A stretch of DNA of 64,000 nucleotides from Candidatus Vogelbacteria bacterium RIFOXYB1_FULL_42_16 (lineage in GTDB: Bacteria; Patescibacteriota; Minisyncoccia; Phycocordibacterales; XYD1-FULL-46-19). Positions 1 through 64,000 of the stretch are shown here, piece after piece. Each line of letters begins with the position of its first letter. Positions within the stretch are counted from its first letter, which is position 1. Both the position numbers and the translations under genes were made by a program. The stretch covers positions 34,667-98,666 of the forward strand of contig MHTH01000005.1 in the NCBI GenBank assembly GCA_001823055.1, given 5' to 3'. The notes beneath the pieces were generated by a model. It made no database searches and was not told the origin of the DNA. It saw nothing but the letters and a program-made list of their open reading frames with translations.

Positions 1-1
1 T

Positions 2-1351
2 GGTATTGGTGGTATTGGTATGTCGGCCATTGCGCGGATGTTATTGTTGGACCCACCTTCGCAAAGCTTCGGCGAGGAGAGGAGGATAATGGGTTCTGAT
101 CGAGCCAAGAGTGTCGTGACCGAAGAATTAGAAAAACTTGGGGTCAAGATTTTTTATCAACAGGTGGCGAAAAATATTTCAGCGGATATTGATTTGGTTA
201 TTTATACCATTGCTATTTCCGAAGATAATCCAGAATTGAAAAAAGCCAGAGAATTGGGGATCGAGTGTCGAACTTATCCGGAAATGCTTGGTTTGATCTC
301 AGCCGATAAATATACGATTGCGGTGGCGGGAACGCATGGTAAAACCACGACCACAGCCATGATTGCTAAAGTTTTGATCGAGGCCAAACTTGATCCGATG
401 GTGATTGTTGGTAGCTTACTGCTCCCCGAGGGTAACCCTAGGGAAATTTCCCTAGGGTTACCCTCGGGGAAAGCCACTAATTTCATCGCCGGCCAAAGCG
501 ACTATTTTGTCGTCGAAGCTTGTGAATACAGGCGATCATTTTTAAATCTTAATCCCAAGATTGGCATTATCACCAATATTGACAGTGATCATTTGGATTA
601 CTACAAAGATCTAGCAGATATTCAATTGGCTTTTTCGGAATTTGCCAGCCGAATCCCGACAGATGGCTTTTTGATTTGCGATATCAGTGATCCATTACTA
701 TCACCAGTAATCAACCGAACCAAAGCCCAAATAATTGATTATTGTTCACTTGGAGGTTTCACCTCCAAGTTGGAATTGTTGGTCCCAGGGGAACACAATA
801 TTAAAAATGCTCAATGCGCTTTGGCTGTAGCCCAGATTTTAAATGTTGAACAGAATACGGCGATCGAAGCTTTGAAAAAATTTACTGGCACATGGCGTCG
901 CTTTGAATATAAAGGTCAAACCAAAAATGACGCTTTAGTTTATGACGATTACGCTCATCATCCGACGGAAATTAGAGCCACGATCGGTGGTGCGCGGGAA
1001 TTTATGGCCAAAAGAAATTTAATGGGGAAATTAATTATCGCTTTTCAACCCCATCTCTATAGCCGGACCAAAGCTTTAATGACTGATTTTGCCGAGGCTT
1101 TGAGTCTGGTGGACAAAGTAATGGTGGCCAAAATATATGCGGCCCGTGAACTATTTGATCCGGAGGTTAAAGAAGAAAAATTGGTGGAATTAATCAACGC
1201 TAAGGCTGGTAAAAATATCGCTAGTTTTTTCGGTGATTTTGTTTCAATTGAACAAGACTTAGAAAATGAATCAAAAGTTGGAGATTTGGTGGTCGTCATG
1301 GGTGCGGGTGATATCAACCAAGTGGCGAACAGTTTGGTGATGAAAAATTAA
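2..1351 (+). CDS. murC: UDP-N-acetylmuramate--L-alanine ligase MurC, 5'-partial (window starts inside the GIGGxGMS motif)
   Basis: Translation begins GIGGIGMSAIARML (MurC N-terminal signature). Mur ligase P-loop AGTHGKTTTT and the DHLDYY region are present. The ORF runs to the stop at 1349-1351. Confidence 0.85.
   Translation, partial: GIGGIGMSAIARMLLLDPPSQSFGEERRIMGSDRAKSVVTEELEKLGVKIFYQQVAKNISADIDLVIYTIAISEDNPELKKARELGIECRTYPEMLGLISADKYTIAVAGTHGKTTTTAMIAKVLIEAKLDPMVIVGSLLLPEGNPREISLGLPSGKATNFIAGQSDYFVVEACEYRRSFLNLNPKIGIITNIDSDHLDYYKDLADIQLAFSEFASRIPTDGFLICDISDPLLSPVINRTKAQIIDYCSLGGFTSKLELLVPGEHNIKNAQCALAVAQILNVEQNTAIEALKKFTGTWRRFEYKGQTKNDALVYDDYAHHPTEIRATIGGAREFMAKRNLMGKLIIAFQPHLYSRTKALMTDFAEALSLVDKVMVAKIYAARELFDPEVKEEKLVELINAKAGKNIASFFGDFVSIEQDLENESKVGDLVVVMGAGDINQVANSLVMKN
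423..470. repeat. Perfect 48-bp palindrome embedded in-frame in murC, encoding PEGNPREISLGLPSGK
   Basis: TCCCCGAGGGTAACCCTAGGGAAA|TTTCCCTAGGGTTACCCTCGGGGA is its own reverse complement. Its GC content is far above the local average. It occupies a position where MurC proteins normally have a shorter loop. The minus-strand ORF 274..486 reads the same peptide because of the palindrome. Confidence 0.9.
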
Positions 1352-1370
1352 AAAAAAGACAAAAAAATTC

Positions 1371-1394
1371 GGCTCCACTTTTGCAAGTGGAGCC
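1371..1394 (+). terminator. Hairpin downstream of murC (GGCTCCACTT-ttgcaa-GTGGAGCC); weak U-tract
   Basis: 9-bp GC-rich inverted repeat 20 nt after the murC stop. No clean T-run follows, so this is tentative. Confidence 0.35.
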
Positions 1395-1601
1395 CTAGCT
1401 TGAACTCAGGATTGGAGCCCAAGCCTGATGTAGACAGATCAGAGGTTTGTACCCGCTGTCGCTGGCCATTCGGCCAGTATCCCTTTACTGTTTGAGCAGT
1501 AATACATCTGTCGTCACAATATATCATTTATATATTTTGTCAATATTTTGTAAAGCCAGTAATTTGAATTTAACGGAACATCTGTGCTAAATTTAATCCA
1601 T

Positions 1602-3422
1602 ATGGAAAAACACCCTCTTCACCTCAAAAATCCAGAATTACAAACTTCGCCCGAAGTTGATCGGGCGGTCGAACGACAGGAGCGTCGAACCGACCAAAAA
1701 GTGCCTAATGATCCGACTGAGCGTATTGAAGCTTATCTTGACCGACTGGAGAATATTTTTCTTAATCCGGATGAAAGGAAACGCGAGCGCAATCTCGAGA
1801 TGTTTCGAGATAAAATTTATGACACTTTGGTTATCAAACCAGAACAGGTGCCTGAATCATATTTTGAACTTCAAAAACAAGTGGCTAGGGAACATGGCCA
1901 AGCGATTGAAAATATACCGCTAAATGTTCGGGACCAAATGATTGAAACGATCATTGCTGACCAGAAGCATTCTCTTGATCAGTGGATTGACTATTTGACC
2001 TCCGAAGATGTCGCTTATCCGCCTTGGTTTAAATATTTGGTCTGGCGAAATGTTATCAAACTTTCTCAATTTGATAAAACCCTCGGTAAATTCAAGGATC
2101 GCACTGAATCAACAGTGGCTCCTTATCCAGATATTTATCGCGCGCCATTAGCGAAAATTCTCGATATCTATGAGCAAGCGATCAAAGACAAAACCAATCT
2201 TAGAGATTCTGAAGTTCAAGCCAATTTCTCTAAACGTTTTGCCAAACTTTATGCCGAGCTGATTTCAGAATCTTTGGCAGTTCGTATCGAAAACAAAGAG
2301 GAAGTCAAAGGTGTCTGGGTTAAATATTCTAAAGGTAATATGGCCGAGGCCGATAAACTCTTTGAGTCAGTTCAGGCCAAAGGTACCGGCTGGTGCGTTG
2401 AAGGTCGAACGACGGCTCAAAACTATATCAAACAAGGTGATTTTTATGTCTATTACACGGAGGACAATAATGGCTTGCCGACTCAACCTCGTATGGCTAT
2501 CCAAATGAACGGAACGCAAATTGGTCAAATTCGAGGTGTTTTGAATCATCAAGAATTAGAACCGATCATGGCCGATGTTTTGGAGACCAAGCTCAAAGAA
2601 TTTGGGCCGGAGGCTGATAGTTACCAGAAGAAGAATTCTGACATGAAAAAGATGACGGCTATCGAAAAGAAGAGCCAATCGGGGATAGCGTTGTCAAAAG
2701 ACGATTTGGTATTTTTGTATGAAATCGGTGCTCCTATTGAAGGTTTTGGTTACGACCGCGACCCGCGCATTGCCGAGCTTCGCCAAGGCAGAAATCCAGA
2801 GGAAGACATGATGACTATTTTTGAATGTGCTAAAGAGCAAATTGCTCACTCAGCAGCAGAAATTGACGATGACACCATAGCCTATGTTGGTCCTTGGAAT
2901 GTTGCTGTTTATCAAATAATCAAAAAATATCCCCAGATTCAACATCTTTACGAATCTTTTCCTGATCAGAAAATTTTTATGATGACTCAGGAGACCGACC
3001 AGAGGATCAATTCTCTGGCTAAAGCCGAAGAGGTTTTGAAAGCCAAAAATATTTATATTTCAAATTGGGCGCAAGATATTTTGCAAAAAACTGATTTTAG
3101 TCGAGAAGCTAAAACTTACAAGTTGGTTCAATTTACTGTCGAACAGCTGGGTTTTAGTAGTGGTGCTACTACTGACCAAATTTATGCCAAGGCTCAAGAA
3201 TTAGGTTTAAAACTTTGCCCAGCGGAAGTTGGTCCACGACTTCGTCTTCAGTATGATGGTAAAGATTGGAAACTTATTGCCATGAAGCAGATTACCGATC
3301 GCGGTGGCCTTCCGAGTGTTTTCTACTTGCTTGCCGGCGGAGGGCAGTTGGGGCTCTACGCCGATGATGCTCATCCGGACCGCGGGTGGGGTTCGGGCCG
3401 CCGCTTCGTCTTTCTCTCGTAA
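1602..3422 (+). CDS. DGR target (variable) protein; C-terminal ~43 aa encoded by the variable repeat; N-terminal ~560 aa of unknown function, no obvious signal peptide
   Basis: Long ORF (track start 1584 is GTG; ATG at 1602 is more likely). Its last 128 nt are the VR copy of the downstream TR. The variable codons correspond to AAC/AAT codons in the TR, and the C-terminal ...RRFVFLS tail is conserved in both copies. Confidence 0.7.
   Translation: MEKHPLHLKNPELQTSPEVDRAVERQERRTDQKVPNDPTERIEAYLDRLENIFLNPDERKRERNLEMFRDKIYDTLVIKPEQVPESYFELQKQVAREHGQAIENIPLNVRDQMIETIIADQKHSLDQWIDYLTSEDVAYPPWFKYLVWRNVIKLSQFDKTLGKFKDRTESTVAPYPDIYRAPLAKILDIYEQAIKDKTNLRDSEVQANFSKRFAKLYAELISESLAVRIENKEEVKGVWVKYSKGNMAEADKLFESVQAKGTGWCVEGRTTAQNYIKQGDFYVYYTEDNNGLPTQPRMAIQMNGTQIGQIRGVLNHQELEPIMADVLETKLKEFGPEADSYQKKNSDMKKMTAIEKKSQSGIALSKDDLVFLYEIGAPIEGFGYDRDPRIAELRQGRNPEEDMMTIFECAKEQIAHSAAEIDDDTIAYVGPWNVAVYQIIKKYPQIQHLYESFPDQKIFMMTQETDQRINSLAKAEEVLKAKNIYISNWAQDILQKTDFSREAKTYKLVQFTVEQLGFSSGATTDQIYAKAQELGLKLCPAEVGPRLRLQYDGKDWKLIAMKQITDRGGLPSVFYLLAGGGQLGLYADDAHPDRGWGSGRRFVFLS
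3293..3420 (+). repeat. DGR variable repeat (VR) at the 3' end of the target gene
   Basis: Aligns base-for-base with 3739..3866. All 22 mismatches fall at positions where the TR has A (A->G/C/T in VR). The last ~20 nt are identical and GC-rich, consistent with an initiation-of-mutagenic-homing (IMH)-like 3' end. Confidence 0.85.
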
Positions 3423-3738
3423 GTCTTTAAATTTTGATCACTTTGGATTTTTTAGAGATTTTGTTTCTTCTTACCTTTGATTTTTGAAATTTTTTTTGTA
3501 AAATTATCTAGGCTTGATTGATTCAGACGGTTACGGCTTTCTGAAATCTGGCTAGTTGGCACATATTGAGAATGTAAATGGCCAAGGCTTTTTACAGAGG
3601 ATAGGCGTTTTTCTTTCAAAAAAGAAATCAACTTGGTGCGCGATACTGGCGGATTTTTGATCCCAAATAAAATACAGCTAAGCCATTTTATCTTTTTGAT
3701 AATCTGGTCGGCAGTGACACAGATGGTTTCGCGCACAA

Positions 3739-3866
3739 TACCGATCGCGATGGCAATCCGAATGTTTTCAACTTGAATGCCGACGAAGAGCAGTTGAAGC
3801 TCAACGCCAATGATGCTCATCCGGACAACAGGTGGAATTCGGACAACCGCTTCGTCTTTCTCTCGC
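3739..3866 (+). repeat. DGR template repeat (TR)
   Basis: Intergenic copy of the VR, rich in AAC/AAT (Asn) codons in the target reading frame. ORF 3773..4048 in the track is just the TR read in the target frame. A hairpin (CCGCA-tctacaggg-TGCGG) plus T-run follows at about 3875-3905. Confidence 0.85.
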
Positions 3867-3886
3867 CAGAGTCTTCTTTTCCGCAT

Positions 3887-4210
3887 CTACAGGGTGCGGT
3901 TTTTCTTTTCCAAATTATCAGAATTTTTCTTCCAACCACCGAGCATTTTGCCAATCTCTTCGAGTTTGAGGGCGATTTCTTCACATTGACGATGGGAAAT
4001 GAGTTTGGCTTCCCATGCGACCGAGATGAGAAATTTCAAAGTGTCTAATAATAAAATACAGCGGGATATTTTTTCAATTTTCTTGTCTTTGGCGGTAAAA
4101 TAAGCGACATATGACAAATCTAACAAGTCGAGAAATTTATTTTCTATTCTGGCGCCGATAGTATGGCGAGTATTTTTGGCAAGATGAGGAACGATATCAA
4201 TCCAAATCAA
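3887..4210 (-). CDS. avd: Accessory variability determinant (Avd)-like / 23S rRNA intervening-sequence four-helix-bundle family protein
   Basis: 107 aa. The C-terminal ...LEEIGKMLGGWKK matches the EEIGKML-G signature of the Avd/IVS-protein family. Size and position between TR and RT are typical, although it is on the opposite strand. Confidence 0.6.
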   Translation of the reverse strand: MIWIDIVPHLAKNTRHTIGARIENKFLDLLDLSYVAYFTAKDKKIEKISRCILLLDTLKFLISVAWEAKLISHRQCEEIALKLEEIGKMLGGWKKNSDNLEKKNRTL

Positions 4211-4220
4211 ATAACTCTCT

Positions 4221-5246
4221 TTGATACGACTAAGGATCGAAGCATCACCGAGAGAGAGAGAGAGTAAAAGGTGGTCGTGGCATAGTTACGATCATATCAT
4301 TTCTGTTGGAAATTTGCTTCAAGCTTGGCGAGAATTTTTGCGTGGCAAACGTCGACGCCAAGATGTTCAATTATTTTCGCTTCATTTGACTGATAATATT
4401 CTAGCACTACATAGAGAATTGACTCATAAAAATTACTGTCATGGGTCATATCAGGCTTTTAATATCAATGATCCAAAACCGCGTTCCATTCACAAGGCCA
4501 GTGTTCGTGATCGACTAATCCATCACGCTGTCTATCGTATTCTTTATCCATATTTTAATCAGAAATTTATCTATGATTCATATTCTTGTCGTTTAAACAA
4601 GGGGACCCATCGAGCGATAAATCGTCTACGAATTTTTGGTCGAAAAATTTCGCAAAATAACACCAGAACTGTCTGGGTGTTAAAGGGCGATATTAGGAAA
4701 TTTTTTGCTTCCATTGACCATCAAATTCTTATCAACATCTTAAAAAAACACGAACCAGACCCAGATATTATCTGGTTACTGGAGCAAGTGATTGGTAGTT
4801 TTTATACCGCTAGGCAAGGCCTAGGGTTGCCTTTGGGTAATCTGACCTCGCAACTACTAGTAAATATTTATATGAATGAGTTTGACCACTTTGTAAAAAG
4901 GAAATTGAAAGAAAAATTTTACATTCGTTATGCTGATGATTTTGTGATCTTGGGTGATAATAGAAAGGATTTATTAGAATTAATCCCAAAATTATCAAGT
5001 TTTTTGCTAGAACATCTTAAGCTTACTCTACATCCCAATAAAGTTTTTATTAAAACCTTAGCTTCTGGTGTAGATTTTCTTGGTTGGACTAATTTTCCTC
5101 ATCATCGGGTTCTAAGATTTACCACAAGAAGAAGAGTATTAAGAAAGATAAAAAAATCAAAAATGACCACCGCAACCATAGCTTCATATAAGGGCTTATT
5201 AATACACGGTAATACTTATAAACTGCGAAATCTATTTAAGCAATAA
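4221..5246 (+). CDS. DGR-type reverse transcriptase
   Basis: RT motifs present (…LIHHAVYRILYPYF…, YADDFVILG). Motif 4 reads LGNLTSQLLVNIYMNEFD, i.e. the (I/L)GxxxSQ signature that distinguishes DGR RTs from group II intron RTs (QG). The start is uncertain: the track start is TTG, only 10 nt from the divergent avd start. Confidence 0.85.
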   Translation: MIRLRIEASPRERESKRWSWHSYDHIISVGNLLQAWREFLRGKRRRQDVQLFSLHLTDNILALHRELTHKNYCHGSYQAFNINDPKPRSIHKASVRDRLIHHAVYRILYPYFNQKFIYDSYSCRLNKGTHRAINRLRIFGRKISQNNTRTVWVLKGDIRKFFASIDHQILINILKKHEPDPDIIWLLEQVIGSFYTARQGLGLPLGNLTSQLLVNIYMNEFDHFVKRKLKEKFYIRYADDFVILGDNRKDLLELIPKLSSFLLEHLKLTLHPNKVFIKTLASGVDFLGWTNFPHHRVLRFTTRRRVLRKIKKSKMTTATIASYKGLLIHGNTYKLRNLFKQ

Positions 5247-5251
5247 ATTAG

Positions 5252-5280
5252 TTGGTCAAAAAGATTAATTTTGCTATAAT
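5252..5280 (+). promoter_or_regulatory. Putative sigma70-like promoter with extended -10 (TGcTATAAT) upstream of the 5290 ORF
   Basis: TATAAT at 5275-5280 preceded by TGc. TTGGTC sits 17 nt upstream. Confidence 0.4.
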
Positions 5281-5289
5281 AAAAAGTCT

Positions 5290-5499
5290 ATGAAGCGTAT
5301 TATTTGGCGAAATCGAGCCAATGCTATTTTAGGGATTTTGGTAGTTCTGGTGGCTATTTTAGAAGGCCCTTCGGCCTGGATGCGAACAATGATTCTGGTG
5401 GCCTTGGGAGTTCTCATCACCTTTTTTGGTCTAGCCAGAACTAGTCAGCGTCAAAACGAAGAAGTAGCGCCTTTGCCAACAGAAAATCCTAAAAGCTAA
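5290..5499 (+). CDS. Small membrane protein (2 predicted TM helices)
   Basis: 69-aa ORF with two hydrophobic stretches, placed just downstream of the promoter-like TGcTATAAT. Confidence 0.4.
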   Translation: MKRIIWRNRANAILGILVVLVAILEGPSAWMRTMILVALGVLITFFGLARTSQRQNEEVAPLPTENPKS

Positions 5500-5513
5500 A
5501 AAATTTTAATCAA

Positions 5514-6707
5514 TTGATGTCTAAACGCCGTCAAAATCTAATCGTGGTTGTCGGAGTAGTTTTTTTGTTGTTGGCCGGCGCTTGGGCCTTGGCGGCGGTT
5601 TTTGGTGGTAGTGTCGAATATGATCGTAACGGCAAAAAGGTGGCGATTAAAGGAAAAGCTAAATCGTCTGTTGCGACGGTGGCGGTGGCAACCAATACCG
5701 AGCCGGTGGTGACTCACCTAAAAACTCCCAAAGCGGTCAAAGCGATTTATATGACCAGCTGGATCGCCGGATCAAAAAATTTGCGACCACGACTAATTGA
5801 TTTGATCGATCGCACCGAATTGAACGCCGTGGTAATTGATATTAAGGATTATACCGGTTTGATCGCTTTTGAAATTGATAATCCGGCGATCAAGAAACTT
5901 GGTTCGTTCGAAAAGAGAATAACCGATCTGCCGGCATTGATCGCTGAATTGCATCGGAAAAATATTTATGTCATTGGTCGTATTTCGACTTTTCAAGACG
6001 CGTCGTTGGCCAAAAAGCGTCCTGATTTGGCTGTTAAAAGAGCCAGTGATGGTGCGGTCTGGCGTGACCGCAAAGGGATTTCCTGGCTCGATGCCGGCTC
6101 GAAAGAAGCTTGGGATTATACTGTTTTATTGGCCAAAGAATCCTACGCGCTGGGTTTTGATGAATTGAATTTTGACTATATTCGTTTTCCGTCCGATGGT
6201 AACATGCGCGATATCGCTTATCCTTTTTCTCATGCCACTGAAAGCAATAAGCCGGATGTTTTGGCTGGTTTTTTCAAGTATCTATCGAGCCAACTTCATC
6301 CGCTGGGCATTCCGATCTCGGCTGATTTATTTGGCATGGTTTGCACCAATTATGATGATTTAGGGATTGGCCAAGTGCTAGAAAAAGCGGCGCCCTATTT
6401 TGATTTTATTGCGCCGATGGTCTACCCGTCTCATTACCCGACCGGTTATATGGGCATTAAAAAACCGGCTCTGTCACCTTATGCGGTAATCAATCACAAT
6501 ATGAAAGTAGCGGCGGAACGTTTAGAAAAAGCCAGCACGACGCGGGCCAAATTGCGTCCGTGGTTGCAAGATTTTGATTTGGGGGCTGATTATACGGCCG
6601 AGATGATCCGCGAAGAAAAGCGGGCGGTTTATGATAATGGTCTAAATTCGTGGATGATGTGGGATCCGGGCAATCATTATACGACGGGAGCGTACGATAG
6701 CATCTAG
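5514..6707 (+). CDS. Membrane-anchored protein, putative TIM-barrel glycoside-hydrolase-like (GHL10/DUF4015-type) domain
   Basis: N-terminal TM/signal anchor. Motifs AIYMTSW...VVIDIKDYTG...IRFPSD resemble the hypothetical glycosyl-hydrolase-like family common in CPR genomes. The family assignment is from memory, not a search. Confidence 0.4.
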   Translation: MMSKRRQNLIVVVGVVFLLLAGAWALAAVFGGSVEYDRNGKKVAIKGKAKSSVATVAVATNTEPVVTHLKTPKAVKAIYMTSWIAGSKNLRPRLIDLIDRTELNAVVIDIKDYTGLIAFEIDNPAIKKLGSFEKRITDLPALIAELHRKNIYVIGRISTFQDASLAKKRPDLAVKRASDGAVWRDRKGISWLDAGSKEAWDYTVLLAKESYALGFDELNFDYIRFPSDGNMRDIAYPFSHATESNKPDVLAGFFKYLSSQLHPLGIPISADLFGMVCTNYDDLGIGQVLEKAAPYFDFIAPMVYPSHYPTGYMGIKKPALSPYAVINHNMKVAAERLEKASTTRAKLRPWLQDFDLGADYTAEMIREEKRAVYDNGLNSWMMWDPGNHYTTGAYDSI

Positions 6708-6783
6708 CTGTTAGTTTTTAGCTTATAGCTTTTAGGATTTTTCTTAAAGCTAATAGCAAAAAGCTTTTATACAAAAAAATTTT

Positions 6784-6792
6784 TGGTATAAT
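6784..6792 (+). promoter_or_regulatory. Extended -10 element TGgTATAAT upstream of the 6801 gene
   Basis: ttttGGTATAATctagttaaATG. TATAAT sits 8 nt before the start codon region, with the TGn extension. Confidence 0.4.
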
Positions 6793-6800
6793 CTAGTTAA

Positions 6801-8684
6801 ATGTCTTCTCCACAGACGATTAATTATTTTGGTCAAACTGATTTTCGCGGTCGCAAGACTCGTTTTGGCATTAAGGCTGATGATCGCGCTCGCCATATGT
6901 ATATTATCGGCAAGACCGGTATGGGCAAATCAACCATGTTGGAAAACATGGCCATTCAAGATATTAAAAATGGCGAGGGCATGGCTTTTATTGATCCACA
7001 CGGTAAAACCGCCGAACTTCTGCTTGATTATGTGCCACAGGAGCGAATCAAAGATGTTATTTATTTTGCGCCGTTTGATTTGAATTACCCGATTTCTTTC
7101 AATGTGATGGAGGATGTGGGCAAAGATCAACGACACTTAGTGGCCAATGGCTTGATGGCGACTTTCAAAAAAATCTGGCCCGATGTTTGGTCGGCGCGAA
7201 TGGAATATATTTTGAACAATACTATTCTGGCGTTATTGGAATATCCGAATTCGACTTTGTTGGGAGTCAATCGGATGTTGTCGGATAAAAGTTATCGCGA
7301 TGAAGTGGTTAACAATATCTCTGATCCATCGGTCAAATCCTTTTGGGTGGATGAATTTGCCAAATACAATGAGCGATATATGCAAGAAGCCGGCGATGCG
7401 ATCAAAAACAAAATTGGTCAGTTTACTTCCAACCCGCTGATTCGTAATATCATCGGTCAACCGAAATCGACGATCGATATGCGGGCGGTGATGGATGATA
7501 AAAAGATTTTGATAATCAACTTGTCGAAAGGCCGAGTCGGTGAGCAGAACGCCAGTTTGTTGGGTGGGATGATTATCACTAAAATTTATCTCTCGGCCAT
7601 GTCGCGCGCTAATGCTTCCGAAGAAGAGTTGCGTCGTTTACCCTATTTTTATTTTTTTGTGGATGAATTTCAGTCTTTCGTCAACGATTCTTTTGCTGAT
7701 ATTTTATCGGAAGCACGGAAATATAAATTAAGTTTGACGATTGCTCACCAATATGTTGAACAAATGCCAGAAACGGTACGGAGCGCAGTCTTTGGCAACG
7801 TCGGCACGACGATTTGTTTTCGCGTCGGTCCGTTTGACGCCACGTTGTTAGAAGAAATGTTCTCGCCGACTTTTATGAAAGAAGATTTAGTCAATCTTGG
7901 TTTCGCGCAGATCTATTTAACTATGTCGATCGATGGTGTCGGCTCGCCACCTTTTTCGGCCGTGACTTTACCACCAATTGCTACCGCCGAAGAAAGTTAT
8001 AAACCGCGAATTGTAGAATTTTCGCGGGCGGCTTATGCTATGCCGAGAGAAAAAGTAGAAATTGCTATCAATGACTGGCATGAATTAAAATTTGTGACTA
8101 AAAAAAATACCACTAGTCCTTCCAGTCAGAGTAAAGATTTTTCCGCTAGAAAAACCGCCGAACCGTCGATTAAAAAAACGGAGAATCAAGAAAATAAAAG
8201 ATCAGAACCAATAGAGACCAAAAAAGAATCGGTGCCGGTTTCGACTAGACCGCTCAAACCTGCTTCCTTGAATCAACTTCGAAACGATCACCATAAAACA
8301 GTCGGTGGTCACCGTGAAGCTTTACGGAATGCCCTGCAAGACGTCTTAGCCTCCGTGGTGCAAAAAGAAAAACCAGCCGAAAAATCGGCACCAACTATCG
8401 ACGAGAAGGTAGCTAAAGATAAAAGGGGGATTGAGATAGAGAAAAAAGATCCGGTGGCTATTGATGAGGTAAAACCCGCCGACACTAAAAGCTATGGCGA
8501 GGCAAAGCCCGCTTTCACTGAAAGTTCCGGCGAGGCGAAACCAGTCTCCGCCAAAGGCTCCCAGCCTCCACAAAGTTTCGGCGGGCAGGCCGGCGAGGCG
8601 AGACCCGCCTCCGCCAAAGGCTATGGCGAGGCGAGGGAGGCGCCAGCCGAGCTCTTGAAAAAAATCCTGGCTGGTGAAGAATAG
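6801..8684 (+). CDS. P-loop ATPase, VirD4/TraG/TraD-like type IV coupling protein family, with a low-complexity GEAKPASAKG-repeat C-terminal tail
   Basis: Walker A IIGKTGMGKST and Walker B FFVDEFQSF. The overall architecture resembles T4SS coupling proteins (TraG-D_C-like region). The C-terminus carries degenerate tandem 33-nt repeats. Confidence 0.5.
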   Translation: MSSPQTINYFGQTDFRGRKTRFGIKADDRARHMYIIGKTGMGKSTMLENMAIQDIKNGEGMAFIDPHGKTAELLLDYVPQERIKDVIYFAPFDLNYPISFNVMEDVGKDQRHLVANGLMATFKKIWPDVWSARMEYILNNTILALLEYPNSTLLGVNRMLSDKSYRDEVVNNISDPSVKSFWVDEFAKYNERYMQEAGDAIKNKIGQFTSNPLIRNIIGQPKSTIDMRAVMDDKKILIINLSKGRVGEQNASLLGGMIITKIYLSAMSRANASEEELRRLPYFYFFVDEFQSFVNDSFADILSEARKYKLSLTIAHQYVEQMPETVRSAVFGNVGTTICFRVGPFDATLLEEMFSPTFMKEDLVNLGFAQIYLTMSIDGVGSPPFSAVTLPPIATAEESYKPRIVEFSRAAYAMPREKVEIAINDWHELKFVTKKNTTSPSSQSKDFSARKTAEPSIKKTENQENKRSEPIETKKESVPVSTRPLKPASLNQLRNDHHKTVGGHREALRNALQDVLASVVQKEKPAEKSAPTIDEKVAKDKRGIEIEKKDPVAIDEVKPADTKSYGEAKPAFTESSGEAKPVSAKGSQPPQSFGGQAGEARPASAKGYGEAREAPAELLKKILAGEE

Positions 8685-9813
8685 CTCTATGAGACGAATT
8701 TTAATCTATTCAACCGCTTATTTCCCTCTGGTGGGTGGAGCCGAAGTGGCGATTAGAGAATTGACCGATCGCTTGCCAGAAGACGATTTCGAGCTCATAA
8801 CGGCTCGTTTAAGGCCAAATTTGCCCCGTAGAGAGCAGATTGGACGGGTTTTGGTCCATCGCTTTGGTTTGGGTTTTTTCGGCGACAAAGCCCTCTTGGC
8901 ACTCTTTGGCGGTTTTTATGGTTGGTCATTACACCAGAAAAAACCTTTTGACTTAGTCTGGGGGGTGATGGCTAGTTTTGGTGGTTTTGGCGCCCTAGCT
9001 TTCAAAAAACGGGAACCGAGCGTGCCATTTTTATTGACTTTGCAAGAGGGTGACGAGCTTAAAGAAATTGAACATAAGGCGCGCTTCCTTCGAGGTCATT
9101 TTGTTGATATTTTTCGTCGCGCCGATCATATCCAAGCGATTTCCAATTATTTGGCCGATTGGGCTAGAAAATTAGGTGCCAGTTGCCCAATCGAGGTGGT
9201 GCCAAACGGCGTTGATTTAAAAAAGTTTAAATTGATTGCTAAAAAGGCCGATAAAAATTTTAATGAGAAAATAATCGTCTCGGCTTCGCGTTTGGTGAAG
9301 AAAAATGGTTTAGCTGATCTGGTCTTAGCTTTAAAGTTTTTGCCGAGCCACGTGAAATTATGGCTTTTGGGTGAAGGTGAGGAACAAAAATATTTAAAGC
9401 AATTGATCGAAGAAAGTGGTTTAAACAGTCGAGTCAAGATGCTCGGCTTTATGTCGCCGGAAAAATTACCTGAATTTTATGCTCAAGTCGATATTTTTGC
9501 CCGGCCGTCTCATTCAGAGGGTCTAGGTAACGCTTTTTTGGAAGCGATGGCCTGTGGTTTGCCAGTGGTGGGAACAAGGGTGGGCGGGATTGCTGATTTT
9601 TTGGTTGATAAAGAAACCGGTTTTGTTTGTGAAGTGGCCAATCCGGAAAATGTCGCTAGCAAGATTTCTTATATTCTTGATCCGCAAAATGAAAGCGAAG
9701 TAAATGATATTTTGGCGCGAGCGAAAAAAATGATTATCGAAAAATATGATTGGGATATTTTAGCGCCAAAATTTGAGAATATTTTTACCAAATTATGTCT
9801 GAAAAACCAGTAA
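8674..9813 (+). CDS. Glycosyltransferase family 4 (GT-B, RfaG-like)
   Basis: EGLGNAFLEAMACGLPVVGT motif (GT4 E-x7-E region). Confidence 0.8.
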   Translation: MKNSSMRRILIYSTAYFPLVGGAEVAIRELTDRLPEDDFELITARLRPNLPRREQIGRVLVHRFGLGFFGDKALLALFGGFYGWSLHQKKPFDLVWGVMASFGGFGALAFKKREPSVPFLLTLQEGDELKEIEHKARFLRGHFVDIFRRADHIQAISNYLADWARKLGASCPIEVVPNGVDLKKFKLIAKKADKNFNEKIIVSASRLVKKNGLADLVLALKFLPSHVKLWLLGEGEEQKYLKQLIEESGLNSRVKMLGFMSPEKLPEFYAQVDIFARPSHSEGLGNAFLEAMACGLPVVGTRVGGIADFLVDKETGFVCEVANPENVASKISYILDPQNESEVNDILARAKKMIIEKYDWDILAPKFENIFTKLCLKNQ

Positions 9814-10928
9814 TTTTAATCGCGACGGGTTTATTTCCGCCGGATATTGGCGGTCCCGCCACTTATTCCAAGATTCTAGCTGAAGAATTGCCGGCGCGTG
9901 GTTTTGAGGTGAAAATTTTAAGTTTTGGTGAAGTGAGAAAATATCCGAAAATTATTCGTCATTTTATTTATTTTTTAAAAATCATCAAACGAGGTTGGTC
10001 GGCGGATATTATTTATGCCCAAGATCCGGTCTCGGTCGGTTTGCCGGTCATGTTCGCTAGTTTTTGTTTAGGGCGATCGTATTGGCTCAAGGTGGTCGGC
10101 GATTATGCTTGGGAGCAGGGTAGCCAACGAGCGGGAGTGATGGAAATGTTGGATATTTTTTCAGCTAAAAAAACTGACGATAGTTTTTTGGTTAGGATTT
10201 TAAAATCTACCCAGACTTTAGTGGCGAAAAGAGCTAAAAAAATTATTGTGCCGAGTCAGTATCTTAAAAAGATTATTAGTAATTGGGGGATCAATTCGGA
10301 AAAAGTTAAAGTTATTTACAATGCTTTTGAGGGCAAAAATTTAGAATTAAATCTTGATCAGGCTCGACTAGAATTGGGTTTGGATTTGGGTGATAAAATT
10401 TTAATCAGTGTCGGTCGATTGGTGCCATGGAAAGGCTTTTTGACCTTAATCGCGATTATGCCAAAAATTTTAGTCAAATATCCTTCGACCAAACTATTGA
10501 TTGTTGGTGATGGGCCGGAAGAAAATAATTTAGCAGACCAAATTAAAGAAAATAATTTAGAAAAATCAATCATCATGTTGGGACGATTGGAACAATTAAA
10601 ACTTTTTAAATACCTTCGAACGGCCGATCTTTTTATTCTCAATACTGCTTACGAAGGTTTTTCTCATCAGTTATTGGAAGTGATGAACTTGGGTACCCCG
10701 ATTGCGACTACTCGGATTGGTGGCAATCCGGAATTAATTAATGATAGTAAGAATGGTTTGTTGTTTGGGTATGACAATCAAGAGGAAATTTTTTTGGCGA
10801 TTGATAAGATTTTTACCGATCAGACCTTGGCCGATAATTTGGTGTCTAGTGCCAAAGAAACCGCTAAAGGTTTTACCCGTGCTAAAATGGTAGATAGTTT
10901 AGTGACCGAATTTAAAAAATGCGAATAA
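9795..10928 (+). CDS. Glycosyltransferase family 4
   Basis: GT4-like C-terminal domain (EGFSHQLLEVMNLGTPIATTRIGG). Confidence 0.8.
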   Translation: MSEKPVILIATGLFPPDIGGPATYSKILAEELPARGFEVKILSFGEVRKYPKIIRHFIYFLKIIKRGWSADIIYAQDPVSVGLPVMFASFCLGRSYWLKVVGDYAWEQGSQRAGVMEMLDIFSAKKTDDSFLVRILKSTQTLVAKRAKKIIVPSQYLKKIISNWGINSEKVKVIYNAFEGKNLELNLDQARLELGLDLGDKILISVGRLVPWKGFLTLIAIMPKILVKYPSTKLLIVGDGPEENNLADQIKENNLEKSIIMLGRLEQLKLFKYLRTADLFILNTAYEGFSHQLLEVMNLGTPIATTRIGGNPELINDSKNGLLFGYDNQEEIFLAIDKIFTDQTLADNLVSSAKETAKGFTRAKMVDSLVTEFKKCE

Positions 10929-11055
10929 AAAGATGAGTCCTGTTAGAAACCGCGATCGCGGCAGAGATAAAACAAATAATATGCAAATAAATTACCAGAA
11001 ATTAGTTAATACAGTAAACGATCGAGAGATCGCGATCTGTTTCTAACAGGATGAG
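10929..11055 (+). repeat. ~125-bp palindromic intergenic element, copy A (terminal inverted repeats TCCTGTTAGAAAC...GTTTCTAACAGGA, central AATTACCAGA); may be a MITE or a structured cis-regulatory RNA
   Basis: It begins 3 nt after the upstream stop. Its 3' arm contains the ATG of the 11051 gene. The arms pair over ~22 bp, and a second copy at 13017 shows compensatory changes. Confidence 0.6.
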
Positions 11056-12160
11056 AGTTTTAAGTCTAAGTAATGATCAAAGTTTGTTTAATGATCAATC
11101 GGTGGCTTCTAGGCGCTTGATTGGTTATGGGACGATCGTGGCACGTTTGATGGTGGTCGTGCCGAATCGTTATGATCTTCGTCATGAATTGTCGGATAAG
11201 GTGGAAGTGGTGGGGGTGGGCGGTTGGAGCAAAGAAATAATTTGGTGGCGGTTATGGAAAAAAGCCGGCAAAATTTTAAGTCATGATAATTTTACGCTCA
11301 TTACCGTTCAAGATACTTATTTTATTGCCCTCATCGCTTGGCGCTTGGCGCGAAAATTTAGGTTGCCTTTAGAGATTCAAGTTCACGGCTTCGAGCGTTT
11401 TCATGATGTAAGGAAGTTTTTGGCCAGATTTTTATTACCGCGAGCTGATGGCGTGCGGGTGGTTAGCCAGAGATTAAAGCAGACTTTGGTCGAAGATTTC
11501 AAAGTTCCGGAGGGAAAAATTTCCGTGGTGCCGATTTTTTCTGATTTTAAATGTGAAAAAATTGCTAGTGAAATTTCAACATCAGACAGTGTTTTTTCGG
11601 CTAAAAATCAGGATGAATTTATTTTTTTAACCGTCTCGCGATTAGTCAAAGTTAAAAAGATTGAGACACAAATTGAAGCTTTGCGAGAAATCAGAACTTT
11701 GCATCCAGAAGCAAAATTGTGGATTGTTGGCGACGGTCCAGAGAGAGCCAGTCTAGAACGCTTGGTGGCGGTGATGGGGTTACAGGAAGCGGTTAGGTTT
11801 TGGGGGCGACAAGATGATTTGGCTAATTTTTATCAAACCGCCGATGTCTTTATTTTGACTTCGGATAGTGAAGGTTGGGGTCTGGCGGTCATCGAAGCGG
11901 GGATTTGTGGCTTGCCGGTTTTAATGACGGATGTCGGCTTGGCCGGAGAAGTTGTCATCACTAACGAATCTGGTCTAGTGGTGCCGATTGGCGACTTAGG
12001 TGCTTTGGTGGCCAATATGAGACTAATGATTGAAGATCAAAATTTGCGCCAAACATTAGCCTCAGGATTGAATCTGGTTATTAAAAAATTACCTAATAAA
12101 AATGAGACCTTGGAACTTTACAGACGGGGTTGGGAAAGATTACTATCAAGAAATGGATAA
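11051..12160 (+). CDS. Glycosyltransferase family 4
   Basis: SDSEGWGLAVIEAGICGLPVLMTDVG motif. Confidence 0.75.
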   Translation: MRVLSLSNDQSLFNDQSVASRRLIGYGTIVARLMVVVPNRYDLRHELSDKVEVVGVGGWSKEIIWWRLWKKAGKILSHDNFTLITVQDTYFIALIAWRLARKFRLPLEIQVHGFERFHDVRKFLARFLLPRADGVRVVSQRLKQTLVEDFKVPEGKISVVPIFSDFKCEKIASEISTSDSVFSAKNQDEFIFLTVSRLVKVKKIETQIEALREIRTLHPEAKLWIVGDGPERASLERLVAVMGLQEAVRFWGRQDDLANFYQTADVFILTSDSEGWGLAVIEAGICGLPVLMTDVGLAGEVVITNESGLVVPIGDLGALVANMRLMIEDQNLRQTLASGLNLVIKKLPNKNETLELYRRGWERLLSRNG

Positions 12161-13013
12161 TCATAAACTGAAAATCGGTTTTGTCGGCCAAGGTTGGATC
12201 GGTAAAAATTACGCTGATAATTTTGAGGAACGCGGTTTTGAGGTGATTCGTTATGCTTTAGAAAATGGTTATGATGGCAATAAAGACAAAATTAAAGATT
12301 GCGATATCGTTTTTATTGCTGTACCCACCCCGACAACGCCGAAGGGTTTCGACGACAGTATTGTTCGTCAAGCCGTGGCTTTGGTCGGTCAAGGTAAAAT
12401 CGCGGTCATTAAATCAACTATTTTGCCCGGTACGACCGAATCAATCCAAAAACAATATCCAGAGGTTTTTGTTTTTCATTCGCCGGAATTTTTGACGGAA
12501 AGAACTGCCGCTTATGATGTGGCTAATCCCGGGCGAAATATCATCGGTAGTCCGATTGAGAGTGGGGAATATACTAAAAAAGCCGAAGAAGTCTTGGCGA
12601 TTTTACCGCCGGCGCCATTGGTAAAAATTTGTCGCGCTCGCGAAGCTGAATTATTCAAATATGGTCGGAATTGTTTTTTCTTTACCAAAGTTATTTTTAT
12701 GAATTTACTCTATGATTTGGCGGAGAAAAATGATTGTCGCTGGGAGGTGTTGCATGAGATTATGACCGCTGACCCTTGGATTGGCAATATGCATATTGAC
12801 CCGATTCATAAAAGTGGTCGTGGGGCCGGTGGCCATTGTTTTATCAAAGATTTTTCTTCTTTTGTCGATTTTTATCAAAAAACTGTGGGCGACAAAGAAG
12901 GTGGCGAAGTTTTGAAAGCTAATCTTAATAAAAACATGAAATTATTACTTGATTCGGGTAAAGACCTTGATTTATTGCGAGGCGTTCATGGAGATGACAT
13001 CATTCCTACCTAA
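12153..13013 (+). CDS. UDP-glucose/GDP-mannose dehydrogenase family protein, C-terminal UDP-binding domain absent (truncated?)
   Basis: N-terminal GxGxxG Rossmann motif (KIGFVGQGWIG), ...DIVFIAVPTP..., KSTILPGTT, and catalytic-Cys motif GAGGHCFIKD. The ORF ends ~100 aa earlier than typical UGDH, immediately before palindromic element B. The start is taken at the ATG at 12153. Confidence 0.5.
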   Translation: MDNHKLKIGFVGQGWIGKNYADNFEERGFEVIRYALENGYDGNKDKIKDCDIVFIAVPTPTTPKGFDDSIVRQAVALVGQGKIAVIKSTILPGTTESIQKQYPEVFVFHSPEFLTERTAAYDVANPGRNIIGSPIESGEYTKKAEEVLAILPPAPLVKICRAREAELFKYGRNCFFFTKVIFMNLLYDLAEKNDCRWEVLHEIMTADPWIGNMHIDPIHKSGRGAGGHCFIKDFSSFVDFYQKTVGDKEGGEVLKANLNKNMKLLLDSGKDLDLLRGVHGDDIIPT

Positions 13014-13016
13014 AAA

Positions 13017-13146
13017 TAGATGAATCCCGTTAGAGGCCACGATCACTAGTAAGATTAAAAAATGTATCATAAACCAAACAATTACCAGAGCTTAATTTAT
13101 TTAGAAAACGATTTAGTGGTCGTGATCTGCCTTTAACGGGATGAAA
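13017..13146 (+). repeat. ~125-bp palindromic intergenic element, copy B (ATCCCGTTAGAGGCC...GGCCTTTAACGGGAT arms, central AATTACCAGA)
   Basis: Same architecture and central motif as copy A, and the same placement: it starts just after a stop codon and ends with the ATG of the 13141 gene. Arm substitutions relative to copy A are compensatory. Confidence 0.6.
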
Positions 13147-14187
13147 TTATTGATTATTACCCAAAAAGTGGACATTAATGATCCGATCCTCGGCTTTTTT
13201 CATCGGTGGATTGAGGAATTTGCTAAACATGGCGAAAAAGTGACGGTAATTTGTTTACAGCAAGGGGAATATCATTTACCAGCCGAAGTGCGAGTTCTAT
13301 CTTTAGGTAAGGAAAATGGTCAATCTCGCTTGAAGTATCTTTGGAATTTTTACAAATATCTTTGGCAAGAGCGCAAAAATTATGACAAAGTTTTTGTGCA
13401 TATGAACCCAGTTTATATTATTTTGGCTGGTTGGTGGTGGCAATTGGCCAATAAATTAGTTTTTCTCTGGTATACTCATCGCCAAGTTGATTTAAAATTG
13501 AGAATAGCCGAAAAATTTGTTAATAAAATATTTACCGCCGCTCCAGAAAGTTTTACTTTAGTTAGTAAAAAAGTCTGTGTGGTAGGCCACGGCATTGATG
13601 TTGGCGCTTTTGCTTGCCCAATTCGTAATATTGATAATCAAAAAATTAATTTGCTTCATGTGGGCAGAATTACTAGAATTAAAAATTGTGATATCTTCAT
13701 CGAGGCTGTTCGATTGCTGCGTGAAAATTACCAGCGATCAGTTAAAGCGGTTTTTATCGGCGAAGCTGTGACAGTGGATGATGTTGTTTATAAACAAAAA
13801 TTACTAAATCAAATCAATCAATCTGGCCTCGATGGAGTGGTTGAATTTCGAGGCAGTGTCGCTAATCGGGAGATGCGAGAACAGTATTGTATGGCTGATT
13901 TGACTGTCAATTTGACCCCGACCGGCGGAATCGATAAATCGGTTTTGGAATCGATGGCGGCTGGTGCACCAGTGCTGACCTCTAACCAAGCTTTTAGATA
14001 TTATTTTGGAGAATATGCTAGTACTCTTTTGTTTATAGAGAGAGATGCGGGTGATTTGGCCAGCAAAATCGCTGAACTAGTTTTTAATAAAGATTTTCAG
14101 CAAATTGGTGTTAATTTAAAAAAAATAGTTTCAGAAAGGTCTGATGTAAAGAATTTGATTAAAAAAATGGTTAGTCAAATGTCATGA
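13141..14187 (+). CDS. Glycosyltransferase (GT4-like, GT-B fold)
   Basis: C-terminal GGIDKSVLESMAAGAPVLTS motif. Confidence 0.7.
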   Translation: MKLLIITQKVDINDPILGFFHRWIEEFAKHGEKVTVICLQQGEYHLPAEVRVLSLGKENGQSRLKYLWNFYKYLWQERKNYDKVFVHMNPVYIILAGWWWQLANKLVFLWYTHRQVDLKLRIAEKFVNKIFTAAPESFTLVSKKVCVVGHGIDVGAFACPIRNIDNQKINLLHVGRITRIKNCDIFIEAVRLLRENYQRSVKAVFIGEAVTVDDVVYKQKLLNQINQSGLDGVVEFRGSVANREMREQYCMADLTVNLTPTGGIDKSVLESMAAGAPVLTSNQAFRYYFGEYASTLLFIERDAGDLASKIAELVFNKDFQQIGVNLKKIVSERSDVKNLIKKMVSQMS

Positions 14188-15251
14188 AGACGATTTGTTT
14201 TTTTGGTATCTATGATCGCAATTATTCTCGAAACAGAATTTTGATGGTTGGTTTTAAAAAAAATAATTGGCAGGTGATTGAGTGTCTGGTTGATCCTAAA
14301 AAATATCATGGCTGGAAAAAATACTGGCAATTATTAAATGAACGCAAGCTTTTAAATATTGAACCAGACCTCGTTTTGGTTGCTTATCCTGGTCAAACAA
14401 TGGTTTGGTTGGCTCGCTTGTTATTTTTGCGCAAGTTACTCGTTTTTGATGCTTTTACCTCACTATATGACTCCAATGTTTTTGATCGCCGACTTTATGG
14501 TCAGTGGAGCTGGAGAGGTGGTCGAGATTTTTTATTAGATTGGCACAGTTTGTTTTTAGCCGATAGAGTTTTAGTTGACACGCATCGAAATGCTAAATAT
14601 TTTCAAAAAACTTTTAGGATTAAGGCAAAAAAATTCATCAGAGTTTTTGTCGGCACAACCATTGGTAGTGAATTTTTGACTGAAGAAAAACGCAAAAAAG
14701 ATGACAATATCTTCCTAGTCCATTTTCATGGGCACTACATTCCTTTACAGGGGATAGAGTATATAGTAAAAGCGGCCAAAATTTTAGAAAAAGAAAAAGA
14801 CATAAAATTTAGGATTATTGGCCATGGTCAAGAGTTTGGAAAAATTTCTCAATTAGTTGAAAGGTTAAAATCCGTCAATATTGAATTTTCCCTGGAGGTT
14901 TCTTTTGTTGCTTTAAAACAGATGATACTCGAATCGGATCTAGTCTTAGGTATTTTTGGTATTACGCCAAAAGCTGAACGGGTTATACCCAACAAGGTTT
15001 TTGAAGGGTTGGCTCTAGGTAAGGCTGTTCTAACTGCTGATACGCCAGCTATCCGCGAACTTCTTATTGACGGAGAGAATGTGTTATTATGTCAAGCGGG
15101 CAATCCGAAAGATTTAGCCCAAAAAATTATTTTTTTACACGAGAATCCAAGATTGGCTGAGAAAATTGCCACTAATGGTCAGAACTTAATTGTCCGGGAA
15201 ATTAACCCCCAAAAATTAGTAAAAAAATTAATCTTCAATCTTAATATCTAA
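14184..15251 (+). CDS. Glycosyltransferase (GT-B fold, GT4/GT1-like)
   Basis: VIPNKVFEGLALGKAVLTADTPAIRELL motif. Overlaps the upstream gene by 4 nt (operonic). Confidence 0.65.
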   Translation: MKTICFFGIYDRNYSRNRILMVGFKKNNWQVIECLVDPKKYHGWKKYWQLLNERKLLNIEPDLVLVAYPGQTMVWLARLLFLRKLLVFDAFTSLYDSNVFDRRLYGQWSWRGGRDFLLDWHSLFLADRVLVDTHRNAKYFQKTFRIKAKKFIRVFVGTTIGSEFLTEEKRKKDDNIFLVHFHGHYIPLQGIEYIVKAAKILEKEKDIKFRIIGHGQEFGKISQLVERLKSVNIEFSLEVSFVALKQMILESDLVLGIFGITPKAERVIPNKVFEGLALGKAVLTADTPAIRELLIDGENVLLCQAGNPKDLAQKIIFLHENPRLAEKIATNGQNLIVREINPQKLVKKLIFNLNI

Positions 15252-15266
15252 GTTTTTCAATCGATT

Positions 15267-15959
15267 ATGTTTTATTTTGCCAATACCAGAAAGCCAAATT
15301 TTAATAAAATTGAGAAAATCAACTACAATCGATATTGGCAGGAAAGAGGTTTTGAATTGAACAAAAAATTGAAAGAAAGGGAAGAAATTATCCTTGATCT
15401 TATTCCGGTCGGGGCAAAGGTTTTAGATATTGGTTGCGGTAATTCTCGCTTGCCGGTAGTTCTTAAAGCAAAAGGTTGTTTGCTAACAGTGGCTGATATT
15501 TCGGGTGAAGTGCTGGCCGGTTATCGGCAATATGATCTGGAAGGGTGGATAATTGATTTAGAAAACATCAAGCCTGATTTACCTGATTCTGATTATGACT
15601 TTATAATCTTGAGTGAAGTTTTGGAACATACCACTAATCCGGAGGAGATAATTTTAACACTTAAAAAACACACGAAAAATTTTATCATTACTATTCCCAA
15701 TAGCGCTTTTTACCGCTATCGTTTCCAGCTGATGTTTGTCGGTCGTTTTTTTACTCAATGGGTTTACCATCCGTCCGAGCACTTGCGTTTTTGGTCACAT
15801 CTTGATTTTCTTGATTGGCTAAGAGCTTTAGATTTAAAAATGATTAAAACCATTTCTTCCAACGGCCTTTCTTTTGGTGGCTTGATGCCATGGTTAAAGT
15901 ATATTTGGCCGAATCTGTTTGGCCATCAAATAGTTTATTATTGTTCAGTAAAGAAATAA
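15267..15959 (+). CDS. Class I SAM-dependent methyltransferase
   Basis: VLDIGCGNSRL glycine-rich SAM-binding motif I. Confidence 0.6.
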   Translation: MFYFANTRKPNFNKIEKINYNRYWQERGFELNKKLKEREEIILDLIPVGAKVLDIGCGNSRLPVVLKAKGCLLTVADISGEVLAGYRQYDLEGWIIDLENIKPDLPDSDYDFIILSEVLEHTTNPEEIILTLKKHTKNFIITIPNSAFYRYRFQLMFVGRFFTQWVYHPSEHLRFWSHLDFLDWLRALDLKMIKTISSNGLSFGGLMPWLKYIWPNLFGHQIVYYCSVKK

Positions 15960-15966
15960 TAATCAG

Positions 15967-16953
15967 ATGCCAGAAAAAAAATATAAAATAGCGATTATTA
16001 ATCCCTTTCGTCCGGATGGTTTAGCCCGTACTATTTTTGATGGCATCTTATTGCTAAACAAAATTGGATATAATTTTGATTTCAGAATTTCCAGTCGATT
16101 TGATTATCCTTTACTTCTAAATGACCACTTTGTTTCCAAAGATCAGTTTATTAATTTTGCTAAAGACGCTGATCTAGTTTTTCTTATTTGGGGAAAAGAT
16201 AATACGGATATTAAATTGGCTGAAATAATTGATTGTTGGAGAAAGACTGTTTTTATTGACGGATCAGAAGTGGGGAAAAATCGCCGTTATGATTTTATTA
16301 TCCAAAAGAAAATTATTGATGGCCAGTATCAAGATAATGGTGCGATAAATAGAGAAATGCTTAAAAAATGCCCCCTTTATTTCAGGCGAGAGAAGCCTTA
16401 TTCTACTGGCATAGAACCATTGCCATTTGGTATAGAAACTAGATATCTGCAGTCTTATGATAAAAAAATAAAGAAAGACATAGATTTTTTCTGTGTTTTT
16501 GGTCAAGAGGAATACCCATTAATGAGGCGATATGCCCGTGAATTATTGGAAGCTTATTGTGCTAAAAACGGCTTCATTTGTCATACCCAAAAAACAAAAA
16601 CTCCAAAAGAATTTTATCAGCTCTTGGCTCGTTCCAAGGTAGGTATTTCTGTCGGTGGCGGTGGGTATGACAGCTTTCGCTTCTGGGAAATTCTGGGTAA
16701 TAATTGCTTGCTTTTAACTGAAAAAATAGACATTTTTGAATCGAACAGCAGGATGCTTAACTATAAGCGTATTTTTCAGTTTAATAATCTATTCGATTTT
16801 CAATCTCAACTGGAAAAAATAGGAAATTATTTGAAAACAGAATATAAAGCTAGTAATTTAGAAAAAGAATATGAGATTATCCTGAAACAACACGGTACTC
16901 ATTCTAGAGTTAAAAAAATTTTTGAAGTTGCAAAAAGTCGAGGGATCGTATAA
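15967..16953 (+). CDS. Hypothetical protein in glycan locus (possible glycosyltransferase-like)
   Basis: ORF only. Lies within the polysaccharide biosynthesis cluster. No recognisable motif. Confidence 0.35.
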   Translation: MPEKKYKIAIINPFRPDGLARTIFDGILLLNKIGYNFDFRISSRFDYPLLLNDHFVSKDQFINFAKDADLVFLIWGKDNTDIKLAEIIDCWRKTVFIDGSEVGKNRRYDFIIQKKIIDGQYQDNGAINREMLKKCPLYFRREKPYSTGIEPLPFGIETRYLQSYDKKIKKDIDFFCVFGQEEYPLMRRYARELLEAYCAKNGFICHTQKTKTPKEFYQLLARSKVGISVGGGGYDSFRFWEILGNNCLLLTEKIDIFESNSRMLNYKRIFQFNNLFDFQSQLEKIGNYLKTEYKASNLEKEYEIILKQHGTHSRVKKIFEVAKSRGIV

Positions 16954-17773
16954 ATTCTTAAGTATTATGGAACAAAAACAAGATAATTATGATTGTGCCA
17001 TCATCGTTCCGTCCTGTGACAGTTATGAAGATTCGTGGCAACCTTTTTTTAGTTTCTTTTTTAAATATTGGCCAGATTGTCCTTTCCCAGTTTATCTTTT
17101 AACCGAGAAAAAGGTTTACCCTGATACAAGAGTTAAGACAATAAACCTAGGTGTTGATCATGGTTGGGCAAATAATATGGAAATTTGTTTAGAAGGTATC
17201 TCGGAAAGATATTTTATCTATTTTTTGGAAGATGTCTTTCTCACTAAAAAAGTAAATACAGAAAGAATTATTAAATTATTAAAAATTCTTAAAGATGACC
17301 AAGTTTCCTGTCTGCGTTTATATCCTAGCCCTGGTCCCGATTATCCATATTCTCGGGATAATGATTTAGGAGTAATTAAAAAAGATGCTTCTTATCGTGT
17401 TTCAACCATGACGGCAATTTGGGACAAAAAGTCTTTTCTTCGCCTGCTTAAACCAGGGGAAAATGCCTGGCAAATGGAATTAGAGGGAACCAAACGATCT
17501 TGGTTGATAAACGACTTGTATTTAAGTGTTTGGCCAAAATCACCGGCTATCGAGTATTTTGCTACTGCCATAAAACGTGGCAAATGGCTATACGACGTCG
17601 CCTCATTCTGTCATCGGGAGGGAATAGCGGTAGATTTTACTCGTCGACCAACTGAAACCATGTGGCGATATTTTTGTCGCCGACTGGAAAGGACGCCAGT
17701 GCTGGGCTGGTATTTTAAATTGCCCTCTCGCTTGAATAATTTTGCTAAAAGGGTAATATTCCGTGATATATGA
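16922..17773 (+). CDS. Hypothetical protein in glycan locus
   Basis: ORF only. An alternative start at ATG 16967 avoids overlap with the upstream gene. Confidence 0.35.
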
Positions 17774-18816
17774 AAAAAGCTTTAATCACGGGCATTACCG
17801 GTCAAGATGGATCTTATTTGGCTGAGTTGCTTCTATCAAAAGGGTATGAGGTTCATGGAATAATCCGAAGAGCTTCGACTTTTAACACCCAACGAATCGA
17901 GCATATTTTTCAAGATCCCCACGAAGTAGAGAAAAAATTGATTCTCCATTATGGAGATTTATCAGATGGTAGTAGTATTTCTCGCTTGATTGAAAAAATT
18001 AAGCCAGATGAAATTTATCATTTAGGTGCCCAAAGTCATGTGCGGGTTAGTTTTGATGTACCTGAATACACTGCAGATGTAACCGGTCTAGGAACACTCC
18101 GTCTTTTAGATGCCATCAAAGAAGCTGGTCTAAAGACTAGGTTCTATCAAGCTTCTTCATCAGAAATGTTTGGAAAGGTTCAAGAAGTTCCACAGACAGA
18201 ACAAACACCTTTTTATCCCCGATCGCCTTATGGTTGCGCTAAGGTATTTGCTTATTGGATAACAAAAAATTATCGAGAAAGTTATGGTATTTTTGCTTGC
18301 AATGGCATACTTTTTAATCATGAATCAGAAAGAAGAGGAGAAACTTTTGTCACCAGAAAAATAACTAGGGGTTTAGTAAGGGTTAAATTAGGGTTGGATA
18401 AAAAATTATATCTTGGAAATTTAGATGCTAAAAGAGACTGGGGTCATGCTAGAGATTATGTTGAAGGAATGTGGTTAATGCTTCAGGCCGAGGAACCGGA
18501 TGATTATATTTTAGCCACTGGCGAAACTCATAGTATTCGTGAGTTTGTTGAAGAATCGGCAAAATCTTTAGGTTATGAGATCGAATGGCGAGGACAAGGA
18601 ATCGATGAAAAAGGAGTTGATAAAAGAACGGGAAAAACTATAATTGAAATTGACTCCAATTATTTTCGTCCAACGGAAGTCGACCTTTTGATTGGTGATG
18701 CCACTAAAGCCAAAGAAAAACTTGGTTGGGAGCCGAAAATTAGATTTAAAGAATTGGTCGAGATGATGGTGGAACATGATCTCAGAAATGAAGCAGGAAA
18801 AATGAAGGTCAGCTAA
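17770..18816 (+). CDS. gmd: GDP-mannose 4,6-dehydratase
   Basis: N-terminal [19 protein letters not shown]...[16 protein letters not shown] is near-invariant for GMD. Y-x3-K (YGCAK) catalytic motif present. Confidence 0.9.
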
Positions 18817-18823
18817 TTAGTTC

Positions 18824-19987
18824 ATGATAAAGTTAATAAAGTCTAGTTTTTACAACGAAAAAGATACAAAAAAAAAGTTGGCTAAATTCATACTAAAAGC
18901 CAAAATTTTTAGTATGAAGAAAGAATGTGCCAATTTTGAAAAGAAATTTGCCAAAAAACAAAGTCGTCGATATGCAGTTTTTGTTTCCAGTGGCAGTACA
19001 GCTAATTTGGTTTTAATTCAAGCATTGTTAAATTTAGGAAAATTAAAAAAGGGTGACCGAATCGGATTTTCCGCCTTAACTTGGTCGACCAACGTTATGC
19101 CTTTAATGCAATTGGGCCTTATCCCGATTGCTCTTGATTGCAATCTTAAAACTTTGAATGTTTCTCCGTCAGAGATTGAAAAAAAAATTTCAAAAATCAA
19201 AGGTCTTTTTTTGACTAATGTGCTCGGAATGGCTGATGAAATTGAAAAAATTAAAGAGATTTGTCAGCGAAACAAAATTATCTTTATTGAAGATAATTGT
19301 GAATCTCTGGGCTCAAGAATAAGTGGTAAACTCTTGGGAAATTTTGGCCTGGCTTCAACTTTTTCTTTTTTCGTCGGTCATCATCTTTCCACGATTGAAG
19401 GCGGTATGATTTGTACTGATGATGAAAAATTATATCAAATGCTACTCATTACCAGGATTCATGGTTGGGATCGAAATTTGGGTTTAATTGCTCAAAAAGA
19501 AATTAGAACAACTCATAAAGTCGATGATTTCTATGCCAAATATACTTTTTATGATTTAGCGTTTAACGCTAGGCCAACAGAAGTAAATGGTTTTCTTGGT
19601 AATAATCAGTTACAATATTGGGATGAAATGGTTTCAATTAGAGCCAAACATTTTAAATTATTCCAGTCTATTGTTGGCCAGAATGATGATTTTGTTCCCC
19701 TAGATTTGAGTCATATGGATTTAATTTCCAATTTTGCCATGCCAATTATATGTAAAAACAAGAAAACAGTGGAAAAATATAAAAAAAGATTTATCAATCA
19801 CGGTGTCGAAATTAGACCAATTATTGCTGGTAATATAGAGATGCAACCTTTTTATAAAAAATACATCAATAAAAAAACTTATTGTTTAAATTCAAATTTT
19901 ATTCATCAAAATGGTTTTTATTTTGCCAATAATCCTGAACTTAATAAAAAAGAAATTAATACAATTATTGGGCTACTTGCTAAGTAA
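18824..19987 (+). CDS. colD: DegT/DnrJ/EryC1-family PLP enzyme with His in place of the Schiff-base Lys: GDP-4-keto-6-deoxy-D-mannose 3-dehydratase (ColD)-like
   Basis: DegT-family fold (SSGSTANLVLIQAL). At the position of the catalytic Lys the sequence is SFFVGHHLSTIEGG, the Lys->His replacement characteristic of ColD. It sits directly after gmd. Confidence 0.6.
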   Translation: MIKLIKSSFYNEKDTKKKLAKFILKAKIFSMKKECANFEKKFAKKQSRRYAVFVSSGSTANLVLIQALLNLGKLKKGDRIGFSALTWSTNVMPLMQLGLIPIALDCNLKTLNVSPSEIEKKISKIKGLFLTNVLGMADEIEKIKEICQRNKIIFIEDNCESLGSRISGKLLGNFGLASTFSFFVGHHLSTIEGGMICTDDEKLYQMLLITRIHGWDRNLGLIAQKEIRTTHKVDDFYAKYTFYDLAFNARPTEVNGFLGNNQLQYWDEMVSIRAKHFKLFQSIVGQNDDFVPLDLSHMDLISNFAMPIICKNKKTVEKYKKRFINHGVEIRPIIAGNIEMQPFYKKYINKKTYCLNSNFIHQNGFYFANNPELNKKEINTIIGLLAK

Positions 19988-19998
19988 CAAATTTAAAA

Positions 19999-20937
19999 AT
20001 GATGCAAAAGGACGCCAAAATATATGTGGCTGGTCATAATGGTTTGGTTGGTCAAGCGATTGTTCGTCGGCTAAAATCGGAAGGTTATTCTCAAATAATT
20101 GTTCGGGATCGAGCTCAATTAGATCTCCTAGATCAGGCCAAAGTCAAGGACTTTTTTTTGGAAGAAAAACCGGAATATGTCATCGATGCCGCCGCTAGAG
20201 TCGGTGGGATAAAGGCCAATATAACTTGGCCAACTGAATTTCTTTATGAAAATTTGCAAATTCAAAATAATATCATCTGGTCGGCCTTCCAAACTGATGT
20301 AAAAAAATTGATATTTCTTGGCAGTTCATGTATTTATCCTCAAAATTCTCCTCAACCGATGAAAGAAGAATATTTTCTGGATGGCAAACCTGAACCAACC
20401 AATGAAGGTTATACAATAGCTAAAATTGCCGGCATGAAATTATGCGAAAAGATAAAATTAGAATACCACCGAGATTTTATCTCTTGTGTGCCAACCAATG
20501 TTTATGGTCCGGGAGCCAGTTTTGATTCCGAATCTTCTCATGTGATTCCTTCTTTAATAAAAAAATTTCACGAAGCCAAATTAGCCAACTTGCCGGAGGT
20601 GATAATTTGGGGTAGCGGAAAAAACCGACGTGAATTTTTATATGTTGACGATTTAGCAGAGGCAGTGATTTGGCTGATGAATAATTATGATGGCCAAGAT
20701 TTTATAAATGTTGGGGTGGGGCAAGATATTTCAATTGAAGAACTGGCTATCCTAATTAAAGATATTGTTGGCTATGAAGGCAAATTGGTTTTTGATGATA
20801 GCAAACCTGGGGGAATGGCGGTTAAATTGCTAGATGTCTCAAAATTGACAAAACTTGGTTGGCAGGCCAAAACCGACCTAAGGAATGGTCTCAAAAAAAC
20901 CTATAAAAGTTTTCTATCTGGTAATCTGCGACAATAA
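19999..20937 (+). CDS. GDP-L-fucose synthase family epimerase/reductase (Fcl/WcaG); by context GDP-L-colitose synthase (ColC)-like
   Basis: N-terminal KIYVAGHNGLVGQAIVRRL Rossmann motif typical of GDP-fucose synthetase. Adjacent to gmd and the colD-like gene. Confidence 0.75.
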   Translation: MMQKDAKIYVAGHNGLVGQAIVRRLKSEGYSQIIVRDRAQLDLLDQAKVKDFFLEEKPEYVIDAAARVGGIKANITWPTEFLYENLQIQNNIIWSAFQTDVKKLIFLGSSCIYPQNSPQPMKEEYFLDGKPEPTNEGYTIAKIAGMKLCEKIKLEYHRDFISCVPTNVYGPGASFDSESSHVIPSLIKKFHEAKLANLPEVIIWGSGKNRREFLYVDDLAEAVIWLMNNYDGQDFINVGVGQDISIEELAILIKDIVGYEGKLVFDDSKPGGMAVKLLDVSKLTKLGWQAKTDLRNGLKKTYKSFLSGNLRQ

Positions 20938-20951
20938 TTTTAAAAAAATTA

Positions 20952-22118
20952 TTGTCATCAAAAGATATGAAAATTATTTATTTAGCTAATGTTAGAGTTC
21001 CAACAGAAAATGCCCATGGTCTGCAGATCGCTAAAATGTGTGAAGCTCTGGCTCAAATCGAAGCCGAAGTCATCCTTCTTGTTCCAAGAAGAAATAATCA
21101 CATTAAAGCTGATATTTTTTCCTATTATAGTCTAGAAAAAAATTTTAAAATTGAAACTTTACCAACTTTTGATTTAAATGATTTTGGGAGGGTTGGCTTT
21201 TGGTTGCAAAATTTCTTTTTTTCTCTAGTCAGTTTTTTTTATTGCTTAAGTCATCCCAATTTTGATTTAATTTATTCACGTGATGAATTACCACTTCTGT
21301 TTGTATCTTTTTTGACAAAAAAAACAATTTGGGAAATCCATATTAACCGGTATAATTTTTTGACCAGAATTTTAACCTCAAAAGTGTCTGCTATCGTGGC
21401 GATTAGTGGTGGATTAAAAAAATTTTTAGAAGAAAGTGGAGTAAATTTACAAAAAATTTTAGTCTGTCCTGATGCTGTTGACTTATCGATATTTGATCGT
21501 CTGCCTAAAGACAAAAAAATACTACGGGAAAAGCTTGGTTTATTGCCGGGGAGATTATTAGTTACCTATGTTGGCAAATATACGACAATGAATCAAGATA
21601 AGGGGGTAGACGATTTAATTAAAGCCTTTACTTTTGTTCATAGAAAATTACCGCTCAGTCAACTGTTGTTAGTCGGCATTCAAAATACGGTAATTGAGAG
21701 ACTAAAAAATATCTTAGTCGCGGAAGGTATTTCTGAAAATGATTATTGCATTATTACGCATAAACCTCATGATGTCGCGATGCAATATGTTAAAACGGGC
21801 GATGTCTTAATAATGAATTATCCCAATATTGGCCACTACACCCTTTATATGTCACCGCTTAAACTTTTTGAGTATATGGCTAGCGGTAACCCCATCGTCA
21901 GCACTTCTTTGCCCAGTATCAGGGAGATTTTATCCTCTGATGAGGCTTATTTGATAGAGCCGAACAATATTGAATCATTAGTCAATAGCATCGTCTACGC
22001 TTTAAATAATCCAGAAGAATCAAACAAAAAGGCTAGACTCGCTCTAGATTTGGTCAGGAAAAAATATACTTGGGAGTCTCGAGCCAAGAATATCTTGAGA
22101 TTTTTTAAGGATTTTTAA
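20952..22118 (+). CDS. Glycosyltransferase family 4
   Basis: GT-B C-terminal domain. Lies in the glycan locus. Confidence 0.7.
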   Translation: MSSKDMKIIYLANVRVPTENAHGLQIAKMCEALAQIEAEVILLVPRRNNHIKADIFSYYSLEKNFKIETLPTFDLNDFGRVGFWLQNFFFSLVSFFYCLSHPNFDLIYSRDELPLLFVSFLTKKTIWEIHINRYNFLTRILTSKVSAIVAISGGLKKFLEESGVNLQKILVCPDAVDLSIFDRLPKDKKILREKLGLLPGRLLVTYVGKYTTMNQDKGVDDLIKAFTFVHRKLPLSQLLLVGIQNTVIERLKNILVAEGISENDYCIITHKPHDVAMQYVKTGDVLIMNYPNIGHYTLYMSPLKLFEYMASGNPIVSTSLPSIREILSSDEAYLIEPNNIESLVNSIVYALNNPEESNKKARLALDLVRKKYTWESRAKNILRFFKDF

Positions 22119-22202
22119 CTTTTTCTATATCATAAAATAGTAAATTGCCTAATATCAAGAAAGTTGATTTTTTATTCATGATGGGTTATATTTTGCAATA
22201 CT

Positions 22203-22973
22203 ATGTCCGAGTCAAATTCAGATAAAAGTTACCTAGCTAAACGTTTTGAATTTAAATATTTGGTTTCCCCCATGCGAGCTTTGTTATTGGAGAGATATTT
22301 AGAAAAAATAGGATTGAAGTTAGATAATTTTTCTCAAAATGGTTCCTACCAAGTGCACTCAATTTATTTTGAAACCCCATTTTTAGATGATTATCGCGAC
22401 AAAGATGGTTCCTATTTAACCAGGAAAAAAATGCGGGTAAGGTGGTATGAAGAACATAATCAAGTGCCGGAGAAAGCTTGGCTGGAAATAAAAAACAAAA
22501 GAAATCAACTTATCAGTAAAGAGCGGGTCAAAATTTCCGCTGAAGCTTATCGTCTTTTGGTTGAGAGAGGTGAAGTATTGCACTTAATAAGTGATTCTAG
22601 TATTGTGACCAAGGACAAACCAACCATTAGTCGTTTTTGCCGACTTTATCTAAGAGGTCATTATCATCCTTATGTTTTAGTTACTTATAAAAGGACTGCT
22701 TATTTAGGTGATTATTTGATGCCGATTAGAATTACTTTTGACCGAGATATTCATGCCACTTGGACCAATGATTTGTTTAGAAATTCAGAAGCGGGCTTAA
22801 CACCGATTAGAAATGACAATGCGGTAGTGATGGAAGTAAAATTTAATGGCCAGATGCCTTGGTGGTTCACAAATATGCTGAAAATGTTTAATCTTCGTCG
22901 AGACACCTTTTCCAAATATGCCAACTCCGTTGATGCCGTTCATAATCGTTATCAGATTCCCATTAGCAGATAA
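22203..22973 (+). CDS. VTC-domain (CYTH-like, polyphosphate-polymerase-domain) protein
   Basis: RFEFKYLV...SIYFETP motifs typical of the VTC domain. The start of a conserved three-gene module. Confidence 0.65.
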   Translation: MSESNSDKSYLAKRFEFKYLVSPMRALLLERYLEKIGLKLDNFSQNGSYQVHSIYFETPFLDDYRDKDGSYLTRKKMRVRWYEEHNQVPEKAWLEIKNKRNQLISKERVKISAEAYRLLVERGEVLHLISDSSIVTKDKPTISRFCRLYLRGHYHPYVLVTYKRTAYLGDYLMPIRITFDRDIHATWTNDLFRNSEAGLTPIRNDNAVVMEVKFNGQMPWWFTNMLKMFNLRRDTFSKYANSVDAVHNRYQIPISR

Positions 22974-22999
22974 ATTATTATTTATTAATTAAAATTTTT

Positions 23000-23680
23000 A
23001 TGGATTTTTCCAGCTTTTACAATCTTAATCCAACTGAATTCAGTTCAGCGGTGATCGTTTTTAATTTGTTTTTTTCTTTGTTTCTACAGTTGTTTATCAT
23101 TTATATTTATAAAAAGACTCGCCATGGCCTGTCTCATTCTCAGTCTTTTATATTTTCCATCATCATTTTTGGTGTGCTGAGTACGGCTATTATGATGGCT
23201 GTTCAGAATAACATCATCGGCGCTTTCGCTATTTTCTCTGCTTTTACCTTGGTTCGCTTCCGCTCTATTTTAAAGGAACCCAGTGATTTGGCTTACATCT
23301 TCTTTGCTCTAGTTATTGGCATTGCTTCGGGTATGAGTCATTATTCATTAGCTTTGATTACCGCGCTGTTTTTAGGCTTGATTATTTATGGTTTTCATCG
23401 TTTTGGATTGGGTAAGGTGGTTGAAAATTTTGATTATTTATTGATTTTAGTTACTGATAAGAATTTTCGTCTGGACAGTTTAAATGTATTGTTCGATGAA
23501 CATTTAGAACGTCGGGAATTTTTACATGCCAAACATTATGAGAATAATCAAAGCGAATACGGCCTGCTACTGCATTTAAAAGAAACAGACAATTTAAATA
23601 TTTTAGTTGATCAGTTGAATACCATTCCTCTAATAAAAAGAGTGGAAGTTTTGTCCAGTCAAAATACGGCAGAATACTAA
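23000..23680 (+). CDS. DUF4956-like integral membrane protein
   Basis: Multi-TM N-terminus plus a soluble C-terminal domain. This family is the usual partner of VTC-domain genes. Confidence 0.5.
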   Translation: MDFSSFYNLNPTEFSSAVIVFNLFFSLFLQLFIIYIYKKTRHGLSHSQSFIFSIIIFGVLSTAIMMAVQNNIIGAFAIFSAFTLVRFRSILKEPSDLAYIFFALVIGIASGMSHYSLALITALFLGLIIYGFHRFGLGKVVENFDYLLILVTDKNFRLDSLNVLFDEHLERREFLHAKHYENNQSEYGLLLHLKETDNLNILVDQLNTIPLIKRVEVLSSQNTAEY

Positions 23681-23684
23681 GAAA

Positions 23685-25997
23685 ATGAGTTTAGCTAGGA
23701 GAAAAAGAAAAAAACTGATTTTAACGATCATTACCATTTCAATTTTGGTATTAGTTTTTCTTTTTCCATTGGCTTATCATTATCGAATAGTTCTTATTAG
23801 GCATCCACTTGTGGCACAATTGGTGCCACTTTATCGTTCTCTAATAAAGTTTCCGGATTTGTTATTTTTGCCTCGCTATGCTTTTTTTGACAGCCAACTA
23901 GAAACTTACAAAATAAATATTTCTATAAAAGATATTAGAAGACTAGATATGGCTCTACCCGTACCTTTTTCGGGAGGTGAATTGGAAGATGACAATAAAG
24001 TTTGGGTATCTGCTGATTTTAAAACTGACGATTATCAAGATCGGGTTAAAATACGTTATCGAGGAACAATTGCTAATCATTGGAATAGTTATAAAAAATC
24101 ATTTTTAGTCAAGTTTCCTAAAGACCATCTTTTTAAAGGGATGAGAGAGCTAAATTTAGTAATTCCTGATGATCGGCTGTATTTTATTGAACCTCTGAAT
24201 AATTATCGAGCTAAAAAGTTAGATTTGATTGTGCCTGACAGTTCTAATGTTAAAGTATCAATTAACGGCGTAGATCACGGTGTCTATTTAGTTTTCGAAC
24301 ATTGGACTCAAGAATGGTTGGAAAAACAACCCGTCTCCAATAATTCTTTAATTTTAGGTATAGGCCAATCAATCGTGGGAACATCAACTTCCTCTATTTT
24401 TACCCCCGAGGGTATTGTCTACTGGAATAGTTGGAATTCTGATGCTCCTGATCTGGATGCGGTAAAAGCACTCAATGAAATTATTAGTAAAACAGATGAT
24501 GAGACTTTTAAAAAATTAATACCACATTTGGTTAGTATCGATGAGATTTTAGCTTTTAACGTCGTCAGTATGCTCTCTGGTGAATTTCATGGTGCGGGCG
24601 ATTCTCCGTCTGGGGCCAACAATACTATGATGGTATTTGATAAATTGATTGGCAAATTCAGGCCGATTCCCTACAATGTAGCTATATCTGATCTAAACAA
24701 CAGTTACAAAGAAATGCCAACTTCTTTGGAGAGAAGAATTTTAGCTATACCGGAATGGAAAGAGGATCGCGATCGTTTGTTAAAAGATTATTTAAATAAC
24801 AATAAAGAAGATGATTTGCGCTTTATTGAATCATGGATTAGCAAATACAATAACGATTTTTTGGCAGATCAATCAAAATTATCCAATAACCTCACTTATC
24901 TTAAAGACATTAACCAACTAAAAAAAATGGTTAAATTTTATCAAGATGAAGCGTTAAAACATCTAAACGATAAATATCCTCTGATTTTTATAATTAAAGA
25001 GCCTCTTAATTTGCCGGTCAACTTTAATTATTTGTTTCAAGTAGCTTTATCGCCGGAACAATTTGTTAAACAGAATCCTGAATTTAGCTTAAACGATAGT
25101 GGTCTGGTCTTAGAAAGTGGTTTTCATTACTTTTTTCGAACAATTATTATACCGGCTAAGACGAAATTGACTATTATGCCTGGCGCTGTTCTTGTGATGG
25201 GTCCAAAAGTGTCATTTGTTTCTTATAGTCCAATTCAAGCGATCGGAACAGCGGTTGAACCCATAAAAATTTTACCAGCCAGTTTGGAACCGTGGGGAAA
25301 TTTCGTTGTTATTGATACTGGTAGACAAAAAAATACTTTTGACCGTATCTTTATTTCTACTGGCAGTGAAAGTACTGTTAATGGTATTTTTATTTCTGGC
25401 ACCCTATCTTTTCATGGTTCTGATGTTAAATTGACCAATTCTTTTTTAGAAAATGCTCAAGGAGACGATACTTTGAATATCAAATCAGCTGAAGGTATTG
25501 TTGTTGGTAACACCTTTGTTTCTAATAGTTCAGATGCTGTCGATCTTGATTTTCCTGGATCCGAAACGATCATTGAGAACAACGAATTCTTTAATAATGG
25601 TGGTGACGCTGTTGATTTGTCTTGGAGCGATGTTTTGATAAAAAATAATATTATGATTGGCTCTGGAGACAAGGGGATAAGTGTCGGTGAACGTTCCCAC
25701 CCGATTATTATTGGGAATTTAATTGCTAAGAATGTTATAGGTGTAGCTATCAAAGATCTATCGACAACGACAATGGATAGTAATATCATCATTAAAAACA
25801 AGATCGGTTTAGCAGCTTACGAAAAGAAAGAATGGTTCGGTGGCGGTCAAGCTTACGTTAAAAATGGTGTTTTATGGGGCAATGAAAATGAGATTCAAAA
25901 AGATGAACTGTCAAAAATAGATATTTCAAATAGTGTTGTCAGAACAAAACCGGTTCTTTTAAATTGGCCTAAAAAAATCAGGGATTTGATCGAGTAA
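23685..25997 (+). CDS. CotH-like (atypical kinase fold) protein with C-terminal right-handed parallel beta-helix repeats
   Basis: N-terminal TM. The central region resembles the CotH family. The C-terminus has repeated NxxxGxDAVDL / GIS-VG...IxNN units typical of pectin-lyase-fold beta-helices. It follows the VTC and DUF4956 genes. Confidence 0.5.
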   Translation: MSLARRKRKKLILTIITISILVLVFLFPLAYHYRIVLIRHPLVAQLVPLYRSLIKFPDLLFLPRYAFFDSQLETYKINISIKDIRRLDMALPVPFSGGELEDDNKVWVSADFKTDDYQDRVKIRYRGTIANHWNSYKKSFLVKFPKDHLFKGMRELNLVIPDDRLYFIEPLNNYRAKKLDLIVPDSSNVKVSINGVDHGVYLVFEHWTQEWLEKQPVSNNSLILGIGQSIVGTSTSSIFTPEGIVYWNSWNSDAPDLDAVKALNEIISKTDDETFKKLIPHLVSIDEILAFNVVSMLSGEFHGAGDSPSGANNTMMVFDKLIGKFRPIPYNVAISDLNNSYKEMPTSLERRILAIPEWKEDRDRLLKDYLNNNKEDDLRFIESWISKYNNDFLADQSKLSNNLTYLKDINQLKKMVKFYQDEALKHLNDKYPLIFIIKEPLNLPVNFNYLFQVALSPEQFVKQNPEFSLNDSGLVLESGFHYFFRTIIIPAKTKLTIMPGAVLVMGPKVSFVSYSPIQAIGTAVEPIKILPASLEPWGNFVVIDTGRQKNTFDRIFISTGSESTVNGIFISGTLSFHGSDVKLTNSFLENAQGDDTLNIKSAEGIVVGNTFVSNSSDAVDLDFPGSETIIENNEFFNNGGDAVDLSWSDVLIKNNIMIGSGDKGISVGERSHPIIIGNLIAKNVIGVAIKDLSTTTMDSNIIIKNKIGLAAYEKKEWFGGGQAYVKNGVLWGNENEIQKDELSKIDISNSVVRTKPVLLNWPKKIRDLIE

Positions 25998-26023
25998 ATT
26001 GATAATGTTATTCATAATTTATT

Positions 26024-26728
26024 ATGCCTAAAATACTAATTATAATTCCTAGTTATAACGAACAGGATAATATTGTAAAGTTGATTGATAGTCTCTTTAG
26101 TGTTTGTTCCCACTGTGACATTTTAATCGTTGATGACGGTTTTGATAAAACTGCTGATTTGGTTAAAGAAGCACAAAGACAACATTCCAATTTGTTTTTA
26201 ATTAAGAGGAACGGCAAAGGTGGACGGGGAACGGCAGTTTTAGACGGTCTAAAGTTTGGTCTACAAAAAAATTATGATTTTTTTGTAGAGATGGATGCGG
26301 ATTTATCGCATCAACCAAATGAATTACCATCCTTGCTTGATTTAGCCAAAACCAACGCGGTAGTTATCGGTTCAAGATATATCAAAAATAGTAGGATTAT
26401 CGGTTGGCCTTGGCGTCGCCGGGTTTTCAGTTGGTTGGCCAATTTTTATGCCAATTTGATTTTAAGGATTGGGATTAAAGATTATACCAATGGCTATCGG
26501 GTTTATGGTCGACAAGCGGTTCAAAAAATAGATTTTAACAAAATAAAATCATCGGGCTATGTCGTTTTATCTGAAATTGCCCACCAGCTTTTTATTAAGG
26601 GAGTGAAGTTTTACGAGGTGCCAATTATTTTCATAAACAGAAAACAGGGAGCGTCAAATTTTTCCCTTCGAGAAATTAAAGAAGCTTTTTTGTCAGTGTT
26701 TAGAATCAAGTTGTCTAAGTTGGAATAA
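26024..26728 (+). CDS. Glycosyltransferase family 2, dolichyl/polyprenyl-phosphate mannosyltransferase-like
   Basis: IIIPSYNEQDNI...DDG...DAD motifs of the GT2 DPM1-like group. Confidence 0.75.
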   Translation: MPKILIIIPSYNEQDNIVKLIDSLFSVCSHCDILIVDDGFDKTADLVKEAQRQHSNLFLIKRNGKGGRGTAVLDGLKFGLQKNYDFFVEMDADLSHQPNELPSLLDLAKTNAVVIGSRYIKNSRIIGWPWRRRVFSWLANFYANLILRIGIKDYTNGYRVYGRQAVQKIDFNKIKSSGYVVLSEIAHQLFIKGVKFYEVPIIFINRKQGASNFSLREIKEAFLSVFRIKLSKLE

Positions 26729-26857
26729 ATTTTTAAATGATATTTAAATCATCTTTCCCTATTATTTCCCCGGAAAATTTTAAGGAAAAATGAGTTATTG
26801 TGACGCTTGTTTTTTTTGATGAAGTGAGTATAATCCTATCATAATCAACATAATCAA

Positions 26858-27802
26858 ATGAAAAAAATAGCTTTAATTACCGGTATTACCGGTCAAGATG
26901 GCTCCTATATGGCGGAATTGTTATTGGAAAAAGGTTATGAAGTCCATGGCATTGTTAGGAGGAACTCAGTTCAAGATTATAGAAATATCAGAAAAATCAA
27001 GGATAAAATAAAACTCCACGAAGGTGATTTGGCCGACAGCGGTTCCTTGCATAGAATTATGGCCGAAGTGATGCCGGATGAGGTCTATAATTTTGGTGCC
27101 ATGGCCGGTGTGAGTCCCAGTTTTAAGCAACCAGAATTTTCTTTGATGTCCTGCGGTGTCTCGGTCTGCTCACTATTAGAAGCTGTTAGATTGCTTAAAC
27201 CCAGTGTTAAATTTTTTCAAGCATCTTCTTCTCATATGTTTGGTAATACTTGTATTAGTCCGCAAAATGAATTGACTCCATTACAACCGATTAGTCCCTA
27301 TGGTTGTGGCAAAGCTTTAGGACATAATTTGGTCAGACATTATCGAGAAAGTTATAAAATGTTTGTGGTGTCGGGGATAATGTATGCCCACGCCTCTCCA
27401 AGATATTCTGAAGGGTTTTTGTTAAGCAAGATCGTCTCTACGATCCGTCGAATAAAAGCTGGTGAAGATATTAAACTAGAAGTCGGCGATATTGATGTGC
27501 CGATGGATATTGGTTACGCCAAAGATTATGTTGAAGCTATTTATCAAGCGGTGCAATTAGATACTCCTGAAGATTTTATTATTGGCACTGGTGAGATTCA
27601 TACTCCTCGGGAATTTATCGAGCTATCTTTTAAAGAGGCTGGTCTAGACTTAGATAAATATCTTGTTTATAACGAATCGTTGAAGCGTCCGTCAGAAGTT
27701 AGCGCCCTGGTCGCTGATTACTCTAAAGCCAACAAATTTTTTGATTATAAACCAAAAACATCCTTTAACGATTTTATTAAGATAATGGTGAATGGTTTAT
27801 GA
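26858..27802 (+). CDS. GDP-mannose 4,6-dehydratase paralogue or GDP-4-dehydro-6-deoxy-D-mannose reductase (Rmd)-like SDR
   Basis: [34 protein letters not shown] is GMD-like but the protein is shorter (314 aa). YGCGK catalytic motif present. Confidence 0.7.
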   Translation: MKKIALITGITGQDGSYMAELLLEKGYEVHGIVRRNSVQDYRNIRKIKDKIKLHEGDLADSGSLHRIMAEVMPDEVYNFGAMAGVSPSFKQPEFSLMSCGVSVCSLLEAVRLLKPSVKFFQASSSHMFGNTCISPQNELTPLQPISPYGCGKALGHNLVRHYRESYKMFVVSGIMYAHASPRYSEGFLLSKIVSTIRRIKAGEDIKLEVGDIDVPMDIGYAKDYVEAIYQAVQLDTPEDFIIGTGEIHTPREFIELSFKEAGLDLDKYLVYNESLKRPSEVSALVADYSKANKFFDYKPKTSFNDFIKIMVNGL

Positions 27803-28902
27803 CCAGAAAGTTAAAGATTGGTTATGTCACCACTTCCTTATCTTCCATTGATGGTTGGGGACGTTATTCTAAGTCGCTAGTAGAAGCTGTCTCAACCAAA
27901 GCCGAGACGATAGTCTTAACGGCCAACAGATCAAATAATGAATCAAAAAAAAATATTTCTGTTTATGATGTTTTACCAGTACCAAGTTTTCATCCCGTAG
28001 TTCAACTTAAAGTTTTATGGTATTCCTTGGTATATTTTCGAAAATGTGATGTTGTCCATAGTTTAGTGGAAGCTTATTCGCCCGGTCTAGCTCTCGCTTC
28101 TTATTTATTGGGTAGTAAATTGATCATGACTCTTCATGGCACCTATGCTGTTCCGCCCACCAAATTTTCTATTAAAAAATTGCTAATGAGAATTGCTTAT
28201 AGCCGTGTTTTAATTGCGACTACCGGCTCAAAATATACCGAACAAAAGGTTCGAGAAATAGTTAATTTTGGTGAATGTCGTTTTATTCCCAACGGTGTTG
28301 ACGATCAGATTTTTTATCGCTTGCCAGAAGCGAGAAATGAAAATTATTTAATTACTGTGGGGGCTCTAAAAGCGCGTAAGGGCGCGGATTTAGTCGTTAG
28401 ATCCATGCCCTTATTAATACATCAATTTCCTAATCTAAAATATAAAATTGTTGGTATCTCGGATGATGAGAATTTTATTAAACTTCTCCACGAACTAATC
28501 AAAAAAAATAATCTAGAAAATCGAGTAGAATTATTAGGTCGAGTTGATGATAGCGATTTACGTGCACTCTATAATAATGCCAGTGTTTTTATCTTGGCGG
28601 CTCGTGATAGTGGCGGAAATTTTGAAGGTTTCCCCATGGTTTTTTATGAAGCAAATGCTTGTGGTGTTCCAGTTATTACCACTAAAGGTTTTGGCTCAGA
28701 ATATGCCATTAAAAATGGGCAAAATGGTTTTGTGGTTGAGCCAGATAGTCCAGAAGCTATTGCCTTGGCGGTTAAAAAAATTATGGCCAGCGAAGAAGCT
28801 TATAATTCTTTTCAAAGAGCCTCTTTGCAGGAAGCTGCTCGACATACTTGGGTCAAGATTGCTGACCGTATTTTAGAGATGTATCGAGACGCCAGCAAGT
28901 AA
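27799..28902 (+). CDS. Glycosyltransferase family 4
   Basis: GFPMVFYEANACGVPVITT motif. 4-nt overlap with the upstream gene. Confidence 0.8.
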   Translation: MTRKLKIGYVTTSLSSIDGWGRYSKSLVEAVSTKAETIVLTANRSNNESKKNISVYDVLPVPSFHPVVQLKVLWYSLVYFRKCDVVHSLVEAYSPGLALASYLLGSKLIMTLHGTYAVPPTKFSIKKLLMRIAYSRVLIATTGSKYTEQKVREIVNFGECRFIPNGVDDQIFYRLPEARNENYLITVGALKARKGADLVVRSMPLLIHQFPNLKYKIVGISDDENFIKLLHELIKKNNLENRVELLGRVDDSDLRALYNNASVFILAARDSGGNFEGFPMVFYEANACGVPVITTKGFGSEYAIKNGQNGFVVEPDSPEAIALAVKKIMASEEAYNSFQRASLQEAARHTWVKIADRILEMYRDASK

Positions 28903-28907
28903 ATTTT

Positions 28908-30005
28908 ATGATCAAAGTTTCTTTTTTATCTCCAGCGATCAATAAAGAGGATATTGATTTAGCAATTAAGTCTATTAGATCAGGTTGGCTAGCCCCTGGT
29001 CCTTATACTAAAGAGTTCGAGAATCTCTTAAACGATTTTCTTCAAGTAAAAGGAGTTGCGATGTTGAATAGTTGCACTTCAGCTCTGCATCTTTCTTTGA
29101 TTTTAGCTGGGGTAAAAACCGGAGATGAAGTGATCACCACTCCTTTGACCTATGTGGCCACCAGTAATGCCATTCTTCATTGTGGAGCTACCCCAATTTT
29201 TGTGGACGTTGATTCAAAAACCGGTTTATTGGATTTGAAAAAAATTGAAAAAAAAATAACAAAAAAAACCAAAGCAATTATTCCTGTTCATCTCTATGGA
29301 CAAATGATTAATATGCGTCGCCTAAAAAAAATTGCCGACAAATATCATCTAAAAATTATTGAAGATGCCGCTCATGCCCTCGAAGCTTCGAGAGATGGTT
29401 ATCGTCCCGGACAGCTTGGTTTCGCTGCCTGTTTTAGTTTCCATGCCGCTAAAAATATCACTTCTGGTCAAGGTGGAGCCCTAGCTAGTCGTTTTTTGTC
29501 AAATATTACACAAACAAAAATTCTTCGCCGAGATGGTGTAATCAACAAAAATGACAAACGTCTTATGGTTGATTTTGGTTATAAATATGATACAGCTGAT
29601 TATCAAGCAGCCCTTTTAATTGGTCAATTAAAAAGAATCAAACATCTTCATCGTGAAAGGCAGATCATCTATCATCGTTACGAAAAAGCTTTTGCTGGTA
29701 CTATGGTTAATTTCCCTAAAATTGAAAATGGCGTCGTTCATTCTTATCATATGTTTGTTGCTCTCGTTGATTTCAAAAAACGAGATCGGATAAGAAAAAT
29801 TTTATCTCAAAAGGGGATTGAAACTTCCATCCATTATTCCCCAGTTCATTTAGAACCATATTATCGAAAAACTTTTGGCTACAAAAAAGGAGATTTTCCG
29901 GTCGCTGAAAAATTAGGTTCGATGATCATTACGCTACCAACTTACGGAAACTTAAGTCTCAAACAACAGAATTATATTATCAATAATCTCTTAAATTTGG
30001 TCTAG
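28908..30005 (+). CDS. DegT/DnrJ/EryC1-family PLP-dependent sugar aminotransferase (catalytic Lys present), e.g. GDP-perosamine synthase-like
   Basis: FSFHAAKNITSGQGGAL Lys motif. The position downstream of the Gmd-like gene suggests amination of a GDP-4-keto-6-deoxyhexose. Confidence 0.75.
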   Translation: MIKVSFLSPAINKEDIDLAIKSIRSGWLAPGPYTKEFENLLNDFLQVKGVAMLNSCTSALHLSLILAGVKTGDEVITTPLTYVATSNAILHCGATPIFVDVDSKTGLLDLKKIEKKITKKTKAIIPVHLYGQMINMRRLKKIADKYHLKIIEDAAHALEASRDGYRPGQLGFAACFSFHAAKNITSGQGGALASRFLSNITQTKILRRDGVINKNDKRLMVDFGYKYDTADYQAALLIGQLKRIKHLHRERQIIYHRYEKAFAGTMVNFPKIENGVVHSYHMFVALVDFKKRDRIRKILSQKGIETSIHYSPVHLEPYYRKTFGYKKGDFPVAEKLGSMIITLPTYGNLSLKQQNYIINNLLNLV

Positions 30006-30006
30006 A

Positions 30007-30735
30007 ATGAAAAAAATTATTAAAAAAATTTTTAAGCCGATCTATAATTTTATGGTTAATCCTCGTCAGCGCGAGATTTTTTCTAAATCGATTTTAAGAT
30101 ATATGTTTTTACCAACTCCCAATCGAAAAGACGATATTCTTTCTTTGGTGATGGGTTTTGCTAATTTTACTGGTCCGAAAGGGGATTATTTAGAATTTGG
30201 AGTCTGGAAAGGTGGTAGTCTATGCGCGGCTTTTTATCAAGCGAAAGGAAAACCTAATTTACAAAAAATGCGGTTTTATGCTTTTGATTCATTTGAAGGT
30301 TTACCAGCGGTCGAAGGATTAGATGCCCAATCAGATGATTTTTCTAAGGGAGAATATGCTTGCAGTTTGGAAGGAGTTAAAGCTAACTTAAAAGATTGGG
30401 GAGTTGATCTTAATAGGTTCGAATTCATTAAAGGTTGGTTTAAAGATACTTTAAACGAAGAAACAAGAAAAAGCTTAAAAATTAAAACAGCTGCGGTGGT
30501 TTATATCGACAGCGATCTTTATGAATCTGCTTGTCTCGTCCTTGATTTTATTACTCCCTATATCGCCGATGGCACAATTTTAATTTTTGATGACTGGTAC
30601 TGTTTTAAGGGTCATCCTGATCGAGGGGAACAAAAAGCTTTTAAAGAATGGTTGGAAAAAAATCAAAAATGGCAGGCTACTCCTTACCATCAATTTGGCT
30701 GGATGGGTCATTCTTTTATTATTAACGAAAAATGA
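30007..30735 (+). CDS. TylF/MycF-family (macrocin-O-methyltransferase-like) sugar O-methyltransferase
   Basis: EFGVWKGGS...VYIDSDLYES...GTILIFDDW motifs of PF05711-type methyltransferases. Confidence 0.65.
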   Translation: MKKIIKKIFKPIYNFMVNPRQREIFSKSILRYMFLPTPNRKDDILSLVMGFANFTGPKGDYLEFGVWKGGSLCAAFYQAKGKPNLQKMRFYAFDSFEGLPAVEGLDAQSDDFSKGEYACSLEGVKANLKDWGVDLNRFEFIKGWFKDTLNEETRKSLKIKTAAVVYIDSDLYESACLVLDFITPYIADGTILIFDDWYCFKGHPDRGEQKAFKEWLEKNQKWQATPYHQFGWMGHSFIINEK

Positions 30736-32141
30736 GAACAGTTTTTTTAGCGGTCTACCATCCCTATTCTTCGAGGAATGTTTTAAGTAACGGTATGGTG
30801 GAAAATTTGATTGCTCAGAAAGATATCCGAGTCGTGGTTTTTTGTCAGGCAATAAAAAAAGATTTTTTTGTCGCTAATTACAGCCAAGATAGAATTATTA
30901 TTGAATCTTTTTCTGATGATCGTAAGACTTTTTTTTCTTCAGTTAGTATGTTTTTTGACCGATGGACGACTTGGATGTTGCCAACTTTTACTATTGGCTT
31001 AAGAATGCGAGAAAAATTATACCGTCGTAAGAATTTAAAATCATTCATTATCTTTTTTTTGGAAAGCGCTTGCTTTTTGCTGGGTCGATTTAAAATCTGG
31101 CGCCGATTTGTTCGCTGGCTAGATTATCGTCTGGCAGATAAAAGTTTTCTGGATGATTTTATAGATAAATATCAACCAGACTTATTTTTAGCATCTGATA
31201 TATTTTCACCGGAAGAAACCATGTTTATGATGGCTTGTCGGGCAAAAAAAATCCCCATTATTTCAATGGTGCGATCTTGGGATGGGACGACCAATAAACG
31301 TATTTTTAGGATTTTGCCAGACTATCTTTTAGCCAGTAATCTTTTTATAAAAAATGAGGCAATTAAATACCATGATATGTCCGCTAATAAGATTTTTGTG
31401 ACTGGTATGCCCCAATACGATCTTTATTGCCAATATCTGGAAAAAATCAAAAAAGAAACTCCGGTAGATGTTGTTAAAGCCAAAGATAATTTTTTTCGCA
31501 CCATGGGTCTTGATCCTCTTAAGAGATTAATTCTTTTTGCTCCTGCTGGCGACTATCTGACAGATATTGATTGGCAAATTCTAGAGATAATCAAACAAGC
31601 GCAGGGTTCTGGTCGTCTCCCGAACGATATCCAGTTTTTAGTTCGGCAACATCCCAGTCTGCCAGCGAATCTGTCTCGTTTTAGTGGCGGAAAAAATTTT
31701 ATTATTGAGAAACCACCTGGCGCTCATTTTACATCCAGATATCGAATGACAGAAATGGACAAGGACAGTGTCGAGCATCTTTGCGATTCATTGCGTTTCT
31801 CTGATGTCTTGATTCAGTTTTCTTCCACGATTGGCTTGGATGCGTGTGTTTTTGATTTACCGCAAATAATGGTTGCTTTTGATGGTTGGGAGAACAAACC
31901 CTACATCGATAGTGTTAAACGTTATCATGATGAGATAAATATGAAGTATTTTATTTCTCTTAAACCAGCTGTCGTTGCTAAAAATGAACAGGAAATGATC
32001 GATTCCATTGATATCTATCTGAAAAATCGATTCCTGAACAGTGAAGGTCGGACTCAAGCGATAAAAGATATAATTTTTTTATTTGATGGTTTTTGCGCCC
32101 AGAGAATAAGTGATTTTATTCTAAAAAAACTACCGGCCTAA
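30732..32141 (+). CDS. Hypothetical GT-B-like transferase (possibly TagF-like CDP-glycerol glycerophosphotransferase family)
   Basis: Weak resemblance only (…RQHPSLP…, VTGMPQYD). Confidence 0.3.
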   Translation: MRTVFLAVYHPYSSRNVLSNGMVENLIAQKDIRVVVFCQAIKKDFFVANYSQDRIIIESFSDDRKTFFSSVSMFFDRWTTWMLPTFTIGLRMREKLYRRKNLKSFIIFFLESACFLLGRFKIWRRFVRWLDYRLADKSFLDDFIDKYQPDLFLASDIFSPEETMFMMACRAKKIPIISMVRSWDGTTNKRIFRILPDYLLASNLFIKNEAIKYHDMSANKIFVTGMPQYDLYCQYLEKIKKETPVDVVKAKDNFFRTMGLDPLKRLILFAPAGDYLTDIDWQILEIIKQAQGSGRLPNDIQFLVRQHPSLPANLSRFSGGKNFIIEKPPGAHFTSRYRMTEMDKDSVEHLCDSLRFSDVLIQFSSTIGLDACVFDLPQIMVAFDGWENKPYIDSVKRYHDEINMKYFISLKPAVVAKNEQEMIDSIDIYLKNRFLNSEGRTQAIKDIIFLFDGFCAQRISDFILKKLPA

Positions 32142-32854
32142 GTTGGCAGTTTTTTTAGGATTTTCATTTTTTGTCGGCAAATAAAAAGATCTTCTGGTGT
32201 GTTAATATCGGCATTATAAAAATCATCCATAACATAAAGCTCTACTTTATTACCATAAAGATTTGGTTTTTTCTCGAGGAGATTTTTAGGTTTAAGTAAA
32301 TAAATCATATCATTACGCGAATAACATGGTGGTAAATCTTGGCTGCGGGTGATAATTTTAGTTAATGGTTGGCCGGTAAATAGAATACATTTTCCCTGGC
32401 TATCTTTTTTAAGAATCCAGTGCGGATTAGCATTAGCTTTAGCCTCAATTACTGATACCACTGAATCTGACCTTGTGTTTTTAAAGATTTCTATCGCTTC
32501 ATTAATATGTTTGGGTAATCGTAGGGGGGAAGTGGGCATCAATAAAGCAATCGCATCAGGCTGATAACCATTTTCCTTCTTTAACCAATTCAAAGCATGA
32601 ATCAAAACCGGCTCAATACCCAATTTGTCGCCAGCTAAATCGGCTGGTCTTAAAAAAGGCACTTCTGCTTTATAACGCTTGGCGATCCTGGCAATTTTCG
32701 GGTCATCGGTTGAAACTAATACCCGGTCTAGATGACTTTTCAAGGCGCTTTCAATTGTCCAAGCGATTAGTGGTTTGCCTCCAACCGGCTTGATGTTTTT
32801 ACCCGGTACGCGTTTGGAGCCACCTCTGGCTGGGATAATTCCTAAAATTTTCAT
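32138..32854 (-). CDS. CMP-sugar cytidylyltransferase (acylneuraminate / nonulosonate cytidylyltransferase family)
   Basis: N-terminal ILGIIPARGGSKRVPGKNIKPVGGKPLIAWTIE is the NeuA/KdsB-family signature. Confidence 0.8.
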   Translation of the reverse strand: MKILGIIPARGGSKRVPGKNIKPVGGKPLIAWTIESALKSHLDRVLVSTDDPKIARIAKRYKAEVPFLRPADLAGDKLGIEPVLIHALNWLKKENGYQPDAIALLMPTSPLRLPKHINEAIEIFKNTRSDSVVSVIEAKANANPHWILKKDSQGKCILFTGQPLTKIITRSQDLPPCYSRNDMIYLLKPKNLLEKKPNLYGNKVELYVMDDFYNADINTPEDLFICRQKMKILKKLPT

Positions 32855-32872
32855 ATGGAGCTATAATACTGG

Positions 32873-33838
32873 ATGTTATCAGTCTGTGCAAACCAAATGG
32901 AAATACAAAATTGGCCCATTAATCAAGAACTTAAAAAAGAAGCCGATAATCACTATCGGACAAATTTGTCTTTGGCGATAAAAGATCAAGAGCCGTGGGA
33001 GATTATTAGCCGACTAACTTTTGATGGTGTGGCGCCAAAGCTAACCTTGATTGAGATCAAGGGTCTGTTTGATTGGGTTAATAAAAAGGTATTAAAGAAT
33101 AAATTATCTGGCATTGGTCTGGAATTGGGAGCTGGGGCTGGTTTTATGAGCGCGATTCTTGCCGATCGACCGGAAGTCCAGAAAGTCTATGCAGTTGAGG
33201 CGGTAGAAAATATCGTCAAAGAATTGGGACCGAAAATTACTAACTATGTGCTTAAAGATAAATCGGATAAGGTTATTGGTTGTATTGGCGATTTTGATAA
33301 CTTACAATTGAGTGATAATTCGATTGATTTTGTTTTTGATTTTTACTCTCTGCATCATTCGCCAGATTTGGGAAAAACTCTGAGGGGAACATCACGAGTC
33401 TTAAAAAGGGGAGGCTTCGTTTTATGTTTTGACAAGACACGAGATAATAAGTTGACGATAGATGATCTAGATAAATTACTTGATCAAGAATATAGCCGTG
33501 AAAGTAAGATTTTGATGGGGCTTAATCCTGACATTAAACATACCCGTCGACAAAATGGTGAACAAGAATACCGGTTGTCTGATTGGGAAAAGGCTTTTAA
33601 AAAAAATGGTTTTGACTGGATTGAGCATTATCACTTGGCGAGAGTGACTGGAAATTTTATTTTGCGTTTAATTAAGAAATTTATTAGTTGTCTACCGCTT
33701 TTTATTCAAATTAAAATCACAAAAATACTTTACAAAAATAAAAAGGTTAATAATTTGGAAATTTCCAATTTAGTTTTTTGTCCACCGGTACAAAATTTTC
33801 CTAAGGAGATCTCACTAATTATCGCCTATAAAAATTAG
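32873..33838 (+). CDS. Class I SAM-dependent methyltransferase
   Basis: GLELGAGAGFMSAIL motif I. Confidence 0.6.
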   Translation: MLSVCANQMEIQNWPINQELKKEADNHYRTNLSLAIKDQEPWEIISRLTFDGVAPKLTLIEIKGLFDWVNKKVLKNKLSGIGLELGAGAGFMSAILADRPEVQKVYAVEAVENIVKELGPKITNYVLKDKSDKVIGCIGDFDNLQLSDNSIDFVFDFYSLHHSPDLGKTLRGTSRVLKRGGFVLCFDKTRDNKLTIDDLDKLLDQEYSRESKILMGLNPDIKHTRRQNGEQEYRLSDWEKAFKKNGFDWIEHYHLARVTGNFILRLIKKFISCLPLFIQIKITKILYKNKKVNNLEISNLVFCPPVQNFPKEISLIIAYKN

Positions 33839-33867
33839 AGCCCGTTGCGATTAATCGCAACGGGCTC
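33838..33867. terminator. Bidirectional hairpin terminator between convergent genes (GAGCCCGTTGCGA-ttaa-TCGCAACGGGCTC)
   Basis: Perfect 13-bp GC-rich inverted repeat between the stop of the + gene and the stop of the - rSAM gene. An A/T run lies on the upstream side. Confidence 0.7.
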
Positions 33868-33876
33868 GTGAAGTGT

Positions 33877-35484
33877 TCACAGAGATAGAATCTTCTCAAC
33901 CTGCCCCCGATTGATTAGATCGCGAGCAATCAAAAATTGGTCATCCGACATCTCGCCGTAATTGACTGGCGAGCCGTCTTTGGCCGTCAGGACCTTAGTC
34001 GCGTCGTCGAGTGACTCGACATAACGTTTCAAGTTTCGGTCGTGAACCGGTTGATTAGACCGATCAAAACTTAAACTGAAGCGTGAGGCCAGAATCTGTC
34101 TCACTTTTGGTTCGCTGAACATCGCTGTTCCCGGATAGGCCGTTGCGGTGAACATTTTCCGGTTGATTGAGGCAACTGCTCGTTCATACTCCGGCGTGCC
34201 GGAAATAAGACCCTCGGTCGCCTCTTCAGTCTGCCAGAGGATGAAAGCCACACTGGTCTTCAGGTCATTCAGCGTCTCACCGGGATAAGCCATAATCCAG
34301 GTGCAATTGGAATGGATTCCCACTTCATGACAATGTTTAATCCCGTCCACCATCGTGCGAGGAAAGGAATGACCGTTTATTTGGACAGATCCTCCCCTTA
34401 ACATAAATCCACCCTTGTTCATCCTGGTGAGGACCGAAGCGCTGGCGCTTTCGGCGCCAAAACCAATGTAGATACAACCGGCTTTGACCATCAGGGCCAA
34501 TCGATCATCCGCTTCGTCCAAACGAGTATGAGTACCCCAGAGCAGACCGACTTCACATTGAAAGCGCTCGGCCAGAATGGCTAAACGCTTCTTGTCTATG
34601 GCGAAATTGTCATCAGGAAAACCCAGAAAATCTAGCTGATAGCAATCCCGTAGCCAGACAGCTTCTTTGATTAAATCATCAGCGCTTCGATTGCGATATT
34701 TTTGTTGACCCTGAGTGCCTCGCCAACAAAAAGCGCAACCATGAGGACAGCCTCGCGAAGAAACGGTCGTCAGACTTCGGTCCATGGTGAAGGATGTGGC
34801 AGAACTGTTATTGGCACTTCCACCCCAGACCGGAGTCTGGATATAATCCTCCAACAACGGATAGCCATCAACATCTCGTTCCAATAGATCCCAGGCGGGA
34901 AATGGCAAACCATCCAGACATTTTAATCTGGTTCCGCGATAGACCTTTTTGTCGGCCAAGAATTGATGCCAAGCTTGATGACCTTGGTCTCGATGTCGTC
35001 TCACTTGTTCGGCGATGGTCAAGATGATCTCATCTCCTTCTCCCAAGACAATAGCGTTGAGATCGGTAATCCACGATAGGAGAGTTTCTCCTATCTCTGT
35101 CGCCAATCCGCCTCCGGAAATTATGAATGCTTCCGGAATTAGTTGGCGACAGATTTGAGCCACGGTCTCTTGCCAACGGAGGGTGGTAATCATCCCTGAT
35201 AGGGCAATGATCGCCGGCTCCCCGTCGCGATTAAAGTAACGAGAAATCAGATCCCCAGCTTCTCTTGCAGTTAAGTGGCGGCCATAAGACAATCCACGTT
35301 TTTTGGCTAGCTGATCGGAGATCCGATAGCCATTCAGATCGATGATACTTACTGCGGCATTACGCTGACGCAGATTAGCGGCCAATAAGCCCGGCCCTTG
35401 GGGGGGGGTATTGGGCCTGGCGTTTTCGCGCAGAGGCAGATTGATAATTGCCATCACCAATCCATCTAAGTTCCCATTGACCAT
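33877..35484 (-). CDS. B12-binding-domain radical SAM enzyme
   Basis: CxxxCxxC-type cluster motif SSRGCPHGCAFCW. An N-terminal cobalamin-binding-like domain. Markedly higher GC than neighbours. Contains a G9/C9 homopolymer at 35400-35408 near its 5' end. Confidence 0.8.
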   Translation of the reverse strand: MVNGNLDGLVMAIINLPLRENARPNTPPQGPGLLAANLRQRNAAVSIIDLNGYRISDQLAKKRGLSYGRHLTAREAGDLISRYFNRDGEPAIIALSGMITTLRWQETVAQICRQLIPEAFIISGGGLATEIGETLLSWITDLNAIVLGEGDEIILTIAEQVRRHRDQGHQAWHQFLADKKVYRGTRLKCLDGLPFPAWDLLERDVDGYPLLEDYIQTPVWGGSANNSSATSFTMDRSLTTVSSRGCPHGCAFCWRGTQGQQKYRNRSADDLIKEAVWLRDCYQLDFLGFPDDNFAIDKKRLAILAERFQCEVGLLWGTHTRLDEADDRLALMVKAGCIYIGFGAESASASVLTRMNKGGFMLRGGSVQINGHSFPRTMVDGIKHCHEVGIHSNCTWIMAYPGETLNDLKTSVAFILWQTEEATEGLISGTPEYERAVASINRKMFTATAYPGTAMFSEPKVRQILASRFSLSFDRSNQPVHDRNLKRYVESLDDATKVLTAKDGSPVNYGEMSDDQFLIARDLINRGQVEKILSL

Positions 35485-35680
35485 TATTACCTACCTTTCT
35501 TTCAGGGTTGTTTGTTTGGAAGAATTTCCTTCTGGGCCTGGACTTTGTCCGTCTTTGTCAATGTTCCGATCCACAGTTCCAGCCAAACCATACTATATTT
35601 TCTTTATCATGGCAATACTTTGTTTTTTGAGGATTTAAAAGTTATAATAGGCCGTATTGTGATTTGGTATTTTAAATAAA

Positions 35681-36289
35681 ATGACGTTTCCAAGCACTGA
35701 AAATTATTCATATCTTAAACTCAGTTCAAAAAAAATACTTGCCGGCGTTAAAGCGGTGATTTTTGATTTCGATGGTGTTTTTACCGATAATCGTGTTTCT
35801 TATCTAAATGGACGGCAAGTAAAAACCCGAAGTTATTACGATGGTCAGGGGGTGTCTTTATTGAGAGCAATAGGAATAAAAGTAGCGATTATAACTGGCG
35901 AAAAAGGCATATCAGCTTCTTTGGCTAAAGAAACTGTCAAGATTTGGAATGATTTACCTTCAACAAAAAAAAATGGTTCAAGCCAATGGCCCAAGGTTGA
36001 ATTATTTTGCGGATATTATTCAAAAGATAAGGTCACCGTCGCTTCCAAATGGCTGAATAAATTAAAAATAAAACCGGAAGAATGCCTGGTCATGGGTGAT
36101 GATTTGGTTGATTTACCTCTTTTAAAGTTGGCTAATTTTAAAGCGGTACCTATTTCAGGAGAAAAAACCACCAGAGATTTGGCTGATTTTGTCAGTCGTC
36201 GACCGGGTGGTTCTGGGGCAGTCCGCGATTTAGTCAATCTTATCTTGGAAGTTAAGGGAGTTGACCCGTATTCCCTACCTCTATCTTAA
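35681..36289 (+). CDS. HAD-IIIA phosphatase, KdsC-like (3-deoxy-sugar-acid 8/9-phosphate phosphatase family)
   Basis: VKAVIFDFDGVFTDNRV ... GDDLVDLP motifs match the KdsC/Kdn-9-P phosphatase subfamily. Has an internal ~30-aa insertion. Confidence 0.6.
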   Translation: MTFPSTENYSYLKLSSKKILAGVKAVIFDFDGVFTDNRVSYLNGRQVKTRSYYDGQGVSLLRAIGIKVAIITGEKGISASLAKETVKIWNDLPSTKKNGSSQWPKVELFCGYYSKDKVTVASKWLNKLKIKPEECLVMGDDLVDLPLLKLANFKAVPISGEKTTRDLADFVSRRPGGSGAVRDLVNLILEVKGVDPYSLPLS

Positions 36290-36330
36290 AAAGGATTTTT
36301 TATTTAAAAACAAAAAATAGAAAAATTAAT

Positions 36331-37212
36331 ATGTCAAATCCAAAAGTTAGCATTATCATTCCCACCTATGGTCGATCCGAATATTTGAAAGATCTTATTG
36401 AATCAATAAGGAAGACTACGCCCCAAGGTAACTATGAAATCATAGTTGTTTCTTCTGATCTACCCGAATCAGAAAAAGTAAAATGGTTGTCGCAGGAGAA
36501 AGATGTCAAGATAGTATTGGCCGGCACCAGAAAAGCTTGGCAAGTGAGGAAAAATAGTTTGGCTCATTATATGAATCAAGGAGTTAAAAACTCAAATTAT
36601 GAATGGATATTTGTGGTCAATGATGATATGTTTTTTGCCCCCGACTGGTATCAGGAATTGGTAAATTTCCTAGCCGATCCCGATAATTCGAATGTTGGTA
36701 TGATTGTTGTTTCGACCCATATTGGCCATGTCAGTTATGGCCTGAGAATTCCAGTGATTGGAAAGACAAAAAAGGGCGATGGCAATTGGAAGGATTTATA
36801 CCTATCCGACTTTGCTATCGTGAAAAAAAGTGTTTTGGAAGAAATAGGTTTATGGGATGAAAAAATAAATTGGGCTGGTTACAGCACTGATGCTTCAATG
36901 GCGATTGAATTTCTAACTAATAAAGAAATTATTGCTTCAGAAAAGATAAAGCTCGACCATTTTATTGTCCGTGAAGAACGTAATGCGGAGACGATTAATG
37001 AATTTGAGGATTTCAACTATGTTAAAAGAAAATGGGATAAATTATGCCAAGAGCATAATTGTCAATATGTTTGCGACTTTGGTGGTGTTAAACCATATAC
37101 TTTCAAAAATAGGTTGGTAAATTATTTAAGGAAAAAACGGCAGATAATTTTTAGATATAAAAAATATCTAATAAAATACCTAACTCAAGTGGTTAAAAAA
37201 TGGAGAACTTAA
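36331..37212 (+). CDS. Glycosyltransferase family 2
   Basis: VSIIIPTYGRSEYL and DD motif. Confidence 0.7.
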   Translation: MSNPKVSIIIPTYGRSEYLKDLIESIRKTTPQGNYEIIVVSSDLPESEKVKWLSQEKDVKIVLAGTRKAWQVRKNSLAHYMNQGVKNSNYEWIFVVNDDMFFAPDWYQELVNFLADPDNSNVGMIVVSTHIGHVSYGLRIPVIGKTKKGDGNWKDLYLSDFAIVKKSVLEEIGLWDEKINWAGYSTDASMAIEFLTNKEIIASEKIKLDHFIVREERNAETINEFEDFNYVKRKWDKLCQEHNCQYVCDFGGVKPYTFKNRLVNYLRKKRQIIFRYKKYLIKYLTQVVKKWRT

Positions 37213-37260
37213 CAACGTAAATTTTCATTTTCAATTTTAATGGTCTAGGGTAAAATTCTC

Positions 37261-38169
37261 ATGATTAGCGATAAGTGCAATTTATGCAGTAACAATATTT
37301 TTTCTTCTTATTTAAACAGCGATAAAATGTTGCGTTGCGATTCTTGCCAAGTTATTTTTTTAGCGCCGGAACAAATTCCTCATGATCTGAATAATTATTA
37401 TCAGAATAACGTCTTTTATGCTGAAAATGCTTCTAAACCAGATTTGGTTAGGGGAATGGTCAGAGCGGCGAATTTCTATCTTAAAATTATCGCAAAACAG
37501 ATAAAAAATCCTGCCGGCAAACTGTTAGTTGATGTGGGGTCAAATTATGGTATTTTGATGGAAGAAGCCGAACGCGTGGGCTTTCAAACTATTGGTTTGG
37601 AAAAAAATAACATTCTAGTCAAAAAGGGACGTCGACGTGGTCTCAATATCTCAACCGATAATCTAACCGAACTTAAAACTCTGCGACCGATTGACATTAT
37701 CACGGCGATGCATGTTTTAGAGCACCTACCAGATCCTCGCTCCTTTATCAAAGATGCTTACAAAAAATTGGCCATTGGTGGTATCTTGGTTATAGGAGTG
37801 CCGAATGTTGAAAGTCATTTGGCTAGAAAAGATGGTTTGTCTTGGCGGTATATGGCCATAGAACACCTGTTTTATTTTTCTGAGAAAACATTGCGCTCAT
37901 TGCTTGAGGCCGAAGGATTTGAAATCATCGAAATAAGGAAGGACGGCTCCAATTTAGAAGAACAGGGGATTAAGAAACTTCTTCGTTATCTTGTTGGCCA
38001 ACCAATTTTAAGAGACAGATTTCAGGTAAAAAGTCACGAAGGCCGGCAACCATTATTGGTCAGCCAGACCAATTGGCTAAAAAATATTTTTAAAAGGTTG
38101 ATTATTATAATAATTAAGGTTTTACAGCGAGAAGATTTCATTTTAATAACTAGCAGAAAAAAAGACTAA
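37261..38169 (+). CDS. SAM-dependent methyltransferase with N-terminal Cys4 zinc-ribbon
   Basis: CNLCSNN...CDSCQ zinc-ribbon followed by a class I MT fold (VDVGSNYG). Confidence 0.55.
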   Translation: MISDKCNLCSNNIFSSYLNSDKMLRCDSCQVIFLAPEQIPHDLNNYYQNNVFYAENASKPDLVRGMVRAANFYLKIIAKQIKNPAGKLLVDVGSNYGILMEEAERVGFQTIGLEKNNILVKKGRRRGLNISTDNLTELKTLRPIDIITAMHVLEHLPDPRSFIKDAYKKLAIGGILVIGVPNVESHLARKDGLSWRYMAIEHLFYFSEKTLRSLLEAEGFEIIEIRKDGSNLEEQGIKKLLRYLVGQPILRDRFQVKSHEGRQPLLVSQTNWLKNIFKRLIIIIIKVLQREDFILITSRKKD

Positions 38170-38170
38170 G

Positions 38171-39808
38171 ATGATAAAAGATAAAACTCTTGATATTACG
38201 GCCATCATTCCCGCTGCCGGTCGGCCAACCAACAAGATAATTTTTAATAGTAATCTGCCAGATGCGATGATCCCGATCAATGGCAAGCCGGTGATTGGTT
38301 ATATTATAGAGGATTTAATGGCCAGACAGATCAAAAATATTGTCGTGGTCTTGAACGGCCAAGATCACAATACCGAGAGTTATATTTCCAAGAAATATGG
38401 CGAGCGCTGTTGGATCAAAACTGTTTATGATCAAAGTGCCGGACGCGGTTTGGGTTATGCGATGTATTTGGCCTCAAAATATGTTAACAATGAACATCTT
38501 CTGGTTTATTTGGGCGATACTATTTATAAGGGTCCATTGAATTTTAAGCGAAGTTTTTTAGTAACTACAAAAAAATATGATGATTGTAGTAAGTGGTGCT
38601 TTGTGGAAAAAAAAGGACAAAGGTTGTCTTTTGTCAACAAGCCTCAATCGTATGATGGTTCCGGTCGAGTGATCTGTGGTTTATATTATTTTCATCAATC
38701 AGATTTGTTTAAAAGGGTAATTACTGAAGAAGAAAAAAAAGGGCAAAAAATGGAGATGCACGAACTGCTCTTTTTTTATTCTCAACACGACGCTTTTTCT
38801 CTTGTTCAAGAAAATAAATGGTACGATTGTGGCAACATTGAAAACTACTATCAAGCTAAAATAGATTTTTTGCGCTTAAGAGGTTTTAATTCGATCAAAT
38901 ATGACAGCCTCTACGGAATTATTACGAAAACTGGCATTCGACAAGAAAAGATAAAAAAAGAAATAGCTTGGTACTGTCAGTTGCCAGATAAGTTAAAGAT
39001 TTTCACTCCACGCTTGATTGACTATCAATTTGATAAAAATAAAGCCCAATACTCATTGGAGTTCTATGGCTATCAATCGTTAGACGATATCTTTATTTTT
39101 GGCTATTTGGATGAAAAAATCTGGCAGATTATTATTGATCATTTGCTCGATATTGTTGACTTATTTAAAAAATTTAAAGTAATCGTGCCCATGGCGGATT
39201 ACCAGATAATGTACGGCGATAAAATATTTGCCAGATTGTCAGAATTAAGACAAGATCCTCAGTGGAAAAAATTATTAGCTTGCCCTGAAGTGTTAATCAA
39301 CGGAAAAATTTATAGAAATGTTGATTATTTTTTACCACAAATAAAAAACATTGCCAAAAAACTTTATACCAGAAAAGAAATGGGAGTTGTCCACGGCGAT
39401 TTATGTCTTAATAATATTTTATTTGATCCCGGTAATCGTCTCTTCAAATTGATTGATCCTCGAGGGAATTTTGGTTCAAAAACTTTATTTGGTGACATTA
39501 AGTATGATTTAGCCAAACTTCGTTTTAGTTTGGTCGGGCATTATGATTTTATTGTTTCTGATTTGTTTAAAATCAGTCTGGGAGACAAGGTCAATGAATT
39601 TAAATATAATAATTACAGCGATGAATATCATTTGCGTATTGGTCAAAAATTAGATAGTCTTTTAGTCAAGCGGGGTTATGATCTGAAAAAAATAAGGATT
39701 ATAGAGGCTCTATTGTTCTTGTCGGTTATCCCTCATCATTATGACTATCCTGATCGACAGAAAGCGATGTTTGTTACTGCTATTAAATTATTAAATGAAG
39801 TCTTTTAA
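38171..39808 (+). CDS. Bifunctional sugar-phosphate nucleotidyltransferase (N-term) / APH-ChoK-like sugar kinase (C-term)
   Basis: N-terminal AIIPAAGRPTNK...PINGKPVIGY NTP-transferase motif. C-terminal VVHGDLCLNNILFD...IDPRG phosphotransferase (Brenner) motif. Confidence 0.6.
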   Translation: MIKDKTLDITAIIPAAGRPTNKIIFNSNLPDAMIPINGKPVIGYIIEDLMARQIKNIVVVLNGQDHNTESYISKKYGERCWIKTVYDQSAGRGLGYAMYLASKYVNNEHLLVYLGDTIYKGPLNFKRSFLVTTKKYDDCSKWCFVEKKGQRLSFVNKPQSYDGSGRVICGLYYFHQSDLFKRVITEEEKKGQKMEMHELLFFYSQHDAFSLVQENKWYDCGNIENYYQAKIDFLRLRGFNSIKYDSLYGIITKTGIRQEKIKKEIAWYCQLPDKLKIFTPRLIDYQFDKNKAQYSLEFYGYQSLDDIFIFGYLDEKIWQIIIDHLLDIVDLFKKFKVIVPMADYQIMYGDKIFARLSELRQDPQWKKLLACPEVLINGKIYRNVDYFLPQIKNIAKKLYTRKEMGVVHGDLCLNNILFDPGNRLFKLIDPRGNFGSKTLFGDIKYDLAKLRFSLVGHYDFIVSDLFKISLGDKVNEFKYNNYSDEYHLRIGQKLDSLLVKRGYDLKKIRIIEALLFLSVIPHHYDYPDRQKAMFVTAIKLLNEVF

Positions 39809-40553
39809 AGATCAAAAAGTTAACATTCTTTTTCCTATTTCTGGTCAAGGTCAGCGTTTTATTGATGCTGGTTTTGATACCCCTAAACCTCTGATAAAAG
39901 TTTTGGACAAGTTAATGATCGAATGGGCGGTTAAATCGTGTAATTTTCTCGATAAACTAGACGATTACAATTTGATTTTTACTGTTCGTTTGGAACATAT
40001 TGAGAAGTATCAGATCGACAAAAAACTCAAAGACTTATTTGGTTCAGAGACTATTATTATTCCCATTGAAGTTGATAAATGGCCCAAAGGTCAAGCTGGT
40101 CACGCCTTGGCCGCTAAAAATTATATTGATAACGATCAGCCTCTCTTTATCTATAGTTGTGATACTTACTCCCAAACACCGATTGAGGAAATGATAGACG
40201 ATGAAAAACCCGATGGCGTCTTGTCTTGTTTTGAATCAAACGAAGAACGTCTCAGTTATGCCAAATTAGACAAAAACGGGTATGTCTGCGAGACCGCCGA
40301 AAAGAAACCCATTTCTAATCTGGCCTCGAATGGGCATTATTATTTTCGCCACGGCTCAGATTTTGTTTTGGCGACAGAAGAAGCAATAAAAAAACGACAA
40401 ACATTTAATGGTGAATATTATATTGCTCCAGTGTACAATTTTTTAATTGGCCTTGGGCGGAAAATAAAAGTCGTTATGGTGACTAAGAATTGGGAAATGG
40501 GCACGCCAGTTGATTTAGAATCATTTATCACGCATTATCCTTTGGACAAATAA
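39795..40553 (+). CDS. Nucleotidyltransferase-fold (GT-A-like / MobA-like NTP transferase) protein
   Basis: ILFPISGQGQRF...TPKPLIKV N-terminal motif. 14-nt overlap with the upstream gene. Confidence 0.5.
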   Translation: MKSFKDQKVNILFPISGQGQRFIDAGFDTPKPLIKVLDKLMIEWAVKSCNFLDKLDDYNLIFTVRLEHIEKYQIDKKLKDLFGSETIIIPIEVDKWPKGQAGHALAAKNYIDNDQPLFIYSCDTYSQTPIEEMIDDEKPDGVLSCFESNEERLSYAKLDKNGYVCETAEKKPISNLASNGHYYFRHGSDFVLATEEAIKKRQTFNGEYYIAPVYNFLIGLGRKIKVVMVTKNWEMGTPVDLESFITHYPLDK

Positions 40554-40562
40554 AAAACCGAT

Positions 40563-41546
40563 ATGCCAATTTTTTTAAAAAAACTTTATAATCGTTTGAT
40601 TGAAAAATATTTTGGTTCAGCTCGTCTTTTTAATTCGATTAGAGTTAGACAAGATAGTTTTATCACTATCACTCCTCGGCCAAAACTGGCCAAAAAATAT
40701 CATCGCCGATCCGATTTAATTGAATCGCTACCGTCCTTTGCTGTTGTCATCCAGGGCAAATCGGTCGAGGCCGATTCTTTTACTGTTGAGACCGTCAAGA
40801 TTTATCAGAAAAATTTTTCCAATTCAGTTATTATTGTGGCCACTCATGAGGGTGTAGATTCCCCGGAATGTCTGCAGACCTTGCGAGAATTGGGGGTTAG
40901 AGTTGTGGTGATTCCCAAACCTGATTCTCGCGGACCGTTCAATATCAATCTTCAGATTACCTCGACGGTCGCTGGGCTGAAGGAAGCTAAACGTCTCGGT
41001 TTTGATTATGCAATCAAAACTCGGACGGATGTCAGGCTATATGGAGTTAATATCCCTGAGTTTTTGCTGAATATTATCGCCAAATTTCCCTTGGTGGTTA
41101 AAACAAAACAGCAAGATAGAATTATTAGCACTAATATTTTTACTCTTAAGTACCGACCCTATTCTTTGTCTGATATGACCGTGGCCGGCCGAATCGACGA
41201 TCTCTTATTGTATTTCGACATTCCTTTGGACCAGAGATCGAAAATTGATCTGCCAGTCAATGCTTCGATCGAGGATTACGTTAGAGAAAGACCGGGGGAA
41301 ATATATTTGGAAACGGAATTTCTAAAAAAAATTGGCAGAAATTCTCTCGGAACTTTAGAAGATTCTTGGCAAGTTTTTGCTGACCATTTTTGTGTTATTG
41401 ATCAACAGAGTTTGGATAGTTATTGGTATAAAAATGATATTTATCAATGCCTGGAAAATAAATTTTTAATTTATGATCCAGAGTTTGGTCGTCAAGATTT
41501 AAATTTTCGCGAATGGTTCAACCTCTATCATCGTCTAGGCTCGTGA
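40563..41546 (+). CDS. Hypothetical protein (possibly WavE-like polysaccharide synthesis protein)
   Basis: ORF only. Weak recollection of WavE-family similarity. Confidence 0.3.
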   Translation: MPIFLKKLYNRLIEKYFGSARLFNSIRVRQDSFITITPRPKLAKKYHRRSDLIESLPSFAVVIQGKSVEADSFTVETVKIYQKNFSNSVIIVATHEGVDSPECLQTLRELGVRVVVIPKPDSRGPFNINLQITSTVAGLKEAKRLGFDYAIKTRTDVRLYGVNIPEFLLNIIAKFPLVVKTKQQDRIISTNIFTLKYRPYSLSDMTVAGRIDDLLLYFDIPLDQRSKIDLPVNASIEDYVRERPGEIYLETEFLKKIGRNSLGTLEDSWQVFADHFCVIDQQSLDSYWYKNDIYQCLENKFLIYDPEFGRQDLNFREWFNLYHRLGS

Positions 41547-41563
41547 TGTTGATAATAAATTAA

Positions 41564-42227
41564 ATGCGATCTGTCTTACCGTCCTTTATTTGCAAGTTTA
41601 AAGCAATCCTTTTTGATTTGGATGGAGTGGTTGTTGATTCTGATTTTTTGCACGAGGAAGCGAAGAAAGCCGCTCTGATCCATTATCATTTTGAAATAAC
41701 AAAGATTGATTGGGAAAAAATCAAACATCATGCCACCTCCCAGATTTATCAATGGTTAGGGGAGCATTATCCAGATATTAAATTTTCGGAAAAAGAGTTT
41801 ATGGGTTTTAAGAGTCAATATTTTCTAAAATTTGCCTCTAGTAAAATAAAATTAATGCCCGGGGCCTTGGTTTTTATCAAGTATCTTAAAAAACGGGGGG
41901 ATTAGATTAGCCTTAGTGACGGCGACCAGAAGAGAGTCGTTAGAAGTTTTTTTAAATAAATTTAACCTCCGATCGTATTTTGAAGTAATTATTGCGGAAG
42001 ATGACGTTAAAAAATTGAAACCTCATCCCGAGGCTTATTCAAAAGCGATAAAATTATTATCTCTGAAACCAAAAGATTGTCTAGTCATTGAGGATACAAA
42101 ATTGGGTGTTGAAAGTGGAAAATCAGCTGGTTGTCAGGTCATTGGTAAAATCGGAACGATTTCTAGTGACAGGTTAATCATGGCTGGTGTTGACGGCGTT
42201 TTTAATCATTTCCATGAGATTTGTTAA
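41564..42227 (+). pseudogene. HAD-superfamily hydrolase (beta-phosphoglucomutase-like) split by a -1 frameshift in an A6G6 homopolymer
   Basis: ORF 41564..41905 carries the HAD motif I ILFDLDGVVVDS. ORF 41916..42227 carries motifs III/IV (KPHPEAY, VIEDTKLGVESGKSAGC). Reading through AAAAAACGGGGGG with one extra G restores ...YLKKRGGIRLALVTATRR... Confidence 0.6.
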
Positions 42228-42245
42228 ATTGAGATGGTCGATTTT

Positions 42246-43517
42246 TTAATCTCTCATTCTTTTGAAGTAATAAAAAGACACCGTCGTCGTTAAAACATTA
42301 GACACCAAAATGGCAGCGATTGCTCCGGCTAAACCGAAATAATAAAGCAGGATTAGTTTTGGCAGAATATCTATGGTCGGATTTATAATTGACATTTGGT
42401 ATTGGATCTTTTTGGAAAAGTAAATCGGCATCGGAATAGCGATAAATTTTTTGCCGAAGGTTAGCAGGACTAAGGCGTAAAATTGGGAATAGATTATTGC
42501 TTCAGCATATTGAGGAAAAAATATTTTATAAAAAAAGGGGATAAGGACGATATAAGCAATCGTCGGGATAATCATTAAAGAGAATATTTGCCAGAATTTT
42601 TTTGGTAATTCCTTCTTGTTTTCTTCTTTTGTTTTGGCCAATATTTTAGGAGCGTAGATCGGACCAGCTAGTTTTAATAGACCAAGGATTTGGTTGACTG
42701 GTGCTTGGGCAAAAGAATAAATAGCGAGAGGTGCTCCACCCAAAAAATGAAAAATCAAGATCTTGTCTATATTTTGAGCAATGATAGTAAAAGCATTCAT
42801 GACGCTAAAATGTTTCCCCATCGCTAGGGAACCTTCCTCGAATTTTTCATTTGGCTGGTACTTTTTGATGGTGTAAAAATAATAAAAAGCGGAAGTAAGA
42901 AAACTTGTCACCAGATAACCGATAACAATCAATAATGGATTTTGAGTATAAATGATGATAAAAAAGGTAGCGACTGAAGAAACGATGCCACTAATTGTGT
43001 TAGATAAACTGATCAGTCGAAAATCTTTCTTACCGTTTAAAAAAGAACCATAAACATTGTAGCTAGTAGTTAAAGGAGTGATTAGGGCGATTAAGGCAAA
43101 AGCTGTCGCTAAAGTCGGGTTAGAACTAAAATAATAATATGTCGCTACACTGGAAGAAACCAGCAAATAGGGAATATTCCATTTTAGACTATAATCAAAA
43201 GCTTTTTTCAGGACGCCATCATTGCCTTTGGTCACTGCCCGAATAATTAAAATATTTAAATCAGAAAAGGCAAAAGCACCCAATAGGCCGTAAATAGAAA
43301 AAATATATTTATAAATACCATAGCTTTCTTTATCTAAAAAATTAGCAAAAACCAGAGTTAAGACAAAGCCTAATCCGGCTGAAAAAATGAAAGTTAACCC
43401 AGACCAGAAACCGCCTCTAGCCAAGTAAACCATATCGGTCTTGAGATATCCCTCGCTAATTTTAAGCCAAGAACGGATTGTCACTTTTAGCCTGTTCATA
43501 TTATTATAGATTAGCAT
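42246..43517 (-). CDS. Polysaccharide biosynthesis protein / Wzx-like flippase (MOP superfamily)
   Basis: 423 aa with ~12-14 hydrophobic helices. Typical oligosaccharide-flippase architecture in a glycan locus. Confidence 0.7.
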   Translation of the reverse strand: MLIYNNMNRLKVTIRSWLKISEGYLKTDMVYLARGGFWSGLTFIFSAGLGFVLTLVFANFLDKESYGIYKYIFSIYGLLGAFAFSDLNILIIRAVTKGNDGVLKKAFDYSLKWNIPYLLVSSSVATYYYFSSNPTLATAFALIALITPLTTSYNVYGSFLNGKKDFRLISLSNTISGIVSSVATFFIIIYTQNPLLIVIGYLVTSFLTSAFYYFYTIKKYQPNEKFEEGSLAMGKHFSVMNAFTIIAQNIDKILIFHFLGGAPLAIYSFAQAPVNQILGLLKLAGPIYAPKILAKTKEENKKELPKKFWQIFSLMIIPTIAYIVLIPFFYKIFFPQYAEAIIYSQFYALVLLTFGKKFIAIPMPIYFSKKIQYQMSIINPTIDILPKLILLYYFGLAGAIAAILVSNVLTTTVSFYYFKRMRD

Positions 43518-43573
43518 ATTTTGACTCCTTTTCTAGTCTTTTGGGTTAGTTTTGTGCTATATTTGATCACAAG

Positions 43574-43990
43574 ATGAATCAAAATTTTTGGCTAATCAGC
43601 CAAAGTTATATTAAAAAATACGACAAGGTCTTGAAGTTTTTAATCGGTGGAATTTTCATTACTATTTTACAGGTTGTTTTGTTGTACCTTTTTACTCATA
43701 CTTTTAAAGCCTGGTACCTATTTTCCGCTCAACTTTCTTTTACTATCGCTTTCTTGGTTAGTTTCGTTATTTATCGTGATTGGGTTTTTCCGGGTGGTGA
43801 AAAAGCTTCTCATCATCAATTTGTTTTGTATACAATCTTAACGATCATAAGTTTTTTTGTTAATGGCCTGGGGATGTTTGTTTTTGTCGATTGGTTGGGG
43901 ATTTGGTATGTTTATTCGCAAATAATTGTTAAGGCACTGATGTCTATTGCCAATTATTTTCTCTATAATATTATTATTTTTAATAAATAA
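43574..43990 (+). CDS. GtrA-family membrane protein
   Basis: 138 aa with 4 TM helices, and the LIGGIF...LQ motif of GtrA-like proteins. Confidence 0.6.
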   Translation: MNQNFWLISQSYIKKYDKVLKFLIGGIFITILQVVLLYLFTHTFKAWYLFSAQLSFTIAFLVSFVIYRDWVFPGGEKASHHQFVLYTILTIISFFVNGLGMFVFVDWLGIWYVYSQIIVKALMSIANYFLYNIIIFNK

Positions 43991-43998
43991 TATTAATT

Positions 43999-45798
43999 GT
44001 GTTTTTTAAAAATATTGTGGATTTGATAAAGAAAAATAAATATCTTTTCCTTGCCGTAATTTTTGTTTTGTTTTTTTCCATTTTGCCCCACCTTTATTCT
44101 GTCTATTTGGCCGGATCTTCCTGGCAAGGTATTTTGCCGGAATATACTAACGACGGCTTATATTATTATGCCAGAATGAGTGATGTTGGTCAGGGAAATT
44201 TTTTTCTTGGCAATCCTTATTTTTTGGAGCATCGAGGAGAATATGCCCCCGCCTTTTTTGTGGCTGATTGGCTCGCTAGCTGGCCATTATTATTAGGTCT
44301 GTCTTTAAGCTGGACGGTTTTTATCAATTATTTGATTTGGCCGTTGTTTCTTTTTTTCGCTCTTCTTTTTTTGTTTGAAGAACTTGGTTTGTCTCGTCTA
44401 ATATCAATCGGCGGATCGTTGGTTGGATATTTAAGCGTCCATGAACTGATGAGCCGGCCAGTGATTATGCAGGTGATCTTTCCTTTTTTTATTCTTTTTT
44501 TAATGGTTCTTCTTCGTTATTTTAAAAATCCTAAACAAAAAAAACTTATTGTTCCGTTCGTTTTAGTTTATGCCTTTTCTTTTTATCTTTATTCCTACTT
44601 ATGGCAAATCAGTGTTTTGTCGATCTTTTTCTTATTGATATGGCTGGTTCTTGAAAAAAAATGGTCTGATTTCAGATCGTTGGTTCTGATCAATTTTTTA
44701 ACCTTTATTTTTGTCTGGCCGGTTATTATCTACACCTATTGGCAAATAACCAGTCCTTATTTCTTAGAAACAATGTCTAGATTAGGTTTAGTCAAAACAC
44801 ATTTACCAACTTCGCTCGCTATTCTTGATTGTTTGCTTGTTGTTGTTAGTGAACTTTTACTGTTTTTGACTCTTTATTGGTGCCGGTCAGACGATAAAAA
44901 TTCGGCCAAAACCATTGTGCCATTTTTTATTGTTTCCGGGCTCGCCTTGACCGGGGCTGATTTAAGTAATCTTATCACCGGTCAAGAAATGGAGATTGCC
45001 AATCATATCGGAAGATTTATTACCATCTGGTTGGTTATTATTTTGGTTTATCTGGGCATCTTTTTAAAAAATAACTATACCGATCTTTTTAAATTGCCGA
45101 AAGTCAAAAAGATTTTTATTTTTTCTTTACTGGGGGTGATAATTATTATGCTTATTTCGCCCATAAAAAATTTTCTACCGTCTTTGATTAATCGCGTTAC
45201 TGATCAAAATAGAGCTGAAATAAAAGAACTTCAGAACATTGCTGGACCCTTGGTTTGGTTGAAAGAAAATACCAAGTCAAATAGCGTTGTCTGGATCAAT
45301 AAAAAAACCAGTCATTACGTTCCCATCTATGCTCATCGCCACGTTCTTTTTTCTTCTGGTGGTGGATTGCATCTGATGCCTTCAGCTGAGCTGGAGGAGA
45401 GATATCTCGTGGCTAATTATTTTAGAAATTTAACTTTGGCCGATATTAAAAAAGATTTTCGATCCTATGCTGGAGTGGGTAATGCTATTCATCAATATCA
45501 AAGTCATAACCGTCAAGTAAAATTGTGTCGTTTTTTAAAACTGGAAAGACTTAATTATTCTTGTGGCCAAATGATGGATAGTTTGACTTGGCGAGGAGAA
45601 AAATATTTTTTTGATCTTTATCAAAAATACCTGAATGATATTAAACCGAATATTGATGAGAAATTAGCCAAGTATCATGTAAATTATATTTTAGTTGATC
45701 ATCGAGAAGATCAACTAAAGTTGCCGGTGAGCAACATCGCCAACGCTAAATTAGTCTACAAAGACCAACGTTTTGAAATCTATCAGATTGGTTGTTAA
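43999..45798 (+). CDS. Polytopic membrane protein with C-terminal soluble domain (possible GT-C-like glycosyltransferase)
   Basis: More than 10 TM helices in the first ~400 aa. Context only. Confidence 0.35.
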   Translation: MFFKNIVDLIKKNKYLFLAVIFVLFFSILPHLYSVYLAGSSWQGILPEYTNDGLYYYARMSDVGQGNFFLGNPYFLEHRGEYAPAFFVADWLASWPLLLGLSLSWTVFINYLIWPLFLFFALLFLFEELGLSRLISIGGSLVGYLSVHELMSRPVIMQVIFPFFILFLMVLLRYFKNPKQKKLIVPFVLVYAFSFYLYSYLWQISVLSIFFLLIWLVLEKKWSDFRSLVLINFLTFIFVWPVIIYTYWQITSPYFLETMSRLGLVKTHLPTSLAILDCLLVVVSELLLFLTLYWCRSDDKNSAKTIVPFFIVSGLALTGADLSNLITGQEMEIANHIGRFITIWLVIILVYLGIFLKNNYTDLFKLPKVKKIFIFSLLGVIIIMLISPIKNFLPSLINRVTDQNRAEIKELQNIAGPLVWLKENTKSNSVVWINKKTSHYVPIYAHRHVLFSSGGGLHLMPSAELEERYLVANYFRNLTLADIKKDFRSYAGVGNAIHQYQSHNRQVKLCRFLKLERLNYSCGQMMDSLTWRGEKYFFDLYQKYLNDIKPNIDEKLAKYHVNYILVDHREDQLKLPVSNIANAKLVYKDQRFEIYQIGC

Positions 45799-45891
45799 CG
45801 GTTTTTGACATTATTGATAAACTTCTCATCTTGTGGTAGCAATAGAAGTGGAAAATGCAATCTTGTCAATAAACAAAAGGAGGAAAGAACA

Positions 45892-46734
45892 ATGGATGTT
45901 TTGGCGAATTTTTCCCTATGTGGAAAAGTGGCAGTCTTGACTGGAGCGGCGGGTTTTTTTGGCCGTTATTTTGCTACGGCGTTGTTGGAAGCTGGAGTAG
46001 AAATGGTCTATTTGCTGGACAAAAACCTAGATGGCTTGATTGAATTGTTCAAGGTTTTGTCTGACGAAAAGAGGCCTCGACCGCTTAATTTCCAAACAAT
46101 ACAGGTTGATCAATCAAACGAACAGACCACTTCTCGGGTTTTTGAACAAATCTTGGCGGCCGGTTCGGTTGACATTCTGGTCAACAACTCATTTCAGTTT
46201 GGTCCATTGACCGGTTTCAATGACCCAACTGGCCGAGTCGAGATGGCGAGCAAGGGCCAAGTGATGGCGTCTTTTGAATCGGGTGCTTGGTGGCCATTTC
46301 GGGCCACCCAGTTGGTGGCATCTGCCATGAAAAATAAAGGGTCTGGATCCGTGGTCAACATTGCTTCGATGTATGGCTTGGTGGCGCCCAATCCTGATCT
46401 GTATGAGGGTCGGGATTACTTTAACCCGATTGGTTACAGTCTGGCTAAAGCCGCTTTAATAGCGCAGACGCGTTACTTGGCGGCCTGGCTTGGTCCGGAA
46501 GTCAGAGTCAACGCTCTGGCTCCTGGGGCTATCCCCAACAATGAAAGTCGATCGGAGAACTCTGAACAAAACAAGGATGAAGAATTTGTTCAGCGATTGG
46601 TTGCTCGGACTTTGCTTAAGCGAGTTGGCCACCCGCTCGATTTGGTTGGGCCACTAATCTTTCTTTGTAGTGATGCTTCTCGTTACATGACTGGTCAAAC
46701 TGTCGTTGTTGATGGCGGTTGGACTACAACTTAG
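45892..46734 (+). CDS. Short-chain dehydrogenase/reductase (SDR) family oxidoreductase
   Basis: TGAAGFFG Rossmann motif and the YSLAK catalytic Y-x3-K. GC-rich. Strong RBS AAAGGAGGAAAG before the ATG at 45892 (track start 45805 unlikely). Confidence 0.75.
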   Translation: MDVLANFSLCGKVAVLTGAAGFFGRYFATALLEAGVEMVYLLDKNLDGLIELFKVLSDEKRPRPLNFQTIQVDQSNEQTTSRVFEQILAAGSVDILVNNSFQFGPLTGFNDPTGRVEMASKGQVMASFESGAWWPFRATQLVASAMKNKGSGSVVNIASMYGLVAPNPDLYEGRDYFNPIGYSLAKAALIAQTRYLAAWLGPEVRVNALAPGAIPNNESRSENSEQNKDEEFVQRLVARTLLKRVGHPLDLVGPLIFLCSDASRYMTGQTVVVDGGWTTT

Positions 46735-46755
46735 AACAGAAAGGAGGTGTTTGTA

Positions 46756-47723
46756 TGGTTACAATCAATGGTCGGCGGGTCGGACAAGGTTATCCGGTTT
46801 TCTTCATTGCCGAAATTGGAATCAATCATAACGGGAGTTTGCCAATGGCTCTCGAGATGGTTGAAAAGGCTGTTTCGATTGGCGTCGAAGCGGTTAAGTT
46901 TCAGAAACGCGATATCGCTACCGTTTTTTCTCCAGCTGAACTCGATAAGGAGCGCGATTTCGATCGCAGTATCATCGACAACGCTAGGGAGAGGACGATG
47001 GTTGAAGGAAAACCGCGTTTTGTTTTGCCGGAGAAAAATTGGCAACGGCTAGACGCGGGGGGACCAACAACCAATGGCGATCTGAAGTATGCTTTGGAGT
47101 TCACCGAGAAAGACTACGATCTTATCAATCGTCAGTGCCTGAAACTCGGTGTTTCATGGTCAGCTTCGGCCTGGGATGGTCTGTCGGCGCATTTTATCAA
47201 CGGTTTTGAAGATGTAGCCTGGCTCAAAGTGGCCTCGGCTTGTTTGACTAACCGCGACTTGCTTTTGCGAGTCAAGGCCAAAGGCAAGCCGATCTTCATG
47301 TCGACCGGTGGTAGCACTTTGGAACAAGTCGGTCGAGCGGTAGAAGTTCTTGGCCCTGACAATCTGGTTCTGCTTCATTGCGTGTCGGAATATCCGCCAC
47401 GTGACGAAGATAGCAACTTGATGGTGATGGAAACGCTCAAACGAATCTATCCCCAGGTGCCGATTGGTTACTCTAGCCACTCGCGAGACATCTTTCCTCC
47501 TCTGGTTGCCACGATGCTGGGAGCTTGCGCGGTAGAGGTCCATCTGACCTTGGATCGCAATTTGCCCGGCTCGGATCATCAGGCTAGTCTGGAGCCATCG
47601 GAGTTGGCTGAACTGGTTCGGCAAGTCCGACGATTCGAGACCTTGCGAGGCGATGGTGTCAAACGTGTTTTGCCTGGTGAGTGTGCAACGATGGCCAAGT
47701 TGCGTCGAGTCGACGATCTGTGA
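46756..47723 (+). CDS. neuB: NeuB-family nonulosonic acid (sialic/legionaminic/Kdn-type) synthase
   Basis: FIAEIGINHNGSLPMALEMV...AVKFQK is the NeuB TIM-barrel signature. RBS AAAGGAGGTG. Appears to lack the C-terminal antifreeze-like (SAF) domain. Confidence 0.75.
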
Positions 47724-47739
47724 TCTTTTGGTTACATGG

Positions 47740-47775
47740 AAAGGGCGCTTTTTTCGGAAAGCGCCCTTTTGTTTT
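47740..47775 (+). terminator. Rho-independent terminator (AAAGGGCGCTTT-tttcgg-AAAGCGCCCTTTTGTTTT)
   Basis: 12-bp stem followed by a T-run, directly after neuB. Confidence 0.75.
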
Positions 47776-47828
47776 GGACACTAAATTTTTCTTGAAAGAA
47801 AGGTTGGGGGTTGCTATAGTTTACTAAT

Positions 47829-50309
47829 ATGAAAACCAACACTTATTTGCGTTATGGCATCTTGGCTGGGTTGGCGCTGGTGCTTTTTACGCCGTTATTA
47901 GTGACCAGCTCGATGTTTTTTCCCTTTATTACCGGTAAAAACTTTACTTTTCGAATTATTGTTGAATTAGTGGCCGCTCTTTGGCTGATTTTGGCTTTAC
48001 GCGATCCATCAGCTCGGCCAAAAAAATCTTTGATCTTGTGGGGGATTATTGCTTTATTTCTGGCTACCACTGTGGCGACAATTTTTAGCCTCTATCCTTA
48101 TCACAGCTTTTGGTCTAATTATGAGCGAATGGATGGTTTGATTACCCAAATACATCTTCTACTTTATTTTTTGGTTGTAACCGGAGTTTTAACTACTCGA
48201 ATTTATTGGCATCGTTTTTTTAATCTCTCGCTAGTGTTCGCGAGTTGCGTCTCTCTGTATGCGGTGGGCCAACTGTCTGGTCTGGCTGATATCCATCAGG
48301 GCAGTGTGCGTATTGATGCCACTCTTGGTAATGCCGCCTACATGGCAGTTTACATGTTAATTCATCTTTTTTTGGCAACTTATCTAGCTATCACTTATGC
48401 TAGAAATGTTTGGCTAAAAGCGGTTTATTGGGCGCTGGCCGGTTGGTTTACTTTATTACTTTATTTCACTCAAACTCGCGGTACGATCTTGGGGCTGATC
48501 GGCGGTCTTTTTATTTTTGGTTTGGTCTTAGCTTGGCGCGGTGAAGGTAAAATTAAAAAAATTGCTCTCGGTTTGTTGATTGGTGTCATCTTGTTCGTTG
48601 GCTCATTTATCTTTTTCAAAGATACTTCTTTGGTGCGCAATAACGCCACTCTTAATCGTTTTGCCACTATTTCTCTGACTGAAGCGACTACGGTTTCGCG
48701 TTTTACGATTTGGAGTATGAGTTTGCAAGCGGTTAAAGAGCACCCGCTTTTTGGCTGGGGACCAGAGAATTATCTTTATGTTTTTAGTAAATACTATCAG
48801 CCGAGTTTGTGGTCGCAGGAGCCGTGGTTTGATCGTTCACATAATGTTTTCTTGGATTGGTTGATTAGCGCCGGACTGATTGGTCTATCGGCCTATCTTT
48901 TTTTGTTTGGTACTGCTATTTACTATCTCTATCGATTTGGTTTAAGAAAAAAAACGGAGGTTGCCCAGCCAGTCTTTAGTAAACAAAAAGTGGTTATCGA
49001 TCAGAAAGAAACAATCGGCGTTGGTATTCTCGTGGCTTTGTTAGTTGCTTATTTCATTCACAATGTTTTTGTATTTGATAATCTAATCAGTTATATTCTA
49101 TTTTTCTCACTCTTGGGCTATGTTCATACGATTGTCACCGAAAACAAAAAAGGTTTTTGGAGCGAAAAAATCTTAGCTGATAGCCTCACTCTGCCGATCG
49201 GAGGAATCGCCTTGGTCTTATTGGCTGGTTCATTATATTTTATTAATATCAAACCGATCATGGCTTCTCGCGGTTTGATCAGAGCTATGTCGACCACTGA
49301 TGCTGAAATTAAATATACTGAATTCAAAAAAGTTTTTGCTCTCAATACTTTTGGTTCGCGCGAAGCTTTGGAACAATACCTTTTAGTCGCTACCAATGTG
49401 TTTGGCGATCAAAATGTGCCAGTGGCGACTAAACAAAAAATTGGCGAGCTGGCTTTAGCTCAAATGGCCAAAGAAACAAAAGATGCCGGTCCGGATGCCA
49501 GACTTTATTTACTCCTCGGTTCTTTTATGTCTAACATTGGTCGTTTCGATGAATCCAATGCTTATCTAGACAAAGCTCTGTCATATTCACCTAAAAAACA
49601 GGCCATCTATTTTCAATTAATCGCTAATGCCGTTGAACAAAAAAATTCGACTAAAGCTTTAGCCTTGGCCAAACAAGTTTATGAACTCGATCCAAAATAT
49701 CGTGAAGCTAGTCTCATGTATGCTCTAGTGGCAATCTATAGTGGTCAGTTGGATTTGGCTGATCAGATTTTAGCAAAAAGTGATGCTCAAATTTTATTTG
49801 AAGCGCGCTTGCTCAATGCTTACAATAGCATCGGCCGGCCGGATAAAGTTCAAGCGCTATTGAAATTAAGAATTAAAAATTTAGAACAAGCGATCAAGAC
49901 CAATCCCCAAGATGAAAGTAATTATTTAAAATCAGCTGAAGCTTGGCAGACTTTAGGTGATAAGTTTAAAGCTGATGAAGTTTTGCGTCGCATTATTCCG
50001 CTTTGGGAAGCTAAAATTAAAACTGACCCGGACAATAAAGACAATTATATTTCTCTGGCCGAACTCTATTTTCGTCTTGGCGATAGTCAAAAAGTGGAAG
50101 AGACAATCAGTCGAGTCGTCAATTATTATGAAGCCAAAATAAAGCAAAACCCTCGTAGTTTCAAAGCCTATCAAGCCTTAGCAGAAGTTTTTGTCCAAGC
50201 CAATCGAGTCGATCTGGCAAAACAAGTGATGGGGCGAGCGATATCAGCTAACCCGTCGCTACGTTATCAAGCCCAGAAATTTCTAGACAGTCTCCCGCCT
50301 GCCAAATAG
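47829..50309 (+). CDS. O-antigen ligase (Wzy_C)-domain polytopic membrane protein with C-terminal TPR repeats
   Basis: Multiple TM helices with a large periplasmic loop (…YFTQTRGT… region typical of Wzy_C). The C-terminal 350 aa consist of TPR-like repeats. Confidence 0.65.
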   Translation: MKTNTYLRYGILAGLALVLFTPLLVTSSMFFPFITGKNFTFRIIVELVAALWLILALRDPSARPKKSLILWGIIALFLATTVATIFSLYPYHSFWSNYERMDGLITQIHLLLYFLVVTGVLTTRIYWHRFFNLSLVFASCVSLYAVGQLSGLADIHQGSVRIDATLGNAAYMAVYMLIHLFLATYLAITYARNVWLKAVYWALAGWFTLLLYFTQTRGTILGLIGGLFIFGLVLAWRGEGKIKKIALGLLIGVILFVGSFIFFKDTSLVRNNATLNRFATISLTEATTVSRFTIWSMSLQAVKEHPLFGWGPENYLYVFSKYYQPSLWSQEPWFDRSHNVFLDWLISAGLIGLSAYLFLFGTAIYYLYRFGLRKKTEVAQPVFSKQKVVIDQKETIGVGILVALLVAYFIHNVFVFDNLISYILFFSLLGYVHTIVTENKKGFWSEKILADSLTLPIGGIALVLLAGSLYFINIKPIMASRGLIRAMSTTDAEIKYTEFKKVFALNTFGSREALEQYLLVATNVFGDQNVPVATKQKIGELALAQMAKETKDAGPDARLYLLLGSFMSNIGRFDESNAYLDKALSYSPKKQAIYFQLIANAVEQKNSTKALALAKQVYELDPKYREASLMYALVAIYSGQLDLADQILAKSDAQILFEARLLNAYNSIGRPDKVQALLKLRIKNLEQAIKTNPQDESNYLKSAEAWQTLGDKFKADEVLRRIIPLWEAKIKTDPDNKDNYISLAELYFRLGDSQKVEETISRVVNYYEAKIKQNPRSFKAYQALAEVFVQANRVDLAKQVMGRAISANPSLRYQAQKFLDSLPPAK

Positions 50310-50427
50310 ACCTAAATTAGTTATCCACTACTCCGATTTGCATTATTTTCTTAATTATTCTATAATAGAAGAGTGAGTGTTATTCCCTTTATTTATATCG
50401 GGGATCTCCATAAACAAAATGTCTAAT

Positions 50428-50456
50428 TAAAGCCCCGCCTTTGGCGGGGCTTTAAT
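50428..50456 (+). terminator. Rho-independent terminator (AAAGCCCCGCC-tttg-GCGGGGCTTT)
   Basis: 10-bp GC stem with a flanking T-run. Confidence 0.7.
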
Positions 50457-50510
50457 CTGGTTACTTTTTATTTATAGACCAAGAATTTAGTTTTTGTTAT
50501 ACTTCACTTG

Positions 50511-50636
50511 GCTAGGTGTTGCCGGTCATCGCGGCTAGCGGCAGCACTCACATAAGACATTTTGTTTTGGAGTTTGACTCCGCTAGCCACGATGGTCGCG
50601 CAACAATCACCACCCCTTGAAATGGGTGGTGATTTA
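50511..50636 (+). ncRNA. Candidate small RNA of unknown family (extended -10 promoter -> long imperfect hairpin -> 9-bp GC terminator stem)
   Basis: TGtTATACT extended -10 at 50495-50503. GC-rich 17-bp imperfect helix (GGCUAGCGG / CCGCUAGCC core) with a ~39-nt loop. Terminator-like TCACCACCC-cttgaaat-GGGTGGTGA followed by TTT. No ORF. Confidence 0.3.
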
Positions 50637-50995
50637 GTTATAAAAATTTTAAATGAATTTTTTAATCCAATTAATCTATTTCTTAGTTTTTTAAGAAATT
50701 TAATTTTTTTTAAATATTTTTTTGAAAAAGCATAAAAAAGGTTGTTAATTAAAACTTTTTTATAAAATAATCTTAATAAAAAAATAAATAAATTATTAAA
50801 TAAAATTTATTTTATAAAAAATAAAAAGTTATCCACATTTTTTGCACTAAAAATCTTGTTATTAATTTGTTTTTGAATGATAATTAATATCAGTAGTAAC
50901 AACAAAATATTTTTTTATTATCTTCTGCCATCGAGGAGATCATAAAAAGGTCGAAAGTTGTTGCAAAACTTTTTAAAAAGTAAAACAAAATTAAT

Positions 50996-51058
50996 ATGGC
51001 TGCTAAGAAAAAGGCCAAGAAGGCCAAGAAAAAGGTTGCTAAGAAAAAGAAGGGATAG
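50996..51058 (+). CDS. Tiny ORF encoding MAAKKKAKKAKKKVAKKKKG (20 aa, Lys/Ala-rich), followed by its own terminator hairpin
   Basis: ATG...TAG ORF of AAG/AAA codons. Hairpin CACCACATC-tttcaa-GGTGTGGTG plus TTTTGTTTT at 51082-51115. Lies ~230 nt upstream of secA. A weak RBS, so speculative. Confidence 0.25.
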   Translation: MAAKKKAKKAKKKVAKKKKG

Positions 51059-51289
51059 TTCTTCTTGGTTACGCAAGCAAGCACCACATCTTTCAAGGTG
51101 TGGTGTTTTGTTTTCCTGCACACCGATCGCACCTTCGTTTTTTTTGCGTCTAAAATCAGTTTAACTTTGTAAATATGTTTCGGAGTTCTAATTACCAAGC
51201 TAGATTTAAATTTCTAAAAAACTTAGACGCAATGGTGCGATTGGTGTGCCGGTTTTGTTTTTCCGACGCTTTTTTGCTAGGATTGGCCT

Positions 51290-53899
51290 ATGATTAATAT
51301 TTTACAGGCTATTTTTGGCGATCCCAACGACAGTTACCTGAAAAAAATACAAACCAAGGTTGCCGAGATAAATAACTGGGAGGCTAAAATCAAGACGCTC
51401 GATGATGAGCAGTTAAAAGCCAAGACGGCCGAATTTCGCGAACGATTAGCTGTTGGCGCCAAAATCGATGATCTCCTACCAGAAGCTTTTGCGGTGGTGC
51501 GGGAAGCTTCATGGCGTCTACTTGGGCAAAGACATTTTGATGTTCAGTTGATTGGTGGTATCGCCTTACACGAAGGCAAGATTGCTGAAATGCGCACCGG
51601 TGAAGGCAAGACCCTGGTGGCGACTCTGCCGGTCTATTTAAACGCTCTGGCTGGCCATGGTGTGCACTTGGTCACCGTCAATGATTATTTGGCCCGACGT
51701 GATGCGGTCTGGATGGGACAGATTTATACTTGGCTCGGCTTATCGGTCGGGGTATTAAACAATCAGAGTTCTTATGTTTATGATCCCAGTATAAAAAATG
51801 AAGAAGCCGATCGTGAGCGTGACGAGAGAGGATCATTTCATGTCGTCTACGATTTTTTACGTGCTTGTCATCGTCGCGAAGCCTATCAGTGCGATATTGT
51901 TTATGGCACCAATAATGAATACGGTTTTGATTATTTACGTGATAATTTGGCTTACAATACCACCGATGTTGTTCAGCGTTTTGCCGATGGCCGGCCGGTT
52001 TATAATTTTGTGATTGTCGATGAAGTCGATTCGATTTTAATCGATGAAGCCAGAACGCCATTGATTATTTCAGCCCCTTCTGGCGAATCCGAGGACCTCT
52101 ACCAGACTTTCGCTAAAATTGCGCGTCAATTACGACCGGAAGAAGATTATACTGTCGACGAAAAACTGAAGGCTATTTCTTTGACCGACGATGGTATTAC
52201 CAAAGCCGAGAAAGTTTTGGGAATTGGTGATATTTATACCGAAAAAGGAGTAAAATACGTTCATCATTTGGAAACGGCCATTCGGGCCAAAGCTTTGTTT
52301 GAAAAAGATCGCGACTATGTGATCAAAGATGGCGAAATTGTTATCGTGGATGAATTTACCGGTCGTCTGCAACCGGGCCGACGCTGGTCTGAAGGTTTGC
52401 ACCAAGCAATCGAGGCTAAAGAAGGAGTAGATATTAAAGAAGAGACCAGAACTTTTGCCACGGTAACTTTGCAGAATTATTTCCGCTTATATAACAAAAT
52501 TGCTGGCATGACCGGGACGGCCAATACTTCTAAAGAAGAATTTTTGAAGACCTATAATCTAGATGTGGTGGCTGTGCCCACCAACCGTCAAACCCAAAGA
52601 CAAGACTATCCTGATCTAATTTTCCAAACGGAAAATGGCAAGATGCTAGCGACGGCACGAAAAATCAAAGAACTGCACGACCAAGGTCAGCCGGTTTTGG
52701 TGGGCACGGTCTCGATCGAAAAAAACGAACTTTTGTCGGCCTATTTAAAACGCGAAGGTGTGCCTCATCAGATTTTAAATGCTAAAAATCATGAATCAGA
52801 AGGCGAAATCATTGCTGGTGCCGGTAAAAAGGGTGGGGTGGTGATTGCGACTAATATGGCTGGTCGGGGAGTGGATATCAAATTGGGTGGTTCGACGCCT
52901 AAAGTCGAGGAGGCCGAGGCGGTAAAAAATCTCGGCGGTTTGTTTGTCTTGGGGACGGAAAGACATGAGGCTAGACGAATCGACAATCAGCTTCGCGGTC
53001 GGGCTGGTCGTCAAGGCGATCCCGGCGCGACGCAATTTTATTTATCTTTAGAGGATACTTTAATGCGCGTCTTTGCTCCCGATCGGGTCAAAAACATGAT
53101 GGGGCGTTTAGGGATACCAGAAGATGAACCAATTCAAAATATGATTGTAACTCGAGCCATTGAAAGTGCTCAAGCCAAGATTGAAGGTCATAATTATGAT
53201 TTGCGAAAATACTTGTTGGAATACGATGATGTCACCAACCATCAGCGCCAGACAATTTACGAACGACGTCGGCAGTTATTGTTTGGTGGTGAAAAAGAAG
53301 CGCGAGAATTTATCGATAAAGCTTTGTCGGTTGTGATTTGGTCCGCCTCCACCGAAGGTTATGGCGAGACAAAGCCCGCCTCCGCCAAAGGCTATGGCGA
53401 GGCACCGCCCGAGACTAATGATGACAGTGAAAAAATTGATTGGCCGGCAAAAATTGCCGAAAGAGAGAAGACTCTTGGTGCCGAAGTTTATTGGGAAAAT
53501 GTTCGCCGGACGGTTTTACAGGTCATCGACATGTTTTGGGTTGAACATCTGGAGGCGATCGAGTATATGCGCAATTCAGTGCGTCTCCGAGCCTATGGTC
53601 AACGTGATCCGTTGGTAGAATTTAAAAAAGAAGGTTTGCGGTTGTTTAAAGATATGGAGCTGGCAATTTTTGCTACGACAATAGAAATGGCTTCTAAAAT
53701 TGGAGCCGAAACAGCTAAAGAGGAAACCGTAAGTTTGGAGGCTGTAAAAGAAGGAGCGGAAAATATCTTGGCCAATTCAAAAAATAACCAAGTCAATAAA
53801 ACTGGTGGCGACAAGGTGGGGCGTAACGATCCTTGTCCGTGTGGAGCAAAAAAACCGGACGGAACACCACTTAAATACAAACATTGCCACGGCAAGTGA
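51290..53899 (+). CDS. secA: Preprotein translocase ATPase SecA
   Basis: Full-length SecA with the Walker A region (MRTGEGKTLVATL), DEVD Walker B, and the C-terminal zinc-finger CPCGAKKPDGTPLKYKHCHGK. Contains an inserted GYGETKPASAKGYGEAPPE repeat segment. Confidence 0.95.
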   Translation: MINILQAIFGDPNDSYLKKIQTKVAEINNWEAKIKTLDDEQLKAKTAEFRERLAVGAKIDDLLPEAFAVVREASWRLLGQRHFDVQLIGGIALHEGKIAEMRTGEGKTLVATLPVYLNALAGHGVHLVTVNDYLARRDAVWMGQIYTWLGLSVGVLNNQSSYVYDPSIKNEEADRERDERGSFHVVYDFLRACHRREAYQCDIVYGTNNEYGFDYLRDNLAYNTTDVVQRFADGRPVYNFVIVDEVDSILIDEARTPLIISAPSGESEDLYQTFAKIARQLRPEEDYTVDEKLKAISLTDDGITKAEKVLGIGDIYTEKGVKYVHHLETAIRAKALFEKDRDYVIKDGEIVIVDEFTGRLQPGRRWSEGLHQAIEAKEGVDIKEETRTFATVTLQNYFRLYNKIAGMTGTANTSKEEFLKTYNLDVVAVPTNRQTQRQDYPDLIFQTENGKMLATARKIKELHDQGQPVLVGTVSIEKNELLSAYLKREGVPHQILNAKNHESEGEIIAGAGKKGGVVIATNMAGRGVDIKLGGSTPKVEEAEAVKNLGGLFVLGTERHEARRIDNQLRGRAGRQGDPGATQFYLSLEDTLMRVFAPDRVKNMMGRLGIPEDEPIQNMIVTRAIESAQAKIEGHNYDLRKYLLEYDDVTNHQRQTIYERRRQLLFGGEKEAREFIDKALSVVIWSASTEGYGETKPASAKGYGEAPPETNDDSEKIDWPAKIAEREKTLGAEVYWENVRRTVLQVIDMFWVEHLEAIEYMRNSVRLRAYGQRDPLVEFKKEGLRLFKDMELAIFATTIEMASKIGAETAKEETVSLEAVKEGAENILANSKNNQVNKTGGDKVGRNDPCPCGAKKPDGTPLKYKHCHGK

Positions 53900-53934
53900 A
53901 AAAGCCTAGCCTAAAGGCCAAAAACTAAATAAAA

Positions 53935-53981
53935 GACACTAACTAAAGGACAGGTAAAAAGCCTGTCCTTTAGTTAGTGTC
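53935..53981. terminator. 20-bp perfect hairpin (GACACTAACTAAAGGACAGG-taaaaag-CCTGTCCTTTAGTTAGTGTC) after secA
   Basis: Long perfect inverted repeat. The A/T tracts flank it mostly on the upstream side, so terminator function on + is plausible but not classical. Confidence 0.5.
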
Positions 53982-54169
53982 AAAAAGGACATTTTAGAGT
54001 CTTTTACTATTGCCAAATTTTTTTAGTTGTGGTAGTAATGTCAACAGTCAATTGCTCTTCACATTCTAGGCGAGGTACAAATCGCTTTTGATCAGGTCTT
54101 TCGTGGCTAATTTTGCTACGGGGTTTGTGTGCGATTATTAGGTCGAATCTATTTTCTTTTTCCAAGATT

Positions 54170-55672
54170 ATGACTGGTACCAATGCTAAAAGAATGATGA
54201 CTATCATTAAAGCCCTCCTTATGGTGGGTGTGTTTTTAGTGTTGGTGGCGCCAGTTTTTGTGATGGCGGCTGATGAGGCCGATCCCAATCCATCTATTGC
54301 TATTAGTGAAGAAATCGGCACTTCCTCTAATCAAGAGGAACAACCGACGACTCCTCCTGCGGGAGAAGTCGATGCTTCCCAGTCTGGAGATGAGAGTTCT
54401 TTTACTACTACGGCTACCGAAGGTGGTGTGAGCGAAGAAACAAATATTGCTATTTCCGATGAGTTTACCGGCAATAGCACTGGCGGAGAAACGACTGGCG
54501 CAGAAGGTGATTTTACTACTTCTTCTGCGACTCCAGTTTCTAATCCTATTGTTTCCGCAGAATATTCTTTCACGACCGAAACTACCGATGGTGGTTCTAC
54601 TCCTACCGAAGTGGTCTCTGGTGAATACACTTTCACCACCACGACTGGTGACGGTGGAACAACTACCGAAGTGGTCTCCAGTGAGTATTCTTTCACCACC
54701 ACGACTGGCGGCGGCGGTACTACCACTGAAGTAGTCGGTGATGAATACACTTTCACCACTACCACTGGAGGCGGTGGAACAACTACTGAAGTGGTCAGTG
54801 ACGAGTATTCTTTCACCACCACTCCAAGTACGAACCCTCCTGTTACTCCTCCGACTGGTGGCGGTGGTGGTTGTGTCAGCAATTGTGGTGGCGGTGGCGG
54901 AACTATTATTCCACCTCCTATCATCACTAAATGGGTTTGCACCCCCTATCTCTTGGAATACATCAAGTTTGGCGCTCATAACAATTCGTATGAAGTGCGA
55001 AAGCTCCAAGCTTTTCTCATAGTCTTTGAAAAAGAAAATGGAATCAAAGTGACCGGTTTTTATGATCGGGCCACTTTCGAAGCGGTCGAACGCTTCCAAA
55101 TGAAATACAATCGTGATGTTTTGGGTCCCTGGGGGATCAGTGACTCGACTGGATATGTTTTTATCACGACCAAATTGGCGATTAATAACGTCTATTGCGG
55201 ACGCGATACCGCCAATGATCTAGACCTGCGCAATTATTATGGCCGAATCGAAACCTTGATCAAACAGTCGGAAATTTCTGAACCGATTGCGACTACCAGC
55301 TGGGAAATCGGCACTAGTTCCGTCGAAGTAGCCAAGGGCAAGAATTTCTTGCAACTGGCCTTTGTCGGTTTCTTGGATTTCTTGCGCGATATTCCCTGTT
55401 GGTTCTGGAATCTTCTGCTCCTCTTGTTGATAATCATTCTTTTGTTGATCATCTGGTATTTGAGTGAAGAGGATGATGACGGAGATGAAGATGATACAGC
55501 TGACATTTTTGGTAACAATTCCAAGACTGAAACGGCAATTTCTGAAGAGACTGTTGTTACTCCTTTACCTTTGACCATCGAAGCGGAAAAAGAATATGAA
55601 AATCTTCCGGTTGGTAGCCAAGCTTCTGATGGCGAAGTGATTGTGTTAGGCAAGGAAGAAGGGGAGAAGTAG
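54170..55672 (+). CDS. Cell-surface protein: signal/TM anchor, Thr/Gly-rich ~20-aa tandem repeats (x5), peptidoglycan-binding-like (PGBD/PG_binding_1) domain, C-terminal TM and acidic tail
   Basis: Repeats (S/G)EY(S/T)FTTTTG(D/G)GGTTTEVV encoded by ~60-bp tandem DNA repeats at 54560-54830. YEVRKLQAFL...GFYDRATFEAVERFQ matches the PG-binding domain. Start taken at ATG 54170 (MTGTNAKRMMTIIKALL...). Confidence 0.6.
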   Translation: MTGTNAKRMMTIIKALLMVGVFLVLVAPVFVMAADEADPNPSIAISEEIGTSSNQEEQPTTPPAGEVDASQSGDESSFTTTATEGGVSEETNIAISDEFTGNSTGGETTGAEGDFTTSSATPVSNPIVSAEYSFTTETTDGGSTPTEVVSGEYTFTTTTGDGGTTTEVVSSEYSFTTTTGGGGTTTEVVGDEYTFTTTTGGGGTTTEVVSDEYSFTTTPSTNPPVTPPTGGGGGCVSNCGGGGGTIIPPPIITKWVCTPYLLEYIKFGAHNNSYEVRKLQAFLIVFEKENGIKVTGFYDRATFEAVERFQMKYNRDVLGPWGISDSTGYVFITTKLAINNVYCGRDTANDLDLRNYYGRIETLIKQSEISEPIATTSWEIGTSSVEVAKGKNFLQLAFVGFLDFLRDIPCWFWNLLLLLLIIILLLIIWYLSEEDDDGDEDDTADIFGNNSKTETAISEETVVTPLPLTIEAEKEYENLPVGSQASDGEVIVLGKEEGEK

Positions 55673-55850
55673 AAATACTCTCAATTCTCTTTCGGTTTTG
55701 TCCGATAGGAAATTGAGAACAAGCTTTGGTCTTTACAAACTAAATAGTTTGTGTTAGGAGTGTGGGTGGAAAGTTGCTCTTGGTTTCTAAGTGGAGATCG
55801 AGGGTTGTGGCTTGAAAATGAACATACCCAATGGGTAGGAGGGTTCTGCT

Positions 55851-56681
55851 ATGAAGAAGTTAGTTGTGTTGGTATTGATGGCCTTACTGGTTGGAGGCTG
55901 CTCGCTGTCTGGTTGCCCCAAGGAGACGCTGAAAGTGACAGTGACCGACGACCTCGGCCTTACGATCGAAATCAAGGACTTTGGTCAAGTGGTCGATGTG
56001 GTCGGTGATGTCCGCCTAGACATTACTGGCTTAAAGTTGGAACAACTCCACAATCTCCAACAAATTATCCAAGTTGAAATTTACGATGTCACAGATGTGT
56101 TGACTAGTAAGACTTGGGAGGAGAGGGATTTGTGGGCGATCGGAGCTGCCTTCTTTCTTGGCACTGGTGTCTGGGACATCATTTTCCGTGATGATGATGA
56201 AAGTGAGGGTGAGGAGGTAACCAGTCTGTCGCAAGTAATCGAACTTCGTCCTGGTCAGCAGGTTCAAGTAACGATCACTTGGACGGATGGAAGTCGCGAC
56301 GCAATGACTTTTTACCTTCGCAATACGGAATATGTTGATGAGGGTGAAGGCGAAGGTCAAGAAGGTGAGGCGCAGGAGGGTGAGATTGTGCCACCGGCGA
56401 TGTCGGTGACCATTACGTCTCCGGCCCCTGGTAGCGTTTTTTCTGTCGCCAGTCAGGCGCAGGTTCGAGTTGTGCCCGATGGTGACCCGAGCGCCGGACC
56501 CTATCGTCTGATGATCCGAAATGCCGAGCTCGTGACTCGACAGGAGGAAAACGTGCAGTTGGGGGCGACCTACGTTTTCAACTTCACTCTGAACTTGAAG
56601 GGAAGCGGTTTCTTCACTGCCTATCTGGCCAACAGTAACGGTCACTCCGTTACGGCCTACAGCGCCTACTCGGTGCGATAG
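55851..56681 (+). CDS. Lipoprotein (signal peptide + lipobox LVGGC), Glu/Gly-rich linker, unknown function
   Basis: MKKLVVLVLMALLVGGCSLSGC N-terminus. GC-rich. RBS AGGAGGG. The antisense ORF 56031..56777 is probably spurious. Confidence 0.5.
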   Translation: MKKLVVLVLMALLVGGCSLSGCPKETLKVTVTDDLGLTIEIKDFGQVVDVVGDVRLDITGLKLEQLHNLQQIIQVEIYDVTDVLTSKTWEERDLWAIGAAFFLGTGVWDIIFRDDDESEGEEVTSLSQVIELRPGQQVQVTITWTDGSRDAMTFYLRNTEYVDEGEGEGQEGEAQEGEIVPPAMSVTITSPAPGSVFSVASQAQVRVVPDGDPSAGPYRLMIRNAELVTRQEENVQLGATYVFNFTLNLKGSGFFTAYLANSNGHSVTAYSAYSVR

Positions 56682-56869
56682 GTCGCGGTCTTCGTTTCTT
56701 TTGTCCGGGTTGGTGTTTTTATACACTAACCCGGCTTTTTTGTTATTTTTTAGACTACATTTTTTAGACCTTGACAATATCTTGCTTTTTTATAACAAGT
56801 GTGGTAGTAATAGCCGAAGGTTTAAAGATAAACCAAAGTCGTTTTTATTAACAATATAGAGCTAAAAAT

Positions 56870-57475
56870 ATGAAGAATTTACTCAAATTTGTCGCTGTTT
56901 CAGCTTTGGTTGTAGTGATTGGTTCCTCTGTCGCTTATGCGGCGATGACGGCCACTATTACTTCACCAACGGCTGGTGCTGTCTACAATGTTGGTCAAAC
57001 TGTTAACTTGGGTGCCAATAGCACTGATGCTACCGGTGCGGTCAACTATGTTTGGTCATTTAGCGATGGCACGGCCAGTATTACTGGTCAGAACCAATCC
57101 GTGACTTTTGCTACTGCTGGTAGTAAGACTATCACTTTATTGGCTGGCGATGCTTCTGGCGTCAATGATACCAAGACGGTGGATGTCACTGTTAACGATG
57201 TCACTACCGCTTTGGCGATTTCCAATGTTCGCGTGACCGACATCACCACCAACAGCGCGATCGTTCGTTGGACCACCAATCGGATCTCGAATAGTCGGGT
57301 CATCTTTGACACGACTTCTCATGCCAGTATCGCTGGCGCGACCGCTCCGAATTATGGTTATGCCAATTCGACCGGTACTAGCGATGTTGACACCAAAGTC
57401 GTCGAACATGCTGTCACTGTCACCGGTTTGTCAGCCAATACTCAATATTACTTCCGAGTAATCTCGGCCGAGTAA
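56870..57475 (+). CDS. Secreted protein with PKD-like and fibronectin type III-like domains
   Basis: Signal peptide MKNLLKFVAVSALVVVIGSSVAYA. VNYVWSFSDGT...TKTVDVTV (PKD-like). VRVTDITTNSAIVRWTT...NTQYYFRV (FN3-like). Confidence 0.55.
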   Translation: MKNLLKFVAVSALVVVIGSSVAYAAMTATITSPTAGAVYNVGQTVNLGANSTDATGAVNYVWSFSDGTASITGQNQSVTFATAGSKTITLLAGDASGVNDTKTVDVTVNDVTTALAISNVRVTDITTNSAIVRWTTNRISNSRVIFDTTSHASIAGATAPNYGYANSTGTSDVDTKVVEHAVTVTGLSANTQYYFRVISAE

Positions 57476-57511
57476 TAATAAAAGATAAAAACGACTGGGT
57501 TTAACTGAAAA

Positions 57512-57550
57512 AATACCCCTGCCCTCTTGAAAGAGGTCAGGGGTATTTTG
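57512..57550 (+). terminator. Rho-independent terminator (ATACCCCTGCCCTCTT-ga-AAGAGGTCAGGGGTATTTTGCTT)
   Basis: 16-bp stem with one mismatch, followed by a T-run. Confidence 0.7.
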
Positions 57551-57647
57551 CTTGAAAATATTTTCTCGGTTATGCTTAACTGTATGAGTAATACCCTGAT
57601 TCTAATTTTAGCTTTTTTATTTCTGGCTTTTATTATCCTGACCCAAT

Positions 57648-58628
57648 TTGTATTTGTCTATCAATACTAAGATGAGCCAGATGACTCTTGATAAAATTTT
57701 ACCCCAAATAAAAAAGAGGGTTTGTTTAGCGGAAAAAACCTATTTTCAATTGGGTGGTCCAGCTCGCTATTTTTTGGAAACGAACAATGTTAAAGAATTA
57801 ATTGAAGCTGTCAAAACCGCTAAACATCTAAAAATTCCAGCATTAGTCCTAGGTGGGGGCAGTAATGTCGCGGTAGCTGATCGAGGTTGGTCCGGCTTGG
57901 TCGTCAAATTTCATCGTCAAAAACCACGAGCTAAAACTTGCCAGCTAGTTGGTCGCGAATTCATTTGTGAAGCTAGCGCTCCCTTGGCCTATTTAGTCAG
58001 GCAATCGATTCGTCGCCATTTGGCTGGCTTGGAAAAATTAGCTGGTATTCCCGGTTGTGTCAGTGGAGCGCTGGTGGGGAATGCTGGCGCTTATGGCGTA
58101 GCGATCAGCGATCATTTGGCTTGGGTGGAAATCTTTGACGGTCAAAAAATCCGCCGAGTCGATCGAACCGCTTGTCATTTTGGTTATCGCGATAGCATTT
58201 TTAAACATCGACCGTGGGTGGTGCTTCGAGCTGGTTTTATTTTGCCAAAAGGTGACCAGAAAATTTTATTAGCCGAGGCCAGAAAAATTATTAAAATTAG
58301 AGCCGGTAAATATCCGGTCGACTTGAAATGCCCGGGCAGTTTTTTTAAAAATATCCCTGTCCAAAAATTAACAAAAAAAGTTTTAGCCCAAATTGATCAA
58401 GCCAAAATTATCGAAGGCAAATTGCCGGTCGCTTTTTTACTTGAATCAGTCGGGGCCAAAGGTGAGCGAGTGGGTGATATGGCGGTGTCGGATTTCCATG
58501 CCAATTTTATTCTCAACCTTGGTCGGGGTAAATTTTCTGATCTAAAAAAACTTGTCGCTAAACTAAAAGTAAAAGTCAAAAAAAAATTTGGCATTGTCTT
58601 GGCAGAAGAGGTGAGGTATATTGGTTGA
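57648..58628 (+). CDS. murB: UDP-N-acetylenolpyruvoylglucosamine reductase MurB
   Basis: FAD-binding N-terminus (FQLGGPARYF...ALVLGGGSNV), GNAGAYG motif, and the C-terminal MurB domain. The start may be the ATG at 57672. Confidence 0.85.
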   Translation: MYLSINTKMSQMTLDKILPQIKKRVCLAEKTYFQLGGPARYFLETNNVKELIEAVKTAKHLKIPALVLGGGSNVAVADRGWSGLVVKFHRQKPRAKTCQLVGREFICEASAPLAYLVRQSIRRHLAGLEKLAGIPGCVSGALVGNAGAYGVAISDHLAWVEIFDGQKIRRVDRTACHFGYRDSIFKHRPWVVLRAGFILPKGDQKILLAEARKIIKIRAGKYPVDLKCPGSFFKNIPVQKLTKKVLAQIDQAKIIEGKLPVAFLLESVGAKGERVGDMAVSDFHANFILNLGRGKFSDLKKLVAKLKVKVKKKFGIVLAEEVRYIG

Positions 58629-58631
58629 AAG

Positions 58632-59081
58632 ATGGAAAACTTGGAACAAAAATCTTGGGAAGATCCCGACAAGGATACAATAGAAAAGTTGATGGCTAAA
58701 GATCAACAAAATACCAAAGATAGTTTGGCGCAGATTGAAAGTGCGGTCGTAGCTGGCAAAGCAGTGGAGATCCCCAGTGACGAGGCGGAGGAATTAATCA
58801 ATACTTATCGCCGTCATGTTATGTCGGGTCAGACCGTTAAAAAATATCAAGTCATGGCCGATTTTTTAAATAAACTCAAAGAGCAAGCGCCTCTTATCGT
58901 TTACTCCCTTCTTTATCATCGTCTGATTTACAGCACACCACCGGCCGAAGTGACAAAGTTTATTGATGTAGTGGCGGATGGCCAAGTAATCAAGGAGTCA
59001 ATGGTGGATTTTATGAAAAAACAAATTACCGAAATCGATGAAGAGACCGAAACCGTTCAAAAAACTTCACCACAAATTTAG
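58632..59081 (+). CDS. Hypothetical protein
   Basis: 149-aa ORF tightly following murB. No recognisable motif. Confidence 0.4.
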   Translation: MENLEQKSWEDPDKDTIEKLMAKDQQNTKDSLAQIESAVVAGKAVEIPSDEAEELINTYRRHVMSGQTVKKYQVMADFLNKLKEQAPLIVYSLLYHRLIYSTPPAEVTKFIDVVADGQVIKESMVDFMKKQITEIDEETETVQKTSPQI

Positions 59082-59146
59082 TTTTATTCAATCTTTACTA
59101 AGCATCATTTTTGTTTTTAGCTTAGAGTAGAAAGGAGGTGGTCGTG

Positions 59147-59464
59147 ATGTCAAAAGACTTGCGGGAACTGTGTTTGATTGGTAGCCGTTGGCCGGTGGTC
59201 TGGCCTCCATTTGCTAGCCGTCTCGTCAAAGTCCATCGATCAATCGAAATGTGTTGCTGGGGTGGCGCTTGTTCGGTGCCATTTTGGTACGATCTGCCGG
59301 CTGGTATCCACGAGTTGGAATTGGTCCATAGCCAAATTCATCCGGAAGAGTCTTGGTATGTCGTTGAATTGTTTCCGGACTTTCGGTTGGGTTGCACTGT
59401 GGATGCTTGGGAGATCATCTTTTTGGCTTCGGGCTGGGTAACGCCCTTAGCAACCTCAAATTGA
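59147..59464 (+). CDS. Hypothetical small Cys/Trp-rich protein (GC-rich gene)
   Basis: RBS AAAGGAGGTG 8 nt upstream of ATG 59147. Followed by the terminator at 59465. Confidence 0.35.
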   Translation: MSKDLRELCLIGSRWPVVWPPFASRLVKVHRSIEMCCWGGACSVPFWYDLPAGIHELELVHSQIHPEESWYVVELFPDFRLGCTVDAWEIIFLASGWVTPLATSN

Positions 59465-59500
59465 AGGCCGGAACGTTTTTTACCACGTGCCGGCCTTTTC
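59465..59500 (+). terminator. Rho-independent terminator (AAGGCCGG...CCGGCCTTTT)
   Basis: 8-bp GC stem with a large loop and a T-run. Confidence 0.55.
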
Positions 59501-59712
59501 CTTTGCGATTTTAATGTTAGAATAGCTCTACACTAAGTTTCTTTGAATTACCAAACTCTTTATCGCCAGCAAACTTTTTAGGGTACGGATTTTTCGAAGC
59601 TTGAAAAATCCTGAAGTTTTCGCGCCGTCGCGCTCAAAACCCCCAAAAAAGTTTCTGCCTCAACGAGTTTAGTAATTCAAAATAGATTTATTTTAAATGA
59701 TGTAAATTATTT

Positions 59713-61140
59713 ATGAATACAAATGGCTATCAATTGACTGTTGGTTTGGAAATTCACGTCGAGCTTAAAACCAAGACTAAAATGTTTTGTCGGTGTTTAA
59801 ACGACTCAACAGAAAAAAGACCAAATGTGAACATCTGTCCGGTGTGTACCGCTCAACCGGGGGCGCTACCGGTTATCAACAAAGAGGCGGTTCGTCAAGT
59901 TTTGCGGGTCGGGGTGGCGGTCGGTGGCGATTTGGCCGATTTTACCGAATTTGATCGCAAAAATTATTTTTATCCCGATATTCCCAAAGGTTATCAGATT
60001 AGTCAGTATCAATATCCGTTGGTGACTGGTGGTAATTTAAGTGGAGTAAAAATTACTCGCGTTCATTTGGAAGAAGACACTGCCAAGTCTTTTCATGAAG
60101 CTGGGCGAAAAGAAAGTCTAGTCGATTTCAATCGTTCTTCTTTGCCATTAATGGAGCTAGTGACCGAGCCGGTGATTCATGATGCCAAGACGGCTGGTAA
60201 TTTTGCCAAAGAATTGCAATTGTTGTTGCGCTATTTAGGCGCGTCCGAAGCCAATATGGAACAGGGTCAAATGCGAGTCGAGGCCAATATCTCGGTCTCG
60301 AAGGATCCAGCTAAATTAGGAACCAAAGTCGAAGTCAAAAATCTCAATTCTTTTCGCTCGGTGGAGAAGGCGATTGAATTTGAGATGAAGCGTCAGATCG
60401 AGGCTTTGGAAAAGGGTGAGGAGATTGTCCAAGAAACATGTGGTTGGGATGAAAACAAGCAAGTGACATTTAGTCAACGCAAGAAAGAGTCATCACACGA
60501 TTATCGTTATTTTCCCGATCCGGATTTGCCAAAATTATTCATTGGTCAATTACCGGAATTGACCAAGGCTGAATTGGAAAAAACTTTGCCGGAACTGCCT
60601 TGGCAGAGGCGCGAACGCTTGATCAGTGTTTTTGGTCTCAAAAGCGAAGATGTCGAAATGTACGTGGCCGACGATGAACTCGGCGCCTTTATCGAGGAAG
60701 TCGCTAAAAATTTGAGTGATGACAAGGTTTTGGTTCAACTCGCTTCCAATTACCTAACTTCTGATGTGGCTGGTAAACGTAAGACTGGCGAGCTGAAGCT
60801 ATTGCCACCGGCAACTGATTTTGCCGATTTGATTAAAATGGTCAGTGCACAAGAAGTATCTTCGCGTGGCGCCAAAGATATTTTGTTGGTGATGGTAACC
60901 GAGGGTGGCGCACCAAAAACGATTGCTGAAATCAAAGGCCTGTTTCAAATTCATGATGAAGGAGCCGTGGCCAAGGTGGTGGATGAAGTCATCGCTGAAT
61001 TTGGTACCGTTTTTGCCGAATATCAAAATGGCAAAGAAGCCTCGCTCCAATTCTTGATTGGCCAAGGGATGAAAAAAGGTCAGGGGGCGACCAATCCGGA
61101 AACTCTTAAAAAATTGTTTATAGAAAGAGCAAAAAAGTAG
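59713..61140 (+). CDS. gatB: Aspartyl/glutamyl-tRNA(Asn/Gln) amidotransferase subunit B
   Basis: N-terminal YQLTVGLEIHVEL...CPVC...QPGALP GatB signature, and a C-terminal GatB/YqeY domain. Confidence 0.95.
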   Translation: MNTNGYQLTVGLEIHVELKTKTKMFCRCLNDSTEKRPNVNICPVCTAQPGALPVINKEAVRQVLRVGVAVGGDLADFTEFDRKNYFYPDIPKGYQISQYQYPLVTGGNLSGVKITRVHLEEDTAKSFHEAGRKESLVDFNRSSLPLMELVTEPVIHDAKTAGNFAKELQLLLRYLGASEANMEQGQMRVEANISVSKDPAKLGTKVEVKNLNSFRSVEKAIEFEMKRQIEALEKGEEIVQETCGWDENKQVTFSQRKKESSHDYRYFPDPDLPKLFIGQLPELTKAELEKTLPELPWQRRERLISVFGLKSEDVEMYVADDELGAFIEEVAKNLSDDKVLVQLASNYLTSDVAGKRKTGELKLLPPATDFADLIKMVSAQEVSSRGAKDILLVMVTEGGAPKTIAEIKGLFQIHDEGAVAKVVDEVIAEFGTVFAEYQNGKEASLQFLIGQGMKKGQGATNPETLKKLFIERAKK

Positions 61141-61147
61141 GCGTTTT

Positions 61148-61192
61148 GAAACACCCCCAATGCCAGTTTGGCATTGGGGGTGTTTCTTGTTA
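61148..61192 (+). terminator. Rho-independent terminator (GAAACACCCCCAATGCCA-gttt-GGCATTGGGGGTGTTTCTTGTT)
   Basis: 18-bp perfect stem followed by a T-rich tail. Confidence 0.8.
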
Positions 61193-61232
61193 AAATCAAG
61201 ATAGTTAAAATTTTAATTTAGAAATAATTTTT

Positions 61233-62246
61233 ATGGTCAAAGTAGCAATTAATGGTTTGGGACGAATCGGCCGGGCGTTTTTAAAAGTGGCGACAGACAA
61301 TCCGCAGATTGAAATCGTCGCGGTCAATGATTTGGGTGATTTGGACAATTTAGCCTATCTTCTAAAATACGACAGCGCTTATGGTAAATGGTCGCATGAG
61401 GTCAAGGCGGAAAATGGCCAGATGGTGATCGATGGCAAAGCCATTCGTTTTTGTCAGGAAAAAGATCCAGCCAATTTGCCATGGAAAGAATTGTCAGTGG
61501 ATGTGGTGGTGGAGTCGACTGGTGTTTTTGAAACTTTTGCTAAAGCCAAAGCACATATTGATGCCGGCGCCCGCAAGGCTGTCATCTCCGCACCGGTCAA
61601 AGATGCACCGATTGCCGACACACCCAGTGGCACTTTTTTACTGGGGATCAATGACGAGACTTTATCAAACCAGATTCTAACTTCCAATGGTTCTTGCACG
61701 ACCAACTGTGCTGCGCCGGTGATTAAAATTTTAGACGAAGCCATTGGGATCGAAAAAGCGCTCCTCAATACCACTCATGGCTATACTGCAACGCAAAAGC
61801 TGGTGGATGTCGCTGACGCTAAAGATTGGCGGCGGGGTCGAGCGGGAGCAGTCAACTTGATTCCTTCGACTACGGGAGCGGCCATCGCCGTTGGTCAAGT
61901 GATTCCAGCGATGCAGGGTAAATTTGATGGCATCGCCGTGCGCGTACCGGTCATTACCGGCTCGATGATTGATGTCACTTTTATTGCCAAACGGGATACA
62001 ACGGTGGAGGAGGTTAATGAAGCGCTGGCCAAAGCGGCGCAGGATCCGCGTTGGCAAAAAACTTTTACGGTTACCAAAGAAGCTCTCGTCTCGTCCGATA
62101 TTTTGGGCGACTCGCATGCTTCGATTGCCGATTTGAGCTACACCAAAGTCGTCGGTGGCAATTTAGTCAAAGTCATGGCGTGGTACGACAACGAAATGGG
62201 ATACACCCACTCGTTGGTCGAACATGTGATTAAATTAGCATCATAA
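61233..62246 (+). CDS. gap: Glyceraldehyde-3-phosphate dehydrogenase
   Basis: INGLGRIGR NAD motif and the SNGSCTTNCAAP active-site Cys motif. Confidence 0.95.
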   Translation: MVKVAINGLGRIGRAFLKVATDNPQIEIVAVNDLGDLDNLAYLLKYDSAYGKWSHEVKAENGQMVIDGKAIRFCQEKDPANLPWKELSVDVVVESTGVFETFAKAKAHIDAGARKAVISAPVKDAPIADTPSGTFLLGINDETLSNQILTSNGSCTTNCAAPVIKILDEAIGIEKALLNTTHGYTATQKLVDVADAKDWRRGRAGAVNLIPSTTGAAIAVGQVIPAMQGKFDGIAVRVPVITGSMIDVTFIAKRDTTVEEVNEALAKAAQDPRWQKTFTVTKEALVSSDILGDSHASIADLSYTKVVGGNLVKVMAWYDNEMGYTHSLVEHVIKLAS

Positions 62247-62258
62247 ATTTTAAACGGG

Positions 62259-62726
62259 ATGAGAATTTTTTTAGGCACAGATCATGCCGGGTTTGAATTA
62301 AAAAATAAACTGAAAATTTATTTACGTGAACTTGGCTATGAAGTCAACGACGAGGGGGCTTTTAATTTGGACCCGGAGGATGATTATCCCGATTTTGTCG
62401 ATATTGTCGCCAAGCAGGTCCAAAGCGATCCAGCCAATCATCGGGGTATAGTTTTGGGCGCTTCTGGTCAAGGTGAAGCCATGATGGCCAATCGCCACGC
62501 TAAAGTCCGAGCCACGGTTTATTGCATGTCCAATCTCGATATTATTAAAATGTCTCGCTTACACAACGACGCCAATGTTTTGTCGCTCGGGGCGCGTTAT
62601 TTGACCGAGGCCGATGCCAAGGAAGCGGTGCGAGTCTGGTTGTCGACCGAATTTTCCGGTGAAGCTCGACATATCCGTCGTTTGCGTAAATTGGATGGCG
62701 AGATAAGTAGTGAGTTAAGTTTCTAA
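62259..62726 (+). CDS. rpiB: Ribose-5-phosphate isomerase B (RpiB/LacAB family)
   Basis: MRIFLGTDHAGFELK N-terminus and size typical of RpiB. Confidence 0.9.
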   Translation: MRIFLGTDHAGFELKNKLKIYLRELGYEVNDEGAFNLDPEDDYPDFVDIVAKQVQSDPANHRGIVLGASGQGEAMMANRHAKVRATVYCMSNLDIIKMSRLHNDANVLSLGARYLTEADAKEAVRVWLSTEFSGEARHIRRLRKLDGEISSELSF

Positions 62727-62752
62727 CCTGTCCTGTTAAAAATCACAAAAAA

Positions 62753-63388
62753 ATGAGTATAGAAATTATCCCTTCAATCGTCAGCCCTAATTTTTCTGAT
62801 TTGCAGAAGAAAATTAAATTATTGGCTGGACAGGTGGAGTGGGTGGAAATCGATGTGGCCGATGGCGTTTTTGCTACCAATCAAACTTTTCAAGAACCGG
62901 CCTTGTTAAACGAACTAGACGATCAGACTAAAATCTCGGTGCATTTGATGGTGGAAATACCAGAGACGGTCATCGAAGAATGGCTACCAGTAGCTGATCG
63001 CTTGGTGGTGCATTTGGAATCAACAGAAAATTTGGCTGATATTTTAGCTAAATACCAGAAAAACCATCAAGAAATCGTCGTGGCGCTAAATTTAGAAACG
63101 CCGGTGGAAAAAATCGCGCCCTTTGTCAAAGAAATAAAAACTGTGCAATTGATGAGTATTAAGCGTCTTGGTTTTCAGGGTGAAGATTTTTGTCCGGAAG
63201 TGTTAGAAAAAATAAAAGCGGTAAAAACTAACTGGCCGAATTTGAAAGTGGTAGTCGATGGGGGAGTAAATTTAACTAACGCCAAAGAATTAACTCAAGC
63301 CGGCGCCGATGCTTTAGTGATAGGCTCTGCGATCTGGGTAAACAAAGAACCGTTAGTAGTCTTAAAAGAATTACAGAAAATTGCTTAG
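62753..63388 (+). CDS. rpe: Ribulose-phosphate 3-epimerase
   Basis: IIPSIVSPNFSDL...VDGGVN...GSAIW motifs of Rpe TIM-barrel proteins. Confidence 0.85.
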   Translation: MSIEIIPSIVSPNFSDLQKKIKLLAGQVEWVEIDVADGVFATNQTFQEPALLNELDDQTKISVHLMVEIPETVIEEWLPVADRLVVHLESTENLADILAKYQKNHQEIVVALNLETPVEKIAPFVKEIKTVQLMSIKRLGFQGEDFCPEVLEKIKAVKTNWPNLKVVVDGGVNLTNAKELTQAGADALVIGSAIWVNKEPLVVLKELQKIA

Positions 63389-63432
63389 CTCAGTTTTGCG
63401 CGTTGATATTTTATTGCACGGATAGTCGAATA

Positions 63433-63516
63433 AATTTGTCAAAAAAACTTTCTTAATTTCAAAATGGGTGGGCTTGGACCTGGGTTTTGAAATTAAGAAA
63501 GTTTTTTTGACAAATT
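63433..63516. repeat. 84-bp perfect hairpin: 32-bp AT-rich inverted repeat arms flanking a GC-rich 20-nt loop (TGGGTGGGCTTGGACCTGGG)
   Basis: AATTTGTCAAAAAAACTTTCTTAATTTCAAAA ... TTTTGAAATTAAGAAAGTTTTTTTGACAAATT are exact reverse complements. Located between rpe and tkt. Confidence 0.85.
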
Positions 63517-63570
63517 TTGTTTGTGAGTTTTTCATATTCTCATTAGTATTTTTGAGGTATAATTAAGTGG

Positions 63571-64000
63571 ATGTTAAATGATGGTAAAATAAAATTGTTA
63601 GAAGAAAAAGCGCGGGCGATTCGCCGTCTGGTGATTAATATGCTCGTCGAAGCGCGTTCGGGTCACACCGCTAGTCCTTTAGGCACAGCGGATATTTTGG
63701 CTCTACTTTATTTTCATACCTTAAAACATGATCCGAAACGACCAGACTGGAATGAGCGTGATATTTTTGTTTTATCCAGTGGTCACATTTGTCCAGTCCT
63801 TTATGCTGCCATGTCGCTGGCTGGCTATTTGCCGGAAAAAGAACTTTCCACTTTACGTCGCTTCGGTTCGCGTCTGCAAGGACATCCGCATCGGGAGTGG
63901 TTGCCGGGGCTCGAGACCTCTTCTGGTCCGCTCGGTTCCGGTTTAGCCCAGGCGGTGGGCATGGCTTTGGGTCTGCGTTTGGATAATCTACACACCAGTC
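63571..64000 (+). CDS. tkt: Transketolase, N-terminal (thiamine-diphosphate-binding) section, 3'-partial at window end
   Basis: Translation MLNDGKIKLL...RSGHTASPLGTADILALLYF...SSGPLGSGLAQAVGMALG carries the TK N-terminal GH...GPLGQG-type motifs. Not in the ORF track because it has no stop within the window. Confidence 0.85.
   Translation, partial: MLNDGKIKLLEEKARAIRRLVINMLVEARSGHTASPLGTADILALLYFHTLKHDPKRPDWNERDIFVLSSGHICPVLYAAMSLAGYLPEKELSTLRRFGSRLQGHPHREWLPGLETSSGPLGSGLAQAVGMALGLRLDNLHTS

Follow-up and report, generated by a model that had tools for sequence, protein, structure and literature searches.

The closest described counterparts of the element analysed here are the REP/REPIN-RAYT systems (Bertels & Rainey 2011, PMC3116915; Quentin et al. 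2018, PMC6006769), which are built on an imperfect GC-rich hairpin unit of 20-40 nt. A guide tetranucleotide of the GTAG or CGTC class lies 5' of the hairpin foot (PMC6006769, PMC3733652). Two units in inverted orientation form a doublet that folds into one long hairpin, the unit family flanks a single Y1 (HUH) gene with a conserved neighbourhood, and the units, extragenic by definition, are present in many dispersed copies. To our knowledge work on REP/REPIN elements has been confined almost entirely to Proteobacteria. Rickettsia palindromic elements (RPEs) are selfish palindromes found in-frame in unrelated housekeeping genes, to which they add a tolerated peptide; they are about 100-150 bp long, specific to Rickettsia and have no known transposase (PMC10969869). 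Expansion, homogenisation and spacer inversion of inverted repeats have been ascribed to template switching (PMC8604942, PMC13100816, PMC5453318), one arm then being an exact inverted copy of its neighbouring sequence. Perfect inverted repeats are also found in functional protein-coding genes of Nematomorpha mitochondria, where the arms measure up to 284 bp and encode conserved protein regions (PMC6649704). We searched the literature and found neither RAYT/REP systems nor translated hairpin elements described for Patescibacteria, and no intragenic palindromes described for candidate phyla radiation bacteria.

Here we analyse a perfect palindrome in the murC gene of a streamlined Patescibacterium, a host unlike those described for REP/RAYT systems. 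The palindrome lies in a 64-kb stretch of DNA, hereafter the window. We propose that it probably represents two inverted copies of a RAYT-associated REP-type hairpin, a REPIN-like doublet tolerated in a permissive loop of MurC.

A perfect palindrome in frame within murC

The murC frame is read from position 2 of the window and its stop codon is at 1349-1351. The product contains the Pfam domains Mur_ligase, Mur_ligase_M and Mur_ligase_C, and its best PDB match is MurC 9ir5 (2e-87). By BLASTP it is 100% identical to P0001, a protein from 'Microgenomates group bacterium GW2011_GWC1_38_12', and the nearest relatives of the protein are from Candidatus Vogelbacteria / Paceibacterota.

Table 1 Features of the murC locus (positions in the window).
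Feature	Position	Strand	Remarks
murC (UDP-N-acetylmuramate--L-alanine ligase), 5' end cut by window start	2..1351	+	Pfam, PDB, BLASTP
Perfect 48-nt palindrome, REPIN-like doublet of two inverted 24-nt units	423..470	.	encodes PEGNPREISLGLPSG in MurC loop
Unit A, core CCCGAGGG-TAA-CCCTAGGG-AAA	423..446	+	homologous to single 25-nt palindrome in relatives' murC
Unit B, exact reverse complement of unit A	447..470	-	8 codons, ISLGLPSG

An earlier note on this DNA had claimed an exact, GC-rich palindrome in frame with murC, and on all of these points it was right. The sequence, TCCCCGAGGGTAACCCTAGGGAAA followed directly by TTTCCCTAGGGTTACCCTCGGGGA, is identical to its own reverse complement; the two arms of 24 nt are separated by a spacer of 0 nt and differ at 0 positions, and the symmetry does not extend to C422 and A471 on either side. 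Direct calculation gives a chance expectation of about 2e-10 for such a palindrome (~64000 x 4^-24). With 58% GC it exceeds both the first 2 kb (42%) and the range seen along the window (33-49%). The 48-mer does not recur in the 64-kb window, even with up to 3 mismatches allowed, and the shuffle control gave matches in 0/100.

The palindrome begins at codon position 2 of murC and encodes 16 residues, read as L-PEGNPREISLGLPSG-K. Two of its three frames are interrupted by stop codons, and murC uses the one that is open. The antisense strand had been said to encode the same peptide, and an antisense ORF at 274-486 indeed holds it, because any palindrome gives this result automatically.

Library chimeras can produce palindromes, so that an assembly or sequencing artefact, for instance a fold-back chimera, is one conceivable explanation. 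The 48-mer is however identical in all 7 contigs that were retrieved from the 18 recorded at ENA, NCBI and JGI; these come from different samples and archives and apparently from different assemblers, whose naming conventions the contig names follow. Identity across independently assembled contigs indicates that the palindrome is not an assembly artefact, and the reading frame moreover runs seamlessly past it into conserved MurC motifs. We consider an artefact to be practically negligible as an explanation.

The palindrome encodes a permissive loop of MurC

The earlier note had described the loop as longer than in other MurC proteins. Solved MurC structures are gapped at the palindrome-encoded loop, which exceeds theirs by 12-14 residues. 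In an AlphaFold (AF2) model of MurC with a mean pLDDT of 89.5, values below 50 are found only at residues 157-167 (NPREISLGLPS), which are encoded by the palindrome, and at residues 32-36, which form another inserted loop. Comparison of 31 MurC homologues revealed highly variable insertions at the palindrome loop, after VGSLL and before NFIAG, and three further MurC loops are equally variable among them. The best reading of the model is that the 16 residues sit in a permissive loop of the MurC central domain that is predicted to be disordered.

One arm is shared with orthologues and the other is lineage-specific

The core of the unit measures 19-22 nt, CCCGAGGG-TAA-CCCTAGGG(AAA), and unit A is by itself an imperfect hairpin with an 8-bp stem (CCCGAGGG/CCCTAGGG) containing one G.A mismatch and a 3-nt centre. 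An alignment of MurC orthologues, which the earlier note had suggested, shows how the two units relate to other genomes. The murC gene of L008 (P0004, ~70% nucleotide identity) carries at the same site a perfect palindrome of 25 nt, TTTCCCCAGGGT-g-ACCCTGGGGAAA, which encodes FPQGDPGEK. Window positions 422-446 match this element, TTTCCCCAGGGTGACCCTGGGGAAA, at 20/25 positions and in the same register, and the codon alignment with L008 has a clean 24-nt gap opposite 447-470 with both flanks in register. From the in-register match and the clean gap we conclude that the 48-mer is made of a shared unit and its exact inverted copy. P0006 has CCCCAGGGTGACCCTGGGG plus extra sequence at the site, and L010 (P0003) has no palindrome there. 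In all, about 24-25 nt are common, in register, to the orthologues P0004-P0006, and the 24 nt of unit B are missing from the orthologues that have a single unit. The proposal that the 48 bp were inserted as one piece can thus be kept only for the second arm, in the sense that these 24 nt (8 codons) are specific to the lineage; the first arm is shared.

The element is unevenly distributed. The closest orthologue, P0002 (76% identity), has a short loop and lacks it, and the proteins of the P0003-P0007 clade, which share 88-95% core identity, differ from one another in the elements of each of three loops. These differences and the short loop of P0002 point to a fast turnover, which could be due either to insertion and loss or to recombination between co-occurring populations. 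The patchy distribution could accordingly come from homologous recombination of co-occurring populations instead of repeated insertion. L008 and L010 differ over a tract that reaches about 25 nt past the palindrome, and the sliding nucleotide identity of the window to L008 and L010 has a local peak just downstream of the element, in a stretch that is a conserved motif anyway. The second arm could have been gained here or lost in L008, the change being possible in either direction.

A second hairpin is present in murC at 748-770; its stem is the same as that of a hairpin at the same site in L014, and its 3-nt loop is inverted (TTC vs GAA).

An entirely local origin of the palindrome would be one way to account for its two arms. 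The hairpin would have grown in place by template switching at a quasi-palindrome, and hairpins elsewhere would resemble it by convergence on GC-rich stems. Such an origin is in line with the second arm, which L008 lacks to the nucleotide, being an exact inverted copy of the neighbouring 24 nt, and with the restoration of the L008 register on removal of this arm, the signature of an inverted duplication. The inverted loop of the 748-770 hairpin also fits, since spacer inversion of this type has been attributed to template switching between the arms of an inverted repeat (PMC8604942). For the doubling step alone we regard template switching as a good candidate; for the element as a whole we find a local origin unlikely, in view of where else the unit occurs.

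Hairpins related to the unit are dispersed over several loci

The earlier note had proposed to look for further copies of the 48-mer, and hairpins of the family of its unit are found elsewhere. The hairpin family has the form CCC[CG]AGGG-N3-CCCT[AG]GGG(AAA). A metagenome scan for CCCSAGGGTRACCCTRGGGAAA returned at least three kinds of locus, namely murC orthologues, the peptidyl-tRNA hydrolase gene (pth) and L096; its counts are lower bounds, as the source contigs of the window fit the pattern yet went unreturned. The 25-mer TTTCCCCAGGGTGACCCTGGGGAAA of the L008 murC gene is present without any change in pth of L092, L094 and L095. There it is translated in another frame than in murC (VSPGSPWGK) and falls within a 14-residue loop insertion relative to solved Pth structures. 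The L096 unit, CCCCAGGG-TAA-CCCTAGGG-AAA, matches the window unit at 23/25 positions. In the window itself the murC palindrome is the only locus of the family. One hit in a viral contig was judged to be a chance match, as the DNA around it, of 59% GC, shows nothing related. Template switching draws on nearby sequence, so that a purely local origin leaves the identical 25-mer in murC and pth unexplained. The idea of a miniature palindromic element in an essential gene is on the contrary supported by this family, whose members are found in murC, in pth and beside RAYT-like transposase genes.

Among 45 lineage-specific MurC insert segments taken from 82 genomes, 24% contain a hairpin scoring at least 8, against 0.2% of 900 control segments of the same length from the same genes. 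In 1.24 Mb of related loci we counted 65 GC-rich perfect hairpins where about 7 were expected, and in a closely similar scan 48/68 GC-rich perfect hairpins lay within ORFs of at least 100 aa. A second family, represented by the 16-mer TCCGCCAGCTGGCGGA (peptide NPPAGG), is found in two different murC loops and in the neighbouring MurD-like ligase gene, and recurs in other genes of several genomes. The hairpin of L030 is also present in-frame in murC of L018.

These data bear on whether the palindrome has a selected function. It might act as an mRNA hairpin in murC translation or stability, as a protein-binding or recombination site, as a cluster of restriction sites or as a useful protein loop, and a DNA-level function of the recombination or restriction type had been put forward in the earlier note. 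The folding predictions give a very stable hairpin (-30 kcal/mol as single-stranded DNA, z = -9.9, and -52 kcal/mol as RNA, z = -10.3), the 48-mer includes several sub-palindromes of 6-8 bp, for example CCTAGG and GGTNACC, and it is identical in all contigs of the population that were fetched. It is nevertheless absent from P0002 and variable, present or absent, among near-identical orthologues of the P0003-P0007 clade, and murC and pth read the same DNA in different frames, which means that the peptide is not what is conserved. Nor does the element have an Rfam match (window searched at gathering thresholds) or a T-run behind it on either strand, and the loop is of low confidence in the model; a tRNA scan of the window likewise found no tRNA. 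The proposed DNA-level function finds no support in these results, and a selected function of any of these kinds appears very improbable to us.

In other Patescibacteria, RAYT-like genes are found beside the units

In relatives, members of the hairpin family lie next to genes that resemble those of REP-associated tyrosine transposases (RAYTs). The L096 unit overlaps the final 8 codons of a Y1-transposase-like ORF that carries a YIHLNPVK motif and whose homologues (~54% identity) are 180-190 residues long. In L100, CCCGAGGG-CCA-CCCTAGAG-AAA is placed 1 nt past the stop codon of the gene for P0242, and in L102, L103 and L105, CCCGAGGG-CCG-CCCTAGGG is placed 6 nt past that of the gene for P0275. 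About 130 nt upstream of the P0275 gene is ATCCCGAGGGCCGCCCTAGGAA-caa-TTCCTAGGGCGGCCCTCGGGAT, a perfect 22+3+22 hairpin, that is a 47-nt doublet, which in L102 and L105 has the arm motifs and the design of the window palindrome. A purely local origin of the murC palindrome does not explain why two 8-nt arm motifs occur beside three different RAYT-like genes. Each of four RAYT-like genes is adjoined by family-specific hairpins, and the three that were examined on both sides bear hairpins on both flanks. The RAYT-like genes of L079/L074, L101, L104, L106 and L030 are flanked by hairpin families of their own.

The proteins carry the HUH motif NHFH and the tyrosine motif YIHLNP. The Pfam model Y1_Tnp is matched above its cutoff of 23 by P0275 (42 bits) and by the L079 protein (46.5 bits). 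The NCBIfam model REP_Tyr_transpos gives the only significant match, if a marginal IS200 match for L079 (E 0.015) is set aside; its E values are 1e-8 to 2e-18, and its scores of 35-67 bits are below the equivalog cutoff of 80 bits. The truncated L096 ORF and the L030 protein had no Pfam match and were identified through their homologues only. A profile search with four RAYT-like proteins found thousands of Patescibacterial homologues; among the best 120, none was named as coming from the organism of the window, and no RAYT-like gene lies within the 64-kb window.

A gene for a DUF1360 protein follows the RAYT-like gene in L096, L102/L105 and L106 despite the different hairpin variants or families, and a gene for a peptidoglycan-binding protein precedes it in L102 and L105. 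Conservation of neighbours across genomes that have different hairpin families is more readily expected of a vertically inherited gene in single copy than of an insertion sequence that moves about. The number of units is low wherever it was counted, with one locus in the 64-kb window and 3 units in the 11.8 kb of L105, all of them beside the RAYT-like gene.

IS200/IS605 elements have hairpins at both ends. The hairpins described here could therefore be the subterminal ends of an autonomous element of this type, and the murC copy a stranded end or a PATE/MITE-like derivative. Hairpins are indeed present at both ends of the genes, and these encode a Pfam IS200-like Y1_Tnp domain. In NCBIfam, however, it is the model of REP-associated tyrosine transposases that is matched, while that of IS200 gives nothing or E 0.015 at best, and the peptidoglycan-binding protein and DUF1360 neighbours are kept across genomes with different hairpin families. 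An autonomous IS200/IS605-type source is in our view improbable.

Proposed origin of the murC palindrome

We therefore favour a REPIN-like doublet of a REP-type hairpin associated with RAYT-like genes. The unit of about 24 nt would be non-coding selfish DNA that landed in, or was copied into, the permissive MurC loop. As proposed for REP/REPIN-RAYT systems, a RAYT-like Y1 (HUH) enzyme might move such units as single-stranded hairpins. The arms of the window palindrome are identical to each other, yet the unit differs from that of L008 at 5/25 positions, which suggests that the arms were made or homogenised recently. This event may have been an inverted duplication, or a homogenisation of the arms by template switching on a resident unit; the arrival of a ready-made doublet, such as the one beside the P0275 gene, is an equally possible source of the second arm. 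No transposition intermediates and no empty-site alleles of the strain of the window were seen. The insert is probably neutral or slightly deleterious rather than functional. Being divisible by three in length and in phase in its sole stop-free frame, it would persist because it adds no more than 16 residues to the loop.

The murC element shares with REP/REPIN-RAYT systems the imperfect GC-rich hairpin unit of the same size range, the inverted doublet that forms one long hairpin (24+0+24 here and 22+3+22 in L102/L105) and, in L096, L100 and L102/L103/L105, the location of the unit family at a single Y1/HUH gene with a conserved neighbourhood. It departs from them in several respects. It lies inside a coding gene and is translated, whereas REPs are extragenic; its two units have no spacer, unlike those of REPINs; its copies are few where they were counted, as against many dispersed ones; and it has no guide tetranucleotide of the GTAG or CGTC class, the flanks of the hairpins (TT, TC or AT on the 5' side and AAA on the 3' side) merely extending the palindrome.

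The parallel with RPEs lies in the in-frame insertion of a palindrome into unrelated housekeeping genes with addition of a tolerated peptide. The murC unit and doublet, of 24 and 48 nt, are however far shorter than RPEs, have nothing in common with them in sequence, come from a host that is not Rickettsia and are tied to RAYT-like genes. The element also differs from a MITE, in that it consists as a whole of an inverted repeat and is bordered by ACTGC and AAGCC without a direct repeat of the kind left by target-site duplication. Template switching, as described in the reports cited above, would explain the doubling and the perfect arms, and not the dispersal of the unit or its association with a transposase-like gene. 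In Nematomorpha the perfect inverted repeats are likewise located in functional genes, and there the arms encode conserved regions, whereas those of murC encode a non-conserved disordered loop.

More broadly, we suggest tentatively that Patescibacteria (Paceibacteria) may possess undescribed low-copy RAYT-REP systems, the units of which have repeatedly landed in-frame in surface loops of essential housekeeping enzymes, among them MurC, MurD and Pth. If this is true, selfish hairpin DNA would systematically give rise to the lineage-specific loop insertions that are typical of Patescibacteria proteins, and long perfect palindromes without a spacer would be stably tolerated in Patescibacteria genomes. 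Should the proposed link to RAYT-like genes hold, RAYT-associated hairpin elements would extend to ultra-small groundwater bacteria, and essential enzymes could contain translated REP-type elements, in parallel to the much larger RPEs and with a candidate mobilising enzyme in addition. This would offer a DNA-level account of some odd Pro/Gly-rich loop insertions in Patescibacteria proteins. The murC palindrome is also a natural test case for the tolerance of a hairpin by an essential gene, by its mRNA and by replication.

Other hairpins of the window

Six other perfect GC-rich hairpins of the window (at 1371, 33838, 47740, 50426, 53935 and 61148) were considered as instances of the same phenomenon and rejected. 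All of them are intergenic and lie directly past stop codons, and we read them as terminator-like.

Further palindromic elements in murC and other genes

Besides the 48-nt palindrome, murC carries a second in-frame hairpin, ACTTGGAGGT-ttc-ACCTCCAAGT, which encodes the peptide LGGFTSK. An identical stem occupies the matching site in a related locus whose MurC is 56% identical, with the 3-nt loop inverted (gaa vs ttc in the window). Because the stem matches while the loop is inverted, the comparison of the two sequences points to either a template-switch inversion of the spacer or an insertion in the opposite orientation.

The N-terminal loop of murC (peptide PPSQSFGEERR) contains another insert, CCTTCGCAAAGCTTCGGCGAGG, which is GC-rich and weakly palindromic. 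It is near-exactly common to the window and the locus of the MurC homologue P0003, and the sisters of P0003 that are 88-95% identical have other elements in its place. In the AlphaFold model of MurC this insert matches the other of the two low-confidence segments (residues 32-36).

A 16-bp perfect palindrome, TCCGCCAGCTGGCGGA, which encodes NPPAGG and has CAGCTG inside, was found repeatedly and in frame in several Paceibacteria genomes, in different murC loops, in the MurD-like ligase gene adjoining murC and in further genes. It is not present in the 64-kb window.

Comparison with public contigs

Three transitions within a 16-nt span set the window apart from all seven public contigs, one causing a Pro-to-Leu substitution in the AAREPFDPE stretch; they are probably a strain variant. 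The metagenome-contig scan for the hairpin unit missed the source contigs of the window (e.g. Ga0209210_1000171) even though the pattern is present there, so the collection scans are non-exhaustive or leave out self-matches.

Neighbouring elements

A diversity-generating retroelement adjoins murC, and 23 of the 24 mismatches between its variable and template regions fall at template adenines. In the source contigs, the MurD-like ligase gene comes before murC, and a LAGLIDADG homing-endonuclease-like gene sits further upstream, beyond that ligase gene. Close to the window end, an AT-rich perfect inverted repeat lies shortly after an ORF ending at 63388 and is far longer than the terminator-like hairpins found in other parts of the window.

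Positions of the elements described, in window coordinates unless a locus is named
Feature	Position	Strand	Remark
N-terminal loop insert	56-77
Second murC hairpin	748-770
Its counterpart	L014 10751-10771
Transitions	1147, 1152, 1162
Retroelement	1584-5246
612-aa ORF	1584-3422		variable region at C-terminus
Variable region	3287-3419		C-terminus of 612-aa ORF
Template region	3733-3865		82% identical to variable region
bAvd-like gene	3887-4210	minus	part of retroelement
Reverse transcriptase	4221-5246		completes retroelement with bAvd-like gene
Inverted repeat	63432-63517		33-nt arms, 20-nt spacer
LAGLIDADG-like gene	L001-L005, about 157-801		199 aa; outside window, few kb upstream of murC
TCCGCCAGCTGGCGGA	L008 2680-2695
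TCCGCCAGCTGGCGGA	L009 998-1013, 3096-3111, 4047-4062
TCCGCCAGCTGGCGGA	L018, L030, L049, L093 and others

Follow-up and report, generated by a model that had tools for sequence, protein, structure and literature searches.

DGRs of CPR and DPANN microbes were reportedly the subject of work by Paul et al. in 2017. The described systems closest to the locus analyzed here are the CPR-type diversity-generating retroelements (DGRs) of architecture B3 (Wu et al., 2018; PMC5758913) and the members of DGR clade 2 (Roux et al., 2021; PMC8144416). Our locus shares with them the order and orientation of template repeat (TR), reversed avd and reverse transcriptase (RT), a Patescibacteria groundwater host, a C-terminal variable repeat (VR) and a target without recognisable transmembrane segment or Pfam domain. 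No difference in kind separates them, and the locus is very probably already present in catalogues of this type. The DGR call is in itself ordinary, the B3 type having already been described for CPR bacteria. The initial annotation took both target and cassette to be probably uncharacterised, which holds for the target family, still unannotated, and not for the B3 layout, which had been catalogued in CPR. On the other points, i.e., the junction repeat, its polymorphism, the 5′ leader RNA and a survey of the target family, nothing was found in the searchable literature (Paul et al., 2017 being outside this scope).

In the DGR of Bordetella phage BPP-1 the order is mtd-VR, avd, TR, Sp, brt, and its RNA contains an Avd-binding stem-loop and the cPRT Stop (Handa et al., bioRxiv 10.1101/2023.10.23.563531). 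Like BPP-1, our locus has an adenine-specific pattern of apparent TR-to-VR transfer, an RT homologous to Brt, an Avd-like ORF and a variable domain of C-type-lectin (CLec) fold. A stem-loop follows TR closely on its 3′ side, as in BPP-1, and the sequences flanking TR could form a duplex. Unlike in BPP-1, avd is here on the opposite strand and divergent from RT, and a simple repeat lies inside its 5′ end. The conserved structured RNA is found 5′ of TR, whereas BPP-1 has a 140-nt spacer 3′ of TR, and the 3′ side ends here in a terminator-like hairpin. Finally, the element is chromosomal and cellular, with a target that looks like a cytoplasmic protein and not like a phage tail fibre.

Simple-sequence repeat (SSR) contingency loci are a third term of comparison, and include the phase-variable genes of Neisseria, Haemophilus and Campylobacter, the repeat in the divergent hifA/hifB promoter, and the phasevarions. 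The resemblance lies in a hypermutable repeat placed between divergent genes and close to the start of an ORF, with a motif that is interchangeable among relatives and a natural length polymorphism that shifts the frame. However, the gene concerned is here a component of a mutagenesis machine instead of a surface antigen or a methyltransferase, and the hosts, in contrast to those of the Neisseria, Haemophilus and Campylobacter loci, are uncultivated CPR bacteria. Taken as a whole, the locus is probably best explained as a CPR-type DGR with a stand-alone TR RNA and a proposed (GA)n switch of Avd.

The retroelement and its target

We have hardly any doubt that this is a genuine chromosomal DGR of the CPR type. 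The layout is architecture B3, i.e., target with VR, TR in forward orientation, avd in reverse and RT in forward. Both the DGR call and the layout follow from the adenine-only mismatches, the Brt-like RT, the Avd-like ORF and the C-terminus modelled as a CLec fold, and the components that the initial annotation had named (RT, Avd, TR/VR and target) were each backed by an independent test. Within the window (the whole 64-kb stretch of DNA analyzed) they are located as follows.

1602..3422, plus strand: target gene, 606 aa from ATG 1602
2826..3419, plus strand: C-terminal domain of the target, modelled as a divergent C-type-lectin fold, carrying the VR (aa 415-612 in the 612-aa numbering)
3293..3419, plus strand: VR, the last 42 target codons, a 127-nt ungapped match to TR
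3739..3865, plus strand: TR, non-coding, same strand as RT
3887..4210, minus strand: annotated avd, a 107-aa ORF with a TTG start, truncated at its N-terminus with respect to a 132-aa form
4221..5246, plus strand: DGR reverse transcriptase (RVT_1), 341 aa from TTG, read through the junction repeat

VR and TR differ by 22 mismatches in 127 nt, every one at a TR adenine, so that 22 of the 33 TR adenines are changed in VR (hypergeometric chance of 22/22 on adenines ~7e-18). The spectrum from TR to VR is A>G 14, A>C 4 and A>T 4, correcting the 13, 5 and 4 given initially, and letting the match begin 2 nt earlier, at 3291, adds one further A>T. The repeat had been described as 128 nt long, ungapped and free of mismatches off adenine. 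It is indeed ungapped, although its length is 127 nt (3293-3419 versus 3739-3865), and adenine specificity is strict over these 127 nt, while the extra last base (3420 T versus 3866 C) is a mismatch that falls outside the repeat, at the first base of the TAA stop. The 22 changes, all at the first or second codon position, are spread over 16 codons, nine of them AAY, as had been stated for the variable positions in general, and the other seven GAT, GAC (twice), GAA, GAG, AAG and AGG. The 3′-terminal 19 nt, CCGCTTCGTCTTTCTCTCG, are adenine-free and identical in TR and VR, in agreement with the invariant, IMH-like 3′ end already reported, and the two copies diverge right after them. TR lies between genes, on the strand of the RT ORF, which begins 355 nt further downstream, and adjoins the 3′ end of avd at the equivalent position in all related cassettes. 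No second VR was found in the 64-kb window on either strand, and the terminator scan detected no GC-rich hairpin 3′ of VR.

The motifs LGNLTSQ and YADD are both legible in the RT ORF (4221-5246), where a DGR-type motif 4 (LGxxxSQ) and YADD had been claimed. The best PDB match of the RT is Brt of the Bordetella phage (8ub7, E 1.3e-44), the closest of its relatives with a solved structure by 25 orders of magnitude (8.8e-19 for the best RT of a group II intron, ~3e-18 for retron-type RTs in the same comparison), and by this measure the RT is not nearer to group II introns or retrons, as anticipated. That TR and VR are an ordinary duplication followed by drift, next to an RT of a group II intron or retron, has a negligible probability: the top NCBIfam match of the RT is a group II intron RT/maturase model, but its 141.8 bits are far under the cut-off of 300, motif 4 speaks against such an origin, no intron or retron RNA family was found at the locus, and the adenine-only mismatches and the Brt E-value rule this reading out. 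The 107-aa ORF, correctly recognised as carrying an Avd signature (EEIGKMLGG), lies on the minus strand, a point not given initially, and matches Pfam bAvd (PF22296, E 4e-14, 53.4 bits for a cut-off of 40). Against NCBIfam DivGenRetAVD it reaches 65.3 bits, under the equivalog cut-off of 80.

For the target, a 612-aa ORF had been indicated. This is the maximal ORF, from GTG 1584, but the likeliest start is ATG 1602, which gives 606 aa as in the homologues. The protein is built of a conserved body of ~410 aa, a helical linker and the C-terminal variable domain. Structure prediction, a check that had been proposed for the C-terminus, models it as a divergent CLec fold with the VR as its C-terminal part. 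This is also the position of the VR in the DGR variable proteins Mtd, TvpA (2y3c) and FGE-sulfatase-like targets, in which the variable residues likewise derive from A-containing codons at positions 1 and 2. The target is identical to the hypothetical protein US72_C0002G0055 of Microgenomates bacterium GW2011_GWC1_38_12 and has more than 2100 full-length homologues, many of them without a DGR nearby. There was no sequence match to Pfam, NCBIfam or PDB and no hydrophobic segment (maximum KD19 1.01), and the family, which is large and unannotated, is apparently cytoplasmic. A cassette with adenine-specific TR/VR mismatches adjoins homologous target genes in ~34 other genomes (per 110 nt there are 11-25 mismatches, of which TR adenines account for nearly all), and the same cassette was found again at ~100 other loci. 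In sister lineages 25-48% of the columns that vary within 90%-identity clusters fall in the last 50 aa, which make up 8% of the length.

The RNA around the template repeat

TR very likely lies in a structured, self-contained, stand-alone ncRNA. The elements on which this is based are listed here together with an overlapping ORF.

3452..3886, minus strand: 144-aa ORF antisense to TR and leader, called as a gene in public annotations
3477..3504, plus strand: promoter-like element, TTGATT-16-TAAAAT with a TG-extended -10, putative, from a consensus scan
3523..3614, plus strand: structured 5′ leader, with hairpins P1 (3524-3543) and P3 (3573-3596)
3618..3627, plus strand: leader purine block AAAAAAGAAA, with a predicted partner in the pyrimidine block 3872-3880 just past TR
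3636..3736, plus strand: long-range helix P4, 3636-3647 pairing with 3725-3736
3881..3909, plus strand: GC-rich stem-loop (3881-3899) and T-run (3900-3909), from the terminator scan, 15 nt past TR

The leader is supported by covariation. The loops of P1 and P3 are alike (CGG-YTAC-GGCTT-like), 29 of 33 pairs show compensatory changes (RNAalifold), and 94.8% of the cells are paired, compared with 72.8 ± 0.9% when shuffled and 35-54% when slid. In the window the covariance model R1 matches once (E 4e-20), and it also matches 48 other DGR loci; among RT-anchored loci it was found in 46 of the 54 eligible, always on the RT strand. The leader belongs to no Rfam family, and at gathering threshold there was no Rfam 15 match over the whole window on both strands. 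Upstream, a -10-like block (TtG.TAtAcT) is kept at the position of the promoter-like element in 33 loci. Downstream, P4 has 12 pairs, 10 of them changed on both sides (92.9% paired), and the domain that it closes ends 2 nt ahead of TR.

The predicted pairing of the purine block with 3872-3880 would bracket TR by a duplex. Such a purine/pyrimidine duplex is possible in 32 of the 32 loci examined, at -6.15 kcal/mol for the own partners versus -5.27 ± 0.28 for permuted ones (none of 200 permutations reached the own value), and matched variants such as AAATGAAG/CTTCATTT occur. In the 33 distinct related sequences TR is always followed by a hairpin and T-run (median z -2.9), the stems differing in sequence, and in the related loci there is no conserved structure 3′ of this hairpin. 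It is likely to serve the TR RNA as intrinsic terminator and/or to be the counterpart of the “Avd-binding stem-loop” of Handa et al. The 144-aa ORF is most likely spurious, since it overlaps on the opposite strand with the covariation-supported RNA and TR and has no family hit.

Following the Bordetella phage paradigm, a stand-alone RNA of ~400 nt would start from a promoter near 3477-3504 and comprise the structured leader, TR, and the stem-loop with its U-run. RT and Avd would bind this RNA and reverse-transcribe it, misincorporating opposite the template adenines, and the cDNA would then replace VR, recoding up to 16-17 codons on the tip of the CLec fold of the ~606-aa cytoplasmic target. 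By the same analogy we infer where priming takes place and what the leader does.

The repeat at the avd/RT junction

The annotated avd and RT genes are divergent, and between them the following features were identified.

4211..4249, minus strand: stretch of 13 codons, GDASILSRIKESY, preceding the annotated start of avd and selected at the protein level in the avd frame
4245..4283, minus strand: avd ATG and the 12-codon frame, MPRPPFTLSLSR and a stop, that it opens in the (GA)7 copy (by translation)
4250..4264, no strand assigned: (GA)7G SSR that separates the avd ATG from the body of the gene

(GA)7 is the sole dinucleotide repeat of at least 6 units in the 64 kb, and either directly precedes the RT ORF or lies in its 5′ end. 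The conserved N-terminus of RT begins at the His codon at 4281, and the avd ATG (4283-4281) is the reverse complement of this CAT. A simple repeat is present at the avd/RT junction in 34 of 34 related genome loci and at least 68 of 71 metagenomic loci. Its motif is one of four that are unrelated to each other, (GA)n, poly-G, (GT)n or (CTGG)n.

We compared nine assemblies of the locus, the window included, and found (GA)7 in six and (GA)8 in three. Between target and tract, over 2,666 nt, there was no mismatch, so that each of VR and TR is the same in all nine, and beyond the tract (~2,150 nt compared) there were 0-16 substitutions; the number of GA units was the only length difference. With (GA)8 the ATG opens a 132-aa Avd, and an ATG-started RT ORF is opened as well. 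With (GA)7, as in the window, the frame from the ATG stops after 12 codons, so that the initial description of the DGR as complete, right in that its parts are present, is too generous for a copy in which avd is cut off from its ATG. When n is varied from 4 to 11, translation gives three states of the frame. In a second lineage (GA)10 and at least (GA)13 are found with an identical target protein; the poly-G lineage is not dependable for length polymorphism, because poly-G tract lengths are unreliable in assemblies. The junction combines two marks of a contingency locus, a frame-altering 5′ repeat and natural length polymorphism on an otherwise identical background.

That the (GA)n tract acts as an on/off switch for Avd is, in our judgment, an evenly balanced proposal. 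The avd frame would run from ATG 4283 through the hypermutable tract into the Avd body. Since slippage shifts this frame, it would toggle full-length Avd, and hence mutagenic retrohoming, on and off in a heritable manner, and in this lineage it would also alter the start codon usable by the RT ORF. In the (GA)7 state of the window only the truncated 107-aa Avd could be made, a form that may be functional; the sister (GA)8 state would restore the 132-aa Avd together with the ATG-started RT ORF. If this is true, a lineage could diversify its variable protein in bursts and then lock in a variant, and a mutator would be under the control of a mutable repeat. More tentatively, CPR-type DGRs at large might have a built-in, heritable and stochastic switch in the avd repeat, along with a differently organised DGR RNA in which the structure that positions RT and Avd would be 5′ of the template and not in a 3′ spacer. 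At the consensus level VR was identical in the five members of the 90% cluster and in the nine assemblies, so that current DGR activity is not evident from them, and it was invariant in both repeat states, so that no link of repeat state to activity was seen.

A different function of the tract is rather unlikely, although part of the data would fit it. Avd could start at or near the TTG, and the tract could be a 5′-UTR or promoter element of the divergent avd and RT, i.e., a purine-rich ribosome-binding site for RT, a spacer in the promoter (as in hifA/hifB of H. influenzae) or a regulator forming non-B-DNA (H-DNA, G4 or Z-DNA). The frame from the start beyond the tract is open in 33 of 97 consensus sequences (15/34 genome and 18/63 metagenome), which is the expectation for random tract lengths and gives no sign of selection for the in-frame state. 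The RT ATG lies 1-40 nt past the tract in 17 of 34 genome loci and in many metagenome loci, where (GA)n or poly-G would be placed like a Shine-Dalgarno (SD) sequence. Also in keeping with this reading, a GAGG-like motif precedes the avd TTG, and the Pfam and NCBIfam Avd profiles do not reach into the N-terminal extension. However, the 13 codons before the TTG are clearly constrained at the protein level in the avd frame, as far as the tract. Among 25 distinct loci the pairwise differences at the three codon positions are 950:366:1382, Arg, Leu and Ile codons switch synonymously, and in most loci there is no canonical start between tract and TTG. Besides, three loci have (GT)n or (CTGG)n at this site, which are not rich in purines and do not resemble an SD sequence, and tract lengths of 8 to 44 nt among loci are at odds with a role in fixed spacing.

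It is less probable that the DGR of this lineage is a decaying or dormant relic. The frozen VR described above, the frameshifted avd in six of the nine copies, and the loss from RT of the post-tract ATG of its relatives (the aligned codon is AGG in the window) would all agree with decay. Yet TR is intact with zero non-adenine differences to VR in 127 nt, the leader RNA matches the family model with 79 bits, the other ORFs are intact, and one added repeat unit restores both ATG-started frames; moreover, the relatives show out-of-frame states just as often.

The frame might instead be restored by transcriptional slippage or ribosomal frameshifting, the repeat throttling the DGR with a constant small fraction of full-length Avd in every genotype, which we consider a fairly remote prospect. 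Long homopolymers are known slippage sites, and restoration at the level of RNA or ribosome would explain why tract length is random modulo 3 despite the conserved upstream codons. But for dinucleotide and tetranucleotide repeats slippage is far less well established than for homopolymers, and the polymorphism of the tract at the DNA level is real.

The retroelement and its target

The repeat scan of the window found one long direct repeat with an offset of 446 nt, formed by the template repeat (TR) and the variable repeat (VR) at the 3' end of the target gene. Together with the coding features they make up the following element:

1584 or 1602 to 3422, plus strand: target open reading frame (ORF), whose hypervariable C-terminus carries the VR
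3293-3419, within the target ORF: VR
3739-3865, plus strand: TR
3452-3886, minus strand: ORF of 144 aa, antisense to the TR and the structured leader; the protein is in public gene calls
3887-4210, minus strand: avd (accessory protein), ORF of 107 aa
4221-5246, plus strand: reverse transcriptase (RT) ORF
4250-4264, avd/RT junction: (GA)7G tract, the sole dinucleotide repeat of at least 6 units in the 64 kb

Compared base by base, VR and TR align ungapped over 127 nt, and not 128 nt as in the initial annotation; position 3420/3866 (T vs C), where the stop codon begins, lies outside the repeat. All 22 mismatches fall at TR adenines, as had been claimed, with 22 of the 33 adenines altered (P about 7e-18 that 22/22 would fall on adenines by chance, hypergeometric). 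The count stood, and the spectrum is corrected from 13/5/4 to A>G 14, A>C 4 and A>T 4. The changes are confined to codon positions 1 or 2 of the VR and hit 16 codons, nine of them AAY, i.e., the proposed location in AAC/AAT codons holds for these nine and fails for the other seven. The two copies do not differ in their 3'-most 19 nt, a stretch that has no adenine, in agreement with the invariant 3' end described before. No further TR copies or extra VRs were found on either strand of the 64-kb window.

The best solved relative of the RT was Brt, the RT of the Bordetella phage BPP-1 diversity-generating retroelement (DGR) (8ub7, E 1.3e-44, residues 23-311 aligned), vs. 8.8e-19 for the best group II intron RT and about 3e-18 for retron-type RTs, and both LGNLTSQ and YADD are read in the ORF, which bears out its assignment to the DGR type. 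The 107-aa ORF is indeed Avd-like, being encoded on the minus strand and matching Pfam bAvd (PF22296) with E 4e-14, above the cut-off; against NCBIfam DivGenRetAVD it scored 65 bits, under the cut-off of 80. The adenine-only mismatches, the bAvd match and the Brt-like RT support the reading of the element as a DGR. It belongs to a type already known, the B3 architecture that made up 90% of the CPR set of Wu et al. (2018; PMC5758913), and the DGR call alone is routine. The 144-aa ORF is most likely a spurious gene call.

A hypothetical protein with exactly the target sequence is encoded by Microgenomates bacterium GW2011_GWC1_38_12, which places the host among the groundwater CPR bacteria; the target has more than 2,100 full-length homologues at 55-68% identity. 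Its family comprises 4,359 cluster representatives at 50% identity, with relatives encoded in 341 species-level genomes; many members share only the N-terminal ~410 aa and differ in their C-termini. The alignment has a conserved body and a last stretch of ~45 residues that is hypervariable on a fixed scaffold. Nothing from Pfam, NCBIfam or PDB could be assigned to the target, searched as a single sequence, with all 45 members or as a profile; 10 longer fused relatives had no useful match in Pfam, and Foldseek of the full-length protein against PDB gave C-type-lectin-like (CTLD) matches only, all insignificant. Targets of CPR DGRs (clade 2) have been described as having no recognisable domains (Roux et al., 2021; PMC8144416). 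Neither a signal peptide nor a hydrophobic segment was detected in the target (maximum KD19 1.01). Our working view is that it would be an intracellular recognition protein with a diversified C-type-lectin (CLec) tip. With thousands of members, this cytoplasmic-looking family of CLec tips on a conserved unannotated body is a candidate for an intracellular recognition function, and it is among the larger unannotated protein families in CPR bacteria.

In the population of the window there was no consensus-level diversification of the VR, which is the same in all five sequences of the 90%-identity cluster of the target; eight further assemblies of the locus agree base for base with the window from the start of the target up to the avd/RT junction (2,666 nt), a comparison that takes in both VR and TR. 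Variation within 90% clusters of sister lineages is found mainly in the VR: 19/54, 23/91, 25/83 and 21/44 of the variable columns lie in the last 50 aa, which make up 8% of the length, and these columns coincide with the variable positions of the scaffold, indicating that the DGRs of this family do diversify in nature. One VR haplotype in the cluster of target protein P0103 is chimera-like (P0312 vs. P0303/P0302), its halves matching two different haplotypes, and could come from partial retrohoming or from recombination within the VR.

Across 80 loci, RT and avd were divergent in every locus having both, and the TR was on the RT strand just past the avd 3' end, with this TR-avd-RT module found on either side of the target and in either orientation. 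The TR/VR pairs of ~34 loci differ at 11-25 positions per 110 nt, and TR adenines account for nearly all of these. About 25 of the 66 surveyed family members lacked all of TR, RT and avd within 6 kb, indicating that the family is not obligatorily linked to a DGR, or else is targeted in trans. Loci of this DGR-less kind are L016, L018, L023, L025, L040, L043, L044, L046, L047, L059, L060, L096-L103 and L190, and one orphan target (P0037) lies between holB and frr, amid housekeeping genes that also include mreB. In three loci (L002 5329-5438, L009 2217-2326 and L068 2230-2339) an adenine-biased TR adjoins the target, and tblastn detected no RT or avd in the fetched flanks.

The simple repeat at the avd/RT junction

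When the target-anchored junctions were aligned, each had such a repeat on the RT strand: (GA)n tracts span 11-44 nt and poly-G tracts 8-14 nt, and junctions that are otherwise alike may differ in motif. An RT-anchored search gave 80 metagenomic loci, 71 of them with enough upstream sequence, and (GA)n or poly-G was found in 65/71; three more carried (GT)n or (CTGG)9 at the same site. Many of these repeat-bearing DGRs have no member of the target family nearby. Over loci L001-L080 and L104-L183, nearly all CPR-type DGRs examined carry a repeat of one of these kinds at the junction. That one conserved position is occupied by four unrelated motifs points to selection that would act on the instability of the repeat and not on a particular sequence.

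The length of the tract sets the reading frames on both strands:

Reading frames of avd and RT by tract length
(GA)7 (window): avd, translation from the ATG gives MPRPPFTLSLSR and ends just past the tract, which leaves only the 107-aa ORF from TTG; RT, 341 aa from TTG 4221, reading through the tract
(GA)8: avd, 132 aa from ATG (MPRPPFTLSLSLGDASIL...); RT, ATG-opened frame of 361 aa
(GA)6 or (GA)9: avd, without a start beyond the tract; RT, without a start ahead of its conserved N-terminus

From the tract to the annotated TTG there are 13 codons, which encode the conserved peptide [DN][NS]ASIL[NQ]RIKEGY, with synonymous switching of Arg, Leu and Ile codons and pairwise differences in the avd frame distributed 950:366:1382 over the three codon positions. 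In most loci no canonical start separates this peptide from the tract, and the nearest avd start is the ATG beyond the tract, which on the opposite strand is the conserved His codon of the RT N-terminus (CAT, 4281-4283). On the other side, a conserved avd His codon (VPH, 4182-4184) is the reverse complement of an RT-frame ATG usable with (GA)8, and at this length the ORFs opened by the two ATGs would share ~120 nt in antisense. The Pfam match of the 132-aa Avd stops short of the extra N-terminus, and the Avd profile models do not reach into this extension. About half of the relatives have an RT ATG of their own 1-40 nt past the tract, so that the tract there affects avd only.

The repeat is polymorphic in nature. 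In the eight other assemblies of the locus (NCBI, ENA and Logan, different assemblers) the tract is (GA)7 in five and (GA)8 in three, and gene calls alternate between avd of 107 aa with RT of 341 aa and avd of 132 aa with RT of 310 aa. The 2,666 nt ahead of the tract are the same in all copies; in the ~2,150 nt compared past it, copies differ by 0-16 substitutions, and the tract is the only indel. A second (GA)n lineage had (GA)10 vs. at least (GA)13 in six runs with an identical target protein, the contigs being broken inside the tract in 5/6. In both clean lineages the repeat length varies and the VR is constant. A poly-G lineage (P0062) also varies in tract length and was dropped as a second case, its assemblies being garbled, duplicated or broken at the tract.

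These frames suggest that the repeat may be a switch of avd and DGR activity, a hypothesis with good structural support. The start beyond the tract is in frame in 15/34 genome loci and 18/63 metagenome loci, and the total of 33/97 is the one-third expected of random tract lengths. This proportion would fit a switch that is fast, under weak selection and off most of the time; it also fits restoration of the avd frame at the RNA level, or a tract that is left untranslated. No paper tying simple repeats or phase variation to DGRs or to Avd was found in the searchable literature, which left Paul et al. (2017) outside, and as far as we searched within it the junction repeat, its natural polymorphism and the 5' leader RNA are undescribed. 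The repeat bears on how DGR mutagenesis is regulated, on why elements differ in being active or silent and on how a useful variant is kept: near-universal, polymorphic and located in the avd frame, it provides a concrete hypothesis for CPR bacteria, the largest natural reservoir of DGRs, and one that is testable from sequence data. Together with its polymorphism and the leader RNA, it opens the regulation of DGR activity to direct testing.

The template RNA and its leader

The TR appears to be embedded in a self-contained non-coding RNA gene (3505-3910), with a promoter-like element, a leader, the TR and a hairpin followed by a U-run:

3477-3504, upstream of the TR: conserved promoter-like element, extended -10-like
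3524-3543, plus strand: leader P1, predicted structure
3573-3596, plus strand: leader P3, predicted structure
3618-3627 with 3872-3880, plus strand: possible bracketing duplex of a purine block and a pyrimidine block just past the TR, from pairing energies
3636-3647 with 3725-3736, plus strand: predicted long-range helix
3881-3899, plus strand: 3' hairpin, terminator by scan

The leader of ~230 nt on the 5' side of the TR has strong covariation. RNAalifold predicted 33 pairs, 29 of which hold through changes on both sides, and 94.8% of the cells are paired, vs. 72.8 +/- 0.9% in shuffles (0/500 reach it) and 35-54% with slid partners. The covariance model R1, covering the two-hairpin part of the leader, had one match in the window (E 4e-20) and matched 48 RT-anchored loci, 46/54 of those with enough upstream sequence, always on the RT strand and 650-800 nt upstream of the RT; Rfam had no match anywhere in the window. 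For the possible bracketing duplex, which resembles the published cPRT Stop duplex, own partners gave -6.15 vs. -5.27 +/- 0.28 kcal/mol for permuted ones (0/200 reach it).

On the 3' side, a GC-rich hairpin followed by TTTTTCTTTT or TTTTGTTTT was found 12-20 nt past the TR in 33/33 distinct sequences, with stems that differ in sequence (CCGCG..., CTCTCC..., CCTTGCG... and others). Folded singly against dinucleotide-shuffled controls, these flanks gave a median z of -2.9. Handa et al. (bioRxiv 10.1101/2023.10.23.563531) describe stem-loops at this place in many DGRs, among them those of CPR, and regard them as putative Avd-binding elements; the roles of terminator and Avd-binding element are both possible. 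The 190 nt past the hairpin, antisense to avd, had no conserved structure, which argues against a Bordetella-like 3' spacer antisense within avd. The Bordetella element has its structured RNA entirely within the 3' spacer; here it is 5' of the template. The covariation-supported leader indicates that DGR ribonucleoproteins have layouts other than the one solved for Bordetella phage, and its covariance model is usable to find TRs and DGRs in metagenomes.

Other repeats in the window

A 48-bp perfect palindrome (423-470, two 24-nt arms without spacer) lies in a MurC-like ORF (20-1351), continues its reading frame as ...PEGNPREISLGLPSG... and resembles an inserted element. Four imperfect 33-nt tandem repeats (8461-8622) lie in the low-complexity C-terminal part of a 627-aa ORF (6801-8684). 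The only other long homopolymer or dinucleotide tract of the window is a G9 (C9 on the coding strand) at 35400-35408. It lies in a radical-SAM-like ORF of 535 aa (33877-35484, minus strand), ~26 codons from the start, and this is possibly another slippage-prone gene.

Follow-up and report, generated by a model that had tools for sequence, protein, structure and literature searches.

A simple-sequence repeat inside the overlapping avd and RT genes of a Patescibacteria DGR as a candidate phase-variation switch for targeted hypermutation

The window analysed in this study, a stretch of 64,000 nucleotides (64 kb) from Candidatus Vogelbacteria bacterium RIFOXYB1_FULL_42_16, contains the core of a CPR-type DGR of architecture B3. 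A target gene of 612 aa (1584–3422, plus strand), in which the 126 nt that precede the stop codon constitute the VR (3294–3419), is followed by the template repeat (TR; 3740–3865, plus strand), by avd on the minus strand (3887–4210) and by the RT gene on the plus strand (4221–5246). In the VR/TR alignment there are 22 mismatches over 126 nt and 22 of the 22 fall at TR adenines; past mutagenic activity of this DGR is evident from such a pattern, in which the VR departs from the TR at adenines only. The RT ORF, 341 aa when read from the TTG at 4221, matches Pfam RVT_1 (4e-26) and carries the LGNLTSQ and YADD motifs, and its closest relatives come from loci with TR/VR pairs of their own. The avd ORF, 107 aa when read from the TTG at 4210, matches Pfam PF22296 (bAvd) with E = 4e-14, above the curated cut-off, although over profile positions 16–106 only. 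All five features listed in the first-pass annotation of this DNA (the TR, a hairpin with a T-run, a minus-strand avd, a 10-nt spacing of start codons and a (GA)7 repeat) are present, and avd is a genuine, conserved ORF. The same annotation regarded the architecture as unusual for a DGR, which it is not: the order TR-(avd)-RT is normal for the lineage and shared by all of the roughly 60 Patescibacteria relatives retrieved, in which the TR lies upstream on the RT strand and avd lies antisense directly upstream of the RT gene. TR position and orientation are kept in more than 50 related loci, together with adenine-specific mismatches to the VR. The accessible text of the survey by Wu et al. (2018, Nucleic Acids Res 46:11, PMC5758913) describes TR-(avd)-RT as architecture B3, makes it 90% of the CPR DGR set, and gives TR, inverted avd and RT in the same order and orientation as in the window; that text deals with gene order only, and it yielded no mention of a simple-sequence repeat (SSR), of avd and RT overlapping head-to-head or of starts that depend on the frame (PMC5758913).

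Compared with the DGR of Bordetella phage BPP-1 (avd-TR-brt), the window shares adenine-specific mutagenesis from TR to VR and an RT with [LIV]GxxxSQ and YxDD motifs. It also shares a four-helix-bundle Avd and a stem-loop just downstream of the TR, as far as BPP-1 is described in the accessible part of Handa et al. (bioRxiv 10.1101/2023.10.23.563531). Unlike in BPP-1, avd lies inverted between the TR and the RT gene, the stem-loop runs into a U-run as in an intrinsic terminator, and RNA extending further downstream would be antisense to avd. We know of no repeat-based control of the BPP-1 DGR.

The RNA that carries the TR probably includes a leader at 3669–3726 (plus strand) with the conserved motifs AAAATACAGC at 3669–3678 and GGCAGTGACACAGATGG at 3710–3726. 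A leader-like motif is found 11–38 nt upstream of the TR in most related loci (26 of 57 by a strict pattern, with near-matches recognized by eye in most of the others). At the other end, 15 nt after the TR, lies a stem-loop with a T-run (3881–3909, plus strand), in which the hairpin CCGCATCT-ACA-GGGTGCGG (3881–3899; 8 bp, 3-nt loop) is followed by TTTTTCTTTT. The terminator-like hairpin pointed out earlier is thus real, with a folding energy of -11 kcal/mol (z = -2.9 against shuffled sequences), and it has the form of a rho-independent terminator, a G+C-rich stem-loop with a U-run directly 3′ on the transcribed strand. Related loci contain a hairpin and T-run after the TR in 48 of 57 cases (84%), versus 1.7% of control windows, and among them 50 distinct 5′ arms occur with pairing kept in all; because of this enrichment, most TR RNA is expected to end at the putative terminator. 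An Avd-binding stem-loop just downstream of the TR, commonly of 9 bp with a tetraloop, is predicted in many DGRs according to the accessible part of the same preprint (bioRxiv 10.1101/2023.10.23.563531). The position of the window hairpin fits such an element; its own dimensions are 8 bp and 3 nt, and loops of 3–24 nt are seen in the relatives. It looks like an intrinsic terminator of the TR RNA, an Avd-binding stem-loop, or both. On the opposite strand, the end of avd (its stop codon and the codons for the C-terminus) overlaps the stem-loop, and the invariant Avd tail KKNR, located in a disordered region, is encoded antisense to the stem and T-run. An Rfam scan of positions 3300–4400 returned no match at E ≤ 1.

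The called start codons of avd (TTG, 4210–4208) and RT (TTG, 4221) are only 10 nt apart. The first-pass annotation saw a problem in this geometry, rightly, but the 10 nt are no true intergenic region, since coding conservation of avd runs on through the repeat. The 107-aa form of Avd comprises helices 2–4 but, of helix 1, just the C-terminal half. Upstream of TTG 4210, 13 codons (GDASILSRIKESY; 4211–4249, minus strand) encode ASILxRIKEGY, the first half of helix 1, and in 28 of 28 close relatives the segment encodes xxASIL[NSQ]R[IV]KEGY. The coding signature is clear, with entropies of 0.73, 0.38 and 1.00 by codon position and with all six Arg codons used at one position. From this conservation it follows that avd continues upstream of TTG 4210, and the sequence evidence indicates that it extends across the repeat to an ATG within the RT 5′ end; avd and RT thus overlap head-to-head, the 10-nt gap being a product of ORF calling in the (GA)7 allele. 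No start codon serves the conserved segment in that allele. It is translatable only from a latent ATG at 4283–4281 (minus strand), antisense of the CAT codon for RT His21, which is in the avd frame only if the repeat number is 3k+2. Long Avd forms, starting with M[TP]RPxF(LS)n..ASIL or containing PPP(P), make up 31 of the top 120 public homologues. An AF2 model of a long homologue (P0033, 71% identical) places helix 1 at residues 19–36, the start of the short form at residue 28 and the repeat-encoded residues in a disordered tail. In a fold search the model matched Bordetella Avd (4DWL/8UBE) with TM 0.84–0.88 and rmsd 1.5–2.2 Å; a sequence search of Avd against the PDB gave no Avd match.

For RT, the suggestion that translation starts further downstream is not supported. 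Many relatives have an ATG of their own for RT at the position equivalent to 4269–4271 (plus strand), four codons before His21; eight close relatives have it (L002, L007, L008, L011, L014, L027 and L028, and L018 one codon later), and a start between repeat and His21 exists in 15 of 29 loci when GTG and TTG are counted too. In the window this position reads AGG, and AGG or AAG is also found in L050, L034 and L025. No in-frame ATG, GTG or TTG other than TTG 4221 occurs between 4221 and the conserved RT N-terminus. As the RT-proximal ATG is lost, translation of RT depends on starts upstream of the repeat. Two latent ATGs at 4163 and 4184 (4163–4186, plus strand), the latter antisense of the avd His9 codon, come into the RT frame only in 3k+2 alleles, where they would give RTs of 361 and 354 aa overlapping avd by about 120 nt. 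The 361-aa ORF is present in contig L089, and all class-1 relatives have the corresponding ATG in the RT frame. A consensus promoter scan identified no convincing promoter for avd or RT.

The repeat itself, a hypermutable SSR of the form (GA)7G at 4250–4264 (15 nt with its final G), had been mentioned last and as part of the RT 5′ end. The (GA)7 at 4250–4263 is indeed there, within the 5′ ends of both ORFs, and it is the most important feature of the region. It is the sole match of its type in the 64 kb, and none of 100 shuffled sequences gave any. In the avd frame the tract reads (CT)n, that is (Leu-Ser)n, and in the RT frame it encodes Glu-Arg repeats. Nearly all related loci have (GA)5–21, G8–14 or (GT)13–15 at exactly the same spot. 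SSRs containing G or C number 57 at the avd/RT junction versus 11 elsewhere in 689 kb, and at least 5 of those 11 are also at avd/RT junctions. On the RT tree the repeat type switches several times while its position is kept, and most of the sister pairs compared differ in length; poly-G appears to be ancestral on this tree. In a distant clade with poly-G, the tract lies upstream of both start codons, with the avd GTG or TTG at +9 to +11 codons and the RT ATG 9–40 nt downstream, and a small covarying hairpin that includes the avd GTG start abuts the tract. Base pairing between the (GA)n RNA and the TR, whose 3′ end is pyrimidine-rich, was considered as a separate role and rejected, because poly-G loci share the TR ends of (GA)n loci, so that repeat and TR end do not covary. 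In a separate test of RNA pairing, RNAduplex energies were no better than those of shuffled controls for most loci, the window included.

It could be argued that the tract is a neutral mutational hotspot, or a slippery purine stretch used for ribosome binding by the RT mRNA, and has no regulatory role. In the eight close relatives with an RT ATG of their own, the 3′ end of (GA)n is 4–6 nt before that ATG, which is the position of a Shine-Dalgarno sequence, and the distribution of reading-frame classes, given below, looks random. However, a neutral repeat of 14–42 nt should decay, yet its position is kept down to RT identities of about 55–60% and has outlasted four or more changes of motif, one of them to the non-purine (GT)n; a ribosome-binding site would require just 4–6 nt. 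We consider this explanation very improbable. The simple identification of the repeat with the RT Shine-Dalgarno sequence, while it fits those eight loci, is ruled out as a general account by the distances of 9–40 nt between tract and RT ATG in other loci and by the (GT)n variants.

Natural alleles of the repeat were recovered through contigs encoding the proteins. Four contigs (L089, L092, L090 and L095) match the window at 100% identity over 6.6–8.2 kb, the one exception being (GA)8 or (GA)10 in place of (GA)7. For the same organism, (GA)7, (GA)8 and (GA)10 were found in about 13, 6 and 4 contigs, respectively, the sequences being otherwise identical across as much as 8,191 bp. In a second species, alleles of G9, G10 and G11 occur with no mismatches over 1.7–3.3 kb. 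Scanning metagenome contigs with exact patterns for further alleles gave no matches. Homopolymers and short repeats are error-prone, and the tract coincides with a contig break in two cases (L010, beginning with C48, and L063, beginning with G12), but it is scarcely credible that errors of sequencing or assembly account for the length differences, since tracts of 14–20 nt are far shorter than a read and the alleles recur across independent assemblies and archives, (GA)8 in NCBI, JGI and ENA and (GA)10 in JGI and ENA.

The consequences for the reading frames were computed directly for (GA)7 to (GA)10, and the long ORFs are seen in contig L089. With (GA)8, a 132-aa Avd ORF and an RT ORF with an ATG start become available, overlapping head-to-head, whereas the (GA)7 of the window leaves Avd truncated. 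The 132-aa Avd (MPRPPFTLSLSLGDASIL...) is called in the (GA)8 contigs L087, L089 and L092, and the protein has also been deposited as KKQ53263.1. Gene calls for avd and RT are 107 and 341 aa in (GA)7, 132 and 310 aa in (GA)8, and 107 and 343 aa in (GA)10; start-codon annotation in these cassettes is untrustworthy, because the called lengths (107, 115 or 132 aa for avd; 310, 341 or 343 aa for RT) vary by allele.

Our best reading of these observations, held with moderate confidence, is slipped-strand phase variation of DGR activity through the avd/RT repeat, which probably switches the mutagenesis machinery on and off. A TR RNA unit (leader, TR, and stem-loop with U-run) comes first, then avd on the opposite strand, then RT. 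Slipped-strand changes in repeat number would decide whether the ATG at 4283 is in frame with the conserved first half of Avd helix 1 and, in genomes without an ATG of RT's own, would also set which upstream start, if any, feeds RT. With 3k+2 repeats, as in (GA)5, (GA)8 and (GA)11, both the full-length 132-aa Avd and an ATG-started RT would be made, so that the DGR could work. With 3k+1 repeats, as in (GA)7 and (GA)10 and hence in the window, Avd would be the 107-aa form without half of helix 1 and RT would have to start from TTG 4221; by analogy with the Bordetella system, in which Avd is essential for cDNA synthesis, such alleles are predicted to be off or crippled, the truncated Avd presumably being non-functional. 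With 3k repeats neither avd nor RT would have a usable start. The repeat could thereby act as a heritable, reversible on/off switch for targeted hypermutation, one that is presumably thrown frequently and in both directions within a lineage, and selection would keep the repeat for the sake of switching.

Among the 28 close relatives the three frame classes are nearly random in frequency (13, 9 and 6), and the frame giving full-length Avd is found in only 9 of the 28 and in about 26% of database homologues. Since the in-frame share equals the expectation for random repeat length, there is no sign of selection for a majority "on" genotype. Nor does the in-frame allele show a link to diversification at the consensus level, since the VR is identical in every recovered allele and strain, that is in all 16 recovered contigs of the window organism, including a strain at 98.9% identity. 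The random frequencies, together with the clear protein-level selection to which the N-terminal Avd segment is still subject, would also suit a mechanism in which the tract makes RNA polymerase or the ribosome slip, so that each allele yields in-frame Avd and RT at a low, constant share, a throttle and no switch. Long homopolymers do cause transcriptional slippage, but this is documented mainly on long A/T runs and not on (GA)n or (GT)n. Moreover, DNA-level alleles clearly segregate in nature, and the frame that offers no upstream start (class 0) is under-represented where an RT-proximal start is missing (2 of 14 loci). We regard slippage during expression as a rather improbable explanation.

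A role of the repeat in transcription or in the 5′ UTR deserves more weight, although we find it unlikely as well. The tract would belong to a shared control region and act through promoter spacing or leader structure, with the frame effects of (GA)n being secondary. The poly-G clade speaks for it, in that its tract is outside both ORFs and adjoined by the covarying hairpin with the avd GTG start, and in that poly-G appears ancestral. Because the tract of this clade is upstream of both start codons, a purely translational switch cannot be universal. Against such a role, no consistent -35/-10 pair was seen around the tract in the sequences inspected, and in the clade of the window the tract is inside conserved avd coding sequence. 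Promoter repeats are known elsewhere: poly-G/C promoter tracts occur in Neisseria, and in Haemophilus influenzae (TA)n in the overlapping divergent promoters of hifA and hifB controls both genes via the -35/-10 spacing. As in hifA/hifB, a single repeat lies between divergent genes in the window, but here without a definable promoter, and the tract is translated in its clade. A transcriptional or 5′ UTR role would be compatible with phase variation and may represent its ancestral mode.

The phase-variation reading relates the window to known contingency loci, such as the CT repeats near the 5′ end of the oipA, sabA and hopZ coding sequences of Helicobacter pylori and the poly-G/C tracts of Neisseria and Campylobacter genes. 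At the avd/RT junction, as at such loci, a slippable tract is located in the 5′ coding region, where it encodes a tolerant, disordered N-terminus, gain or loss of units shifts the frame and changes the starts, and the alleles segregate among near-identical genomes. Known contingency loci mostly concern surface structures or restriction-modification systems of host-associated pathogens, whereas the window tract concerns targeted-hypermutation enzymes of free-living groundwater Patescibacteria and is common to two overlapping divergent ORFs.

Unrestrained mutagenesis of a DGR target gene is costly. If the repeat switch is real, it would account for the many DGR cassettes that seem intact but show no current diversification, and it would extend contingency-locus biology from the surface genes of pathogens to the genome-diversifying enzymes of ultra-small environmental bacteria. 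On and off states, that is DGR-competent and silent lineages, could then be read from metagenome sequence and compared with VR heterogeneity. The broader proposition, that the largest natural group of DGRs (B3, of CPR/Patescibacteria) is governed by a built-in stochastic and reversible slipped-strand switch that is on in a minority of cells, is put forward tentatively, as its chances seem to us slightly short of even; if true, the B3 repeat switch would amount to bet-hedging by a "mutator of a mutator". A literature search combining DGRs with phase variation, SSRs or slippage found no paper describing such a switch; the main paper on CPR DGRs (Paul et al. 2017, Nat Microbiol 2:17045) lay outside that search. 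In 7–8 close relatives a TTG is present at +8, which could make Avd independent of the repeat.

The region 3739-4300 belongs to a complete diversity-generating retroelement (DGR) carried by the window. The variable repeat (VR, 3294-3419) forms the 3′ end of a target ORF (1584-3422), and its alignment with the template repeat (TR, 3740-3865) contains 22 mismatches, all 22 at TR adenines. The avd ORF follows on the minus strand (3887-4210; Pfam bAvd, 4e-14) and the reverse transcriptase (RT) ORF on the plus strand (4221-5246; RVT_1, 4e-26, with LGNLTSQ and YADD motifs), and close to where their 5′ ends meet lies a (GA)7 repeat (4250-4263) that occurs once in the window and in 0 of 100 shuffles. 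Repeat alignment, Pfam, folding and the shuffle control bore out every element listed in the first-pass annotation; its description of the architecture as unusual does not hold for this lineage. When species-representative genomes were scanned with the window RT, about 60 of the 79 loci obtained, nearly all from MAGs labelled Patescibacteria/CPR, had an Avd homologue directly upstream of RT on the opposite strand, and a TR on the RT strand just past the point where avd ends, with adenine-specific mismatches to a VR. This TR-(avd)-RT order is architecture B3 of Wu et al. 2018 (PMC5758913). The avd ORF is genuine, and the condition named earlier for a spurious ORF, lack of conservation in homologous cassettes, does not apply. 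At one locus, L019, a 480-nt segment is exactly duplicated on one contig (778-1257 and 4147-4626), and with it avd (second copy at 1547-1227) and the G14 tract (second one at 1601).

At the junction the repeat keeps its place, differs in motif between loci and is hypermutable. Other assemblies of the window's own organism, recovered via the downstream DUF4015 gene, give the most direct evidence: four contigs, L089 (NCBI LBUB01000002.1), L092, L090 and L095, match the window at 100% identity across 6.6-8.2 kb except in the repeat, which is (GA)8 in the first two and (GA)10 in the last two. Contigs with 7, 8 and 10 units number roughly 13, 6 and 4, collapsed places counted. A second species, found via the Avd homologue P0027, has G9, G10 and G11 in contigs with 0 mismatches over up to 3.3 kb. 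Tracts at the equivalent junction in relatives range from (GA)5 to (GA)21 and from G8 to G14, with (GT)13 and (GT)15 besides; only the most distant loci have none (L042, L060, L062 and L074) or, in L058, no more than (TG)5. Of the G/C-containing simple repeats in the 689 kb of DNA fetched, 57 lie at the junction, compared with 11 at other places; of these 11, at least 5 are junctions of unparsed loci. On the RT tree poly-G looks ancestral, with (GA)n and (GT)n arising within it and poly-G turning up again on several occasions within the (GA)n clade. Most of the sister pairs compared have tracts of unequal length, and several pairs also fall into different frame classes. The first bases of contigs L010 and L063 are C48 (1-48) and G12 (1-12), respectively, directly upstream of RT, so that these assemblies are broken at the junction repeat. 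L074 has a (GA)14 at 5540, where its RT alignment ends mid-gene. The VR is identical in 16 of 16 recovered contigs of the organism, across all three repeat alleles, including a strain (L087) that shows 90 differences in the rest of the 8.2 kb.

The annotated avd and RT starts are indeed 10 nt apart, as had been pointed out, but the gap is an allele-specific artefact, for the coding conservation of avd extends upstream of TTG 4210. The Pfam match spans only profile positions 16-106, and the 13 codons upstream of the TTG read GDASILSRIKESY in the avd frame; the equivalent segment in 28 of 28 close relatives reads xxASIL[N/S/Q]R[I/V]KEGY. With a variability of 0.73/0.38/1.00 at the three codon positions and all six Arg codons in use at one site, the segment has a clear protein-coding signature, which places the Avd start elsewhere than at 4210. 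It continues directly into the repeat, and the sole start able to translate it is ATG 4283-4281, antisense of the RT His21 codon and off the avd frame by 2 nt in the (GA)7 allele. Of the best 120 Avd homologues from the protein database, 31 are long forms of 129-177 aa that begin M[T/P]RPxF(LS)n..ASIL... or contain a PPP(P) run; about 65 have a length of 107 aa and about 10 of 115 aa. In the AlphaFold model of one long form, P0033 (pLDDT 81), which aligns with the Bordetella Avd structures 4DWL and 8UBE at TM 0.84-0.88, residues 1-15 including (LS)n are a disordered tail and residues 19-36 make up helix 1. Half of this predicted helix would be missing from the 107-aa form, which begins at residue 28.

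Direct computation and the ORFs of L089 show how repeat length sets both genes. With (GA)7 or (GA)10, RT is read from TTG 4221 and Avd only as the truncated 107 aa; with (GA)8, RT starts at ATG 4163/4184 (361/354 aa) and Avd has 132 aa from its own ATG, overlapping RT by about 120 nt; with (GA)9 neither has a start. The gene calls for avd/RT are 107/341 aa in (GA)7, 132/310 aa in (GA)8 and 107/343 aa in (GA)10 contigs, the 132-aa Avd being deposited as KKQ53263.1. An RT start between repeat and His21 is present in 15 of 29 loci of the window's clade, an ATG in 8 of these and four codons before His21 in 7; the window has AGG (4269-4271) there, and thus its RT too depends on the repeat frame. 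Of the 14 loci without an RT-proximal start, 2 have the repeat in the frame for which there is no start upstream either, a suggestive but non-significant sign that this frame may be avoided. When the repeat is (GA)7, ATG 4184, a conserved plus-strand codon, opens a 27-codon ORF ending at TAA 4265-4267, right after the repeat. In relatives that keep RT's own ATG, this stop is 1-4 nt upstream of it, which suggests possible translational coupling.

The best-supported reading, held with moderate confidence, is that the DGR machinery is under slipped-strand phase variation, with the window in the Avd-truncated state. Several points temper this reading. The full-length frame is found at the frequency expected by chance, in 9 of the 28 genomes and in about 26% of the database proteins, and the VR is the same in all alleles and strains recovered. 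The 107-aa form is only presumed to be inactive, and the states set at the DNA level could be blurred by slippage during transcription or translation. In the distant poly-G clade both start codons lie downstream of the tract, so the mechanism there must be one of transcription or of the leader, and it may be the ancestral one. At nine junctions of that clade (L012, L026, L030, L036, L043, L048, L052, L056 and L061) a covarying 5-7 bp hairpin abuts the poly-G, for example GAGCAC-N5-GTGCTC or AGCGCC-N4-GGCGCT, and its avd strand includes the avd GTG start; such a leader structure may tie avd translation to the length of the tract. Contingency repeats of CT or poly-G/C within genes are well known from pathogens, and the DGR itself, the B3 layout and the stem-loop after the TR are already known. 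The apparently new feature is a DGR whose avd and RT overlap head-to-head across a conserved hypermutable repeat: in the full-text literature searched, which did not extend to Paul et al. 2017, the key paper on CPR, no paper links a DGR to such a repeat.

The hairpin and T-run previously noted after the TR were confirmed as a G+C-rich 8-bp stem-loop (3881-3899, 15 nt after the TR; -11 kcal/mol, z=-2.9) followed by TTTTTCTTTT. Within 65 nt after the TR, 48 of 57 loci have a perfect stem (6 bp or more, 4 or more of them G-C) and then T4, against 1.7% of random windows of the same loci. The 5′ arms comprise 50 different sequences with pairing kept in all (CCGCGAC/GTCGCGG, CCGCAAC/GTTGCGG, CTCCTCTC/GAGAGGAG). 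The last codons of avd (3887-3911) lie antisense to the 3′ arm and T-run, and the Avd tail ...EKKNR shows no variation among homologues despite predicted disorder, which points to constraint at the nucleic-acid level; the stretch looks like dual coding, in which a nucleic-acid element would force conservation of the Avd tail. Handa et al. (bioRxiv 10.1101/2023.10.23.563531) predicted Avd-binding stem-loops just downstream of the TR in 207 of 278 Avd-containing DGRs, CPR included. The window's stem-loop may be such an Avd-binding element, an intrinsic terminator of a self-contained TR RNA, or both, and it argues against, without excluding, a single TR-to-RT transcript crossing avd antisense. 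Upstream of the TR, the conserved motifs AAAATACAGC (3669-3678) and GGCAGTGACACAGATGG (3710-3726) recur at similar TR distances in most related loci and are probably part of the DGR RNA leader or its promoter. A 144-aa minus-strand ORF (3452-3886), annotated by gene callers in all public assemblies of the organism, has no Pfam match and runs antisense through the TR and its leader; it is therefore almost certainly spurious.

The sole other G/C-containing simple repeat in the window is a G9 (C9 on the minus strand) at 35400-35408. Its place is some 25 codons into a minus-strand ORF of 535 aa (33877-35484) with a CPHGCAFC (CxxxCxxC) motif; the repeat encodes ...NTPPQG... and may be another frame-switching tract.

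Follow-up and report, generated by a model that had tools for sequence, protein, structure and literature searches.

The two hairpins that stand at the starts of glycosyltransferase genes in a 64,000-nucleotide stretch of the Candidatus Vogelbacteria bacterium RIFOXYB1_FULL_42_16 genome (the window) are probably non-autonomous, MITE-like members of a family of hairpin-ended elements that target start codons in Patescibacteria (CPR). They would derive from elements that carry a GIY-YIG nuclease gene, and translation through each insert may be coupled to that of the gene it precedes. A preliminary description of this DNA had considered a riboswitch-like RNA and a structured MITE, and the second of these agrees with what we observe. 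The elements are dispersed and multi-copy, end in inverted repeats flanked by a direct repeat, are polymorphic between strains, and occur in tandem arrays.

Both palindromic elements were recovered where they had been described, with their arms, repeats, and adjoining ATGs at 11051 and 13141. Copy A (10933–11055) and copy B (13020–13145) are hairpins with ∼67% mutual identity and compensated arms. Both lie on the + strand within a glycosyltransferase operon, each adjoining the ATG of a glycosyltransferase gene. Copy A begins with the direct repeat ATGAG (10933–10937), which repeats the host start codon with the next 2 nt and opens a 37-codon ORF (10933–11046). Its 5′ arm (10938–10960) consists of an outer segment, TCCTGTTAGAAAC (10938–10950), and an inner segment, CGCGATCGCG (10951–10960). 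An A/U-rich loop follows (10961–11027) and holds the genome-specific core AATTACCAGA at 10990–10999. The 3′ arm (11028–11051) comprises inner GATCGCG (11028–11034), unpaired ATCT (11035–11038), and outer GTTTCTAACAGGA (11039–11051). The right repeat, again ATGAG (11051–11055), is the start of a GT4 glycosyltransferase gene (11051–12160). A mini-ORF that initiates in the loop (10981–11046, MQINYQKLVNTVNDREIAICF and a stop) is in frame with the 37-codon ORF, and its TAA lies within the 3′ arm, 4 nt upstream of the host ATG.

Copy B has the same layout, with left repeat ATGAA at 13020–13024 and a 5′ arm (13025–13048) of outer TCCCGTTAGAGGC (13025–13037) and inner CACGATCACTA (13038–13048). The central sequence that the two copies had been said to share is present here as well, the AATTACCAGA core lying at 13080–13089. 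The 3′ arm (13114–13141) is made up of inner TAGTGGTCGTG (13114–13124), unpaired ATCT (13125–13128), and outer GCCTTTAACGGGA (13129–13141). The right ATGAA repeat (13141–13145) opens a second GT4 glycosyltransferase gene (13141–14187). The loop-initiated mini-ORF (13062–13136, MYHKPNNYQSLIYLENDLVVVICL and a stop) also ends within the 3′ arm, at a TAA located 4 nt upstream of the host ATG. Each element was originally placed 3–4 nt after a stop codon; the upstream stops end at 10928 and 13013 and the repeats begin 4 and 6 nt later.

The predicted folding energies are −34.4 kcal/mol for copy A (z = −4.9) and −38.5 kcal/mol for copy B (z = −5.9), and none of 200 shuffles folds as well as these long hairpins. 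The differences between the copies are compensatory. A T-A pair at the tip in one copy is C-G in the other, AA/TT corresponds to GG/CC, and in the inner stem G-C corresponds to A-T. The arm substitutions reported as compensatory from these two copies are thus real, and they recur family-wide (see below). In contrast, the element does not donate the ATG, as had been claimed. That codon is the host gene's own start, contained in the 5-bp repeat found at both ends of the element.

A third copy is located between def and fmt on a separate groundwater contig, giving three copies in 77 kb from this organism. The covariance-model search that had been proposed was run with these three sequences and returned no further copies in the window or at locus L007; the remaining matches are generic terminator-like hairpins. 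A strict pattern with the central ATTACCAG core found nothing in either viral contigs or GTDB genomes, and in metagenomes it matched the def/fmt copy alone, which indicates that the core is specific to this organism's subfamily. A pattern of the arms only, for which ∼0.5 matches are expected by chance, identified at least 117 loci in ∼70 Patescibacteria genomes. One Liptonbacteria MAG has at least 10 loci and several other genomes have at least five each. Members were found in several CPR lineages, mainly Paceibacteria-group phyla with a few Microgenomates-type names. The arms pattern had no matches in viral contigs, and thus there is no evidence for phage carriage. A cyanobacterial HIP1 context was rejected: the sole occurrence of GCGATCGC in the window is the one inside copy A, and the genome is therefore not HIP1-rich.

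The consensus of 123 copies reads ATGNN, TCCCGTTAGARRC-CGCGATCGC, an A-rich loop, GATCGCG-ATCT-GYYTCTAACGGG, and the ATGNN of the host gene, with conserved 13-nt terminal inverted repeats (TCCCGTTAGARRY...RYYTCTAACGGGA). Elements are 113–130 bp long, and their coding content consists of 20–40-codon mini-ORFs alone. Across the 13 + 7 bp of the arms, 98.7% of cells are paired, and double changes occur in six pairs (45 cells, compared with 6.1 ± 2.2 in shuffles); the covariation therefore holds in the wider family. Conserved columns coincide with the stem, which is near-invariant across lineages, and the loop varies freely. This covariation fits RNA folding, a DNA hairpin or cruciform, or a single end-binding protein alike, and does not separate them. 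On the sense strand, G•U pairs outnumber A•C pairs by 19 to 9 when the last pair is dropped, a count in which the search pattern had fixed many of the columns; this asymmetry is not decisive as an indicator of the strand that folds.

The family inserts at start codons. A flanking direct repeat of 4–6 bp that includes the host start codon was found in 87 of the 123 copies (5 bp in 71, 4 bp in 11, and 6 bp in 5), and in the other 36 it is decayed or absent. The NN of the repeat is variable, and non-ATG repeats occur (ATTTTA at L083, CGTTG at L038). The target is ATG-R-R at 91% of sites, compared with 40% of control gene starts. Because insertion leaves a direct repeat, the host gene regains a complete ATG at the 3′ end of the element. 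In 107 of 123 cases the copy is in sense orientation exactly at the start of an ORF (at least 60 codons from an ATG or GTG directly after CGGG), and in 13 copies an upstream ORF terminates at a TAG within the 5′ arm. -10-like boxes are present upstream of the left ATG in 49 of 122 copies, most often 6 nt before it, which hints that some host genes are leaderless; Shine–Dalgarno-like 4-mers are found there in 12.

Filled and empty sites can be compared directly. An empty locus (L140) and a filled one (L141) show 99.1% identity across the 1501 bp that end with ...GCTAAAATGA, the insertion point being ...GCTAAA/ATGA/AATTG, and the ATGA can be aligned to both sides of the insert. Locus L138 is syntenic with the window (TrwB-GT-GT-GT) and empty at the site of copy A. 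Orthologues of many other downstream genes likewise have no element, as is true of most orthologues compared. As fits recent spread, one element type occupies the starts of both ssb and pheT in a single genome, with 3 nt differences over the 42-nt region compared, and members of tandem arrays have one ATGRA in common. The genes downstream of 101 copies represent 158 Pfam families, none of which appears more than three times, and include rplD, rplM, secY, topA, pyrG, and argS. The preliminary description had set a selected structure against a simple MITE. This proves to be a false choice, since the element is mobile even though its placement and orientation are non-random and its pairing conserved.

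Several alternatives need to be weighed against a mobile family. The one that fares best, although we judge it improbable, is that a mobile element was domesticated and that the host keeps its copies as a genome-wide module for translational control or mRNA processing, for example to set expression ratios within operons. The near-invariant arms flanking divergent loops in several CPR lineages would be explained in this way, as would the location of copies before essential genes. Moreover, in several cases elements are found at orthologous gene starts in different species (L047/L077, L017/L055, L044/L052, L062/L104, and the window and L140 at the site of copy A), and these could reflect long retention under host selection instead of repeated insertion. 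However, such sites differ in subfamily and repeat, which fits re-insertion at hot spots. The absence of the element from most orthologues and its polymorphism between close strains also speak against domestication, and the perfect 5-bp repeat in 71 of 123 copies suggests that many insertions are young.

Quite unlikely is the cis-regulatory RNA of the preliminary description, an attenuator or riboswitch-like hairpin selected at these loci that sequesters the start codon and opens on a signal. Such an RNA would account for stable, compensated stems that bury the A and U of the AUG and for the strict sense orientation, and GCAGA, a motif enriched in the loop, is complementary to TCTGC in the 3′ arm and can form an alternative local hairpin with it. 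Yet the genes downstream are functionally incoherent, as the 158 Pfam families over 101 genes attest, and conservation is confined to the stem, with no core resembling a ligand pocket. The direct repeats, tandem arrays, and strain-level presence or absence are marks of insertion, and Rfam gave no match either at gathering thresholds or at E ≤ 5. A locus-specific regulator is thereby largely refuted.

We consider it very unlikely that the elements are attC-like sites at which a site-specific recombinase shuffles gene cassettes. Integron attC sites are imperfect palindromes with 7-bp cores containing GTT and AAC, arranged as R″ (RYYYAAC)...R′ (GTTRRRY), and are used by the IntI integrase together with attI. 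The CPR elements resemble them in length (imperfect palindromes of 100–130 bp), in their conserved GTT.../...AAC cores and unpaired bases, and in their location between co-oriented ORFs. In addition, copies A and B enclose a unit of two genes within a polysaccharide cluster, flank identity between L140 and L141 drops from 99% to 82% exactly at the element, and relative to L140 the window has an extra segment (a Ugd fragment) that ends at copy B. In contrast, the core order GTTAGA...TCTAAC is the mirror image of that in attC, the variable ATGNN repeats resemble target duplications rather than a fixed crossover core, and copies are scattered singly before housekeeping genes. No integrase domain was found among the window genes at 6801–17773 or the 101 genes immediately downstream of copies.

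A short ORF is a recurrent feature of the inserts. The loop mini-ORF remains open through the 3′ arm, ending 4 nt upstream of the host ATG, in 64 of 122 copies, compared with 7.1 ± 2.6 when loops are shuffled (500 shuffles, maximum 15). If any frame is allowed, 91 copies have an ATG-initiated ORF that runs through the 3′ arm. The 31 copies that lack one indicate that coupling is not the sole route of host gene expression. Differences between related copies are spread over codon positions 1, 2, and 3 as 49, 70, and 61, with 33 synonymous and 81 non-synonymous changes. The reading frame stays open, whereas the peptide is not conserved. One subfamily of peptides reads MK.NI.KINN...Q.RELIAICF. That selection maintains the mini-ORF for a functional small peptide (toxin, signal, or leader) is highly improbable despite the strong over-representation of the ORF and the common C-terminus ...IAICF. 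This C-terminus is the in-frame translation of the conserved 3′ arm, third positions show no excess of differences and 71% of differences are non-synonymous, the ORF of other copies is in one of two further frames or is absent, and a Pfam scan of the peptides gave no match.

These observations bear on the earlier proposal that the stem sequesters the translation-initiation region. The proposal is structurally correct, but only the A and T of the host ATG pair with the 5′ end of the hairpin. Occlusion is probably relevant, since most copies hold an internal mini-ORF whose translation would open the stem. Coupling distances of 0–4 nt agree with described cases of termination-reinitiation (PMC6728339, PMC10666635).

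The same 13-nt termini and an ATGA repeat also flank hundreds of genes for a stand-alone GIY-YIG protein of 86 amino acids, whose stop codon overlaps the host ATG. Loci L126–L137 have the arrangement ATGA-TCCCGTTAGAGAY...RTCTCTAACGGG-ATGA. At L125, positions 7484–7766 encode a Pfam GIY-YIG domain (PF01541, E = 2e-16). Among the best 120 homologues, 100 end in ...LTG and 85 in FLSLTG, the in-frame translation of the 3′ arm, and 34 start with M-x-P-V/L/I-R/K/E, most commonly MNPVRD, the in-frame translation of the left repeat and 5′ arm. The protein is a catalytic domain alone, with no DNA-binding domain. Its closest solved chain is 1ZG2, a representative of the stand-alone UPF0213/YhbQ-type GIY-YIG proteins, and the model of group I intron endonucleases gives it 18.9 bits, the cut-off being 56. 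Size variants of 55, ∼180, and ∼285 bp occur in ∼0.9 Mb of fetched loci, the ∼285-bp variant being the one that carries GIY-YIG; no long autonomous element with arms 0.5–3 kb apart was found in these loci. There is no GIY-YIG gene in the 77 kb available from this organism, and copies A and B have no such ORF. The inner GCGATCGC stem and ATCT bulge of the short copies are absent from the GIY-YIG elements. Shared 13-nt termini, target, and taxa are what would link the two. To our knowledge, GIY-YIG is not an established transposase, and an 86-amino-acid catalytic domain without a DNA-binding domain corresponds to no known transposase type.

The interpretation that we favor, that copies A and B are MITE-like members of this family, suggests the following course of events. 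The 125-bp copies would derive from GIY-YIG-bearing elements and would be moved by them or by another trans-acting enzyme. In the mRNA, the paired arms would bury the host AUG. Translation of the mini-ORF may begin either at the upstream AUG created by the duplication or at one within the A-rich apical loop; ribosomes would then read on through the 3′ arm, stop at the UAA that lies 4 nt ahead of the host AUG (or at a UGA overlapping it), and reinitiate. If reinitiation occurs at the host AUG, insertion would be tolerated even before essential genes.

A bolder proposal, which we advance tentatively as a serious possibility, is that the family represents an unrecognized class of prokaryotic transposable element in which the 86-amino-acid GIY-YIG nuclease mobilizes hairpin or cruciform termini into ATGRR start-codon targets. 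The element would capture the translation-initiation signals of the host gene for its own ORF, and ribosomes would be returned to the host gene by termination-reinitiation at the regenerated ATG. The 125-bp copies in the window would be non-autonomous derivatives of it, and breakpoints of recombination within the surface-polysaccharide clusters of CPR bacteria would be recognizable by its repeated insertion at gene starts. Outside subscription journals, we found no description of such a start-codon hairpin element in CPR bacteria or of its combination with GIY-YIG.

Genomes of CPR bacteria are ∼1 Mb in size and gene-dense, and they are thought to be poor in mobile DNA. An element that duplicates the start codon, inserts in one orientation, and carries a short ORF ending at the host ATG represents a way for selfish DNA to live with almost no intergenic space, even at the starts of rplD, rplM, secY, ssb, and pheT. 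There are practical consequences for annotation, in that gene callers already yield extended GIY-YIG proteins beginning MNPVRD..., and for assembly, in that these repeats probably cause breaks in metagenomic contigs. Should the small GIY-YIG protein prove to mobilize the element, a nuclease family would be added to the known types of transposase, and the widespread UPF0213/YhbQ-type proteins would gain a testable function. The hairpin and mini-ORF together may constitute a compact, natural cassette for translational coupling.

Among known systems, Rickettsia palindromic elements (RPEs), the bypass in T4 gene 60, and mitochondrial byps are palindromic or bypass inserts in coding sequence. Like RPEs and byps, the CPR element is a palindromic mobile insert that is tolerated at or inside coding sequence because the frame or start survives, and byps are also flanked by matching codons. 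However, RPEs are translated within the host protein and bypass elements are skipped by the ribosome, whereas the CPR insert lies upstream of a regenerated start and has stop codons and a short ORF of its own. The coding relatives, rather than copies A and B, resemble free-standing GIY-YIG homing endonuclease genes (phage T4 seg/mob, I-TevI) in their catalytic domain and as selfish-looking genes wedged between host genes of a compact genome with start/stop overlaps. Homing enzymes are larger than the 86-amino-acid CPR protein and have DNA-binding domains, and their genes rely on homologous repair to spread, having neither inverted-repeat ends nor a target duplication, in contrast to the 13-nt inverted termini and ATGA repeat observed here.

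REPIN-RAYT systems offer another parallel. They too have non-autonomous hairpin repeats with compensatory arm changes that persist across related lineages, and a small nuclease-type gene between inverted copies of the same repeats (PMC3116915). RAYT is an HUH/Y1 enzyme, and REP units have GTAG/CGTC tags (PMC3733652). No such tag is found in the CPR consensus, whose termini are TCCCGTTAGA..., and the candidate partner is instead a GIY-YIG domain, the only gene found between such termini. REPINs differ further in that they are extragenic, lack a target duplication, and are not located at start codons.

Bacterial MITEs and intergenic palindromic repeats include the Correia/NEMIS elements of Neisseria, enterobacterial ERIC/IRU, and pneumococcal RUP and BOX. 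The CPR termini are unrelated to these in sequence, and the target is an ATGRR start codon whose ATG is regenerated by the 5-bp repeat. The CPR element is also near-obligately in sense orientation with a mini-ORF open through the 3′ arm, occurs in several CPR lineages rather than one genus, and has as its sole coding relative an element with a GIY-YIG gene instead of a DDE transposase. Nevertheless, like the bacterial MITEs, these elements are ∼100–150 bp long, have terminal inverted repeats that form a long hairpin and a flanking target duplication, and are probably co-transcribed with their neighbors as many dispersed copies without a transposase gene. MITEs also have an autonomous relative with the same ends that encodes the transposase, a role for which the GIY-YIG-bearing elements are candidates here. 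A size below ∼300 bp with no transposase ORF, inverted termini, duplications with empty sites, and dispersed copies are further features by which MITEs are recognized, and these were observed in this family.

Copy A (10933-11055) begins with the left repeat ATGAG at 10933-10937 and has the arms TCCTGTTAGAAAC and GTTTCTAACAGGA, with its host ATG at 11051. Copy B (13020-13145) has the left repeat ATGAA at 13020-13024, the arms TCCCGTTAGAGGC and GCCTTTAACGGGA, and its host ATG at 13141. The two are ∼67% identical and have the central AATTACCAGA in common. The palindromes reported in the preliminary description match the sequence, as do the compensatory substitutions between their arms. A long hairpin is predicted for each copy (z = -4.9 for A and -5.9 for B versus shuffled controls). 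The flanking genes are co-oriented and encode GT4 glycosyltransferases; copy B is preceded by a UDP-glucose-dehydrogenase-like ORF. The downstream glycosyltransferase has no more than 63% identity to its nearest homologues, which are labelled Paceibacterota/Patescibacteria and mark the source as a CPR bacterium. The contig itself is also found in several Rifle-type groundwater metagenomes.

The pattern of blocks shared by A and B revealed a third copy, which lies in the same orientation on another groundwater contig between the def stop and the fmt ATG; the element is therefore not specific to glycosyltransferase genes. AG directly precedes the left ATG or ATT in all three copies of the source organism (AGATGAG, AGATGAA and AGATTAA; window 10931-10934 and 13018-13021, and compared locus L007:12392-12395), which may reflect a local target preference or chance. 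Family-wide, G occupies position -1 at only 12 of 70 sites.

A search with a covariance model built on the three copies turned up no further copy in the 77 kb available. A pattern including the central core gave 0 matches in species-representative genomes. The family was found instead by an arms-only pattern, which matched at least 117 loci in species-representative genomes where chance would give about 0.5. The matches listed come from about 70 MAGs, with names including Paceibacteria, Lipton-, Sung-, Nomura-, Terry-, Wildermuth-, Yanofsky-, Zambryski-, Brenner-, Levy- and Daviesbacteria, and a single Liptonbacteria MAG accounts for at least 10 loci. The 123 non-redundant copies give the consensus [ATGNN] TCCCGTTAGAAGC-CGCGATCGC, an A-rich loop of 56-78 nt, and GATCGCG-ATCT-GCTTCTAACGGG [ATGNN...]. 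The arms are near-invariant, and where they vary both sides change together. For example, two adjacent arm positions occur in four purine-purine versions, each met by complementary pyrimidines. Over 20 stem pairs, pairing is kept in 98.7% of cells and double changes occur in 45 cells (6.1 ± 2.2 in shuffles), values that understate the true variation because many columns are fixed by the search pattern. Additional size classes and subfamilies have only the outer termini TCCCGTTAGA...TCTAACGGG in common (L057:1286-1340; L099:5262-5462; L021:6550-6700, minus strand; L085:6274-6410). Among them are a 55-nt mini-hairpin that is nested inside another copy, a ∼200-bp form, and forms of 115-150 bp that lack the GCGATCGC inner stem.

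We conclude with high confidence that this is a mobile hairpin element inserted at start codons. A direct repeat of 4-6 bp lies directly outside TCCC...GGG in 87 of 123 copies (5 bp in 71), and it consists of ATG plus two variable bases (AA, GA, AG, CG, GG, TC or CA); two copies have the non-ATG repeats ATTTTA and CGTTG. The reconstructed target fits ATG-R-R at 91% of sites; ordinary gene starts from these loci do so in 40% of cases. Of 70 sites, 69 have a purine at target position 5.

Empty and filled alleles of one site are found in loci L140 and L141, which both encode the identical glycosyltransferase P0005. The two are 99.1% identical over 1501 bp, ending at ...GCTAAAATGA, beyond which L141 carries a 113-bp element and L140 runs straight into the next gene, orthologous to the one that follows copy B. 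The sequence ATGA aligns to either side of the insert. At the site of copy A, a syntenic relative (TrwB-GT-GT-GT; L138) has overlapping genes and no element, and in another relative this start codon is occupied by an element from a different subfamily. Many other element-adjacent genes have orthologues without an element. Tandem arrays combine different subfamilies that share single ATGRA units, and in a single genome one element type occupies both the ssb and pheT starts, with 3 nt differing in the 42-nt region compared.

At precisely the insertion site, identity between L141 and L140 falls from 99.1% to 82.5% (L141:1-1501 and 1615-1882 compared with L140:1685-3185 and 3182-3449); the element thus sits on a boundary of recombination or allele replacement within a polysaccharide gene cluster. 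The two glycosyltransferase genes are adjacent in the syntenic relative L140 (TAA-A-ATG), and thus the window has an extra ∼1.1 kb (12009-13140), comprising a dehydrogenase fragment (12102-13013) and copy B and ending at the ATGAA target. Of the UDP-glucose/GDP-mannose dehydrogenase domains, the ORF in this fragment has the N-terminal and central ones and lacks the C-terminal one. The extra segment may be an element-associated rearrangement or a gene fragment.

In 107 of 123 copies, the ATG or GTG following CGGG is the exact start of a same-strand ORF with 60 codons or more, and orthologue alignments of downstream genes start at residue 1. A co-oriented upstream ORF ends within 200 nt in 99 of 123 copies, and 13 of these 99 ORFs use the TAG within GTTAGA as their stop. 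The preliminary description had offered a riboswitch-like RNA as one reading, which is wrong: downstream genes span 158 Pfam families, none occurring more than three times, which rules out a pathway-specific riboswitch, and no Rfam family matches the element. These genes include those for ribosomal proteins, SecY, topoisomerase I, CTP synthase and ArgRS. The alternative it named, a structured MITE, is right, as the element has the size, inverted termini, duplication, copy number and empty sites that define MITEs operationally. A -10-like TAnnnT box is located upstream of 49 of 122 copies, most often 6 nt before the left ATG, and an SD-like 4-mer upstream of only 12 of 122. The upstream sequences suggest that many targeted genes in these CPR genomes may be leaderless or SD-independent.

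A loop ATG opens a frame of 21-24 codons in all three copies of the source organism, and each frame is closed by the TAA within TAAC of the 3' arm, leaving 4 nt to the host ATG. Family-wide, 64 of 122 copies have an ORF of this type with 15 codons or more; shuffling the loops gives 7.1 ± 2.6 (at most 15 in 500 shuffles), and reverse-complementing the loop gives 8. If frames ending at a TGA overlapping ATGA and frames extending the host protein are also counted, 91 of 122 copies have an ATG-initiated ORF through the 3' arm and 31 have none. Differences between related copies fall on codon positions 1/2/3 in the numbers 49/70/61, and non-synonymous changes account for 81 of 114 single changes. 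In these comparisons it is the open frame, and not the peptide, that appears to be kept. Two motifs are enriched in loops: the ATG context TATGAA (38 versus 7.9) and GCAGA (34 versus 4.2), the latter of which can pair with the 3'-arm TCTGC, including the 'bulged' ATCT, in a predicted alternative local hairpin.

Predicted folds always contain an outer 14-bp stem with the A and U of the host AUG inside, and the loop is mostly open. Stop-start distances of 0-4 nt are in the range reported for termination-reinitiation coupling (PMC6728339, PMC10666635, PMC12548453). Because of this spacing, the mini-ORF excess and the buried AUG, we infer that mini-ORF translation would melt the 3' arm and bring ribosomes to the host start. 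Ribosomes might alternatively enter through an ORF from the duplicated upstream ATG, as at 10933-11046 in copy A. Our confidence in translational coupling is moderate.

The same outer termini, with an ATGA repeat, recur in a 285-bp variant (L125:7484-7766). Its interior is an 86-codon GIY-YIG ORF (Pfam E = 2e-16), the TGA of which overlaps the ATG of the host gene. Among solved structures, an uncharacterised UPF0213 protein is the nearest relative. Database proteins matching this ORF number 769 at E ≤ 1e-10. Among the best 120, 100 end in ...LTG, 85 of them in FLSLTG (TCT CTA ACG GGA in frame), and 34 start with M-x-P-V/L/I-R/K/E (19 with MNPVRD), corresponding to the left repeat and 5' arm in frame. 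The loci of three of these proteins read ATGA|TCCCGTTAGAGAY...RTCTCTAACGGG|ATGA between co-oriented host genes, with the order map|GIY|ruvX in one example. No GIY-YIG gene is present in the window or L007. GIY-YIG genes have been listed among genes transferred from Patescibacteria (PMC12455944). The short elements thus look like miniature derivatives of a GIY-YIG-bearing element. With lower confidence, the GIY-YIG protein may be the mobilising enzyme.

Several other features were observed. A second, unrelated hairpin repeat family, with arms of about 33 nt (AAATTTGTCAAAAAAACTTTCTTAATTTCAAAA and its complement), forms a perfect inverted repeat at window 63432-63517 and also occurs downstream of fmt on the other contig (L008:1341-1470). 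Upstream of the glycosyltransferase cluster, a diversity-generating retroelement module (about 3850-5250; L001:2837-4196) places a bAvd accessory gene beside an RVT_1 reverse transcriptase and is followed by a TrwB/HerA-like ATPase gene (6801-8684). A perfect 48-bp palindrome without spacer is located at 423-470 (TCCCCGAGGGTAACCCTAGGGAAA / TTTCCCTAGGGTTACCCTCGGGGA).

In the features compared, the element belongs with neither riboswitches, REPINs nor attC sites. We found no description of it in full-text literature mostly from outside subscription journals, so an earlier description is possible. In kind, it is an ordinary small mobile repeat; its behaviour and distribution are unusual. The short elements would stand to a GIY-YIG-bearing element as REPINs do to RAYTs. 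In contrast to described bacterial MITEs, the element targets start codons in a near-obligate sense orientation, maintains a mini-ORF, and combines breadth over CPR lineages with a candidate GIY-YIG partner.
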